This document shows, in pieces, positions 1 through 64,000 of a DNA stretch of 64,000 nucleotides. Origin of the DNA: Octopus sinensis. Its lineage: Eukaryota. A program made the position numbers and the translations under genes. The stretch spans positions 50,158,001-50,222,000 of the forward strand of contig NC_043012.1 in assembly GCF_006345805.1 (NCBI RefSeq). The letters are read 5' to 3'. The notes beneath the pieces are model-generated. The model had not been told where the DNA came from and made no database searches. It saw nothing but the letters and a program-made list of their open reading frames with translations. The first letter of the stretch is position 1, and each line of letters begins with the position of its first letter.

Positions 1-120
1 CAAATAAGCTAATAAACAGATAAATGATCTGATATTATCACAAAATAAAGGAAGCTACTACACCAGATTATATGAGGTGTTTTGAAACAGCTTACATGGT
101 TCCACTATGATACAATCTGA

Positions 121-196
<76 letters not shown>

Positions 197-521
197 CATT
201 ATATTTCAAATAAACATTTGTATTCAATTCTGTTTCAATTGATTTGTTTTCTTCTCATCCTGTCTATATCCTGACGTAAATCTGATCCTTTGTTCTGGTA
301 ACTAAAGAAAAGATAATAAATAATAGAAATTCCATTCTAATCAATAGCTTATCAATTAATAATCTGTTAATGTATGTACTGTGGAGTAATCATTAATTAC
401 CAAACGTCAATCCTAGTCACAGCATGGAACTTCATCGTACTCAGAAATTCAATTAATGTATATTGTTTTCCGTTTTCGCACATATATCAATGTACAAACA
501 TGCGCATATATATATAATATA

Positions 522-574
<53 letters not shown>

Positions 575-595
575 GAGATCTATATATAGATATAG

Positions 596-628
<33 letters not shown>

Positions 629-1739
629 TCTATATATATATACATATATATACGTACATATATACATATATATATATATGTACGTATGTACGTATGTATA
701 TATATGTACAAACAGACACACACATATATACATACGCACTATGTATGCATGTTTGTATGTACATGCATTCTTTTACACACACACACACATACATACATGC
801 ATATATATATATATATATACATATTGTTGAATGAGTTCACATGCGTACATTTTACAAGCATACAGTGTCGTTTTGTATGCGGAAGCCATGTATGAACCAC
901 AGGACTCAGGATGGACCTGACAAAAGCTCAAATATTTTCGACTGGTTATTGACATTCATTAAAAGTCTCTACCCGTGTTCGTGCTGCAGAGAGAGGAAGC
1001 TGTATATCAATAGTTAAAGAAAAAAAACATGCGTAATACCCACTTTCTGTTGCATATTCGTACCAATACTTTTACCTGCAGCGTGTGTGTTAATAAATTG
1101 AGAATAATTTTAGCTCATTTATAATTTATACTTAATCTATTCGGTAATTGAGCTTTATCGTTTTATAAAGCGTTTACATATAATGAAATGGTGTGCAAAT
1201 AAATTACCATAGCTTGTTTCTCATTGAAGATTCGTTGTTACAATACTGCATTTCTAGTGCAAAACTGTATATGGACACTCCAGTTATGAGGATAATGCAC
1301 TAGTCATAATAAGTCGAAAGTGAGAGACAGAGAGAGGGAGAAAGAGAGAGAGAGAGAGAAACAGAGTGGGAGAGAGGGCGAGAGAAACTGGGAGAGTGCA
1401 GAAGAAAGAATTGTGGCTTTACTGCAGTGACTAATTACATAACATATATGAATATATATCCCCATGGAACTATTAACAAACTACTGACACACACGCTGTC
1501 TCTGTACTTTAGTTTGCTATTAACATGCATGCACACACACGCACACGCAGACACACAGAAACATACACACACACACACGCACACGAGTATCCACACGTAT
1601 ATGTCTGTCATTTAGATAAAAGAGAAACTCTTCGAATTTCCAAGATAATTTCTTGTCGGTCTGTTTCTGAAACTGGCCACAGTGTTTCTAACTTCATCCT
1701 AGTGCTTGTCCACCAGGAACACCGGGTAACACGAGACAC

Positions 1740-3665
1740 CGAATGCTTTCACTATTCTGTTTGTACAGCGACCTACAATATTGTTCGTGTGCATTGTCTT
1801 TCTCTCCAGTTGCCGAACCATAGGCCTTATCGATTTCTCTGTATTAATCTAGTACCTGCCATCGCTTCGTGTTCCCTTAAATTGGAATCGACGACCTGAA
1901 AATCCTCAGACGCTGACATCATGATCGTGGTGTTATACACATACATTGAAACAGCTCTCCCACATTCTAGTTCAAAGTGGGATCGTCTCAAGAGTTTTTG
2001 CTTCCGCAGTAACGGCTCCAGCGCCAGCAGGTAACGATAACCTGACAAAACAAACACCACTGACTGATCGAGCGCGAGATATGAAACGCTTCTGAGAAGA
2101 GGGCGTTTTGTCCCTCAGCAAGCGCCACTGTTCATTGCTGTGATGCTTGCACTGAAAAGGTCTCGAAACCGGCTGGCATTGGGATTTCTCTCAAAGTTAC
2201 GATACCCGATGTTATCGAAGCCGTTGGACTGCTCCAAATTGATCACAGCATCATGGATATCAGATTTGCTACATCTATGATGTAACACATGAAGTGGAGG
2301 TTGTTGTAGATGGATTTATTGGGCACCGCACATGTTTAAGCTCTGATCACCAAAAACACCAACTTCTTTGCCAGCACCTAGTCCAAAATTTTAAACTGTT
2401 CATTTAGTAGAGTTATGGCCCAGAAATGGTCTATAATATTCCCTTTATTAGCGTTTTTTTTTTCAGAAAACTAACATACTTCGACTCACAGTTCGGGGAA
2501 TACTCCCGTTTTGCTGCCAATTGTCATAGACCTTTGCCAAGAGGTCACCAGAATTGGAATCGACAACCTGAACAATAAGAATAAATCTTATAGGGCAGAC
2601 TAATCAAACCAGGCGATTTGTCTCTGGCGCAACCACTATATACTTTTTCGCATCTTATTTGTTAGTGGAAGCACGTGCCCTAGTGGTTAGAGCAGCGGAC
2701 TCGCGGGCGAGGGATCGCGGGTTCGAATCTCAAACCGGGCGATGTGTGTGTTTATGAGCGAAACACCTAAGCTCCACGCTGCTCCGGCAGAAGGTAATTG
2801 CGAACTTCTGCTGACTCTTTCGCCCCAACATTCTCTCACTCTTTCCTCCTGCATCTTGCAGCTCACCTGCGATGGACCGGCGTCCCCTCCAGGTGGGGAA
2901 CCTATACGCCAAGGAACCGGGAAACCGGCCCTTATGAGCCAGACATGGCTCGAGAAGGAACAAACAACAAGCAAACAACATATTATTTGTTGATACTTGG
3001 CTTTCACAATACCTAACGTCGTCTTCCGTTCAGGTAGATTTATAATTCTCTGCGGCTTATTTCTTTCTGAACAGTCCGACAAGGGCTACTGGGAGTCTGC
3101 ATACATTTGCTTGTAACCGCGCAGTGCGCGCCAATCCCGATCTGTCCATAATTGAATTATAGTAGTTTTGTTGCCACGTCACGCTTATACCAGCAGTCGG
3201 CTTTCGTTCCTTCTTGTTTTAGCGCACAAATTTCAGCTCCGACAATTCAGCCTTCGTGTTTCGTACTCAATAAATGATCGAGGGACTACCTTGCCGCTAA
3301 CAACTTGATCTCATGCCACTTCTACACGCTTTTTTTTATTTTATAAGCCTGTTCTTCTGCTAATCTATTTCTCTCCATCACTTTCTCTTTAATTGCTACT
3401 GACTGATATCTAGTTTCTCACTTCAGGACTCCCCATCAGCACTTATTGACTACTGCTATTAACTAGGTCGCTAATCCAGTCTCCGTAGTGGTTCCACGGC
3501 AGGAAAGACGCGTTCGATTTCCAGATGTCTGGTTCCTGTCTATGAATACTAAGTAAAATAACTGTGCAGATCACATATTTGATCTGAGTAGGCTGTGAGA
3601 GTCAATTGGGGAAAACCTTGCATATCTTTGTCAGTTGATCTAAACAATATTCTACGTACAATCTG
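1740..3665 (-). mobile_element. Degenerate Tx1/L1-clade LINE ORF2 fragment (end of APE endonuclease, linker, N-terminal half of RT), interrupted by a SINE
   Basis: Minus-strand translation with stops and frameshifts gives IWKSNASFL (cf. YWKLNASLL), KSPGLISLPY (KSPGLDGLPYE), FWAITLLNEQFKIL..VLAKKL, TCAVPNKSIYNNLHFM, INLEQSNGFD (LDQSKAFD) and YLLALEPLLRK. Confidence 0.85.
2665..2982 (+). mobile_element. Full-length tRNA-derived SINE with (AAC)-rich tail and 9-bp TSD
   Basis: A-box-like TGCCCTAGTGG, B-box GGTTCGAATC, body CCTGCGATGGACCGGCGTCCC, AACAACAA tail. TTATTTGTT is duplicated at 2655-2663 and 2983-2991. Confidence 0.9.
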
Positions 3666-3721
3666 GAAAACACATCACTCCAAGATATCCAGCATGCTAA
3701 CGATTCTGCAAGCTCACGGTA

Positions 3722-3778
3722 TTAATAATAGTAATAATAATAATAATGATGATGATGATGATGATGATGACGATGATG

Positions 3779-3835
<57 letters not shown>

Positions 3836-3884
3836 TTATAATAATGATAATAATAACGATGATGATGATGATGATTATGAAGAC

Positions 3885-3916
<32 letters not shown>

Positions 3917-3942
3917 CGACGACGATGATGATGATAACAGGA
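3722..3942. repeat. Compound (AAT)n/(GAT)n microsatellite
   Basis: Directly visible triplet arrays. Confidence 0.95.
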
Positions 3943-4672
3943 TGACTAAAAGTGATTGAAAACCGGAAACGGAGGCTCTAATCTGTGCTGCCTAAGAGCA
4001 AGAACTAAGAACAAATTACATAAAGTGCAGAGTAGACAACACATCAGAAAGTGATAAGTGCTGAATTTGTGGACAAAATTGTGTAACCGTATGGAATTTT
4101 TCCAGCCAATGTACGCCACTAGCTCAGACGGACTATAAGAGACGCCACGATAATATAGCAAGGTTTGTCCATTGGACACTACAACATGTACGGACTTGAC
4201 AGAGTAAAGAAGTCATACGACAACAAACCGGAAGGCATCATCGAAATGATATTGCAAAGATCCTGTAGGATTTTATGATTCAGGGCGACCATGAGTTAGA
4301 GAATAAGAAGTCCTGATTGAGAAAGAAATCAATGTTGGACCATAGATATAGCATGCCCAGCTGACAAGTTATGCGATAAGGAAGAAAGAAAAGTCGATAG
4401 ATATGACAGGTTAGCTTGGGAGGTTAATCAGTTGCGATCGATCAAAAAGTTGGCAGCAGTACCAATAATTCTCGGAGTGTGTAAAAATCTTGCGAAATAC
4501 ATGGAAAAAAATAAGGGCTGCAATAAATGTTGAGCACTTTCAGAAAGCAGCAATTCTTGGAACTATTCGAATACTCCGGAAGGTGCTCGAAAAGTAAGGG
4601 GTGCTGCTTTAGTTCACTGGTAGTGAACAGCTGACCGTAGTACATCTCCAGCGTCAGAAGCGGTGCAAAGGC
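3943..4672 (+). mobile_element. R4/Dong-clade non-LTR retrotransposon 3' fragment (CCHC zinc knuckle, restriction-like endonuclease, 3' UTR)
   Basis: LKPETEALICAA*EQELRTNYIKCRVD..KC*ICG..QCTPLAQTDYKRRHDNIARFVHW; IDIACPAD; KEERKVDRYDRLAWEV; QKAAILGTIRILRKVLEK*. Flanked by triplet microsatellites. Confidence 0.88.
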
Positions 4673-4674
4673 AA

Positions 4675-4737
<63 letters not shown>

Positions 4738-4738
<1 letters not shown>

Positions 4739-5293
4739 CACTCCTCTGGAACTTCATCATTCAAACTCACAGAAAGATAGATGCAAATAGGCCAGACATC
4801 ATATTGAAAGACTTCAGAGCAAAATCAAGCCTCCTCGTTGATATGACTGTCCCAATCGATATAAACGTATCTGTCAAGACCTACCAAAAACTGAGCAACT
4901 ATAAAGATTTTGAAAGAGAAATTAGCAAAATGTGGAACTTGAAGACTAAAACAATACCTGTTGTCTAGGTGCCCTGGGAATGATAGCAAAAGGGGCTGAT
5001 TGCTACCTAACTCAGCTACCAGGAAACCCCAAAATCGCAGAAATTCAAAAGATAAATGCTCATAGGAACTGCCCATATCCTACGCAAAATACATTCCAAG
5101 TAATGTCAAGTTTTAAAACAAACATAATTTTCTTATGGTTTCTTAAACATCCTCTAGAACAACACTATGTACAAAACCAAATATATGGCACCTTAGTCAC
5201 AACACCGATATGTACTTCCAACTTGTTATCTCTTGAGTTCTCTGGGTGATATTTTGAGCCAACTTGTACAAATGTAAAGAAAAATCCAAACAT
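4738..5293 (+). mobile_element. Second, different R4/Dong-clade 3' fragment (RLE domain and 3' UTR) ending in (AAT)n
   Basis: TLLWNFIIQTHRKIDANRPDIILKDFRAKSSLLVDMTVPID..KLSNYKDFEREISKMWNLKTKTIPVV*GALG..GTAHILRKI. This is a PD-(D/E)xK RLE signature, followed by (AAT)n. Confidence 0.9.
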
Positions 5294-5295
5294 AA

Positions 5296-5352
<57 letters not shown>

Positions 5353-5422
5353 TTCTAAGCATTTCAACCGACGTGCCAACGCTCGCCGCCGTAACAACAA
5401 CAACAAGAACAACAACAACAGC

Positions 5423-5464
<42 letters not shown>

Positions 5465-6149
5465 AATAATAATAATAATGATAATAGTAATAATAATAAT
5501 GATTTTCTTATGTTTTGACAGACAATACTTTGTGCAAAAGTACAGATATGGTATCCTAGACATAATACCGCCTTGGAATTCTGACGTGTCTTTACATCTA
5601 ACCTCTGTCATCAAAAGCCATCCAGTTTTCTTCAACAAGGAATATTTTACACTGTCGGCTTAGAAACCAAAACTCCAAAACTCACGCAAATCGCATATTC
5701 AAGAAAGAACAAATTCGTTAATATAGTTCTTTGACATATTTATAAACAGACGGATTGGTCATTGCAGGAATGTTTTTGATCATTAGTTTATTTGATCAGG
5801 ATTTTATTGAAACTAAACAACCACACAAAGGACAATAACAATCAGAAGTTTTACTATTTGACCTTCGAGAGAGCGATCTCTCTTGTTATTTGATGAAAAC
5901 TGACAATGTATATGATTTGTCAAGTTTACACTGTACTACATAAAAGTACCGTATAACCTGAGAGAAAACTGAATGATCATATTTCTGTTTTACTAACTCT
6001 CATCCATTAAGTGATTAGATTTACTTCTTCACGTATACGTGCACAAATAAGTTCTACTATCGTATATATGTGAATATGTGTGTGCCTGTGTGTCGGTGCT
6101 TGTCTGTGTGCGTTAGTACAGTGAACGTCCATTATACAAACACATTCAT

Positions 6150-6184
6150 CAATGCGTGTATGCTGTGTGCGTGAGTGTGTGTGC

Positions 6185-6228
<44 letters not shown>

Positions 6229-6402
6229 GTATGTATGTATGTATATATGTATATGTATTTATATAAATGTATATATATATATATACCTATATGTATGTAT
6301 ATATATATATATGTATATATATATATACATATATGTATATATATATATGTGTATATATATATGTATGTATATATATTATATATATATACATATATGTATG
6401 TG

Positions 6403-6434
<32 letters not shown>

Positions 6435-6560
6435 CATATGCATGAATGTATGTGTATGAATGGATATATATGTGTATATATGTTTGTATATATATATATA
6501 TGTATATACTTGTATTCGCGTGTGTGCGTGTTTAAAATACACATTCATATACACACACAT
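6150..6560. repeat. (TA)n/(TG)n degenerate microsatellite block
   Basis: Directly visible. Similar blocks at 120-830, 7130-7970, 9830-10690, 14720-15060, 29250-29630, 30270-32240, 50250-51040, 54980-55280 and 62980-63210. Confidence 0.95.
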
Positions 6561-7190
6561 ATTTCTGAGTGTTGTGCGGGAGTGCGAATGATTGTGCGTG
6601 TATTTTATTGCGACATTTTGCCAATGCTAATATAGACATTTTACTCGATTATTTCTTATGCAACATTATTTACTATATTTTCTCTTCAATTCATTTATTT
6701 TAAGTTATTTGTGATAAATGTTTGCAATTGTTTGAACTAAAATGCACCAAGAAGATTTAGTAACGTAAATGGGGTTTTACTAAAATGTAAAATGTAGTTA
6801 AATGAAACGGATGAAAAAGGTTGTAACAAACATTTAAGAAAACGTATTTCGAAAAGAAACAATAACAAGAAAGAATAAAAAATAAATTCAGCAACGAAAC
6901 CATAACAAGCATGGCAACAATAAAAATGTCAACAAAATTTCCATTGAATTAATGTTGAACAAAGAAAACAGACAAAAAGCCATTAAACAACTGATTCTAT
7001 TGCAGCGGGGGACACGTTAGGTGCAATTTAACATGTCATATATTAAAATGTAGGATATTAACAATTTATACACGCATAGTTCTAGGTATAGGCAAGAGAC
7101 ATATTCTTTCAATGGTTCATCAGTTATAAATGTGTGTTTATACACACATGCGTACACATGTATACTTACATACATATGTATACACACACA

Positions 7191-7242
<52 letters not shown>

Positions 7243-7685
7243 TATATATACATATATACACACATATATATACATACATGTACAAGTGTACGTGTCTTTG
7301 TGTATGTATGATGTAGGAAGTGAGGAGAATGAAACAGAGAATAAAAGACGTCTAAGCGTGTGAGGATATACATTTTTTACGTATGTATAATATATGTATA
7401 TGTACAAATATGAATAAATATATACATAAATAAATATAAAAAATGTGCATATTTACATATACATGTATACATTAATATATGTATATACACATACATATGT
7501 ACACATACACATATATGTATGCACACATATATACATATATATATGCGGAAGTAGATATATATATATATATTATATATATATATTATATATATATATATAT
7601 ATATGCGTACGCATAATTGCATATATACGTATATATGTGTGTGTGTATATATATATATATATCTATACGCATTTGTATATATTTA

Positions 7686-7728
<43 letters not shown>

Positions 7729-7733
7729 ATGTG

Positions 7734-7776
<43 letters not shown>

Positions 7777-7785
7777 ATGTGTATG

Positions 7786-7856
<71 letters not shown>

Positions 7857-8459
7857 ATATAGTGACGTACGTTTGCCATTTAAATATGGCTAACCCCTAA
7901 GGGTGGATATAAATATATAGATAGATAGATGTATATATATATATATATTATATATATATATATAATGTAGACACGTATACATAAAGTAGCTTTTGGTCAG
8001 CTGAATGACGTATACAAACTATATTTGAAGGAGTACTGTCTTTTATTCAGTGACTGCTGAGGCAAAATATAGTAAGAGCGTTCACTAACAACTTGCTTCG
8101 AAATCATTCATAACTTCAGAAATATGAAGACAATATTTTTTTTTTTAAGTATGTTAACATGTAGAGGTCGAGTGAAGAGACTATGTCATTAAGGGATATG
8201 TTTGCTCTTACATGTCCACGCCATAGTATCCTTGTGATGATTAACCCAACTTAACATTTGGCTTTGTATTTACATGAAAATTGTGAATATAATTTGAGAC
8301 CACCAGTGTTGTGCATATTAAATATCTCTATTCCAACTTGATATAATAGCTTCACGTTTTGTTACCTTCAGTGCTTGGAGAAACAGTACGATGACACGAG
8401 ACTTGCAGACTTTCCTGGATTGGTGGGATTCATTCCATTACTCTTTCCCTAAAACCCTT

Positions 8460-9800
8460 TCTACATCAGCACGTTTAGGAAGAGTACAATCTGTGAGCGT
8501 ATTGTAGATAAGCAAAGTACTGGGCGTAAGATTTTTGCAGTGCTTACAGTGTTAGACAAAGCAAGTATAACGAGAGGACTAGGGAAACGTAGAACGGATT
8601 TGTGCGAGTGGAGTTGGTAGCGGCCGAGTTTATTATAATAGCTATGGAAGAGACAGAGAGGAGAGATATCATGTTGATGGATCAGAGAAAGTCTGGGGAT
8701 GCAGCAGAGATTGATCCTACATATGAGTGATATTATGAAGATCGATAGTGTGCCAATTTTCGGATATTTTTTTAATGATATGTGAGTGCAAAAGCCAAAT
8801 TTTCTTGTGGTTCTTACCCCAGCTTTGAACAGCATGAATCGTGATTGTTTGGTGCCTTATTTTCTGACTCTAAGGAAAACGCTCGGCTGCCGGGATGCTT
8901 TCTTTGCCACATTACAGATTTGATTATTACAGAACAGATCGTCAGTGGTATTTAGACTAAACATTTAGCAGTTTTGAGGGTTAAAAAAAAGTTACACTCA
9001 AGATTAGGCTAAGTTTTATGCGATGCAGTTTTATTCATATAAGTAGTTCTTGTGCTGTTTTGCTATTCAGAAAGACAACTTTTGCATGTCCTGAATAAGG
9101 GATGCTTCTGAACAAGCTGTCCATGACAGTGAATGTTTTGTAGCTGTGTGACTAGGTTGCGAGTGGATAATACATAGTTGGGGAAAACGAGGGGGTATGG
9201 AGAATAGTGCATAAATGTTTGGGTAGTTGCTTGTTGTTAAAAGTAAATCAATGGAATGTAGAAGGAACAAAGTTTAGGAAAAAACAGAAGTTGAAATAAA
9301 TAAAGAGCATAATCCATCAACACATGTGGCAATAGTGCAATCTTATTGGTAGATACACATCCAAATATCGGGTGGTATATAGTCAGGGGATTTACTTAAG
9401 TGATATATATGCACGGTTACTATTGTTGTTGTTTCTTGCTTCTCGAGACATACCTGGCTCATAAGGGCCGGTTTCCCTGTTTCATTGGCGTATAGGTTCC
9501 AAACGTGGACGAGACGCCGGTCTGTCGCGAGGTTAGTATTGCTTTTACTATAAGTCAAGAATACGCTGAACAAGCTACCAATGAATGTGCTTTGATGGAA
9601 ACCGTAGAGTTTGTCATTAAGGAAGAGAGATGCAACGTATTGAAGGATATAACTTTGAAAGGTGACTATTTTGTTATATACATGTTTGAATTGAATGTAA
9701 CAGGATGAGAGTTGTCAGGGTTGGAGAACGTAATTGTTTATTGGCCGAGACGCATTAGAGATTGAGAGCTTGAAGTGTTAGATAACCATATCCATAGCAT
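8460..9800 (-). mobile_element. Highly degenerate CR1/Jockey-group LINE RT and C-terminal fragment
   Basis: SNPDNSHPV (cf. SNPDNYRPI), FLNDKLYGFHQS..GSLF (LLSDHQYGFR..GDLL), FLLHSIDLLLTTSNYPNIYA (FLLYINDLL..IHSYADD), SLIHQHDISPLCLFHSYYN (LSHRRNVASLCLFYRYY). Confidence 0.65.
9423..9532 (-). mobile_element. 3' fragment of the SINE family seen at 2665-2982
   Basis: Reverse complement matches AACCTATACGCCAA..GGGAAACCGGCCCTTATGAGCCAG..CTCGAGAAG plus an (AAC)n tail. Confidence 0.85.
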
Positions 9801-9825
9801 TCATGATCTCTGAGAAAGAAAAGAC

Positions 9826-9860
<35 letters not shown>

Positions 9861-9862
9861 CC

Positions 9863-9900
<38 letters not shown>

Positions 9901-9912
9901 CATGCATATATG

Positions 9913-10007
<95 letters not shown>

Positions 10008-10472
10008 GAGAGAGAGAGATAGCTAGATAGATAGATAGAAAGAAAACACAGTTTTTGTAAAATGAAATTGATTAGAAACATAATCGGTATAATTTTAACG
10101 CTGCATAAGTATTTGAACGTGAAAATACTGGTTTCTCGTAACCATAGTATTGGTCATCAGAGCAACGTCGTATCAGAGCGTCGCAAATTGAGAGATAAGC
10201 GTACATTTCATGTGTATATGTATCTTCATAAATACGTTACAGTTCTTTCTTGGCGTTATTTAAACCCCACTCACTTAGTCCATCACTCACCGGTGTTTTC
10301 TCTGTCTCAAATCGGCACTTTTAATGTCTAATATCTCTTAAATATACATATATAAAAAAAAACACGCACACATATTTTCACACGCGCACACAACCACACG
10401 AGTACACACACATATGCATACACTCACGCATACATACACACACACATATATATACATATGAATGGATATATG

Positions 10473-10507
<35 letters not shown>

Positions 10508-10532
10508 GTATATATATATGTATATATATATG

Positions 10533-10622
<90 letters not shown>

Positions 10623-11507
10623 GTAAGAGAGAGATAGACATATAACGACACACACGTATAAATTAGTATATATATATATATATATATATAGGATAATTTA
10701 ATATATCTTTATATGATGTAATGATAATATAATATCCGGTCTGTCATTTTGATATCAACTGTCTATACTGGTCATTACCAACTTTATTGGTATTGTCAAA
10801 TTCAATTTGCTTGACCTAGAACAGTGTTGTGTGAGCGTCTGCAACAAATTTATTATCGTATAAGATTTTATAAAGGTTTTGGTAAAAATATTTTAATGAA
10901 TGTTACTTTACCAACTCTGGTCAAAAATTTTCTATGAATTTACAGCAGAAAATAAGAGTGTTTATAATAGCCTTTGTTAATCCTCGTACGTAAATATACA
11001 TAGACCAGTACGCACATGCGCATGCACAAACACACATTATCTTTCACGTGTCCTCTTTGAGATGAATAACTGCATTCTTAAATGTATACGCACATTCTTG
11101 TTCACAATTGGTAACTACGAAAACATAATAGAAGAAACCACTTAAATGGCAACGGAAAATATTTTGCGTATAATTACGAACGATTGTTTGTAGTTATAAG
11201 AATATTTCTTAAAAGGCTGTGAAACATAAATTCGTTATTTGTAGCTGGCGACACTTAGTAATAGAAAAATGCATGTGACCTGTGTTTCAATGGCGTCAGT
11301 CATAGCCCAATGTGTTTTTATATATATTTTCTGTGAAGGAAATTTTCCTGTGTTGCTATTACTTCAGCGACAATACCTATCTACGTCCGAGTGTGCATGA
11401 ACATGATAAATATAACATTGCACAATTTGTAAATTTATTTAACATATGTGTGCGTGTGTATAAAAACATACATACAAACAGACAAACATTTCCCAGTTCA
11501 TACACAT

Positions 11508-11814
11508 GTTGAGACTCTCTTCGGTCATGACTGACCGTGGGATTGCACCTAGAAAGTTACCCTCCCAGGCACAAGTCCGGGCAAGGTCGTTTATGCAAGA
11601 CCAGTAGTCGCCCCTGCATACCGACCTCCCCTCTCCACGCCACCAGTGTTGTCCAAGGGAAAGGCAACAGCAGATACTTCTTGGCACCTGTGACGTCGCA
11701 ACTCATTTCTACAGCTGAGTGAACTGGAGCAATGGGAAATAAAGTGTCTTGCTCAAGAACACAACCTCACGATCGTAAGCTCGACACTCTAATCACTGAG
11801 CCATGCGCCTTCAC
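11508..11814 (-). mobile_element. tRNA-derived SINE with Meta/CORE-like central domain; B-box region deleted
   Basis: Head GTGAAGGCGCATGGCTCAGTGATTAGAG, then TTGTGTTCTTGAGCAAGACACTTTATTTC..GCTCCAGTTCACTCAGCTGTAGAAATGAG. Confidence 0.8.
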
Positions 11815-13549
11815 ATACGTATCTAAGTCTTATGTTTGTATATAAGTGTGTATGTATGTATATATGTATGTATACATGTATGTAAAACTAGAAATGGTAC
11901 ATTCTATTTAAGTTCATGACGAGTAACGGGATATGGAGAAACTCACACTGAAGTGTGCTACCCTGAAAACATAATTATTGACACATAAAGTAAATCGATT
12001 TGACCAAAAGTTCATTTAATAGTAAAATGTTTTGCAAAAGGTTTCCTTCATAGAATTACACTAGTTGACTTACGAACGTTAGTGTAAGAACTGATATCTA
12101 AACCAACTCGAAACCATATGCATATGTGCAAAAATATATAACGATTGTTGGATTTTGTAGCTCAAAAGTTCTTTCCACTCATTCTTCTGACAACTTACAC
12201 CAAGTCCAATAACAGATGCGTCACAAATCACGTTGATATGTTTTCGACACTAATTTGGAGTTTCTCTTCTCACAAGAATATACACTATTTCTCTGAAGGC
12301 AGGGTTGGCTTTAATCGTATGATGTTTGCCGAGTCAGAGTAGAACTGAGGTTTTATGATAAAGAGCAACAATAACATCAATATTAGTAGAAACAAAATCA
12401 AACTGTAGATGCTATACGTTTCAAAAAGGTTTTATCTTGAATGATTTTACTGACAGGAAGCCAGTTCGATGACTTTCTCCACTTTGTTGTTCATATATAA
12501 TGGAGTTTTCAAATTTACTACCGAGTTTTCAAATGTAGCAAATAATTTATCTTCATGACGTTGTTACTACATGTTCTATTGAAGCTAGACTCTGTTGTTG
12601 GTACCTACATGAAGCTAGTCTGGCTGGTGCATTAATTGATGTGTCTGTTCTTAACCATAGCTATAATACTTTTCTGTAAAAATAAAGAATTTCTCCTATG
12701 CAGCGATTGAGAGACAAGCTCCTGATTAACTGAAATATATGAGGCTCTAGGAGAGAAGTTATATTGGCTAATTTTTGTAGAGAAAAGCAGTATAACCGAA
12801 GTTATTCAAAAATTATTATTTCAACACTATAGCCGCTGAGTGCAAAAAGAGAAAAATCTTATGACTGACACAATGAAGGATAGAAACATTGAATGGGAAA
12901 TAGACGCTTCCAACCAACGACACTGAACAAAAAGAGGGGGAAAAATCATTATCCGTAGAAAAGAGTATGGCATGATATCATTTGAGGTTGTGCATGTGAA
13001 GCGGTAATGTTAATTCCTCAAGGAGTGTAGTGTGAGACGTGCGGTTGATATACATTTGGAAACGTTTCGCCTACTCGGTCAATCAGTTATCTTAGAGAAA
13101 ATAATGAACATAATATGTAATAACTTACAGACTCTAACTATATTTCTCCCCAAGTGTATTTCTCATTTCAGACTCCGCCCCACTCTCTCCAATAAATCGA
13201 CACGGATTTCCGCCCGCGTATAAAGTCATTGCGCTCTTTATACGTGTGTCGTCGATATAAGATTGTATCAGTATATTTTTCAACAAACTTATCTTCTTTC
13301 ACTTAACACACATAGTAGAACTGAGTCAAAGCAGAATCCATTGATAGATTACGATGTAGGTTACAATTATGCACCAAGAGAAGCAGAAATATTCAGTCTC
13401 CGGAAAATGGACACTAGTTTTCGTAATGCCAATTTCAATGTAAATTATTCTTACAGTATCAAAGGCCTACCTTTGTATATGGACGCAGATAACAAATCTA
13501 ATCTTATTTAAAAGAGAATTCATAAACACATTTCAAACTATAACTATTA

Positions 13550-13832
13550 CCTTCATCGACTGCGTCGTCATCCTCCTCAAAATCATTATTATCTTTCCCC
13601 ACAATCACCTCCATCATTCACTGCCGTCGTAATCATTATCATCATCATTGTTTGTCGTTGCAGTCGTGAACAACATCATCATCACTTTCATCATCATCAT
13701 CATCATGGAGATCATCGTCGTGCTCGTTGTTATGCAAGCAATTACCATTATCATCATCATCATCAGCAGCACCATCAAAATCATCATAATCATCATCATC
13801 ATAATCATCATCATCATCATCATTATCACCAC

Positions 13833-13867
<35 letters not shown>

Positions 13868-14019
13868 CATCATCATCATCATCACTATCATCATCATCAT
13901 CATCATCGCCATCATCATCATCGTCATCATCATCATCATCATCATCATCATCGTCGTCGTCGTCGTCGTCATCATCATCATCATCATCATCATCATCGCC
14001 ATCATCATCATCATCATCG

Positions 14020-14064
<45 letters not shown>

Positions 14065-14065
14065 A
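13550..14065. repeat. (CAT)n/(CGT)n microsatellite
   Basis: Directly visible. Confidence 0.95.
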
Positions 14066-14793
14066 TAGAGGTGAGGAAGGTCTTAGTTCAAATCTGTATT
14101 AGCGTCTTTTGTTGCAGCGTTGCTATCTCTGCTCACTGTTCTCCGCTCGTCCGTCATTTTATTATATACGTGTGATAAGCAACATCTATTCTTATATATA
14201 CATTTATATAGGCATACGTTTTCTAGATATCACTATTAATAAGCATTTGTCAATAACCTCACTCTTTAGTATTGAGCTATTTGCAGATTAATTACAATTC
14301 AGCTTAAGTTCGTCAAGTTTAGCTGAATATATCTATCTAATACGTATCAAAGCATCGTATCGTTGAGTCCTTTAAACTACTGTCTGCGCTGAGACGCTAG
14401 AGATAAACGCAGTTATCTATCATCTGGAATAAACCAATATGATATCGTTTTATTTTCCATAGTTTACGTATGATACAGACACAGTCTCACGTTATATGAG
14501 GTACGAAATTATATTCCATACAGTTTCCATTAAACTCTATCTGTCTCTCTGCATCTCTCTCTCTCTCTCATATGTGCGTGAGTGTGTAAACATGTGTGTG
14601 TGTATAAATACATATGCATTTATCTTGCAAGACTATCTATCTATCTTAGTATTACACTTTCTTCTTGTCCCCTCATCTGTCTTTACCCTTTTTCCTATAC
14701 ATGTAAACCATATTTATATACTTACACACACACATATATATATGCATGTATACACACACACACACATACACACACACATACACACACACACAC

Positions 14794-14869
<76 letters not shown>

Positions 14870-15023
14870 CATACACATACATATATACGTATATATGTGT
14901 GCGTGTGTGTGATTTGCATTTACAAAAAATGACAAAGAGAGAATGAGGGAACAACAAGCAAGTGTATTACTTTGACAGAAAGACAGATATGTAAATACAT
15001 ACATACATACATACATACATACA

Positions 15024-15056
<33 letters not shown>

Positions 15057-15109
15057 GCATACCAAAGTAGATACATGAACAGACATAGTGTGATATGTAT
15101 CTTTCATAT

Positions 15110-17100
15110 TTTAACTTTAAATGTTGCAGTCATTTTCACTGTGCTATGCTGGAGTACCTTTTTGAAGGGTTTTGGTCGAAAAAATCAACCCTAGGACTTA
15201 CTATTTTTTGAAGCCTATTGCTCTCTTTTTCCGGAACGCTAAGTTACAGCACGTAAATAAACCACCATCAAGCGATGAAGGGGGCAAACATAAACACACA
15301 TTCATATATATATATATATATATATGTACATTAGCGTCCATAACATATGGGTCAGTGAGAACAAGTGTATAGAAATATTTATTATAGAATATGAAAAAAA
15401 AAACGTTGAAACTAGACAGGTTACATATATTTAGATTTATCTAAAATCTATCTTTCGTGAAACCTTCAAGTGAATATGATAAATATTTCGTAAGTTATGA
15501 GGAAATAAACAAATAATCTTCCAAACTGCAACGGCCAAAGAAGAAGGGTCACTTGGAAAAACAATGAAAAAGGGAAGAAGAGCTAAAAAGAAACCCTTAC
15601 ACTTGATATTTTGTGAACATTCCTTTTACTATCAATGACTTCCTGATATCTGTTACCACAGGACTGAATTAGTTTCTTGCAAAAGGATGGAGTAAATTTG
15701 TTGTATTCGTTTTCAATAATTCCCAGAGTTCATCTTGGTTCTTCGCGCCACATATGCAGTAATCTCCCAAACGTTTTCTTTAGGGATGAGATCGGGACTT
15801 TGAGGTAGCCAGTCCACGAGATCAACCTCTTCATCACTCAAAACATCTTCGACTCTCTTTGCAGTGTGACAGGGGCTGTTGTCCTACACGAAGAGAGGAG
15901 GTTGAATTGACGAGGATCAGAGATGAGGAAGGGCTTGCTGTCGAAGAATCTGCATGTAGATTTCAACATTGAAAGCCCCTTATAGGCAAATAAGTGGGCC
16001 AGGACCAGCAGCAGAAATCACTCCCAATACCATTCCACTGACCCCTCCATGTTTCACACATCTTTGTCCGAAGCACATACTGCTATCTGAACAACAACAT
16101 TAAACTTCGATTCATCACTAAAATGAACCTGCAACCACTGTTCTTCTATCGAAACGACATGTCCGTGAACGAAACGAAGACGGGCTCTTTGATGCTTCTT
16201 GGAGATCAGAGGTTTCTTTGCCGGTGCCCGAGCAAGCTACCCGGAACCCCGTAACCTCCAAGAAACTGTATTGCGTAATACGTTGACATCGGAAGTGGAG
16301 CTAACTCACGGGACATCTCAGTGGCGCTCTTAAACATATCTTCCAGTGACATTCTAACCATAATACGATCCTGTCTTGATGAATATTTACATGGTCCACC
16401 GCTTTGGGGTTTAGTGTCTGTCGATCCTGATGATATAAAACGTGCGGCAAATAGTTGCACAACACTTCTAGACCTTGCTATAGTTGTTGCTCTCACAGTA
16501 TTTGACTTGCCCACTTGGTGAATGCACACAATCCTTTGTTTTCCACCACAGGACACTAGTCGTCTCACAAAATCCGTCGTCTTGACAGTTCCAATAATGT
16601 AAGATCATAAGAAGTAACTATTAGGCCAGTAACAATCTTCTAAACAACAAATACCCTGGTTAGTAGTTCATTTTTTCTAAGTGACCTTTAAATTTTGGCC
16701 GCTGCAATTTGGAAGATTGTTTGATTATTTCCTCATAACTTACGAAATATGCATTCCATTCAATTGAAATTATATAGATATTAGATATATCTATATATAA
16801 GTATAATCTTATATATAGATATATCTAATCCATATCTGATCTAATCTCAAAGTGTTGTTAATCTTCTATAATAACCATTTTAATTCACTTGTTCTTACTG
16901 CCCCTTATATTATCGTCGCTACTGTATACACACAAACACACACACATATTTATATACGACGTACTATCTTCAGTTTCTGTCTACCTAATACACTCAGTCC
17001 TTAGTCGACTACTTGGCCAAGATATCACATACGTGGCACTGGAGCGGGGAACCTTGTTGGTGAGGAAGAAGGATCTTACGACACAACCACACCACGCCCC
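15110..17100 (-). mobile_element. Old copy of the bipartite CORE-type SINE, split by the Tc1 insertion (3' half 15110-15325, 5' half 16925-17100)
   Basis: Both halves align by eye to the intact copy at 57561-57963, in the expected order on either side of the Tc1. Confidence 0.7.
15329..16924 (-). mobile_element. Tc1-family DNA transposon (about 1.6 kb) with about 240-bp TIRs, TA target site and a pseudogenised DD34E-type transposase
   Basis: TA|CATTAGCGTCCATAACATATGGGTCAGTGAGAACAAGTG matches the reverse complement of the right end. Protein remnants: DRIMVRMSLEDMFKSATEMSREL, VHFSDESKFN, KHGGGSV, DNSPCHTAK, WLPQSPDLIPKENVW. Confidence 0.92.
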
Positions 17101-17108
17101 TTTCTCTT

Positions 17109-17153
<45 letters not shown>

Positions 17154-17159
17154 ATATAC

Positions 17160-17365
17160 ATATTCTTTTATTTGTTTCAGTCATTTGATTGCAGTGATGC
17201 TGGATCATCCTTTAGTTGAACAATTCGACCGAAGGACTTATTCATTATAAGCCTAGAACTTATTCTATCTGTTTCTTTTGCAGAATTGCTAAGTTACGGG
17301 GACGTAAACACACCAGCATCGGTTGTCAAGTGATGGTGTAGGGGACAAACACAGACACACAAACA
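17160..17365 (-). mobile_element. 3' half of bipartite CORE-type SINE
   Basis: TTTGTTTCAGTCATTTGA..GCTAAGTTACGGGGACGTAAACACACCAGCATCGGTTGTCAAG matches the other copies. Confidence 0.85.
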
Positions 17366-17619
17366 TTTGTGTATTAAATGGTTTCAAATGATAAAAAAAT
17401 GTTCTGAATGCCTCAACATTCTTTCAAGCCAATTACACGGAGGACTGATCTTCGTTTTCATTTTGGATTAAAGTACGAAGAATCACAGGATCCCAGGAGA
17501 CTTTATCGCGAATTTCCATGATTTTTGGTGCTAGAATTCAAAATAGAGACGAACACCATTCCTTCATGTGATAGGGCTTGAAATTTGGTTAAGACATTAT
17601 ATTTTCTACACATGAGACC

Positions 17620-17795
17620 ACTACTCTAGGCACAAGGCCCGACATTTTGGGGAGGGGGTCAGTCGATTAGATCGATCTCAGTACACAAATGGTACTTAAT
17701 TTATCGACCCCGAAATGATGAAAGGCAAAGTCGACCTCGGTGGAATTTGAACTCAGACAGACGAAATACCGCTAAGAATTTCACCCGGCGTTACC
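17620..17795 (-). mobile_element. SINE with Nin/Deu-like domain
   Basis: Reverse complement reads GAGTTCAAATTCCACCGAGGTCGACTTTGCCTTTCATCATTTCGGGGTCGATAAATTAAGTACC. Related copies at 33752 and 47469. Confidence 0.8.
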
Positions 17796-19507
17796 AATGG
17801 CATATATTAACAGAATTATATATATGTGTGAGAGTGTATGTGTGTGTAGAACTCTGTTTTATTTACGTAACAACGATTTTCGTCACTTACTTTCAGTTTC
17901 TGTAATATTGTTTTTCCCTTTTGAGTATAAATACACATATTTACGTTGACGTAAGTTATTAAATGAAGCATATAGTAATATTAAGTTCGTGTAATGTTTT
18001 TTTTTTTTTTACCGAGGGCGTTAATTCAAAGTGACGATATTTTGTTCGCTAAGGCTGAAACAACAGCTTGTTTTGCAGAAGTGTTTAGCTTCTTTTTATC
18101 AAGCTCCAAATGCGAAAATCTAGTTATAGTCAGAAATGACTGCATCTTTTCATAGTTTAGATTTTGATTTAGAATGTAGTTTTCATGTCACCAATACAGT
18201 GGGTTCCTTCCTCATTCACTTATCATGTAGTCCTTCATCAAATAATTTACATTGTAAATTCAAAAAGACCCAACCATGCCCTCGAGAAATTAAAACAACT
18301 TCAGCCACTAAAATTTGTTTAAATTGTAGAATACAGCATGTAAATAGTTAGTATTTGTATGCTGTATTTGTGATAGGGAAAACTTGAAACACGTTTTGAA
18401 TCAGAAATACTAAGTACGCACTTGACCCCATTTCTGATACAACAGCCTTTGGATGTCAAATATATGATATGTTTTTATAGGAAAGTAATTGCTCTACATT
18501 CAATTATTCCAATCTAATAGAAATTTGAATATTGTTTCATATATCAATGTTGTTAATGATTTTCTTGTAATTGTTGATGATGATGATGTTTTTGATGATG
18601 TTGTTGCTTATACTGCTCCTGTCGGAGTGATTGTAGGACTGCAAGAGAGAGGGAAATATCCAAACGAAATTGCTGACTATATTTTAGTATGGAATTATGA
18701 TAATAGAGATGATTTTTTGCTGCATTTTAACTCCATAATGTAAAATCATGCAATAGTATGCGATACGCGAAAACCGTGATATAACGGGAGCATTATTACC
18801 AGCTGAGTCGTTTAAGTTTGACATCTCTTTCTCTGATTTCTTTTTTTAAAATCTAGGTTCTGACAGAATTAATTACAAAAATGATGAGAAAAGAAAAAGA
18901 AAAAGAAAATCATCATTACGTTCAAAATGATATTTGATAGGGTTTTCACAACCTAATGGAATTAAAGAGATTCTTGACATGTCTTGAGCATTTTAACACT
19001 GTCGAAGCCCCTCATTCTTCGGTTGAGTTTAAAATCAGCCTCGTCCAAAGAGTAAGTGTGCAAAGGTGTTCCAGAAAAAGACAGAAATAGGGAGAGAGAG
19101 GGTGGAAGGGGGGAGATGTAGCGAAAGAGAGAGAGAGAGAGCGGAAGAGAATGAGTGACAGAAATCAGAGAGAAAATATTTTCTGTGAGAGGTACTTTAT
19201 CGCTACTGAAATTATGAAAACTTAAAACGATTACCACGTACAAATAATCCAACGCTCTTCTGCCATAATTGTTTCTGTACTTCATAGAGTCTATTGCATG
19301 GAATTATGCTGAAAACTAGTTAAAATATAGAATGGACTCGTGTTTTACAGAAGGATATTAGTAGCTTACAGTTTGTTTTGTTCATTTTGTTATTGCATAG
19401 CCACAAGCCAAACATATATAATCATACATACGGTCGATGACAATAACTTCCTCAGTGATCTTTATGTTTTAGCGTTATTTACGAAAACATTAAAACCTTA
19501 GCTACTC

Positions 19508-19964
19508 TGCAATGTTATTGCCAGTTCGAATATGCTTAAACAATTTCGGACTTGTAAACAAGCCATGCCCCAGGATTTGTCAGGGCGAAAATTTATCACT
19601 GTAGACATATGGTGTAAATACATCCAGATCAGATCGCAGCAACATAAACTCCATACGTCTACAGTGAGAAATTTTATACTTTTCGAGTCGTCGATTTGCG
19701 CTACCAGCCAATATATGTTGACAGGAAAAACATGAGAGAGACTGTATCTGTTATCCACCCACAGCGCCATCGTCCAGTTTCTGTAACTGAGGAAGAAATA
19801 ACTACTCCGAAATGCTTGTATCTCACAGTCTGGATAGGTGGCACTGCGATCTGATTTAGGTGTATTTACTCCATGCCTATAGCGAAATTTTCTCCGTGAC
19901 GAAAAACCTGGAACGGTTTGTTTACAAGTGCTTTTAGCATATTCGAACTGGTAATAACGTTGCA
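19508..19964. repeat. Diverged long inverted repeat (foldback or MITE-like), arms about 190 bp
   Basis: Left TGCAATGTTATTGCCAGTTCGAATATGCT..TTGTAAACAA..GTAAATACATCCAGATCAGATCGCAG matches the reverse complement of the right arm, TGCAACGTTATTACCAGTTCGAATATGCT..TTGTAAACAA..GTAAATACACCTAAATCAGATCGCAG. Confidence 0.8.
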
Positions 19965-20981
19965 TTTATACATTTCACTGCTTAGCGTTCTCCGTAATTT
20001 AATTAGCTATTGTGTCCTTTACTTATAGACAGGTCTTATCAGGAGAATATCTGATGCCAATATTAGAGAAACTTTGTGAAGAAAGGAATCTTGAGAACAG
20101 GATCTGTAATAATGTTTCAGCTTCAGAGTACCAATAGCAGCAGTGTTACAATATTAGATGAATTACTTTTAGAGTATGATGCCCTACTCGATATTAACCT
20201 TAAATCTCTTAAAGGAGATTGCGAATGAAATATATTGATTTAACGCATTACAAATTACAATTTCAGTGTAACGTACATTCTGATAACCTGAAATAGGCCA
20301 CATTAGAAAATGTCACTATATATAATAGAAAGATATGTGATGTAACATATATAACGGGATCAATGGATTTTGGATTAAATCTCTTCCAACAATCAACACT
20401 GGTCATATGAGAAATCATATGGGAATATTTATAACTAGTGGAGCATCATTCTACACAACTGCGATCACTTTCCTAGACATATTGCATTACAGGGCCGTCA
20501 TTAAATACTAAATTATAAGAATATACATTTTCAATACAGGATTATGCAGAGTGTTAATACAGGAGCCTACATTGGAAACTGTGCCATAACATTTTACATT
20601 TGAAGGCCTTGAGAAGATTAGAATTAACACAAATTTATTGAATAGGTTCAAATACAGGGATTACATATGTCGATTTTGTCCACATTGTTACTCAGCACAA
20701 AGCGTCTCTACATTTTGTTTTCTTCCTCTATTTTGTTTTCTCTATTTTTGGCCTGTTCCTCATTTATTCTCTCCTCGTTTAAATCTTATCTCTCCTTACG
20801 TTTTTCCTTATACCCCTTCTCGTCAATTGTCGCCTTCTCTCCTTCTCAATAAATTTGCTCCGAGTGTAACAATAACGAAAAGATTTTATTGCAAGACGGT
20901 TGTCCACACAACGATAACTCATAACCGCATCCAATTTTAATGTGAATACTATTCATATCTAAAAGGAAGTAGACACACAAA

Positions 20982-21068
<87 letters not shown>

Positions 21069-21333
21069 GATATGTATATATATATATCGTGTACATTAAA
21101 ATTTAGATGCTAGATGTTTTTAATTTTCTTTCCCTTCATGAATTTAACCATAATTAGTGGTTTGAGTTGTTTACTACTCTTTCTAGCGCAAGGCTTTCCT
21201 ATGATAGAAGCCCCTTAATGTGTTTTAATGTACACGATATTTCTATATGAATAATATACAGTCTATTGACTATTTTTTATACGCTAGACCACTGGTAATA
21301 ACAATTTCTATAATTCTTATTACCCTAATATTA

Positions 21334-21405
<72 letters not shown>

Positions 21406-21484
21406 TCCCGGGTTGAGTCGGGGTTAACCACAGTAAATAAGGTACTCAATACATAGCAGAGTGAATTAATTTATTATATAGAAG

Positions 21485-21534
21485 GAGCTTCTACAGGACT
21501 AGAACTGTTTCATTCAAAAGAAATCATCAGGAAG

Positions 21535-21537
<3 letters not shown>
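21485..21537 (-). ncRNA. Type I minimal hammerhead ribozyme motif in a solo Penelope-pLTR-like module (21402-21537)
   Basis: Minus strand: GAGCTTC-CTGATGA-TTTC TTTT GAAT-GAAA-CAG TTCTAGTC CTG-TA-GAAGCTC. Perfect 7-bp stem I, canonical core, GUA cleavage triplet, weak stem II. Confidence 0.8.
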
Positions 21538-21583
<46 letters not shown>

Positions 21584-21733
21584 ATATTCCGAGTTTGCGT
21601 GAATATGCAAATAATTATATATCAGTTGAATAATGTTAAAACGTGGTCTGGTTTTCACGTTTTTTACTATGGTATTTTAACATTAAAATATATATTTTGT
21701 AATGCTCATAAAGTTAGATTTTCGCATTCATAC

Positions 21734-22094
21734 GAGTGGCAGTGTGGTAAGTAGCCTTGAGCAAATGTCATCTTCTACAGCCACGGGCCGACCTAAGCCT
21801 TATGAGTGGATTTGGTAGACGGAAACTGAAAGAAGCCCGTCCTATATATAAACACACACACACACACAAACATATATATATATTTGTGTGAGTGCGTGTG
21901 TGTGTTTGCGCTTGTGCCCCAACCATCGCTTGACAACCGATGCTAGTGTGTTTACGTCCCCTTAACTTAGTGGTCGGAATTTTGCCGAAACACTAGTTAC
22001 TAGGCTTACAAAGAATAAGTCCTGGGGTAAATTTGCTCGACTGAAAGCGGTTCTCCATTCATGGCCGCAATCAAATGACTGAAACAAGTAAAAG
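21734..22094 (+). mobile_element. Bipartite CORE-type tRNA SINE with internal microsatellite; head partly deleted
   Basis: GAGTGGCAGTGTGGTAAGTAG..GTGGATTTGGTAGACGGAAACTGAAAGAAGCCCGT-(CA/TA)n-..TGACTGAAACAAGTAAAAG. Confidence 0.88.
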
Positions 22095-22099
22095 CAAAA

Positions 22100-23044
22100 T
22101 AATGCATAGAGTATTCATCAGATTTCAAATGATTATCTCACAGTTCAGTTCTTGACAACTATAATACCTCTTTCAACGCTCCAACAAGCTGAATTTTCAG
22201 AGTATGGTTTTCTCCAATCCGTATGCAACTTAAACATCACGGTTTGACAGGTGTACCGATATTCAGTAATTTGTTAACATTCATATGTTAGAAATATTTT
22301 TGAATACACATCATTAACTGGTAGTTATATTATTTTTTTTATGTTCGTTCAAAATAGGTTTGAACAGTTTAATAAACTGTTTTTCTTTAATCTTTCTTCC
22401 AATCTCACAGGTGCCATGTAGGTTGTGGAAAGAGAAAATGAGAAATATTTTTTAACCATATGTCTATATGTTCGCTCAATGGAATTCGGCGAACATTAGT
22501 TTTCTGGATTTGTTGTCTGTGGAAGCGAGAGCCTTCCCATAATGCATTCCCTGTCTTGCCTACTTGTAGTTCCCTGCAATTCGAACATTTAATGCAGTAG
22601 ATCAGATTTCCGTTTTTGCAGTACATATCTGATTTGTGAAAATCTATCCAATTTTTGTTCTAATTGATCTAACAGTATCCATGTATTGACACGCTCCCTC
22701 AAGTGTTATCATTACAATTGGATGCTATCAATGTTTTATCCTGTTTGTTCATGTTGAATTTTGCCTTTGTTAATAGATTTTTTAGGTTATGTGGTTGAGT
22801 TTTGCTTAATATAAGTGTTTGATTACTCTTTTACTCTTTATTTGTTTCAATCATTTGACTGTGGCCATGCTGGAGTATCACCTTTAGTCGAGCAAATCGA
22901 CCCCAAGACTTACTCTTGGTAAGCCTAGTACTTATTCTATAGGGCTATTTTGCCGAACCGCTAAGTTACGGGGACATAAGCACACCAGCATCGGTTGTCA
23001 AGCGATATTGGGGGGACAAACACAGACACACAAACATATACGCA

Positions 23045-23131
<87 letters not shown>

Positions 23132-24900
23132 CGGCAGGCTTCTTTCAGTTTCCGTCTACCAAATCCACTCACAAGGCTTTGGTTGGCCCTAGGATATAGT
23201 AGAAGACACTTGCCCAAGGTGCCACGCTGTGGGATTGAACCCGGAACCATGTGGTTGTAGTTATTATGATTGATTCTAGTTTCAGCTCATGAGCTGTGGC
23301 CATGCTGGGGCACCGCCATTTATGTTTTTTTTTTTTTTCACTTGGTTTTATGATTGGCTAATATGTTTTGTTAATGTTTAAAATGTTTTGGTGATGCTGA
23401 TTGTCTGTTACTAGAAATGGTGTTGTGTTCCTTTGATGGGTTTCCTCTTTTTCGTCCTGCTCTAAGTTGTTCTACAGGTATCGCTTTTGCTCGTTGTATT
23501 CTATTTTCTATAAGTAGGAGGTTAATTAGGCTTGAGCAGAAATCCGTTGAGTTCTATAAATCGTGTGTTAATGGTCATTTTCCTGGCTAGACAGTAAGGG
23601 ACGTTGCGTTTTATGTGTGTTGGGTGGCATGATCTGAAATTTAGCTAACGGTGTGTATCTGTGATTTTGTAATAAATATCAGCTGTGATTGTGGTTTTCT
23701 TTTTAAATACTATTATGTCAAGAAATGGTAACTGTGTCTTGTATATTCCTCCTGTGAATTTGAAATTTGGGTGTAAATTGTTGAGGAAAGAGCTGAATAG
23801 GAAACAATCATCAAGGTATCTTCTCCATGTGCCCTCTATATGTCTTTTACAGGTTTTTTAATATACAGGATTTGGTCCAAGTAACCCAATTCTGAGCTCA
23901 CGAAAACTGGAGCAAATCGCGTCCCCATTGTTGTGCCTCGAATTTGTTGGCAGATTTTTTCGGTTGAAAAGCAGTGTATTGCTTTCGAGGATAAGGCTGA
24001 CCGCGTCTTATCTGAAGGTTGAAATAAATCTAGTGGGGATCGCTTCTCTATGCATCTCGACTCAATATTTTATAGCAGTAAGTCTCAAATCATGTAGATT
24101 GTTCGAATATAAGTTTGTTACATAAACTCTAACAGTGAAGGGGATTATGTTGTTTTGGGCAGATGTGATATGAAATCGACGTCATCCCGAATGTAACTGG
24201 GTATGTGAGTACATAGTGGTTTTAGGATTATGTGAAAGATGTTGCTCCGACTATGTATAGGACAGGGTTGATCAGCTATATTAGGATTTAGTTTAAGGTC
24301 TTTTGTTTGTAGTAGTTTTATGTATTCACAACCTTCTTCCTATAATATTTTGTGCATTTCTTTTGACTTATGTATTCTGGGTAACTCACAGAATTTACTG
24401 GATTTAGAGTCAAAATATAATCCCTTACATTAGAAGTGGGGGAGTTATAATGTTATGAGACTAAATAATTGAGTTTCTTCATGATGCAGTGGTCAATATT
24501 CGAGGGTATTTCATAATAGAGCGTTATATCCTTTAAATGAGCATCAGCTAGATCCCGTTAATATACGGCATCTCGCTTGTTTGATGACAACTGTGCTGTC
24601 ATTTTTAAGATGTATAAGGGAAGACTTTTCTAGTTTTGAAATGTTTGGTTTAACGTTCATATTATGACTCACTGAAGATCTGAAAATGATATCAATGAAT
24701 TGATGTAGAAGTGTATTTGGTCCCTTTAGCGGGGTAAATTTAGAGTTATTTTCCGCCGAGGATTCGTCATTCTCATTATTTTCATTAGTAAAAAAAAGCT
24801 CTACAAATCTAAGATCCAGAAATCGAGGTGTAGGAAGAAAGTTAGCTTCGAGCAATCCGTAGTAAATATTAAAAAAATAAATCCAGGAATAATAATGGTT
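22100..24900 (-). mobile_element. Degenerate Penelope-like element (RT and GIY-YIG endonuclease), interrupted by a SINE
   Basis: NISKLEKSSLIHLKNDSTVVIKQA, KFCELPRIHKSK, GTTMGTRFAP, WRRYLDDCF (YLDD at 23807-23818), LNNLHPNFKFT, LPFLDI, HPTHIKRNVPY. GIY-YIG: NLIYCIKCSNCRELQVGKTGNALWEGSRFH. Confidence 0.9.
22823..23257 (-). mobile_element. Bipartite CORE-type tRNA SINE
   Basis: High identity to 57561-57963, with an internal (TACA)n(TA)n tract. Confidence 0.9.
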
Positions 24901-25023
24901 TATCGAGACGGATGATGGCGGAATAATTTTCTTTACCGAAGAACGGTGAGCAGAAAAAAAAAAAAAAACTCTTCTTATATTCCATGGTAGGCGACCAGGG
25001 TTGCCGCGTGTGCGAAAATAATA

Positions 25024-25387
25024 CAAGAGTTACGGAATGGAGAGGGAAAATTACAGGCTACATATGTTACATAGACATTGGAACCTCAGAACTGGTAAAA
25101 TCCAAGCGAGATGTATATCACCGGCTACTCACTTCAGGCCAAGGATATCTTAATTAGATTAAAGGTTACATTGTCGCAAGGAGGTATATGTTTAAGCCGT
25201 CAACATGTAACTCTTTGTAACAGTGTAGCTTCTTGCGACAATATAGAATTTAATCTAATCAAAATATACTTGGCCTGAAGTGAGTAGTCGGCGGTATACA
25301 CATCGATTAGGTATTTCCCACTTCTGAGGTTCCGCTTGCTATGAAACATGTAGCCAGGAATTTTTCCATTCCATTCCGTAATTCTTG
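25024..25387. repeat. Inverted pair of pLTR-like units, each carrying a variant hammerhead motif
   Basis: Arms of about 165 bp are reverse complementary (CTACTCACTTCAGGCCAAG / CTTGGCCTGAAGTGAGTAG). The pair lies at the 5' side of the Penelope ORF. Confidence 0.85.
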
Positions 25388-25424
<37 letters not shown>

Positions 25425-25465
25425 TGTAATGTATACTCTATACACATATTCAATATTCTTCTCTA

Positions 25466-25498
<33 letters not shown>

Positions 25499-27044
25499 GT
25501 ATATATATATATTGCATAGTAAATATATACTCTATATATATTCAATAATCTTGTATATACATTGTATATATATATATATGTATATACATTGTGTGTATAT
25601 ATATATATATACATAGAGAGAGAGAGATATGTATGTATGTGTGTGCGTCAGTGCATGCTTGTGTGTGTGTATGTACTTTCTGATTTAGCTCACCGACAGA
25701 TTTCGATACTTGGTAAAGAGTAATATATCTAGAAAAATATAGCATAACCCATCAGATTTAAGAACAGGGATTTTTATTATGACTGAACATAAAGACAAAT
25801 ATTAATATGTGTGTTTTTGTGTCTGTGCTTGCGTACGTGTGTGTGTATACGTATGTATGTGTTAGAGGATAACTTTGGCCCTCAACTGCTTAGTCAGTAA
25901 ACGTTGAATAACGAGTGGTGCAAAACATGTGAATGACACCAAGAGAATAGTTAGTATTGGCAATAGGAAGAGGGAAGATAGCATCGGGAGAAAAAAAGAC
26001 AGCTATTAGGATTGAGGCGATAGTGTTATTAGGAATGAGATAGAGATAGAAACCTATTAAGCTCGTGGAATGAAGAGTGTTTAAATAAGTTGAGATACGA
26101 CGAAATTAAAATGAAGTAGAAAATAAGCAGAAGTAAACGACTACAAATTAATGACAGGAAGATTTGTGTATGCTTAATTTGTGGTAATACCAGTTGCAGT
26201 CACCATTATCATTTCCGTCGTACTTGTCCGCCTCATAATCTCCATCAACATACTGTGGAAAGCTATCGAATCAGTATTTCGTTAAATGTTGTTTTATAAG
26301 AAAATGGATTAAAGTATAAGCAAAAATAATATTACATGCTTAATGCAAGTTGAATTCCAATATATAACTTAAAGAAAAATTAGTTTACGGGTCGTATCAT
26401 AGGAATTAAATTAGTTTTACTTTTTAACACAATAATACTAAAATGAAAGTTGTGCATAGAATTGAAATTTTAAACATTGCTAATCTAAGAGCACACCAGG
26501 CACAGATGTCTCGCCCTCGCTGTCAATGTAACTGCCTTAAATCTGAAGTATATTTTAATTGTCAAGGAATGTTTGACCAACAACTTTGGGGAAATATTCA
26601 TGGTGACAACTATCCCATTCAAACACAGTTACTACTCTCATACCCACAGTTTTAGAAAACTCAAACAAGCTACCCAGGTATCATTAGCTTCTTTTAGCGA
26701 TAAATCTTCTCCTAAGAAAAAAAAAACAATGAACGACTGGCACTCTAACAAGCTAAGAAATATCTGAAACGCGTCCAAAAGGAGTATTCCTTACATGTCA
26801 TTCACGTTCAGACTATTTTTGTTGGCCTTCACAGATCTTTATAAATGTTTTCTTCAACCATTTGCAATTACATGAGAATCTTGATTTCCTTTTGTTAAGT
26901 AGAAGCTGTATTTTCCTTTATTTTATCTAACTTTATATGCATAATCTCAAACCTTGCACTTTAGAAATTCTCTCGCCTCATATATATTCAGATGTTCCTC
27001 ACGACTAGAGATTTTATCAATATATAAACTTACAAAGATTAAGA

Positions 27045-27117
<73 letters not shown>

Positions 27118-27639
27118 CACACTTCTATTTCCATATTTACCGCGCATTTTGTAATCCACTAGCTCATTCTTGTGTCTCCAATTCCCACCCATTTTCCCTC
27201 TCACTCCGTAAGCTTTTTCACATGGAACTCTTATTAATGTTAGTATTTTTGCAGTGACTAATATTACTAATCTATACAGTATAACACTTCTTTTATTTCT
27301 CTGCAGATGACATCTATTATAAAAAATATGTAAAATTTTCAAATACGAATTAGATGTTACTAGTTGATTAAATAGGTTTATAATATAATGGCATTATGGT
27401 TACATCTGCTATTATTGGTGCTGTTCATTCTCATTACTAATAATAAATTAAATATTTATACCATAACTCTGGTAATGCTCACCAAGCGATTTAATACGGT
27501 CTGTAATATTTTATTTAAAATCATTAAATTAAATTTCATATATTCTCTTCAGAATATTCTTGTCGGTTTAAAGATAAGGAATATACTGTAAAATCTTTTA
27601 AAGTGGTCTCGATAAAATTAGCATAATATTTTAATATAT

Positions 27640-28032
27640 TGTTGTATTTAGGATTAGTCATTTTGCCAGTTTAGCCAATAAAAACACACGCACTATATAT
27701 TTGATGTTACTTTGCTTAAGCGTTATTTATTTTTTACATTAATCTTAATCTTATTTCGGCCAGAGTTTTGGCGTCACACTCCGGTGACCTCATCAGTGGT
27801 CCTTTGCTTTCTTCTCTCTCATTTGTGTGTCTCTCCTTACTAACGGCCAGCCATTTTGTATTTTGTATTCCTATTGTATGTGTCTTCGTTTGCGCTTGCG
27901 TATACTTCTATGTGTGTTTATGTTTAGCTAGTGTTTGTGTGTGGGGGGGGGAAGTGCCTGTAATATTTGTATGTCTTGTTTATATACGTTCGTGTAATTT
28001 GTTTTTTGTTTTGTTCATGTGTTTACACCTAC

Positions 28033-28099
<67 letters not shown>

Positions 28100-28700
28100 C
28101 TATGTATATAGTTATTTACTTCCATTTGTTTATTTGTCTGTGCATTTTATTATGTTTTTAGTTTTGTTTATATTGTTACCAGTTTATGGGGATCTTCTTC
28201 TGTGATATGCTGTGGTGTGTGCAAGTGTTCCATTCCAGTTTCCTATTCAGGTTAAGTTTATCTTCTATTATGTGTGTAACTTCCGTAATGTGTCTGATTG
28301 TTGCGTCTGTTCTATGTGTGGACAATATTTTAACTTTTATTTTGTTGAGGGAGCCCCCGTGTTCTTGCTCGGCGTTTTGGTACAGAACCGATGAGTTGTT
28401 TTCTTCCTTAGGTTCTCTCTAATGTCATTTACCCGCTCTCCTATGCTTCGTGCCGTTTCCCCTAAGTATGTCGATGTCTTGTTACTGCATCGTCCCTCTA
28501 TAAATCTTATACTATAGACTACATTTGTGGCTTTACAATTTGTTTGTAGGCTAAATCTACACACAGTACAGTTCCTATCTGTACAGGGGTTCTACAAAAA
28601 GGGTAGTGCTACCGATTAGGGATTCGATAGGGCTGGCTGGCCTTTCAACAACCTTAATCCTTAGCTTAAGTTTGTCTAGGGCCCTTCTAACTACTCGTTA
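27640..28700 (-). mobile_element. Penelope-like element 3' fragment (GIY-YIG endonuclease, 3' UTR and pLTR with partial hammerhead core)
   Basis: CKATNVVYSIRFIEGRCSNKTSTYLGETARSIGERVND..NSSVLYQNAEQEHG..IKVKIL..LNLNRKLEW. CTGATGA-GGTCA..TGGCC-GAAA at 27754-27796. Confidence 0.85.
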
Positions 28701-29335
28701 ATCTAATATAATTGAAGCATCCGTGATATAATCCTTTAGATACCTTTACATATTTTAAAAGTTCTTCTGTAACTCCATTACTATTATTCATTACACTGAA
28801 ATTATATATGTGTTCAGTCAGAATATACATCGCTAAAATTCGCACTGTTTTATTTTATATAATACGTTCCAAATTCACCGTAAAATTCTTTCCGATTTTG
28901 GAGTCTAGGAGAATTCAACATTAGAAGACATTGTTCGGTGAACATTTTTGAGCTTCGATATCTTGCTTGAGACTGATTCAGCAGTTAATGTGGCTTTTCC
29001 ACCACGTATTCGCAGACATAATCAGTACATCAATTTTCGCAAAATATTGGCTTAAATAAATACTTGCCATGTACCGTTATGATACTGATCGCAAAACTAA
29101 AATAAGTGCATTTATGATGAGAAGTATAAATATGACATTACAGAAGAAAAGCAACTTATCTGATCCTAATACAGTCAACAGAATCTATGCGCTTAAGATT
29201 TATTTCCTCACATCCACTTACACACTTATGAATCGTTACATAAACATGCACACACGCACAAACATATATATATATATACACATACACACAGAGACGCACA
29301 CACACAAACATATATACACACACACACAGACACAC

Positions 29336-29371
<36 letters not shown>

Positions 29372-29576
29372 CAAGCCAATGATGTGTGCGATGCAGGACG
29401 TTTATAATCTCAAAAAGCTGCAACCATATAATAATTGAGGAACTAGAATTGCTAAAATGCAATCCAAATAGTGTACATACATATATTTATATATATACGC
29501 ACATACAAGTATACATGAATGCTTATGAACATATATGTATATATATATATATATACATACATACATATATATATAT

Positions 29577-29608
<32 letters not shown>

Positions 29609-30033
29609 ATATTATATATATATATATATATGACATAAAATAAATATATAGCAAAATAAGATTTAAAAAATAGAAAATAAGATCAAAAAGGGAAAGAAGT
29701 CAAGGAAAGAACGATTCCTCCATATTTTGCTTTTTACTATTCTACTTGGTTCTTATTTATTGGCATAATTTATTTATATTTTTATTGTGTATTTTTCATT
29801 TTAACAGTGAATAGCTTCTGTCCTTTTTTATTTTTTGTTTTTTATTTATTTATATAGTTACCTATTCGTTCTTTTTTTACATTTATGTTTGGAATAATGG
29901 CGTAATATCTGATAAGTAAACGTTGTAAACAGTCAAAAATGTAAAGTCTAGCATAAATGTCAATTTAAGGAAAAATTACACTCATCAACAATAGATGTTT
30001 TGCCAAAAGAATGGCGAGCAAAATACGTGAGAT

Positions 30034-30069
<36 letters not shown>

Positions 30070-30264
30070 AGAGAGAGAGAGAGAGAGAGAATAAAAGAGA
30101 GAGAGAGAGGAAGTGAGAGATATATACAAGGTCAGACAGGGACAGAATGAGAAGAGTGAGAGCGAATGAAGGACAAAAAGCATGGTGGGAAAGAGGGACA
30201 TAGGGTTACATAGAAAGAGATGATGATATTGATGAAGATCACATATATACACCTATATATGTTC

Positions 30265-30306
<42 letters not shown>

Positions 30307-30817
30307 ATATATATATATATATATATATATTATGTACATATATATATACATATATACATACATATATACACTCACGCCTAGGTATGCATACAATACCATA
30401 TGAATGTATAAAACACACGTACATGCAGAAGCACATTCTCACAGTCACACTTTCTCTTCCTCAATCGTTCGTTCTCCACACACATAGATACGTACATATG
30501 TACATGTATGTGGGGAGGGAACGATTGCGACTGGGGGAGAGAAAGATTGACTGTAAGAAGATGGCAAAGTGCAATAAGTGGAACAACAAAGGAAAATAAG
30601 GAAGAGACATAAGGTAGACTTGTCAAATAAACATTGTAAATGCAGACATATTGATTAGAGGCGAAAAGGTACTTGAAACGAAGCTATGAGGATAGAGAAG
30701 ACGTTCTGGTAATGTAAGGGTAAGGGCACTAAAAAAAGCGGTGGCTGCGATATTATTGCGTCTCTGTTTTTTTTATTTCGCAAGGAAACGATCTCTGACA
30801 CCAAAACCTTCCCTCTG

Positions 30818-30908
<91 letters not shown>

Positions 30909-31263
30909 TTACATATACATATATAAGCACAAATATATATACACATATATATATACATAATATAGTCACATATATATATATACATAGATATACATAAATA
31001 TATAAAATTTCATATACATACACTATTTTTACATGAATATATATATGTATATATCTATATAAGATATATATATATATATACATATATATAAATTATGTTT
31101 AAATATGTGTACATACACAACGCATATATACATATATTCATATATTTGTTGTATGCATATAGACATATCTATTCATGTATGCATATATATATTATATATG
31201 CACACACACGAACTCACACACACGCAAGTATATTTAGATGCACCCACACACGCACATACACAC

Positions 31264-31331
<68 letters not shown>

Positions 31332-31914
31332 TATCAGGGGACATGCACATAATCATATACACATATATAGACACTTGTGTATTTTTATGTGCGTATCTAT
31401 GTGTATAAGCAATCTTTCCCGTTTCATTTGGCATCTTTATACTTATGTGTCTTTCACAATATTTTTTATATTTTTCAGCCGCTTCATCTTCTTGCTCTTT
31501 TACTTCTTTTATCTTCTCGTTATTCCGCACCCACGCCACTTACTACAGTGAAATAATCTCTTTCACACTACATACCTCTTCGTCCCACCGTCAGTTTCTA
31601 CGTCGGTCTTAACGATTATTGATGACAAAGAAAATATTCCCGTTGAACATAATACTCCCATCTTGCATTCCTTCAACGAAACTAAAAATCTAAAAAAATT
31701 CAGTTTTATTGGGTCTCTCTGTCACTCTCTGCCTACATACCTCTAACTTGCACCTATTTTCTGTCCTTCATAATTTTTTTCCCTCTTTACAATCTACATA
31801 TTTTTTTTACTCCACTGCTAGTTTCATCATCACCATCATCATCGTCGTCGTCGCCGTCGTCATCGTCAGCGTTAGTCCTCATCAACATCAGTATCAGCAG
31901 CATTATTGTAACTT

Positions 31915-31947
<33 letters not shown>

Positions 31948-32136
31948 GCTTTATCATTAGTCGTTTGCGTCTCATTTATACCTGTCTCTCTGCGCACATA
32001 CACATGCATATATGTGTATACACGCGCACATACACAGACAAACACATACATATACACACACTCACATATATTTAACCCTACCTATATCTTCATATGTATA
32101 CATATATATATTCATATATATATATATAATATATAT

Positions 32137-32189
<53 letters not shown>

Positions 32190-33751
32190 CATACATATAT
32201 ATATACATATATATATATACATATATATATATACATATGTAAAATCTATATTTACATATACTAGCATATCATTCATTTATACATATGCACATATACAGAT
32301 TCCTACACACAGACGTACACGCAAGCGATTTATCTCACAAATATATATGTGGAAGTGTAGATGTATATGTGTGCATGTGTTTGTGTGTGTGTGTATGCGT
32401 GCGTGCGCGCGTTTATGAATTGTGTAAGTGAGTGTGTCTGCTTAACGATGGCAGATTATATGTGAACAAGTATTTTACTACACACACGTTTCCCTGCATA
32501 CTCACATGCAGACCCACTCATACTGACATAGTTGCAAATATCTGTGGATGCGTTTCTTTCATTGTGTTTTATTTTGTGTGTATGATTATCTATCTGTTTA
32601 CAAAAATGCTCGCCCGCGTGTGTGTGTGCATGTGAGTGTTTGTGTATGTGTGTTTCCCTAGTGCTTGTGTGTGTCTGTGCGTGTGTGTTTGTGCAAAGGT
32701 ATGTGTCTACTTAATATTGATGAATGATTCTTCATAATGCTCTTCCGTTCGATTAAAAACAACACTAAAACGTCTTTTAAACTAATTTTATGTTGAGGTT
32801 TTCGTGACTAGGAAAAATTCAGAGCATTCTTGTGAAAATGGACAGAAAGGAAATGCCAATATTATATATACAAAAACAAAAATAAAAAATGAATCTTTCA
32901 GATTGTTTGCTGGTCATTTTTTTTTCTGTTATTTTTTCTATGTAGTTTGGTTTATTGAAAATACTAAGATAGCTTTCCAGCAGGTTTTGCATTCAGAAAT
33001 GTTCGTCTCACTACACTCGATGTTAAATAGGTTTTGACACTGAATTTTTGAGAGAACTCCCGGGAAACTATTGACACAGCAATTGACGCACATAATAACA
33101 CTTAACTGTACACAGAAAAATGCTTATTACACATAAAATACATAGTGAGATTCATACATATACATATATTTATATATATACATAAATATAAAACTCACAT
33201 ACATATATTTACATACAAATATACATTCAAACTTACAACTCAACATTTTGTAAATATAAAATCAAACAAAAATACGTATATAGTAGTGCGATACACATCG
33301 CCATACAGAAATATTTTATAGCACCTATACAACTCTACACTTATATGTGATTTTCATCAACAAAGAAGAAATGTGTGAACTTGCTTTACGGATTAAGACA
33401 CGCATCTAACGCTGAATATGAAATTCCATGACAGTTATTACACTACATACATACATACATTACAATAAGTATTCTTGGTACCGTAAATGAACCTATTAAA
33501 CTCAAACAAGCATTCTTCGTTCATTTTAAGTGTAAATAATTAAATGTAAATAATTATACGAAAACTTCAGTGTTTTTCTGTGACTTCTTGAAAGACACCT
33601 TATTTAAAATAATGGTTTGTGATTTCCCAGTGGTTTAGGTTTGGAAAACTTGAGGTAGAGAAATCATTGAACATCCAAACTGGGTTTCTGCATTTAGAGG
33701 TAATACCACTTGTTTCCCGACACGCAACATTGATAGTCTAATATTTCTAGA

Positions 33752-33917
33752 TATTTTCGTCTGTCTTTAGGTTCTAAGTTCAAATTCCGCCGGGGTCGAC
33801 TTTGCCTCTCACCCATTCAGAGTCGATAAACTAAGTACCCGTTGCGTACTAGATTCGATGTAATCGACTGGCACCTTCCCCGAAAATTTCGAGCCTTGTG
33901 CCCAGAGTAGAAAAGAA
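33752..33917 (+). mobile_element. SINE with Nin/Deu-like domain
   Basis: GTTCAAATTCCGCCGGGGTCGACTTTGCC..GTCGATAAACTAAGTACC; homologous to 17620-17795. Confidence 0.8.
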
Positions 33918-34613
33918 TATTTCTAGATTTGTTGTTATTGTCAGCTCGAGCAGTTATTTGATCAAAGTTGCTTCAGCCATAATCACATGGCTTGATACAT
34001 AGAGTATTGAAAATGTAATACAGAATGTGCATTCCCTTTATTTTCTCAAGCAATAATTTTCTCAAGATATAATTTGAACGATACTTGACAGCTGCTTAAA
34101 GTTGACCCTCGTTTTGGTATGTGAGAGAAATCAGCATGCACGTGTTTGTCTCAAATTCTATAGGAAATATTCGTTGTAATTTATTGTTTTCAATGGTTTC
34201 CACCTCCATTTCAAAAAGATGCTCTCTGCACGGAAAAGGGCTATCGTATTACTGCAAATATGGCAGATCCTCCGTCGAGATCGAATGACTATTCTGTTGC
34301 ATCAACTTAATTGCTTTATGCGGATATATATTATTTAACAATTAGTTGATATGTGGCTCCTTAATTTAGACTTGGAGCCACATTACCATGTCACATTATA
34401 TGATAAGGACAGACCTCGCAATTAAGTGTGTATTCAGTTGACATGTTCCCACCTCCAGGTTGGGAATATGGTAAAGGCACCTACCAGACAATAGGATCGA
34501 ACTCTATTTCTCAAAAGTTTGAAAGAATCTTCTTTGCCAGTTAGCCATGCCAGCATCGAGTTGTGTGTACTAAAATGTTACGATATTGCCGTTTTCTTGA
34601 AACAACATACACA

Positions 34614-34647
<34 letters not shown>

Positions 34648-35119
34648 ACACACACACACACACACACAGAATATTCAGTATGAAATAATTATTTCCTTTT
34701 ATTACAGAAACTACGTTTTGAAATTTATTCCTCATCATTTTACATTCTGAGCATGTAGAAATGTATATGGTTTTGGCTTTCCTTAATCTTGTGTCGAAAT
34801 TATAGAATCAAAAACACCTAAAATATCCCATCTTATGTCATGAAATAGGAGCAACACTATAATATGTTCAGAGTTTTAAAATAATATATTTCAGAGGATT
34901 TAAAAAGTTATCAACCACGCTATTGATTATTAGTTTACAAATTGCTCTCTAATTATGTCATTCAATCCATAATCAAAATTTGGTCATTATAATAACCATC
35001 TAATATACTATAAATACCATGATTTTCACTGTATGACACTTCTCTACAATCAACTCAAATATATCCTCGCCATCATCGTTTCATCTTCGCTGCCGCTACA
35101 ACCACTCCGGCAGTAACTG

Positions 35120-35705
35120 CACCTTTGGCCACTGAACAAGGCAAAACGGTTTTATCATGCCGCTCGCACCTTGGGTATACCGGTGGCACAGACATCCTGT
35201 ATCTGGGCAGTTTATCCCGAACATGTAGAGCACTCCTATAGCACTGCCAAATGAGGTGTTTCTAGTAATTATCCAGGTACCCCGACCCGAAAGTTCTTTT
35301 AAATAGGTCGTCCCTCTTGAATTCTACCAACCCTCTAGATAGTACAGAAGAGGTATTCCCACTGCCGGCCTTGCTCGCTTTATGGATTAGCGCCAGTGCC
35401 TTTCGGCACTCTTTTTGCTGTTCTGTCAGATCTTGTCTCTCAATGAACCTCGGTTTGAATCTCTCTAAAGATGCAGGTTGCGGAAAGAATTTCTCCGCCA
35501 GCGAATTTTATACATGGTCAGCCTCCAGGTAGAGCAAGAGGTGCCTCAGCCTCAGTGCATGTTTGCGCATCTTCAGCCACGGCATCCCTGGCCCACCCTT
35601 TAGCGGTTCTTGACAGCAGACAGATCACCTCACAGGAGTTTTTTCTCCTTTCTATAAAAAGCGAAGGAGAAGGCATTCCAACTTATTTAGCCCACGAAAT
35701 AGGGT
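35120..35705 (-). mobile_element. Tx1/L1-clade LINE ORF2 C-terminal fragment (post-RT region and zf-RVT-like motif)
   Basis: SVCCQEPLKGGPGMPWLKMRKHALRLRHLLLYL..ECRKALA..LFKRTFGSGYLDNY*KHLIWQCYRSALHVRDKL..YPRCERHDKTVL. Confidence 0.8.
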
Positions 35706-36514
35706 AAGCGACTACGAAACTACGAACTGCCGACTACATCACACCGCTACTACATACATGAAGTAGCACCGGCTATTTTTGTCAGAGGGAGTCGTATTCT
35801 CGCAACAACATGGTTATACTTAGATAATTCTTAGATAATTGTTAGATGGTTATACTTAGATACATTCAGGGGTACATCATCAAATTACTTTCTTCTAACC
35901 ACAACTAAAATCATTTCACTTATTTACTGAATTTTGACCCTAATATGAGGAGTAGAAATTCGTGGGCCATGCATCATATAACCAAGTGGTTCATCATTAT
36001 CCAAGGTCCATTTAGAATTAGAACTTTTTTACATATCACGAAATGCATTGTCGCATTCTACTTCTCAGTCTTATAATATGCTGACAATGATTAACCGAAC
36101 GCTCATATCGCTGACGCTGAAGTTGATGCAATAGAGTATATATTTTTATTTCGGTCACCTTACATGATTTCTGATCCTTTATAGACATTGCCAGGGACAG
36201 TTAAAGTAGCTATACAATTCAATATATTCTTAATGTAACATAATGCAAACAATGCTGCGATTCGAACTTTCCTCTCTTTGAACACATTAAATGAACATGA
36301 TTATGAACCTGCTTAAATTAACATTGATAACGACAGTCTTTAGAAATTTTTGTATACAGTGAAACGGTGCAAACGTCATCTACATTAATAATAAATGTAT
36401 CTGAAATAACTTGATGAAAATGCGTTTTTTCTCATCAAAATGCTTTCTTTCAATTTAACCGACGGTTATATTGCGCACGCGCGATTGTATTTGTGTGTGT
36501 ATATACAATCATAC

Positions 36515-36864
36515 ACGGTGGTACTCCGTCGTTTACGACGACGAGGATTCCGCTAGATCCGATCAACTTAAAAGCATGCTCGTGAAATTAACGCGCAAGT
36601 GGCTGAGCATTCCACAAACACGTGTACCTTAACATAGTTCTCGGGGAGATTCCGCGTGACACTGAGTGTGAGAAGGCTGGCCCTTTGAAATGCAGAGAGA
36701 AAGTTGTGGTGAAATAGTACAGGAGTGTCTCCGCCCCCTGCCGGAGCCTCGTGGAGATTTAGGTGTTTTCGCTAAATAAACCCTCACAATGCCCGGTCTA
36801 GGAATGAAAACCGCGATCCTATTCCCGCGAGTCCGATGCACTAACTACTGGGTTATTGCACCTC
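36515..36864 (-). mobile_element. tRNA-derived SINE with the same head as 2665-2982 but a different 3' tail
   Basis: Head CGGACTCGCGGG..GATCGCGGTTT..AGCGAAAACACCTAAATCTCCACGAGGCTCCGGCAG. Tail TTCAAAGGGCCAGCC..TCAGCCACTTGCGCGTTAATTTCACGAGC..CTCGTCGTCGTAAACGACGGAGT. Confidence 0.85.
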
Positions 36865-36891
36865 CCCCCATAAACAGATACGTTATATACA

Positions 36892-36926
<35 letters not shown>

Positions 36927-37231
36927 CGCTGCTTGAAATTTTATTTTAATTCTCTCGCAGGAAGGCCTATGGATTAGTGTTCTGTTATGCCTTCGAAACA
37001 TGCCTGACTCCTCTAGCGACAGCTGATGACGGGGGTTTTGTCCTTGTGTAACCTGTCCTGTATTGGTTTTCGTTTTCCGTTTTCTTGTTTTTGTTTTTTG
37101 GCTTTTCTGTTTCTACGTCTTATTGTGATGTCCTGTACTTCCGTATAATTATTTATATATGCATGTATATATACATGTAGATGTAGGTACGTACATATAT
37201 GTTTGTATGTATGCATATATTTTTATTATCT

Positions 37232-37267
<36 letters not shown>

Positions 37268-37345
37268 TATATAATCATATATATATCATATATATATATA
37301 TATATATATATATGCGTTCATAAATACATACACACATAGATATAT

Positions 37346-37381
<36 letters not shown>

Positions 37382-38380
37382 ATAAGGAAATATATTGTTT
37401 TGTTACTTATTTATTATTGCATAATAATACAGCAATTTATTGATATGAGTGCAGTGCCAAGATAACCACTAATAGAGGAGAAAATTAGTAAAATTTACAA
37501 AAGAAATGGAAACAGACACAAATTTCAGAAAGAGAAAAGATGAAGCTTGAGATAAAGTGAAATGAAAAGATATAAGACAACATACATTTACGAAAGATAG
37601 GAAACATTCTGCATTTTTAAATGCTTTATGTAAGTAAAAATATTTTGTCACTTTTATAGTCATAAATCATTAATAGAGAGTGCAAGAATGGAAGAAATAG
37701 GAAAGAATAAGGAAAATATATGACTAAATATATATGTATACAAGTAGGTACATTTCAGCTAAGATTTTAAATTGGAAACTTGCAAAATAAATTTATATAA
37801 CAAAATATTTGTAGTGAACTTGTAACGATCACCATCAATTTAAATTGTTTCAGACAAATACTAACTGCTTATTCGATTAATTTTCTGCTAAAACAAACAT
37901 TACAATTACATTTTTATATTCATTTACGATTTGATTATGTTGTTTTTATTTTCATCTTTCCAATTATTTTTATATATTTTATTTAGTTCACAATTTTTTT
38001 TTAGTTATCTTTTTTTTTTTCAAGATTTTATCGTACATTTAGATTTTATCGTATATTTTGATATGTTTATGATAGAATGTTATATATTTATTTATTTTGT
38101 ATTTTTGCACAACTATTTATTAATTTATTGCTGTAAGAATTGCAATTATCAAACTGAATAATATATCAAAAGAGTTAAAACAAGTAATGTAGTATATTTA
38201 TTGTTTTTGCTATTAAACTTATATTGATGTACTTTTAGTGTGTAATTTCACAGACTACTTAAACTACATCATAATATTCTCCAAATAGAACTGTAGAACT
38301 CGACAATTTAACGTATAATTATTAACTGAAATACTCACAGCATACATACATGTATATATATATCTGTATGTATGTGTATA

Positions 38381-38411
<31 letters not shown>

Positions 38412-38433
38412 TTATATATATATATATATATAC

Positions 38434-38633
38434 AGGGTTTAGCAACGAATTGCTTTACCACAGACCGAATTTAGAAATAGCAGTCAAAGAGTTATAGCTA
38501 TTTCTTCTACTAAAAAGGGAGATCTCAGTAAAAACACAGCAAGATCTCCCTTTTTAGTAGAAGAAATAGCTATAACTCTTTGACTGCTATTTCTAAATTC
38601 GGTCTGTGGTAAGGCAATTCGTTGCTAAACCCT
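38434..38633. repeat. Near-perfect palindrome with 92-bp arms and a 16-nt spacer
   Basis: 38434-38525 is the reverse complement of 38542-38633 with one mismatch seen. Confidence 0.95.
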
Positions 38634-38752
38634 TTATTGCTTAGTATTACTTAAATTTTCCTCGAATGAGGCATTTACATGCCGAAGACTACTTGGTGTA
38701 ATTGATAATTATTCCAAATTAATTAATTTCACCCTTCATTATTACGGATAAC

Positions 38753-38796
<44 letters not shown>

Positions 38797-39330
38797 TACA
38801 CTCATCACACACATACGTCTATATAGACACGAATATTTGTGAATATGTGTGTGTTTGTATTCATGTCTTCTGTGAATCTCAGTTTCTTACTAGTTATTTG
38901 TATTCCGTTATATTTTGTCACTTTCATATTAAAATACAACGTTTAACTTATTAAAAACCTGAAGACATATAAAATTTGTCTCAATTAATGATAATGTAAA
39001 TCACAGCTGTGCTTTATTAAACACTAACTTTTCCAGAAATGTATAAACTTCGCAGTATCTCCTTTGCGTGTCCCTAAATACTATCACATATATTTATTTG
39101 AGATGAACTCGTTGACCAGACGTATAGTCAGCTGTGAAAGAAAAAGAAATACTGAAATACTGAATTTATGCCGGCGTAGTGCACAAAGATACATACATAC
39201 GCACAAATTCTGTCTCATACTTCAAGGACTACACGCACGTACTCACGGACGCGCACACACGCACGCACACACACACACACGCACACGCACACACTCACAC
39301 AAACGCCCACACACGCACACACATTATATA

Positions 39331-39547
39331 CGTCAGGGTGCTGAAAATATCCTGGCTTTGGATAAAAGTAAATGTAAGCGGATCATTTAATTATGATTTT
39401 GTTCAACACATTCCCCTGTCAAATTCACACACTTATTGCAGCGGTCTTCCGGTTTTTCTCAGCCATGTAAAAGAACTCTGAATGTTAGGGCCTCAAGTTG
39501 GTCTTTTGCGGTTCACTTAAAGCCAAGAACTCTTCAGTTACCCTTCG
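39331..39547. mobile_element. Mariner-type MITE (about 217 bp) at a TA site
   Basis: TA|CGTCAGGGTGCTGAAAATATCCTGGCTTT ... AAAGCCAAGAACTCTTCAGTTACCCTTCG|TA; imperfect TIRs of about 29 bp. Confidence 0.75.
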
Positions 39548-41859
39548 TATATTTACGTTCACGGGCACACGAATAATGGCAAGATATTCAGAATCCACTA
39601 TAATATAAAAAATAGCATTTATGTAATATAAACAACTTAAATGGTATACTAATTTTGTAAGGAAATATATATTTTATTTTATATGCACTCAATACATTCT
39701 AGCACGGATACTGTAACTAATGTAATTTCTTTGAGACAACTACTTTTATATAAGTTATTGAACGGTTTGTCTAACACTATATCTTTTATATTCTATATAT
39801 AATATATTAATAAAATAATTTGACATCATCATTCAGCGAAAATGGCAATTACTGAAAAGTTTTAAAATGTATATAAAGGACATAATTTGATAGAAGGTAA
39901 AAACAATTCTCTTAAGAGTGAACAGAAGTCAAATAGATTATAAAAAAAAGAAAAGAAAATTTCTGTGAACGTCCTAAGTTGATTTTGATAAAACAAAATT
40001 CATAAAACACTTCATTAAGAGTTGATTATTTTATTTCTTTCTATTGCAAACTGAAACCTCTAAAATATACTTGAAGTATATGGCCGGAGGTAATCCGTAT
40101 CTAAATGGTTGTTTCATCAGGTTATTTAATAGGGCAATCAAACACCGTTATAAGGGAGAAGAAACAGATAAAAAGAATTTAAAGCAATGTAAAAGATAGA
40201 AGTGTGGAAAAATCTGAAGAACTGAAGTAAATCAAAATTAGAAAATGGAATTTGGACGAAAAAATATATGAAAGAAATTGTTAGATGAAGGGCAACAATA
40301 ACAACGTGAAAACAATCAGTTTCACAAACGATAAACTTGTGGAAGATGATGATGATGCTAATGATGTTTATGGTTATGACGATGGCGAATTAATTTGAAA
40401 AATGTTTGGAAAAGTTTTTGAAGATATTTTGACTCTAAAATCATCGAAAACAATTCCTCAATTTCAATTGTCATTTCTCTCGAAAGAGAGAGAAATTTTA
40501 TTATATTATACATAATGTCCTTAACACGGACATAGAACTCTGTTTACTCCTGGGTTGAATAAAATTAGAAATATGATATTTCGACTTAATTCAGAAGCGT
40601 CAATGATTGGGTATGGGATATTATAGTTGTGTAAAGCTAAATTTCTGCATGTGTTGAAGCTCTTTCTTTGACCAATCATTTCAATGAAATAGGAAAAAAG
40701 ATTTTCGTTTTCATTAAAGACACGCCTCAGTGAATTTTCAATTTTCTACTCCTTTATATTAGTTATTTATTGTTTTCTATACTGTTTTATACATTTCTGT
40801 TTCTCCGTTTCGTTTTGTTTTTTAGTTTTGGTTTGATTTCTTTGGCGAAAAAAATCTCTTTCATTTCTGAATTTTCATTCGGCTTATAACACTATTTCGT
40901 CTCTCTAGTTAATTCGCACATTCAACTTTCCAATTCACGCATCAGCAATCATTTTGTGCATAAGTAAAGTAGTTACCGCTCTTAATTTCAACTGTCCCGG
41001 ACAAAGTGAACTTTTAAAATGTTCCGCTATTAGAAGTAATCTCAATATTTTCGATGATTGTGACGCTTCACTTGTTCTACACTTAAATTTTATGAAGGTG
41101 ATAGAAATGTTGATTATTTTGTTATAAGTCTCTCGGCTACCAGACAACAAAATGGTGCTGAGAGAGGTATTTTGATCATTTGATGCCACTAAATAGTTCG
41201 TTTCCCGACAGAGGATCAGTGCTGCGTGCTTAGAGACGTATGTCATTTTCTAATACATTAACAGAATTTTTGTGATACCTTGGTCGGTATTTCCCTCCAA
41301 TATGCACTGCAGTACAATTATTATATACAAACCAATTTGTGAGTGGTATTCGAAATACAGTATTTCAAAGGCTTAGAGTCAGCAGAAGCATTGTAAAATG
41401 GGAAGAGTAATTCCCTTTTTGAAAGAAGAAAAATAAAGTTTCCAAATACAGTATTAGACAACACCACAGAAATACTGATATATAAAGTTGCAAATAAAAC
41501 GAAAATAAAAAATCATTACATTGAAGGATGCACATCCCTACTGTGATTATGAAGAAAATCATAGCAATGTACGATTTCTATTCGACGAAATACATATATT
41601 AGAATTTATGTTAATGTAAGTTTGCCACAAATATGTTGGATTATTTCCCTTTCTTCACACACTACTTTTATTGACATGGTGATTCGCATCCAAAGTAGAA
41701 ATAAACAAAACTTAAAGGAACCAAGTGGCTTTATACTTACCACAATTCTTACATCGAATTCATTGCATTATTGTGGTTTTCATTTGGATGGTTTTCGAGG
41801 GTTTTCGAAGAAAAATTACTCTTCTAGTTTTTATAGTTTTAATAAATATACTCACCATT

Positions 41860-43000
41860 CTAAAAATAAAAACGCACAATTAAGAACACTTGTACAAGGA
41901 AAAGCAAGGGCACCTATTTCTAAGAGACAAAATATCATAAATTTAAGTGGATTTAGTAAGCATTGTAGATCAACCAAATATACAATTAGTACGATTTAAA
42001 GAAGCAAAATTAGCTAAGAAGGTAAGGTAGTGAAAGACATATGAAAGCCATTTAAGACTAGTTCCTCACGCTGGAATGAAAGTGAAAACTCTGTTACTAA
42101 TGTAGATAAAAGAAAGACAATTAGCTAGTGATTCAGTGAGTTAATAATTTATTATTTAAAAACAAAAGCTAAAAAAAAAAGAAAAGCTATTAACTGCGTA
42201 AAGGACATGCACTTGGGACTGGTGAAGGAAACCTATCAAACTTTACAGTTTTCGTTCGCATCAATAAAAAAAAAACTATTCTGGCATTCGAGGTAGTAAA
42301 AAGCAGCTAGCTGACATTCATCTCCTTCAGAAAAATCTTACTGAATCTTGTAAACTTGTGAAGGAGAGTAATTTGGGTTCTGACCTCACATTTTTGAGAG
42401 AAAAATGTTCAAGGTAGATATCTCTCTGAGAAGGAGGTCAGATTATCTTGTAATGAACTATGAAGGCTATACTAAATTCTCACTTTTGCACTAATGCTTG
42501 TGTGGATGGATTTGAAAGAGAAGCAACTCGTAATCTGTCATTTAGGAAATCCCATTTCTTTTAAGAACATTAAGTAGAAAAGTTTTGGTTTTCATTGAAT
42601 CTGGATCTCGAAGGTATGGACAATGAGGAACGTGTTTACTAAATGGTTCTCTAAAGTGTTTGCCCCCATAGAATACTCATTTTTTTATAGATAAAGCTCC
42701 AGCACAAACTAATTATCTTCATGAGTCAATTTATATATTTTTCTTTCACTTCCATGCCCAAAGAAGTACACAAACAAACAGTCTCCATAATGCGTGTCTT
42801 AGACATTGTAAGACCCGTTGAAAGACAATATCGTGTTATGATACTGTCCAAGAATGCGTAGAAGTTTCTACCAATAGCTACACCGCTTATTGAGTCTGAT
42901 ATTATCAAAATTTATTCCATCTACATTCCTAATTCAAATCTTTCACTAGACACCATAAATTATTTAAAAAATTACGCGCAAAGCATCTTTTGAGGACGAG
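41860..43000 (+). mobile_element. Very old Tigger/pogo transposase remnant
   Basis: TKYTISTI (psq-HTH-like), DLKEKQLVICHLGNPISFKNI (cf. DFKLKPLLIYHSENPRAFKN), KVWTMRNVFTKWFSKVFAP (KAWMT..F..WF...F.P), FIDKAPA (LLDNAPAH). Confidence 0.55.
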
Positions 43001-45604
43001 TTTTGACGTGACATATTTTGAAGTAAAAGTGTTGTAATTTCACCATTACAAAGTTGTGCATTTAGAAGGAAAATAACCAACGAGTAAGTATTGATGGGTT
43101 TGAATTTATGTTACTGAGCATTGTGGTCAAAACATTGTCTAATCAATTGATTCTGTGATGCTTGAGATTGAATCTGTAGATGAAGAAACTGTGTGTAGCT
43201 GTATATTGAAGAGAATGAAGAAGAAAAGCAAATTGTCCATCGCCGACCTGAATGTGCTACGTTGCGAAGGGACTGAATCCTCACAGCAAGTTTTTATATC
43301 GGTATGAAGTAATTCTGTTATTTCTCTAATCAAACAGAAAACGGATCATTTCGCTCTTTTTATTTAAAAAAATTTTTGGCGATTAGAAAAGTGTGAATAA
43401 TTTAAAATTGCTTTCAGTCAGTTCGAATGTCTCGCGACATTTACCTTCAAGTAGGTTTAGGATACACGAAAACTTGCTTATACCGCATACTTGCCAATCA
43501 AAATTCAACGGAGGTCAACTGTGTCTTTTATCATGTGTGACTAAATAAATATTAATGCATTCTGTGGATGCAAATTGGTGACATTTACGTTCAGCCGGAA
43601 GCGCCAGCAACGATAGTTGTACAAAGTGAATCAGCATTTCCTTTTTCCTTGTGTAACAAAAGAAAAGAGAGGAATATATACAAAATATGTAATCCTCTGT
43701 AAAATGTAGTATATTTTCTTGCACCCTGTACAGAAAATTTAGTTTTAGATTCTTCTCTAGTTTTAGGAAGCATACGGAACACCATGTTCTAATGTATTTG
43801 TTAAAACTCTACTAAATTATTCAATGACACCCAAAACAATTTTTAATCAGTCTACTTAGAGTGGCAAAAAATAAATCACCTTAGGTGTATTAATTACTGC
43901 TTTGCGATATACAGAAATGTTGTCATGAGTAAGATCTGAACTCAGTATGTAAAAAATCGCAATTAAGTCGATAGCATACGCAGTACGGCATTGTATAGTA
44001 TCTACTCGACCACCGCTTTATATCTAACTAATTATTGATATCACATATTCGAACATTATTTCCAGTGATCTCTTTATATAAGCAGCAAAAGAAAAAAAAT
44101 GTAGTAATTTTTAATAAACAGACATACACACGCACTCACCCCCAATTCCCCTAACTTTCTCTGCATCTGTCTCATAAGTGAAAACCTACAAACATACGGA
44201 TTTACCTGCAGGCTTGCACCCCACCACACACATGAATATGTATGCGTGAGTATGTGTATATATGTGTACGTATGTATATGTATGTGTGTTCGTATATGTA
44301 TGAAGGTGCTCATTTATATAAGAAGTTATGAGCATATATGTCTATGTGTGTGTGTATGTGTGTGTATGTGTCTGTGTCTGTGTGTATACTTATATTGATA
44401 TATGGTCTTTCATTCTCTATACAAGCTTTTGTTTATATACTTGTATTACTCTGTGGAAACTTTTCATTGATATACGCTCTCATTCATTTATGTTTTTGTT
44501 GTTTCTTTTTAGACTTAGATGAATTTTACGTCGGCACCGTTATCCGTATTGCTGTTGATTAATATTGAATATGTTTTCTCTTTGATGTTCGTTTATATTA
44601 TATTATATATGTGTTGAAATGTACTGCATTTGCTAAGAACTCATTCATGATTAAATAGATTGTGTGTCACAGCTTTTTTAAGCAATTATTTGACGGGGAT
44701 TAATTACTTGGGATTTGAACATTATCTAGAATTTCCTCACCCACCAACACCTCTGATATGTGATTATTACATACCACATATGAAGGGATACAGAATTTTG
44801 TATATCGATGAATATTTCTTTATTCTTGACTAGACACGAGGGTTATATATTACTATACGTTTGAGTGTAAATGTGATGTTGTGATCTTCACACGTTCCTC
44901 TGCAAATACTTTTGGTATGTGTAATACAGAAAAATTAAAATATTGAAAACAAAAACCAGTTAATTGTCTCGATTATCGTGGAGCTTCAAATTCAGTTCTA
45001 TAGGGCTAATGGTGCATGCACGTGTCGAAACCAGACAAACATTCGGTCCTGGAGAATGGCAGATTTCTGAGTTACAATGAACATTAGAATATATATGTAA
45101 ATCTATTCTTGTAAACAAATGAACGGATTGCGCGACATTCGGAATGAGAAATTTACGTGAACTTCTCACGATACGAATCGATGTGCCTTGGCTTTACTTA
45201 GAAGATACAGTCATTTTGAAAACTCATTCTCCGACACAGAAATGCCTTGTTATTAGGCATAGATGTGGTAGCCAATGCAGATGTTTACAGCCGTCTAACC
45301 ATTTTACGTTTAGCTTCAATAATATTTTCTTGAGCTTAACAAATTTTATCGGCTTCTGAGGACCGTATCTAGAGGATATAGATTCAGTAGACAAATATAG
45401 CGTTGATTTCCAAACACTTCTCGGATACGAACCGCATAGAATTGTGTTCTGATCGAGGGTCGACCACGATAGGGCACGAAATTAAAGATCCCTTCAATGG
45501 AAAGTGAAAGTTACGTCCAATATGCGTCAAGCTTGCCGAGCTTGGATTATACATTCAAAACGAATACACACTAACACACGCGCGCGCACACGTACATATA
45601 CATG

Positions 45605-45675
<71 letters not shown>

Positions 45676-45679
45676 TATA

Positions 45680-46038
45680 AACCACATGGTTCCGGGTTCA
45701 GTCTCACTGCGTGGAATCTTGGGCAAGTATCTTCTACTATAGCCACGGCCCGACCAAAACCTTGTGAGTGGATTTGGTAGGCAGAAACTAAAAGATGGCC
45801 ATCGCATGTATGTATATATATATATATGTTTGTGTGCCTGTGTTTGTCTCCCCAACATCGCTTGAAAACCGATATTGGTGTGTTTACGTCTCCTTAACTG
45901 AGGGGTTCGGCAAAAGAGGCCGATAGAATAAGTACTAGGCTTACAAAGAATAAGTCCTGGGGTCGATGTGCTCGATTAAAAGGCGGTGCTCCAGCATGGC
46001 TGCAGTAGAATGACTGAAAGAAGTAAAAAAGTAAAAGT
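45680..46038 (+). mobile_element. Bipartite CORE-type tRNA SINE (5'-truncated)
   Basis: AACCACATGGTTCCGGGTTCAGTC..CTTGGGCAAGT..GGCGGTGCTCCAGCATGGC..GTAAAAG tail. Confidence 0.9.
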
Positions 46039-46098
46039 GTATATATATATATATATATATATATAGCACACATCCGTTTTATTATTATCAATATCAAT

Positions 46099-46203
<105 letters not shown>

Positions 46204-46756
46204 GTGTGAAAGAGCAGTGCATGCCATCAAAGTGGCACTGGGGTAAAATATACGAAGCCTAATATACCCACGAAGCCGTCTGACAAAGTTATACCAGGCT
46301 CATGCATCACAATCATATGTGCGTGACATAGTGATCTCATATCAAGATTAACAGCATATGACCTTGCTGGTTGGGCCCTGTTAGAATTTTCTTCAGGTTG
46401 AGTAGCCCATCCCGCTCATAAGGTACCTGAATAAGGGTTGTTTAAGGATGTTAAATGAAATACCGAAGTTTCTTGGGGTGAATTAATCAAATCCCAAAGA
46501 GCCATTCTCAACTCATGACTATAATGCTCCGCCACTACTTCTGCTCTTGATCAGAGATGCACATATCGTCAGCCAGTAAGGGACATGCTCAATTGGTTGA
46601 GGTAAAAAAACTGACAAGCAAATCTGTAATATTGAGTAGAATATTTGCTGTAGCCCATCTTTTATACCAAGGCAAAGCAATGTACATGATAACACTTCCA
46701 ATCAGTTAAGATGAGAAGGCATGAGAGCCACGGCCCGCTACTGCATCAGGGCATTT
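46204..46756. repeat. About 550-bp non-coding element, copy 1, embedded in (ATT)n
   Basis: Colinear with 46865-47407 from GAGCAG..GCCATCAAAGTG to TGCATCAGGGCATTT. Confidence 0.9.
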
Positions 46757-46787
46757 ACTACTACTGCTACTACTTCTGCTACTACTG

Positions 46788-46833
<46 letters not shown>

Positions 46834-46864
46834 TACTAATACTACTACTATTATTATTATTATT

Positions 46865-47407
46865 GAGTGAGAGAGCAGAGCAGGCCATCAAAGTGATACT
46901 GGGTTAAAATAAACGAAGCCCAGTATACCCATCATGACTACCCGTCTGATAAGAATACACCAGGTACATGCATCACAACCACATGTACGTGACATGGAAA
47001 TATCATATCAAGATTAACAGCGCATGATCTCGCAGGTGGGGCTCAGTTAGAATTTTCTTCGTGTCGAGTTGCCCATCCCGCTCAAAAGTTCCCTGAACAA
47101 GGATTGTTTAAGGATGTTGAACGAAGCACCTATGTTTCTAGAACTGAATTATACAAACTCCAAAGAATTCCTCTCAATACATAGCTATGATGCTCGTCCA
47201 CTACTTCTGCTCGTGAACGTCAGCCATCAAGAGACATCTTCAAATTGTTAAGGTCAAACAACTGACAAGCAAATCTGTGGCACTGAGCAGAATAGTTGCT
47301 GTAGACCATCTTTTATACCAACACAAAACAATGTACATGTTAAAACTTCCAATCAATTAAGATCAGAAACCAAGAGATCCACTGCCTACTAGTGCATCAG
47401 GGCATTT
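46865..47407. repeat. About 550-bp non-coding element, copy 2, embedded in (ATT)n
   Basis: Diverged direct repeat of 46204-46756 with the same ends. Confidence 0.9.
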
Positions 47408-47468
<61 letters not shown>

Positions 47469-47469
<1 letters not shown>

Positions 47470-47604
47470 AGAGTTCAAATTCTCCCGAGGATTACTTTGC
47501 CTTTTATCATTTCTGGGTCGATAAATTAAGTACCATTTGAACACTAGGGTTGATGTGATTACCGCATCCCCTACCCCAAATTGGCTGCCCCGTGACAAAA
47601 TTTT
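47469..47604 (+). mobile_element. SINE fragment with Nin/Deu-like domain inside an (ATT)n array
   Basis: GAGTTCAAATTC..CTTTGCCTTTTATCATTTCTGGGTCGATAAATTAAGTACCA. Confidence 0.75.
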
Positions 47605-47619
47605 CAGCCATTATTATTA

Positions 47620-47709
<90 letters not shown>

Positions 47710-48934
47710 CCATCGTTATTATCATTGTTATTCTCGTTATGCAATATAATTTCTTGTGCAAATATAGAGTGGGAATAATTCTGGAGAAGCCAGGCACTGA
47801 GTGGAAGAAATCATAATTTGATGATTGGCATGTCTGTTGTTGGAGAGCGTCAAGTTTTCAGAAGACAATGGAAATGTTTATCTAATCAAAGAAAGCGCTA
47901 CGCAAGAATACTAATCCCCGGGCCTGCAAGGCTCTCTTTGTTTATTTACATTCTATAGGTCATAGACACCTGCAAATGTACGTGTCACTTCTCACAAATG
48001 AATTTCAACTACGTGTGAGAAATAAATAACAGAAGAAAATCAGGTTTTCTGAGGGGCAGTGCCTGGTTTTGAATTATATATGTTTATAACTCACTTAGAC
48101 GAAGAATTCAATTTCAATGTTCATGTATAAGCACACAGACTCAGAAACATACACATATATATTGAAAACATAGAAACTCACGCTAAAACATAGAGAAACA
48201 ATCTCGCGCACAAGCATATATATACACAAAAACCGCGCATATATTTGTATATGTTTTATATTTATGAAGTGTCATCAAATCGATATATTTCATTCTAAGT
48301 TTTGCGAATTTTCAGATTTCAAATCATATACATGATGCGCGCGCGCGCGTGTATGTGTGTGTGTGTGTGCATTTGTTAAAACAATAGATACTGCATATTA
48401 CATTAAAATTACAAAACTTGAGTTTTGTAAATATGTCACGTTTAAATACAAATCACCCTATTGAGTTGATGCGAAAAAATCGAAAAGAATGAAAATTATA
48501 AAGGTGAAAAAATGGAGTATGGTTAGATATTTTACAAAATATTCTTGTAATGTGCCCAAGGACACACATTTTAAAAAAATTGCTAATATTTTATAATTTT
48601 AATACATAGTGAGCGAAATAAGTTGAATAATTTGGAAGGTAGTTCAATGTGTTAACTGAAGAAAAACTCATATAAAATGGTTAGCGTGGAATAACTGTAA
48701 ATAATTGTTATTAGAAATGATTTAGTCAAATTTAGTATAAAGAGAAAGGACTGATGTGAGTGAAATTTTAAAAAAAATATAATAATAAACTCTTATTGTA
48801 GATATTAACTCCTTTTTGTATAATTGGGTAAAGAGAAAATATACACACTATCACATTATCATACATGTGTGCATATATTTGTATACGTGTATACACATGT
48901 GTACATGAATAAAGTTGCAATCCTTCTATATTTA

Positions 48935-49597
48935 CAGGGTGTTCAAGCTAAATATGATAAATTATTTTTGTCTTTTATTCAGGAAATGCTTGATGTAATG
49001 ATGAACAGTCAACGGTGTTGAGGATCATAAAGATTCAAGCTGTTGGTGAGAAAAATCGAGGTGGCACAGAGAACTGCAAACCATCTGAATATTGGAAAAA
49101 AAGTAACCTATGCATGGTGCGCACCGGGTATTAATGATCCAACATCATGACTGCTGCTCAGTTCTCTGTGAATACCGTAAAGGCTGGAAGACGTGACATG
49201 GTCAGCTGTAAGGAAACCGAAGCCCGCGTCCAAACACCAGAGTTTAAATGCACATAATTAATGAAGGCCTAAGGCTCAATTCAGACGACTGCGAAGTTAC
49301 TGCAGATTATGGTCAAGCCATGGCTGGAAATGGTCGCTGCTAGAAAGATAGATGTGGTGCAGCATAATTCAATACCTTGCCATACTTCCGGGAAGAGTCA
49401 TAGATATTTATCGAAGACTTTCTACGATGTCACCAGCCCCAATTTCTGGACTCATAATTCGCCCGATTGTAGCCCTGTAGACTTCTGTGTGAGGCCCGTT
49501 ATTGCGAAAAAACATACCAAACGCAATGCTAGCAACACCAAAGCTCAGATGGTGACTAAGATCAAGAAGGTTTATAAAAATCCTCTTAGAGACACAG
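48935..49597 (+). mobile_element. Internally deleted maT (DD37D-like) transposon remnant
   Basis: Starts TA|CAGGGTG. ORF 49309 reads VKPWLEMVAARKIDVVQHNSIPCHTSGKSHRYLSKTFYDVTSPNFWTHNSPDCSPVDFCV (cf. QQDSAPCHTS..WPPNSPDCNPMDY), with 37-residue spacing. Confidence 0.8.
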
Positions 49598-49842
49598 ATA
49601 TAATGATAATAATAGCAAAGAAGTCAAAATTAACGTTAAATATAACGTCTAACAATAGACACGACAACAATATCACACACGACAAGAACAAGATCACCGC
49701 TCGTACGTACACGCACCGACACGCATACAGTCAGTGTTTATGCGCTCACACATACTCACACAAACTTACACAATACTAGGCCATTGGAGCGCGTTAAATA
49801 ACGCAAAGAGACATTAAGTAAAGTTAAATTCTTGAGTTATCA

Positions 49843-50040
49843 CGACTCATAAGGGCCGGTTTCATGGCGTATGAATTCCCCCTGTTGTAGGGGTACTCAT
49901 TTTTGCCAGCTGAATGGACTGGAGCAACGAGAAATGAAAGGCTTTACTCAGGAATACAACGCGTCGCCGGGTCCAGAAAATCAAACCACAAGTTTAAGAT
50001 CATGTGTCCATTACCTTAACCACTAAGCCTCGAGCCTACA
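49843..50040 (-). mobile_element. tRNA SINE with a Meta-like body (as 11508-11814) and the tail of the 2665 family
   Basis: Reverse complement: GGCTTAGTGGTTAAGG..TTGCTCCAGTCCATTCAGCTGGCAAAAATGAG..ATACGCCATGAAACCGGCCCTTATGAG. Confidence 0.75.
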
Positions 50041-50350
50041 CTAAAGACACAGACACCCATGTGTATATATTTGAGTGTAAACGTGTGAGTTTTTTTTTTT
50101 TAAATATTATAATGTTTTGTCACTAGTCGCGTTATTTCTCTCGCAAAGACCTGTTAAACACAAATGGCAAGTCATAAGTTACGCGATGGAAACCCATAAT
50201 TTTGATGGGAACATTCTGGCAGTCGTTTCTCATTCACTTACTGTCTATGTATGTATGTATGTACGTATGTATGTACGTGTGTATGTATGTGTGTGTGTGT
50301 ATGTATGTATGTATGTATGTATGTATGTATGTATGTAGTATGTATGTATG

Positions 50351-50391
<41 letters not shown>

Positions 50392-50453
50392 CTCTATCTA
50401 TATATCAATATACACACGTATATATATATATACATACACACACATAAATATAT

Positions 50454-50484
<31 letters not shown>

Positions 50485-50794
50485 AATAATGAATATATGT
50501 ATCTATCTCTTTTACATTCTGTCTCACTCTATGTACACATATGTATATAAATACCTTCATATATGTGTGTGTATACATACCTACACATACATATATCAAT
50601 GCTTTCACATATATATTGGCTTTGCACGTATATTACAAAATATTTCAAAGAGACAAAGACCTTTATTTTCTCTATATCCATTAATTCTGTCTAGGTTTTC
50701 GACACAGTTATCGCAGCACACGTACTTATACTAACGCACGCACTGTAAAGATATATATACAAAGCTATATATATATATATATACATATATAATA

Positions 50795-50865
<71 letters not shown>

Positions 50866-50899
50866 CATATATATGTTTAATTATGTATATATACATGTT

Positions 50900-50982
<83 letters not shown>

Positions 50983-52243
50983 CATATATATAGATATACA
51001 CATATATACACACTTACGTACATATATGTATATATTGATATACTATCTTAGATATATTGGAAAAAGTTTAAACATCTAAGACTTTCGCGATGATATTTAT
51101 CACGGTCTTCCAGTCTGTGCACAGTTTCATAGCAAAACTGTATTGCTACTAAGTGAGACTATCTACAAACCTATAGGGAAAACATTCTACCTTGAAAAGT
51201 CCATCATCCTTATCGTTTCGCCCCGTTGAGCATTGTTCTAGAATCCAACAACACTGCAGTTCAAAAAGAAATAACTTCCGCTCAATTCCTGCTGACATCG
51301 AATAATGTTTATAATTTGAGATTATTTCACACTTTTATATGTAATTAAGTCAGTTACAATTAATTATATATAAATAAATAAATGAGGCGAGTTTTAGTCA
51401 TGTTTATACATTTTCCCTTTTCAATCCCGGCAAGGAAGTGTGTGCTTAATATTTTTCATAGATATATTTGGTCATATTATATTCGTCAACATATATGTAT
51501 CAAAATGTTTTACTATACAATACTACGTATAATATTCAAGTAATACAAAGGAATTAAGTGCAAATATTCTTGTATTTCATTAGAATGACAAACACCCTTG
51601 TATTCCATTGCGACAGTAATGATTTCTCTAACTAAATATATATATATGTGTACACATAAGTTCCTTTTGCGAGATGTTTATAGTTTATGCAGACTTGGTA
51701 CTGGATATACCACGATTGCAGCTTTTGCTATCGCATAAAATAACCAGAGGCTAATATCTTCTCTTCTGAAATCCAACGAACATCTAGTTTATAATCAAGA
51801 TTAGAAGATGCTTATATCAAATATAGCAGCTCATAATCTTGTATTAATAGCTTCAACACCGGTTGAAAAGAGAACTCTATTTTACTAACGCCACAAACAT
51901 TACGAATGAATTCTGATTTGTTGTATTGGGAGAAAAGTTGAGTGTTGTAAGCGTTACGTGTAATACGTTATTTTTTTTCGATGCATTCGGTAAGGTTTTT
52001 GTTAAAATTCGAAGGGAAGGATATCGTAGTCTGGGTTACATAGCAACACAAATTGTACCACACATACATAGCAGGGAACTTCCTGTTGCATTTTGTAACT
52101 TGTAACTTGTAAATAGATCACACCACAATATCGACAATATCACAGGGGGACCTTGGGAACTGGTGTCATGAAGGTTTAACAAAAATGTATCATGAAACAA
52201 AACATGAAAATATTATTTGGAGAGGATATCTATCTGTCTATCC

Positions 52244-52316
<73 letters not shown>

Positions 52317-52374
52317 GCTATCTATCTATCTATCTATATATATATATATATATATATATCTGTCTATCTATCTG

Positions 52375-52411
<37 letters not shown>

Positions 52412-54296
52412 CTATATGGAGATGCTGATATTTTCTTGTACATATGAGAAATAATCAGTAGAAAATCAGTTTGTCGCTTTTCGTTCTCGCAGGTTCTCAT
52501 GTAACATGTTCCCTCTGAAAGCATTCAGACGGCAATTATAGTAAAGTTTAAATCCCTATACTTACCCGATAAAGTAATCGAGAATACAAGCAACAACCCC
52601 TAAAATGTGATACTTGAAAAGCAAGCGACATTCGAGTGTAAATACGCATATCGAAACAATTGATCTCAAACTATATTCTGAACGTGTGTTAGAAAGCAAA
52701 GAAAGTAAACATCGTCACACAAGAAAATAACTAAATCTAAAATCAATAAGGAAATGCAGGATCTCAGTATCAAAGCAAGGATTATTAACACATGAATGTG
52801 ATGTCATTTTAGACAGGTTTTAGAAATATATATCAGTTTGTTACTAAACAAAATAAAAGACGCACCACTAAAGACAAAAACAGAAAGATTCTCTGACGAA
52901 AAGCAAATAAGGAAAACGCGGACACAATGCATATGTTCAGAGATACACAGTTACAGTGAGTAGAAATGATTCAAGCACAGTCTATTCATTAGAATCCAAG
53001 AAATATTTCAACAGATGATTGTATATGCCAGCCAATGCTGAAGAACCGGTGTTGCCCAAGGCACAATCCGGGATTGATCCAAACCGCCATGGAAGTAGAC
53101 CTCGTGTACAACTTCTCCATCCACTTGAATGCCTTTTTCATAGTAAACCATAATTTTACTTGTATATTCCTCAATATTCCTCTCATTTACTCACATTTAC
53201 ACACGCTATATGGCTAAATTATTTTAACAGATATATCTACATGGTTCACATGTAATGAACTCGCATACATGTTTACTGGGTCATTTATTATATGTTGAAT
53301 GTCGTAAAGAAAACATATGCTCACATACTTTAACTTTGACACACATTATATTTGTTATGGTATAGGGATCTCCAAGGAACTTTTAGGAAAATGTGAATCT
53401 TTCTAAATTCCATTATAAACCACAAAGACGGCGTTTCAGTATTTCACTTGATTTGCTAAATCCCTAACCACAGGAATAATCATAACACGTGTAACACAAT
53501 TTAAGGCCTATGTCATAATTGTGAGGAATGGTCATATTTGGAAGCCGACTCTAAATAGCTGGAACTGAGAGGATTCTGCTGACTCCAACTACAAGGCAGA
53601 TGATAGTGTTAATGATGGTGATGGAGTAGACCTTCGACCTATGTTTTATCTTAACCCAAATAACTGTGAAGCTCTTTCATGGATACATTTTTAATTCTAG
53701 ACACACATTCTAATCCAGCATAGAGAACAGTTATAAATTATAAAACTGAACCCTGTTTATTATAGAAAATATTAAAATTGGCGAACCTATGTTTGTAGCT
53801 CATTACATTTTAAATTATAAAGAAAATAGCACAGATCTTCAAACTATTTTGGAAAGCTATTCTCAAACTTAAACATATTTTCTACACAGCATTATCAAAA
53901 CTGTACATAAGAGTACGCACCTTGCTGGGTGGGTTCTGTCCCGCTGCATGGCATCTTGTGCTCTTATCGCCTACTGCGGCCCCGGGCCGGCCAAATACTT
54001 GTGATTGGATATAGTACACAGAAAGTGAAAGTCTATCACGTGTTTGTGTGTGTGTGTCTGTCCAAACGATGTGTGCTTATATATATGTAAGTATGCATGC
54101 GCTGATATGTGCGTGTCTGCTTCTGTGTTTATGTTTGATTCCCACCAAGACGGTGCTCCAGCATGGTCGCAGTCGCATGGCTGGCACAACTAAAAGATAA
54201 AAGAGACAACGAAGATTTCAGAATTTTTTTTTAAATACTAATTGGCAAGCATCGGGTTTCTCGTAACCTAGAGACAATTATCTTAGAGCTTGTACA

Positions 54297-54673
54297 TCTC
54301 TCTCTATATAAACGGCAGTTTGTCTGTGCGTTTTCTGTGTGTCTGTTTTCTCGTACCCTCACTCTGACCACGGCTTTCAACCGATTCTGATGAAACTTGA
54401 CACACACATAGCCCAATGTCATAATTCAAAACTAACGCAGCGAAAATTTTGAAAAGTTCTCCAGTTCTGAAAAATCGATAAATTCGACATGGGGTCGAGA
54501 ATCATAAACCCAAACCACAGACCGTCTAGGGGACGCAACTCCACCTTTTTAACTCTCAAAAAAATTTACCATCATTTTTTTTCCATTTTTTGCTATTTTT
54601 TGGCTATAACTCTCTAAAAATGCTTTATTGTTATTTCCCTTACAACCTGAGCAACGCCGGGCGATACTGCTAG
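54297..54673 (+). mobile_element. Non-autonomous Helitron (about 377 bp)
   Basis: A|TCTCTCTCTATATAAA 5' end, subterminal GC hairpin CCTGAGCAACGCCGGG, CTAG|T 3' end, no TSD. Confidence 0.8.
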
Positions 54674-55010
54674 TCTAGTATATCAGGGGAATATTTAGCA
54701 CACTTTGCACTTTATAAATCATCTTAACTGTTGTCTACTTTACAAGAATTGATCTTGTATCTTAATTTGTGTCAGTTTCGGGACTTTTCAAAAATTAATG
54801 GAGCTGTATTTTTTACACCATGGCAGCATGCAAAATTGCTTACATACCAACACACATGCAGGCACTAAAACCCACTCACAGGCGTACATAAATACACATG
54901 CGAACACACATATACGTACATGTGGTATGTTTGTGTGCACATATGTGTATCTCACTGTCTCTTCTCTCGGTCAGCCACTCTATGTGTGTGCGCGTGTGTG
55001 TATATTTATG

Positions 55011-55051
<41 letters not shown>

Positions 55052-55108
55052 ATATATGTATCTGTGCATATATATATATATGTATATGTGTGTATATATA
55101 TATGTATA

Positions 55109-55166
<58 letters not shown>

Positions 55167-55188
55167 CACATATATATATGTATGTATA

Positions 55189-55279
<91 letters not shown>

Positions 55280-56741
55280 TATACACATTCAGATATACAT
55301 GTATATACATACTCACTCGTAGACAAGTAGACGGAGACACACAGACAGAGATGAAGGTAAACATACTGAGTGAGTTGATTACAGTATAGACAAACGAGAA
55401 TTGAAATGTAACAGACTGCTTCATTTGAAGAAACGTAGGAGAAACATTGATGAAATTTAATTAAATAAAAGCACTAAATTTCTTTTGGATAGAGAATTAT
55501 GGTTAGCTCTTCCATTTAAGTTTATAGTTAACACACATCTTTAGCCTTACTCTGTAAAGTAGATGTAGTTAAGCCATGGTTTTAGTCTTCTTCGGCTACA
55601 GCAAGAAGACATTTCGTTTCATTAGAAATGACGTGGGTGAGAACGGTAGCTTATCACTTGTTTTCGGTATATATATAGTGGGATAGATATAACGTGATCA
55701 TCCCTAATTTGCATAGTAATACTGTAAGCATTTGCATATATTATAAATAGTAATATGCAACTATTGTTACTGTGACCTCAAACATTGGCGATCCATCACT
55801 GATGAATCGTCAAAAGCACTGAAACAAATCACATCGATCTCATTCCAAAGAAAAACAAATATTTCACTTGTATGTAGTATCTATAGCGAGTTTCAAGATG
55901 TGTGTTCATAATGATCATACACTCGTAAATATTTCTTACATCACAATTTATTGAAACATCTATAGTGCCACTTTTATCTAACAATACACACGCATATACG
56001 CGAGTGCAAAAACTCAAACACACATAAAGCTATGAAGTACTAAATTACGTAGGTAGACAGACCCATATAAAGATCTCTGAATCCATAAGCGCATTCTATA
56101 TGAAACATGTATGACATAAAGCACGCATATTCAACCTTTATATCTATAAATCGTTAAGAGTGAATAATTAAGAAAAGAACTGTAAATAAATGTGAGAGAA
56201 TTATACCACTGCTGAACAATAAAACAAAACGAACTAATTTATGACCCCCTCACCTAGAATATAAAACCCTTAAACTTTAAGACCCCTAGACACTAATTAG
56301 CGTTTTCCATTGCAAAGTTTAATTGACTATAAATTACAGCACTGATTAAGGACACAGAACTAACATGCGCCATGTTTTCAAAAATGCAATTTTCCATAGC
56401 AAAATTAGAGAAGGACGTGTATTTTACCATCTAATATTTTCAGAGCTGAATTTATTGAGAAGAAGCTCGAAATATCCAGAATCGTCTTTAATCTACATTA
56501 ATTATATATGCAACTATATTTGTCTTTTAATAAATTGCTAGTTTATCTCTATTCATATAAATTCATTTGAAATTTGGTCTATAATTACTGATGAACCGAA
56601 CATTGTGTATTCCATTGAATCTCTAAATTAGATTGGCTTGGCCAGTGGAAATATGCCAAACCTTTTTAGAAACTGACTAATTTAGCTATTACCGAAAACA
56701 AAACCATTTTATACAACGTTACATATTTTTATTTTATGGTG

Positions 56742-56778
<37 letters not shown>

Positions 56779-57560
56779 ATGTGTGTGTGTGTATGTGTGT
56801 AAGGACAGAGAGAGAGAAAGGTAAATATCCCACTCTCTCTCTTTTCCTGTATATTTACACTCACAGAAACACATTCACACATACGTATATATACACATAC
56901 AGGCGCACAACAAACATATATACCCGCACATACCTATTTGAATACAGCAGTGTGTTCATCTGCGTCATTATATATGCTACCTTCTCTTCTCTCACTCAGT
57001 TTTCTATTTTCTACGTTATTTCCTTCTAAGCTCCATTCTCTCATTTTCTATATCCAACATTCTCTCTCTCATTTCATATGTATACGAAACTATTGCATAT
57101 CTCATTAGAACGGTTAATGCTAATTTTTAAAATTAGCAAGAAGTTTACCTAATGGATCTTGAAACATGTATCGCAGTTTCGCTTACCTTCTACCATATCG
57201 ATTCTTCAATGCTTAGTAAACATTTTCGCCTCGAATTTAATACAAGCATTGTTAGATGGTCATTTGGCCTTGCAGTAACATTGATTCGGGATCAACTCCA
57301 TTATGTGGGGGTCTTGTCAAAAATGCCGAGTGAAATTTTTAGACTGAATCCATCACAGAAGCTCGTAGGTATGTATTCATCTAGTAATGGTTTGTAACAA
57401 CATTAATGCCTGGTTCTGTTTTGTGTTTTGCCGAGTATTCGATTGCAACTCTGTTAATTTGCTGACATGCTACAAAATAAACTTCAACGTTTAATCGAGG
57501 AACAGTCAATACAGGTGAAGTGACACTGTTTGGATTACACTGCCGTCACATGAATATAAT

Positions 57561-57963
57561 ATTTACTCTTTACTGTATACTCTTTTATTTGTTTCAGACT
57601 GCGGCCATGTTGGGGCAACTCGACCCCGAGACTTATTTTTTGTAAGCCCAGTACTTATTCTATCGGTCTGTTTTTGCCGAACCGCTAAGTGACAGAAACA
57701 TAAACACACCAGCATCGGTTATCAAGCAATGCTAGGGGGACAAACACAGACACACAAACATACACGCACACACACACATATATATATATACATATATACG
57801 ACGGACTTCTTTTCAGTTTCCGCCTACCAAATCCACTCACAAGGCTTTGGTCGGCCTGAGGTTATAGTAGAAGACACTTAGCCAAGGTGCCACGCTGTGG
57901 GACTGAACCCGGAACCATGTGGTTGGTAAGCAAGCTACTTACCACAAAGCCACTCCTGCGCCT
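57561..57963 (-). mobile_element. Full-length bipartite CORE-type tRNA SINE
   Basis: Head AGGCGCAGGAGTGGCTTTGTGGTAAGTAGCTTGC..GGGTTCAGTCCC, CORE-like CACCTTGGCTAAGTGTCTT, internal (TG/TA)n, GTAAAAGA-type tail. Confidence 0.9.
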
Positions 57964-58489
57964 TGACATATTTCTTGGCATATTATGGTCAAGAGTATGT
58001 ATACATATAATCTATGTAAATCGGCCCACATTAAAAGAAAGAAAACGTGAACAGTACCACACACAGTAAAACAATACTAAAGAACCCAAAAAAGTAAACC
58101 TGTATTCAAGAATATAACTAATTACTTATTCACATAGCTTTTGAAATTTGAAGAGGTTTGTTGTGTAGTTTTTGTTGCTAAGCCCTGAATCATCTGAGTA
58201 ACCTGAGATATTCCAACTGGAAATATCCTGTCTCTCTGTAGGACGGAAAAATACGATTTTAGATAAATGTGCCTACTATTTCATGTATGTGTTTGTTGTG
58301 AATATATAGAGGCTCTTTATTGGTTGTTAAAACAAAGAGAGTAGCATTTCTATCCTTGGAAGGGAATATCATTACTATCCCTGGAAGAGGGTATAAATTC
58401 TGCTATACACCAACGCACGACCCATTGTTTACTCTAAGTTTCAACGATGACCATCAACATTCTGTCTAGAATAAGAATATAACACATTA

Positions 58490-58976
58490 TAAATGGTAAC
58501 TCCAGTGGCGTCAGGTACAGTGAAACAGCTACGTGGTGGGTCTGTATTTTGCAGTACTTCTTCCCTGTTCGGCAATTTTCGCGTTAGCTGGGATGAAGGG
58601 ACAGCGTGCTTCCGTGAAATGCTCTCTTCTTATGGGGAAACGACGAGCGAAAGAGTTGCCATGCTTCAAACAGCACACAAGGACTCTGCCATGAGCAAAA
58701 TTGAGGTTTATGAGTGGCCGCTTGAAGACCGACCACGTTGAGGACATCCGTCGACCTCCTAAACGAATTATTTTACTTGTTTTCAGTCATTTGACTGTCG
58801 CCATGCAGTAGCACCGCCTTTATTCGGAGAAAATCGACTCCAGGACTTATTCTTTGTAAGCTGAGTTCGTATTTTATCGGTCTCTTTTGCCGAACCGCCA
58901 AGTTACGGAGACGTAAACACACCAGCATTGGTTGTCAAGCTATATTGGGGGACAAACACAGACACAAAAACATACA

Positions 58977-59009
<33 letters not shown>

Positions 59010-59032
59010 CACACACACAACACACACACACA

Positions 59033-59083
<51 letters not shown>

Positions 59084-59700
59084 CGAAGGGCGTCTTTCAG
59101 TTACCGTCTACCAAATCCACTCACAAGGCTTTAATCGGCCCCAGGCTATAGTAGAAGACACTTGCGCAAGGTGCCACGTAGCGGGACTGAACTCGGAACC
59201 ATGTGGTTGGTAAGCCACTCCTGCGCCCATAAAAATGGAGGGCCGTCACCAAACAATTGATGAACTTGTTGATATGACTGGTATGTCCGTGAGCTCCTGC
59301 CAACGAATTCTGAGCGAGGAATTTTTGAATGAAAAGAGTTGCAGTATAATATGTACCTCGCTTGCTCAAAGAAAACCAAAAGTAGTCTCGACAGAATGTG
59401 TCTCGTGAACTGAAAGTACAGTTGGATACAGATCCGAACCTTTTTCCGAAGATTATCACTGGTGACAAAATCCGGTGTTATGGAGACTGCAGATGTAGAA
59501 GTGGTGAAGACAAATTGTCGAGGGCTTTAAAAGTCATCACTTCTAGAGTTCCAGCGCTGTTTCGAATAGTGGAAAACGCACTTGGACCGATGCATTGCTT
59601 CAAACGGAGAATTCTTTGAAAGCGAAAAAAGTGATAACCTGCAAAACTAAGTGAATAAAATAGCATTACAAAATTATCATTTCTTTTGGGTACCCTATCG
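58490..59700 (+). mobile_element. Mariner transposon remnant, internally deleted and interrupted by a SINE
   Basis: QRASVKC..TTSERVAMLQTAHKDSAMSKIEVYEW..LEDRPR*GHPSTS; TIDELVDMTGMSVSSCQRIL..YVPRLL..KIITGDK; WKTHLDRCIASNGEFFE. Right end TTTTGGGTACCCTATCG|TA. Confidence 0.88.
58771..59228 (-). mobile_element. Bipartite CORE-type tRNA SINE nested in the mariner
   Basis: High similarity to 57561-57963, with an internal (CA)n tract. Confidence 0.9.
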
Positions 59701-60327
59701 TATATATACACACACGCTCGTATATACATACACACATATGTATATATAACGTGAAATATGTTAAAAGTTATATCTATTAAAGCCCCTACATACATGCATA
59801 CATATGTATGTAGGCAGATACATATACACACATCTACGCATATGTACACACCTCTTACATCACTTCAGCCACACTAATGTTGATGTCTCTGTGACCTCTA
59901 ATTTACCTTTCTTCTACAGGTCATCTCAAAACACATCCAGATATACTCCAGTATTAACTCAATCTCGCCACAATATTCATCACAGACCTATATTTCTTGC
60001 CTTCTTATCTTTATCTTCATGTTATCAACATATTCAGTGAACACAAAGAAATAAACACACACACAGAAACACAGGCACATACAATCGTAAACGCATTCGC
60101 AGATAAAGATACCTACCACAGAAGGACATAATGTATTAAGTAGGGAAAGAGTAGACACACGGGACAAAGTGTCACCCTGAGGACACAGAAGGTGTGATAA
60201 AAGAACTTTGACAGATGTGCAAACTAAAAATAATCCGTATATAAACTGAAGCGAAAATCAAATAAATAATGCGTATATTTAATTGGCAAAAGATTACGAT
60301 CCCCAAGAATTCTTGTATTCTTTTATC

Positions 60328-61113
60328 ATTTTACTTCTTTCACTGCGGCCATTCTGGAGCACTATCTTGAAAGCCTTTTAGTAGAATGAATCGACCCTCA
60401 GTACTTATTTCTTTTCTAAAACCTAGTACTTATTCTATCAGGATCTATTTGCCGAAACGTTAAGTTATGGAGACGTAAACACACCAAAATCTGTTGTGGA
60501 GTGGTTATGGTGGACAAACACTATCACAAAGATACCTATTTATATACTATTCTATGTTTTTCGAGATGAGGAACTATGTACACTATTTATAATAGATTGA
60601 TAGATATCCTCACCTTTTTTGCTATCATCACAACGTTTCGGCTGATGTGCTCTCCACTTTTAAGAAAATAGGAAATACTAGGTTTATAAGCTCTAACGTT
60701 CACTCTATAAATCCATGGGCATATAGCGTAGTGGATAAAAGCGGGGGCTACTAAACCTCAGATTCTAAGTTCAATTCCAGGCAGGGACTTGAAAAATAAT
60801 ATCAACAGAAAAATAACATCAGCAAAATGCCTTAGAAATGAAACAGTGTGCGACAAATAAACAGTTGGGATCGAAATTACACCAGAACACCTCATGTAGG
60901 CTGGAGAGCACACCAGCCGAAACGCTGTGATAACAACAATGTGAGGACACTCATCCGGGCGTCGTTCAGTTTCCGTCTACGAAATCCACTTACAAGGTTT
61001 TAGTTGGCCTGAGATTATAGTAGACAACACTTGCCAAAGTTACCACGCACTGGGACTGAACTCGGACATATATGGTTACGAAGCAAGGTTCTTACTACAC
61101 AACCATGCTTGCA
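60328..61113 (-). mobile_element. Old bipartite SINE split by an insertion (halves 60328-60540 and 60957-61113)
   Basis: 3' and 5' halves are recognisable on either side of the 60550-60955 insert. Confidence 0.8.
60550..60955 (+). mobile_element. Composite element: inverted partial duplicate, tRNA-like Pol III head and hammerhead-like 3' end
   Basis: A box TAGCGTAGTGG 60724-60734, B box GTTCAATTCC 60769-60778. CAC-CTCATGT-AGGCTGG..CCAGCC-GAAACGCT-GTG at 60888-60929. Inverted copy at 60604-60656. Confidence 0.7.
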
Positions 61114-61224
61114 TCTGTTTCAACATACGATTGCACATCAAGCATCCTGAAAAAGAAATACGTAAGCGTATTAAAATTTTCTTATTTACATTTTGACTCG
61201 TCGCAGTGAGTATTCACTGCATGA

Positions 61225-61292
61225 TGTGTGTATATGCATGTGAGTATATGCATGTGTGTATATGCATGTGTGTATATGCATGTGTGTATATG
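61225..61292. repeat. 14-bp tandem repeat TGTGTATATGCATG, 4-5 copies
   Basis: Directly visible. Confidence 0.8.
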
Positions 61293-62021
61293 TGTGAGTA
61301 TGTGTTTTTGTATACGTGTATGTGTGTATGTCCATTCAACACACAACACGATTCCAAACCAATGTTAAAGTAACCTTCATACGAAAAATAATGAGTTTTT
61401 AAAATAAACTCTTGTTGAGCAACATACTCTAATTCACAAATCAAACAATTTTCAAGAATCTCTGATCACGGAAAACCAAAATATAGAAGTCGCTGATTTG
61501 AAAGCACATAATTGAAATGGAAAAAACAACATCCTAAAAAGAGTCATTCTTGATATTCTAGATCACACACGCACACACACGCACACACACGCACACACAC
61601 ACACACACACACATACACACACACATACAGACACACACGCATGCACCCATGCACTCACACACCCACATTCACATATACACACATACACAACTGAGACCAT
61701 GCCTGAAGATTCACACAAGGGAAATATATAAATGTGTGTACGCATTTATAATGAATTTATTGCATAAAATATATATTTCCCATACTGAAATGAAACAAAA
61801 CATTGTTCGGGAGGGATTTGGTAATTTTATTCACAAGTTACACAATTTAGCTATTTTTACAACTTAATAAACATAAGTCTTTGTACACATACATACTATA
61901 TAACATACACATTACATCCATCTATCTATCTTTCTTTCTAATTTTATATATATATGAGTGTGTGTGCGTGTGAAAAAAGTCAGGGTAGAAAATGATAAAA
62001 TACTTTTATAAAAAACCTTTT

Positions 62022-62057
62022 CAGTACCGGTTTCAGTCATTGGGACTTTTTCAACTA
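62022..62057 (-). ncRNA. Minimal hammerhead motif, U3:A8 core variant
   Basis: TAG-TTGAAAA-AGTC CCAAT GACT-GAAA-CCGG-TA-CTG. Confidence 0.6.
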
Positions 62058-62855
62058 TATGTATGGAAAAAAAAATTAAATTTTCGAAAAATTAAAAGAA
62101 AAGTTTTTCAAAAGAATATTTGCATAGTTTTCAAAGACAAGAAGCATTTTCCTTGTTTCTGCCTGTCTCTGTCTCTCTTGTTTACTCTTGTGGGTTCGAG
62201 GTCGTCTTGAATTCTTGGCAAGGAAGTAGAAGAAGGAAAAGGATAAAGAAGAAGAAGAAGAAGAGAAGAAGAAGAAGAAGAAGAAGAAGAAGAAGAAAGA
62301 GGAGTGGGAGAAGAAGAAGAATGTGGGAGTGCCATGATAGTAGTAAGATGTTAAATGGTCAAGTGACCATTTAACATCATACTACTATCACAATAGCTGC
62401 ATTCCCTTCTCATTCTCCCTTCTCTTTGTCCGTCTTCAACCTCTCCGGCACCTCCTTCCTACCTTTACCACTATTGCTGTTTAGAATAACACCTACGCAA
62501 ATATTAAAAACAATACGTTCAAAAGAGATGTCTCAAGAATTCAATCACTACTACCATCCACAACAAGTCACTTTCAGGGCATTTGACCATTTAACATCTT
62601 ACTACTATCATGGCACTCCCGCATTCCCCTTCTTCACCTCCTCCTCCTCCTCCACCTTATTCTTCTTCCTCTTCTTCTCCTTCTTCTTCTTCCCTGCCAT
62701 GAATTCACAACGACCTCGAACCCACAAGAGTAAATAAGAGAGACAGAGCCAGGCAGAAACAAGGAAAATACCCCTTGTATTTGAATACTATGCAAATATT
62801 CTTTTAAAAATCTTTTCTTTTAATTTTTCCGAAATTTAATTGTTTTCCATGTTTA

Positions 62856-62891
62856 CAGTTGAAAAAGTCTCAATGACTGAAACTAGTACTG
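62856..62891 (+). ncRNA. Minimal hammerhead motif, U3:A8 core variant
   Basis: CAG-TTGAAAA-AGTC TCAAT GACT-GAAA-CTAG-TA-CTG. Confidence 0.62.
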
Positions 62892-63001
62892 AAATGTTTT
62901 TTATAAAATTATTTTAACAATTTTTACCATGACTTTTTTCCATATATATCAACTCGTGTGTTCCTTTTCAACCTTCTATATATATATATGCATATATATA
63001 T

Positions 63002-63056
<55 letters not shown>

Positions 63057-64000
63057 GCATATATATATGCATATATATATATATATATATACACATACAT
63101 ATGCATATATACGTGTAAGTATATATCTCTACATATATGTTGTGCTTGTAACTGTATATATGCATGTATATATATAGAGAGAGGGGTAAAGATAGATAGA
63201 TAGATAGATACGCTGCCTTCTCGTTTCTTTAATTTACTTGGATGTGTAAACATGGCACAGGCTTCATGCTGATCTGTTACGCACTCTGAGTGATGGATTG
63301 CGATTGTGCTTCCTGGGTACATGTGTGCCTAAAGTCTTTTTTCTTCACATTCTTTCCACTCCCTCCTAGCCCACGCGTACATAATCATACACACACATAT
63401 ATCCATATTCACTTCTAAACACATTCATATCTCTGTGTGTGTGCGTTTATATATTTATGTAGGTATGTATCTATATATATACATGCATATACACGCACTT
63501 ACATGAGTATAGTCACATACACACATTATCCTAGTTCAATATTTGCAATTCATCATCAAAGCAGAACGGTGCATTGTTTTATAGAACATATACTTTGAGT
63601 TATTGGATGCAGTTAATACTTCAGTTAAAACAAGGACTTTTACCAAAACTTCGGCGTTGCGTTATGTAATGGCAAATAATGATTCCTTTTAAGTCTAAAT
63701 AATGAAAGTAAAATCATCTTGTACTCCCGATTGTTAGGTAAAGTTTCGGTAAGGAAATTTACGTATAAACATCTACTTTTGACACTGAAGCTATTTGTTT
63801 CATAGAAGTAACATGAGATAAGAGAGAGATTACATAAGATTTAAGCCTGTAGTGATAAATCTTGCCTTGTTTTCTTTTTTGATTTTCCTTTTGTTTTTCT
63901 CTAGTTCTTCATTTTTCCTCTGTATTTTCACCTGAGATTGTGAAGTGTCATAGATCTAATATGTTACATAACTGAAGATAGAACATTAAGAAACATTATA

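What the first reader, a model, noticed from the sequence alone, without database searches (positions are those of the whole stretch)
61973..62939. Paired hammerheads with a compensatory U3:A8 core and palindrome-preserving stem III
Seen: both arms of a foldback of about 970 bp carry TTGAAAA-AGTC(N5)GACT-GAAA-[CCGG or CTAG]-TA, closed by a 3-bp stem I. The core is CUGANGA with C3 to U and G8 to A in both copies. Established: positions 3 and 8 form a Watson-Crick pair in the active hammerhead, and U3:A8 swaps can retain activity. The two stem III tetramers differ at two bases yet both are palindromic, as needed for dimeric folding, although CpG decay could also produce CTAG. Inference: a ribozyme family that CUGANGA-based searches would miss.
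Basis: partly seen in the sequence, partly recalled or inferred. Interest (0 to 1): 0.72.

Follow-up and report, generated by a model that had tools for sequence, protein, structure and literature searches.

The report
Mirror-image Penelope transposon ends with hammerheads
This mirror-image repeat is two cut-off tail ends of a common Penelope-type jumping gene; each carries a predicted self-cutting RNA motif with a core letter swap that is already in print, and this worn copy is likely inert.

Summary
Both motifs are real, but they lie on opposite strands, facing outward. The foldback is a 5'-truncated, head-to-head pair of 3' ends (pseudo-LTRs) of a Neptune-type Penelope-like retrotransposon. 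Intact sister copies read hammerhead, ORF1, RT plus GIY-YIG, hammerhead, about 4.4 kb apart. U3:A8 is the family state: 2,781 genomic matches, 34 without A8, 2 with C3:G8. The 'palindrome-preserving' reading fails: CTAG is 3 of 455 copies, while non-palindromic CTGG and CCAG are 27 of the first 100, as CpG decay predicts. The two arms cannot make a double hammerhead; a read-through RNA is predicted to bury the sense motif in double-stranded RNA. Natural U3-A8 cores, palindromic helix III, dimer folding and opposite-strand pairs are all published for Penelope-like elements (PMC4209133; PMC3088659). Cleavage is untested. This scan noted the same kind of motif before elsewhere in this genome. Side lead: the young subfamily likely joins ORF1 and ORF2 by a -1 frameshift. 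New member of a known kind; low interest.

The parts
61972..62368 (-). Left arm: inverted, 5'-truncated copy of the element's 3' end (pLTR region), without the tail
   Evidence: ends against a (TG)n run at 61972
62364..62940 (+). Right arm: 5'-truncated 3'-UTR and pLTR of a Neptune-type Penelope-like element, including an internal ~220-nt duplicated segment that forms the foldback's 'spacer'
   Evidence: (D10); homologous to the 3' end of full-length elements L048-L055
62941..62977 (+). About 37-nt tail extension, present at this end only, followed by (TA)n
   Evidence: seen in 14 of 29 sister copies; in the intact element it is the sequence that follows the 5' pLTR
62856..62891 (+). Minimal type I hammerhead motif, U3 (62859):A8 (62864), stem II A10.1-U11.1, helix III CTAG (62883-62886, likely double CpG decay of CCGG), predicted cleavage after GUA at 62888
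62022..62057 (-). Minimal type I hammerhead motif, U3 (62054):A8 (62049), helix III CCGG (62027-62030, family state), stem I with one U.G pair, predicted cleavage between 62025 and 62024
62337..62390 (.). Head-to-head junction palindrome; the arms share 5 bases (62364-62368) that come from a short hairpin present in both internal repeats
   Evidence: palindromes at inverted PLE junctions described in PMC3846280
62978..63095 (.). (TA)n-rich microsatellite at the insertion's right end, likely the target site
   Evidence: 25 of 29 sister copies have a dinucleotide run within about 100 nt of the end (no background rate was computed and the genome is rich in such runs)

Best explanation
The foldback is one old, truncated, head-to-head insertion of the 3' end (pseudo-LTR) of a Neptune-type Penelope-like retrotransposon, and each arm carries that family's hammerhead motif with a fixed U3:A8 core, which likely cuts only as a dimer in intact elements and is likely inert here. 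Shown: family identity, position of the motif in the pLTR of RT plus GIY-YIG elements, U3:A8 and CCGG as founder states, neutral decay of old copies, opposite-strand geometry. Inferred: the element's own RT and endonuclease made the insertion at a (TA)n site; a template switch or foldback at the 5-base hairpin shared by two internal repeats made the inverted second arm; in intact tandem elements two same-sense motifs about 4.4 kb apart (or two RNAs) pair their ACCGGU palindromes into a 6-bp helix III and cut after GUA, slowly and perhaps with help from the element's protein, to process the long precursor RNA. CTAG arose by decay of the CpG in CCGG after insertion.
For: Family size: 3,008 first-look candidates, 2,781 motif matches vs 0 control. 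Upstream of the motif, longer old copies carry a CX4CX2C linker and GIY-YIG-type ORF (L004). A young sister subfamily (231 of 274 aligned pLTR bases alike) has full-length copies with two same-sense motifs 4,366-4,419 nt apart in 4 of the 10 loci (L048, L049, L050, L055), a 784-aa ORF with RVT_1 (E 3.5e-08, above cut-off) and GIY-YIG (E 3.8e-04, 21.1 bits, just under the 22.6 cut-off), and 513 relatives at E <= 1e-50, most listed ones with RT and many with GIY-YIG domains. Head-to-head pairs are the rule: 22 of 26 neighbouring motif pairs within 6 kb among the first 100 young matches; 4 such pairs among the first 100 old matches. Position 8 is not A in 34 of 2,781; C3:G8 in 2. Stem II 10.1-11.1 is A-U in the old and G-C in the young subfamily. 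Old copies vary 26 of 725 in core plus stems vs 193 of 5,357 in flanks (Fisher p = 1.0), and 11 of 116 in the CpG tetramer. Predicted monomer hammerhead fold is unstable (+0.9 to +5.5 kcal/mol), dimer is favourable (-18.5 to -21.1 vs -13.2 for two monomers, young motif). Literature: PMC4209133, PMC8557442, PMC3846280, PMC11167929.
Against: No cleavage or expression data: runs found were contigs only and none is on record as RNA. Helix I is only 3 bp, shorter than the 4-5 bp given for most metazoan min-HHRs, though 2 bp is reported for D. virilis. The old subfamily has A10.1-U11.1 where G10.1-C11.1 is called highly conserved. Selection on the fold rests on one covarying pair between two subfamilies; an unchanged 11-nt core at 84% background identity is not significant alone, and C11.1-G12 is itself a CpG. 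The GIY-YIG Pfam score is below the curated cut-off. Clade was assigned by motifs, not by a tree with named references. The 29 old copies were the best hits to this arm, not a random sample. In the Anolis element, hammerhead cleavage was not needed for insertion in vitro.
Confidence: 0.9

Rival explanations
1. One reading: the two arms are a functional pair of hammerheads kept under selection at this locus, with helix III palindromes preserved for dimer folding.
For: Both copies keep the full core and a palindromic tetramer; CTAG can form its own 6-bp duplex, -4.8 kcal/mol.
Against: Opposite strands; heteroduplex -0.2 kcal/mol; 94% of the sense motif paired with the antisense arm and stem II probability 0.0 in the read-through fold. 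CTAG 3 of 455. Old copies decay at the flank rate. An intact 11-nt core is expected in about 7 of 10 old copies at the measured 2.8% per site (9 of 319).
Confidence: 0.03
2. The motif is a catalytically dead relic: the pLTR was copied thousands of times with a hammerhead-like sequence that no longer cuts, and U3:A8 is a frozen accident.
For: Very short helix I; low in vitro activity of PLE min-HHRs; HHR mutants did not block insertion in vitro; Naiads thrive without canonical HHRs.
Against: Both 3 and 8 changed so as to keep the pair; the 10.1-11.1 pair differs on both sides between subfamilies; the most recent subfamily keeps the whole motif in 1,712 exact matches; a second, unrelated family in this genome also has U3:A8; U3-A8 ribozymes are stated to be active in vitro (PMC3088659).
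Confidence: 0.2
3. The foldback is a unit of its own: a non-autonomous MITE-like or retrozyme-like element with terminal inverted repeats that moves as a 970-bp hairpin.
For: Long inverted arms with motifs near both ends.
Against: Sister loci share the 3' end but start at many different 5' points and run into an endonuclease ORF; inverted pairs have spacings from 250 to 4,898 nt; none of the 29 other loci repeats this junction.
Confidence: 0.03

Closest known systems
[quoted passage not shown]
   Same: Type I topology, place in the pLTR, tandem copies some kb apart around an RT ORF, opposite-strand pairs 100-700 bp apart, palindromic 15.2-16.2 region, U3-A8 core, predicted dimer.
   Different: Helix II is 4 bp (7-8 bp in Schistosoma), helix I 3 bp (4-5 bp), no extra nucleotide between 9 and 10.1, A10.1-U11.1 in the old subfamily; copies here are homogeneous (1,712 exact matches) rather than highly variable.
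Neptune-clade EN+ Penelope-like elements (Craig et al. 2021, PMC8557442, passages; Arkhipova et al. 2013, PMC3846280, passages)
   Same: RT followed by CX2-5CxxC linker and C-terminal GIY-YIG; 5' truncation; partial tandems; inverted 5'-truncated copy; 30-40-bp tail at one end; microsatellite targets; palindrome at the head-to-head junction.
   Different: Intact copies here have a 411-aa ORF1 overlapping the RT ORF in the -1 frame, whereas canonical EN+ PLEs are described as single-ORF; a Neptune with two non-overlapping ORFs is reported in killifish (PMC12602865, passages), and Craig's Fig. 1 legend mentions a frameshifted ORF1 without my being able to see for which clade.
Natural hammerhead core variants with U3-A8 (Perreault et al. 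2011, PMC3088659, passages)
   Same: Same covariation of the 3-8 pair; stated there to be active in vitro.
   Different: Those were scattered examples found by a descriptor search; here it is the fixed state of a multi-thousand-copy retroelement family.
Small dimer-cleaving hammerheads of Penelope-like retrotransposons (Lunse, Weinberg and Breaker, RNA Biol 14:1499; only the title and a review's summary seen; paper not held)
   Same: Short stem III, PLE association, cleavage as dimers.
   Different: Could not check whether this family or U3-A8 is among their representatives.

Membership tests
Type I hammerhead ribozyme (minimal, dimer-type) | Core N3-UGA-N7-N8-A9 ... G12-A13-A14 with a 3-8 Watson-Crick pair | tested here: met
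   U3:A8 in both arms and in the family; C3:G8 is replaced by a published variant
Type I hammerhead ribozyme (minimal, dimer-type) | A15.1-U16.1 pair and NUH cleavage triplet | tested here: met
   GUA in both arms
Type I hammerhead ribozyme (minimal, dimer-type) | Helices I and II formed, with covariation | tested here: inconclusive
   3-bp helix I, 4-bp helix II; one two-sided change (10.1-11.1) between subfamilies; predicted stem II probability about 0.33 in the arm alone
Type I hammerhead ribozyme (minimal, dimer-type) | Short palindromic helix III allowing a dimer | tested here: met
   CCGG in 70 of first 100 old and 98 of first 100 young matches; duplex -8.3 kcal/mol
Type I hammerhead ribozyme (minimal, dimer-type) | Self-cleavage | not testable with these tools
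   Only contig-type runs, none on record as RNA
Rfam hammerhead families | Score at or above a gathering threshold | tested here: not met
   0 matches in the window
EN+ Penelope-like element | RT with C-terminal GIY-YIG endonuclease in the family | tested here: met
   RVT_1 above cut-off, GIY-YIG just below cut-off; relatives carry both. The window copy itself holds no ORF (truncated).
EN+ Penelope-like element | pLTRs from partial tandems, each with a hammerhead | tested here: met
   L048, L049, L050, L055; the two direct pLTRs of L050 are 270 of 270 alike
EN+ Penelope-like element | Inverted 5'-truncated copy and one-sided 30-40-bp tail | tested here: met
   Window geometry; 22 of 26 close pairs head-to-head; tail in 14 of 29
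Neptune clade | CX2-5CxxC linker between RT and EN | tested here: met
   CX4CX2C read in L004 and from the DNA of L050 near 6300; my regular expression missed it because an overlapping pattern consumed it. Also found in Nematis, so not exclusive.
Neptune clade | Placement in an RT phylogeny with named references | not tested
   No named PLE references were at hand; one search hits are nearly all unnamed
Non-LTR retrozyme | Non-coding head-to-tail repeats of about 150-400 nt with a type I hammerhead | tested here: not met
   This family runs into an RT-EN ORF; one 421-nt direct pair was seen (L043)

The most novel reading that the evidence does not exclude
The young sister subfamily (1,712 exact ribozyme copies, identical pLTRs, open ORFs) is a currently active endonuclease-bearing Penelope-like element that makes its RT by a -1 ribosomal frameshift from a 411-aa ORF1 at a T-TTT-TTA heptamer with no evident downstream structure, and processes its RNA with a U3:A8 hammerhead that has only a 3-bp helix I and needs a partner or the element's protein to cut. 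That would be a retrovirus-like expression strategy in a clade described as single-ORF, and a ready system to test whether PLE hammerheads matter.
Probability: 0.4. Interest if true: 0.45.

Novelty: new member of a known kind. Interest (0 to 1): 0.2.

Why it matters
As it stands, little: the U3-A8 core, the palindromic helix III and opposite-strand pairs of hammerheads in Penelope-like elements are in print. The practical point holds that literal CUGANGA searches undercount these motifs; two U3:A8 families in this genome give 2,781 and 274 matches. The young, intact subfamily would be a good test bed for the open question of what hammerheads do in PLE replication, and its likely ORF1-ORF2 frameshift deserves a look of its own.

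Tried and rejected
Rfam scan at gathering threshold: 0 matches. Pfam on the broken L004 endonuclease fragment: nothing significant. Palindrome-preserving selection on helix III: rejected by allele counts. In-cis dimer of the two arms: rejected by strand geometry and folding. Post-insertion selection on old copies: none seen. A C3:G8 sister subfamily within the motif pattern: not found, 2 of 2,781. Expression and in vivo cleavage: no RNA holder listed; runs laid were contigs and cannot show ends; a joint skipping 61971-62976 in X17 had only 20 letters on its short side in low-complexity DNA and was not taken as an empty site. Downstream stimulator for the frameshift: none by plain folding, -2.9 kcal/mol over 90 nt; pseudoknots were not modelled. 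RT or endonuclease beside the second U3:A8 family: no tblastn hit in 15 of 15 loci. Papers not held: Lunse et al., Przybilski and Hammann 2007. Searches for a printed slippery frameshift in Neptune PLEs found only the figure legend in PMC8557442; a search for octopus plus Penelope plus hammerhead found no description of this family; subscription journals and supplements were not seen, so absence from print is not shown.

Full report
Observation. The window is AT-rich, microsatellite-rich DNA from a 2.72-Gb genome, G000. A descriptor scan of both strands of the whole window, free at positions 3, 7 and 8, found two minimal type I hammerheads, both in the finding: + 62856-62891 with CTAG and - 62057-62022 with CCGG. 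Both have U3 and A8. The left copy has a U.G as the outer pair of the 3-bp stem I. The arms are 236 of 267 aligned bases alike. The motifs are on opposite strands and face outward. Rfam found nothing at gathering scores.

Family. The right arm has 3,008 first-look candidates in G000. In 29 sister loci the 3' end is shared and the 5' ends differ. Longer copies run into an ORF with a CX4CX2C linker and a GIY-YIG-type segment (L004). That fragment led to a young sister subfamily. Of the 10 loci fetched, four (L048, L049, L050, L055) hold two same-sense motifs 4,366-4,419 nt apart around long ORFs. The 784-aa ORF of L050 scores RVT_1 at E 3.5e-08 and GIY-YIG at E 3.8e-04, the latter just under Pfam's cut-off; 513 relatives score E <= 1e-50. 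The window's arm and the young pLTR are 231 of 274 aligned bases alike. So the foldback is made of pLTRs of an EN+ Penelope-like element; the Cys linker points to Neptune (or Nematis) by the definitions in PMC8557442. No tree with named references was built.

The foldback. The left arm (61972-62368, -) and the right arm (62364-62977, +) are both 5'-truncated. They meet at 5 shared bases of a short hairpin that stands in both of the element's internal ~220-nt repeats. Only the right arm has the ~37-nt tail, then (TA)n; the tail is in 14 of 29 sister copies. Among the first 100 young matches, 22 of 26 neighbouring pairs within 6 kb are head-to-head, 3 direct and 1 tail-to-tail. Inverted truncated copies, a one-sided 30-40-bp tail and junction palindromes are described PLE features (PMC8557442; PMC3846280; passages read).

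Positions 3 and 8. Old subfamily pattern: 455 exact matches; of the first 100 listed, 95 U3:A8, 4 U3:G8, 1 C3:A8, 0 C3:G8 (hand count). Young pattern: 1,712 matches; of the first 100, 99 U3:A8 and 1 C3:A8 (hand count). General pattern: 2,781 matches, 0 for the reversed control; 34 lack A8, of which 22 U3:G8 and 2 C3:G8 (hand count). U3:A8 is therefore the founder state. It is compensatory relative to the textbook core and to canonical-core motifs of other families in this genome (L033, L051), but no covariation at 3-8 is seen inside this family. Stem II 10.1-11.1 is A-U in the old subfamily (28 and 27 of 29) and G-C in the young one: one two-sided change, a hint of selection in the active lineage.

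Helix III. Of the first 100 old matches: CCGG 70, CCAG 14, CTGG 13, CGGG 2, CAGG 1, CTAG 0 (hand count). CTAG is 3 of 455 genome-wide, one being this copy. Young matches: 98 of 100 CCGG. In 29 old copies the tetramer varies at 11 of 116 cells, the core plus stems at 26 of 725 and the flanks at 193 of 5,357 (p = 1.0 for core plus stems vs flanks). These copies were the best hits, not a random draw. The pattern is CpG decay with no sign of palindrome rescue.

Folding. The monomer hammerhead fold is predicted unstable (+0.9 to +5.5 kcal/mol); ACCGGU pairs with itself at -8.3, ACUAGU at -4.8, and the two with each other at -0.2. For the young motif a dimer (-18.5 as a double hammerhead, -21.1 with stem I open) beats two monomers (-13.2). 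A + strand transcript of the whole locus pairs 94% of the sense motif with the antisense arm and abolishes stem II. These are nearest-neighbour predictions, not activity.

Mechanism. Shown: identity, position, allele counts, geometry. Inferred: target-primed insertion at (TA)n by the family's RT-EN; template switch at the hairpin giving the inverted arm; in intact tandems, dimer folding of two same-sense motifs and cleavage after GUA (about 124 nt upstream of the ORF1 ATG in L050) to process precursor RNA, slowly and perhaps protein-assisted as for the Anolis element (PMC11167929, passages), where cleavage was not needed for insertion in vitro. The window copy lacks ORFs and a same-sense partner and is likely inert. 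RNA evidence could not be had: no listed run is on record as RNA and all were contigs.

What is known. Cervera and De la Pena 2014 (PMC4209133; parts 1-2 of 4 read) report the U3-A8 covariation in Schistosoma PLE min-HHRs, about 1,300 hits with a dedicated descriptor, dual motifs on opposite strands 100-700 bp apart, palindromic 15.2-16.2 regions, and low dimer activity. Perreault et al. 2011 (PMC3088659; passages) report natural U3-A8 and state that such ribozymes are active in vitro. A review (PMC6765202; passages) summarises the dimer work of Lunse et al., which was not held. Other papers seen in part: bioRxiv 2026.07.22.740005 (part 1 of 5), PMC7229834, PMC7151607, PMC3884650, PMC6431247, PMC12602865 (passages). 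No supplements were read; they may list this family. Earlier notes of this scan record U3-A8 motifs elsewhere in this genome; they are unchecked leads, not support.

Side findings. The young element has a 411-aa ORF1 (ATG at L050:3183) overlapping the RT ORF in the -1 frame; a T-TTT-TTA heptamer at L050:4379 sits in the ORF1 frame and is the same in 10 of 10 junctions found in 8 loci; contigs of four runs cross it without a gap (table 8); the RT frame's first Met is residue 68. A -1 frameshift is likely but untested, and no stimulator was predicted. A second, unrelated U3:A8 family with a 6-bp stem I occurs in ~360-nt repeats (274 matches; 98 of first 100 U3:A8).

Verdict. Observation confirmed; interpretation partly supported. 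New member of a known kind. Interest 0.2.

Noticed in passing
L050:3183-6709 (also L048, L049, L051-L055): Young Penelope-like subfamily has ORF1 (411 aa) overlapping the RT-GIY-YIG ORF in the -1 frame, with a T-TTT-TTA heptamer at L050:4379 in the right frame, identical in 10 of 10 junctions; likely programmed frameshift; no stable downstream fold.
   Followed up: partly
L043:6093 and L058-L072: Second, unrelated U3:A8 type I hammerhead family with 6-bp stem I and CGCG helix III, in ~360-nt direct and inverted repeats, no RT hit nearby; retrozyme-like; 274 exact matches. Earlier scan notes describe it.
   Followed up: partly
window 60560-60950: Worn inverted pair of another PLE-type end with a near-canonical hammerhead (+ strand near 60895-60930; decayed partner near 60635-60660).
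   Followed up: no
window 22462-24813, - strand: Decayed Penelope-like RT and endonuclease fragments, 33-44% identical to the L050 protein.
   Followed up: no
window near 27790, - strand: CTGATGAG...GAAA stretch that may be another hammerhead; it did not pass the descriptor.
   Followed up: no
L043:2218 and 2639, - strand: Two old-subfamily motifs in direct orientation 421 nt apart, the kind of short tandem that could fold as a double hammerhead.
   Followed up: no
window 62364-62576 vs 62577-62690: The old subfamily's 3'-UTR carries an internal ~220-nt duplication that the young subfamily's 3'-UTR does not show in the same form.
   Followed up: partly
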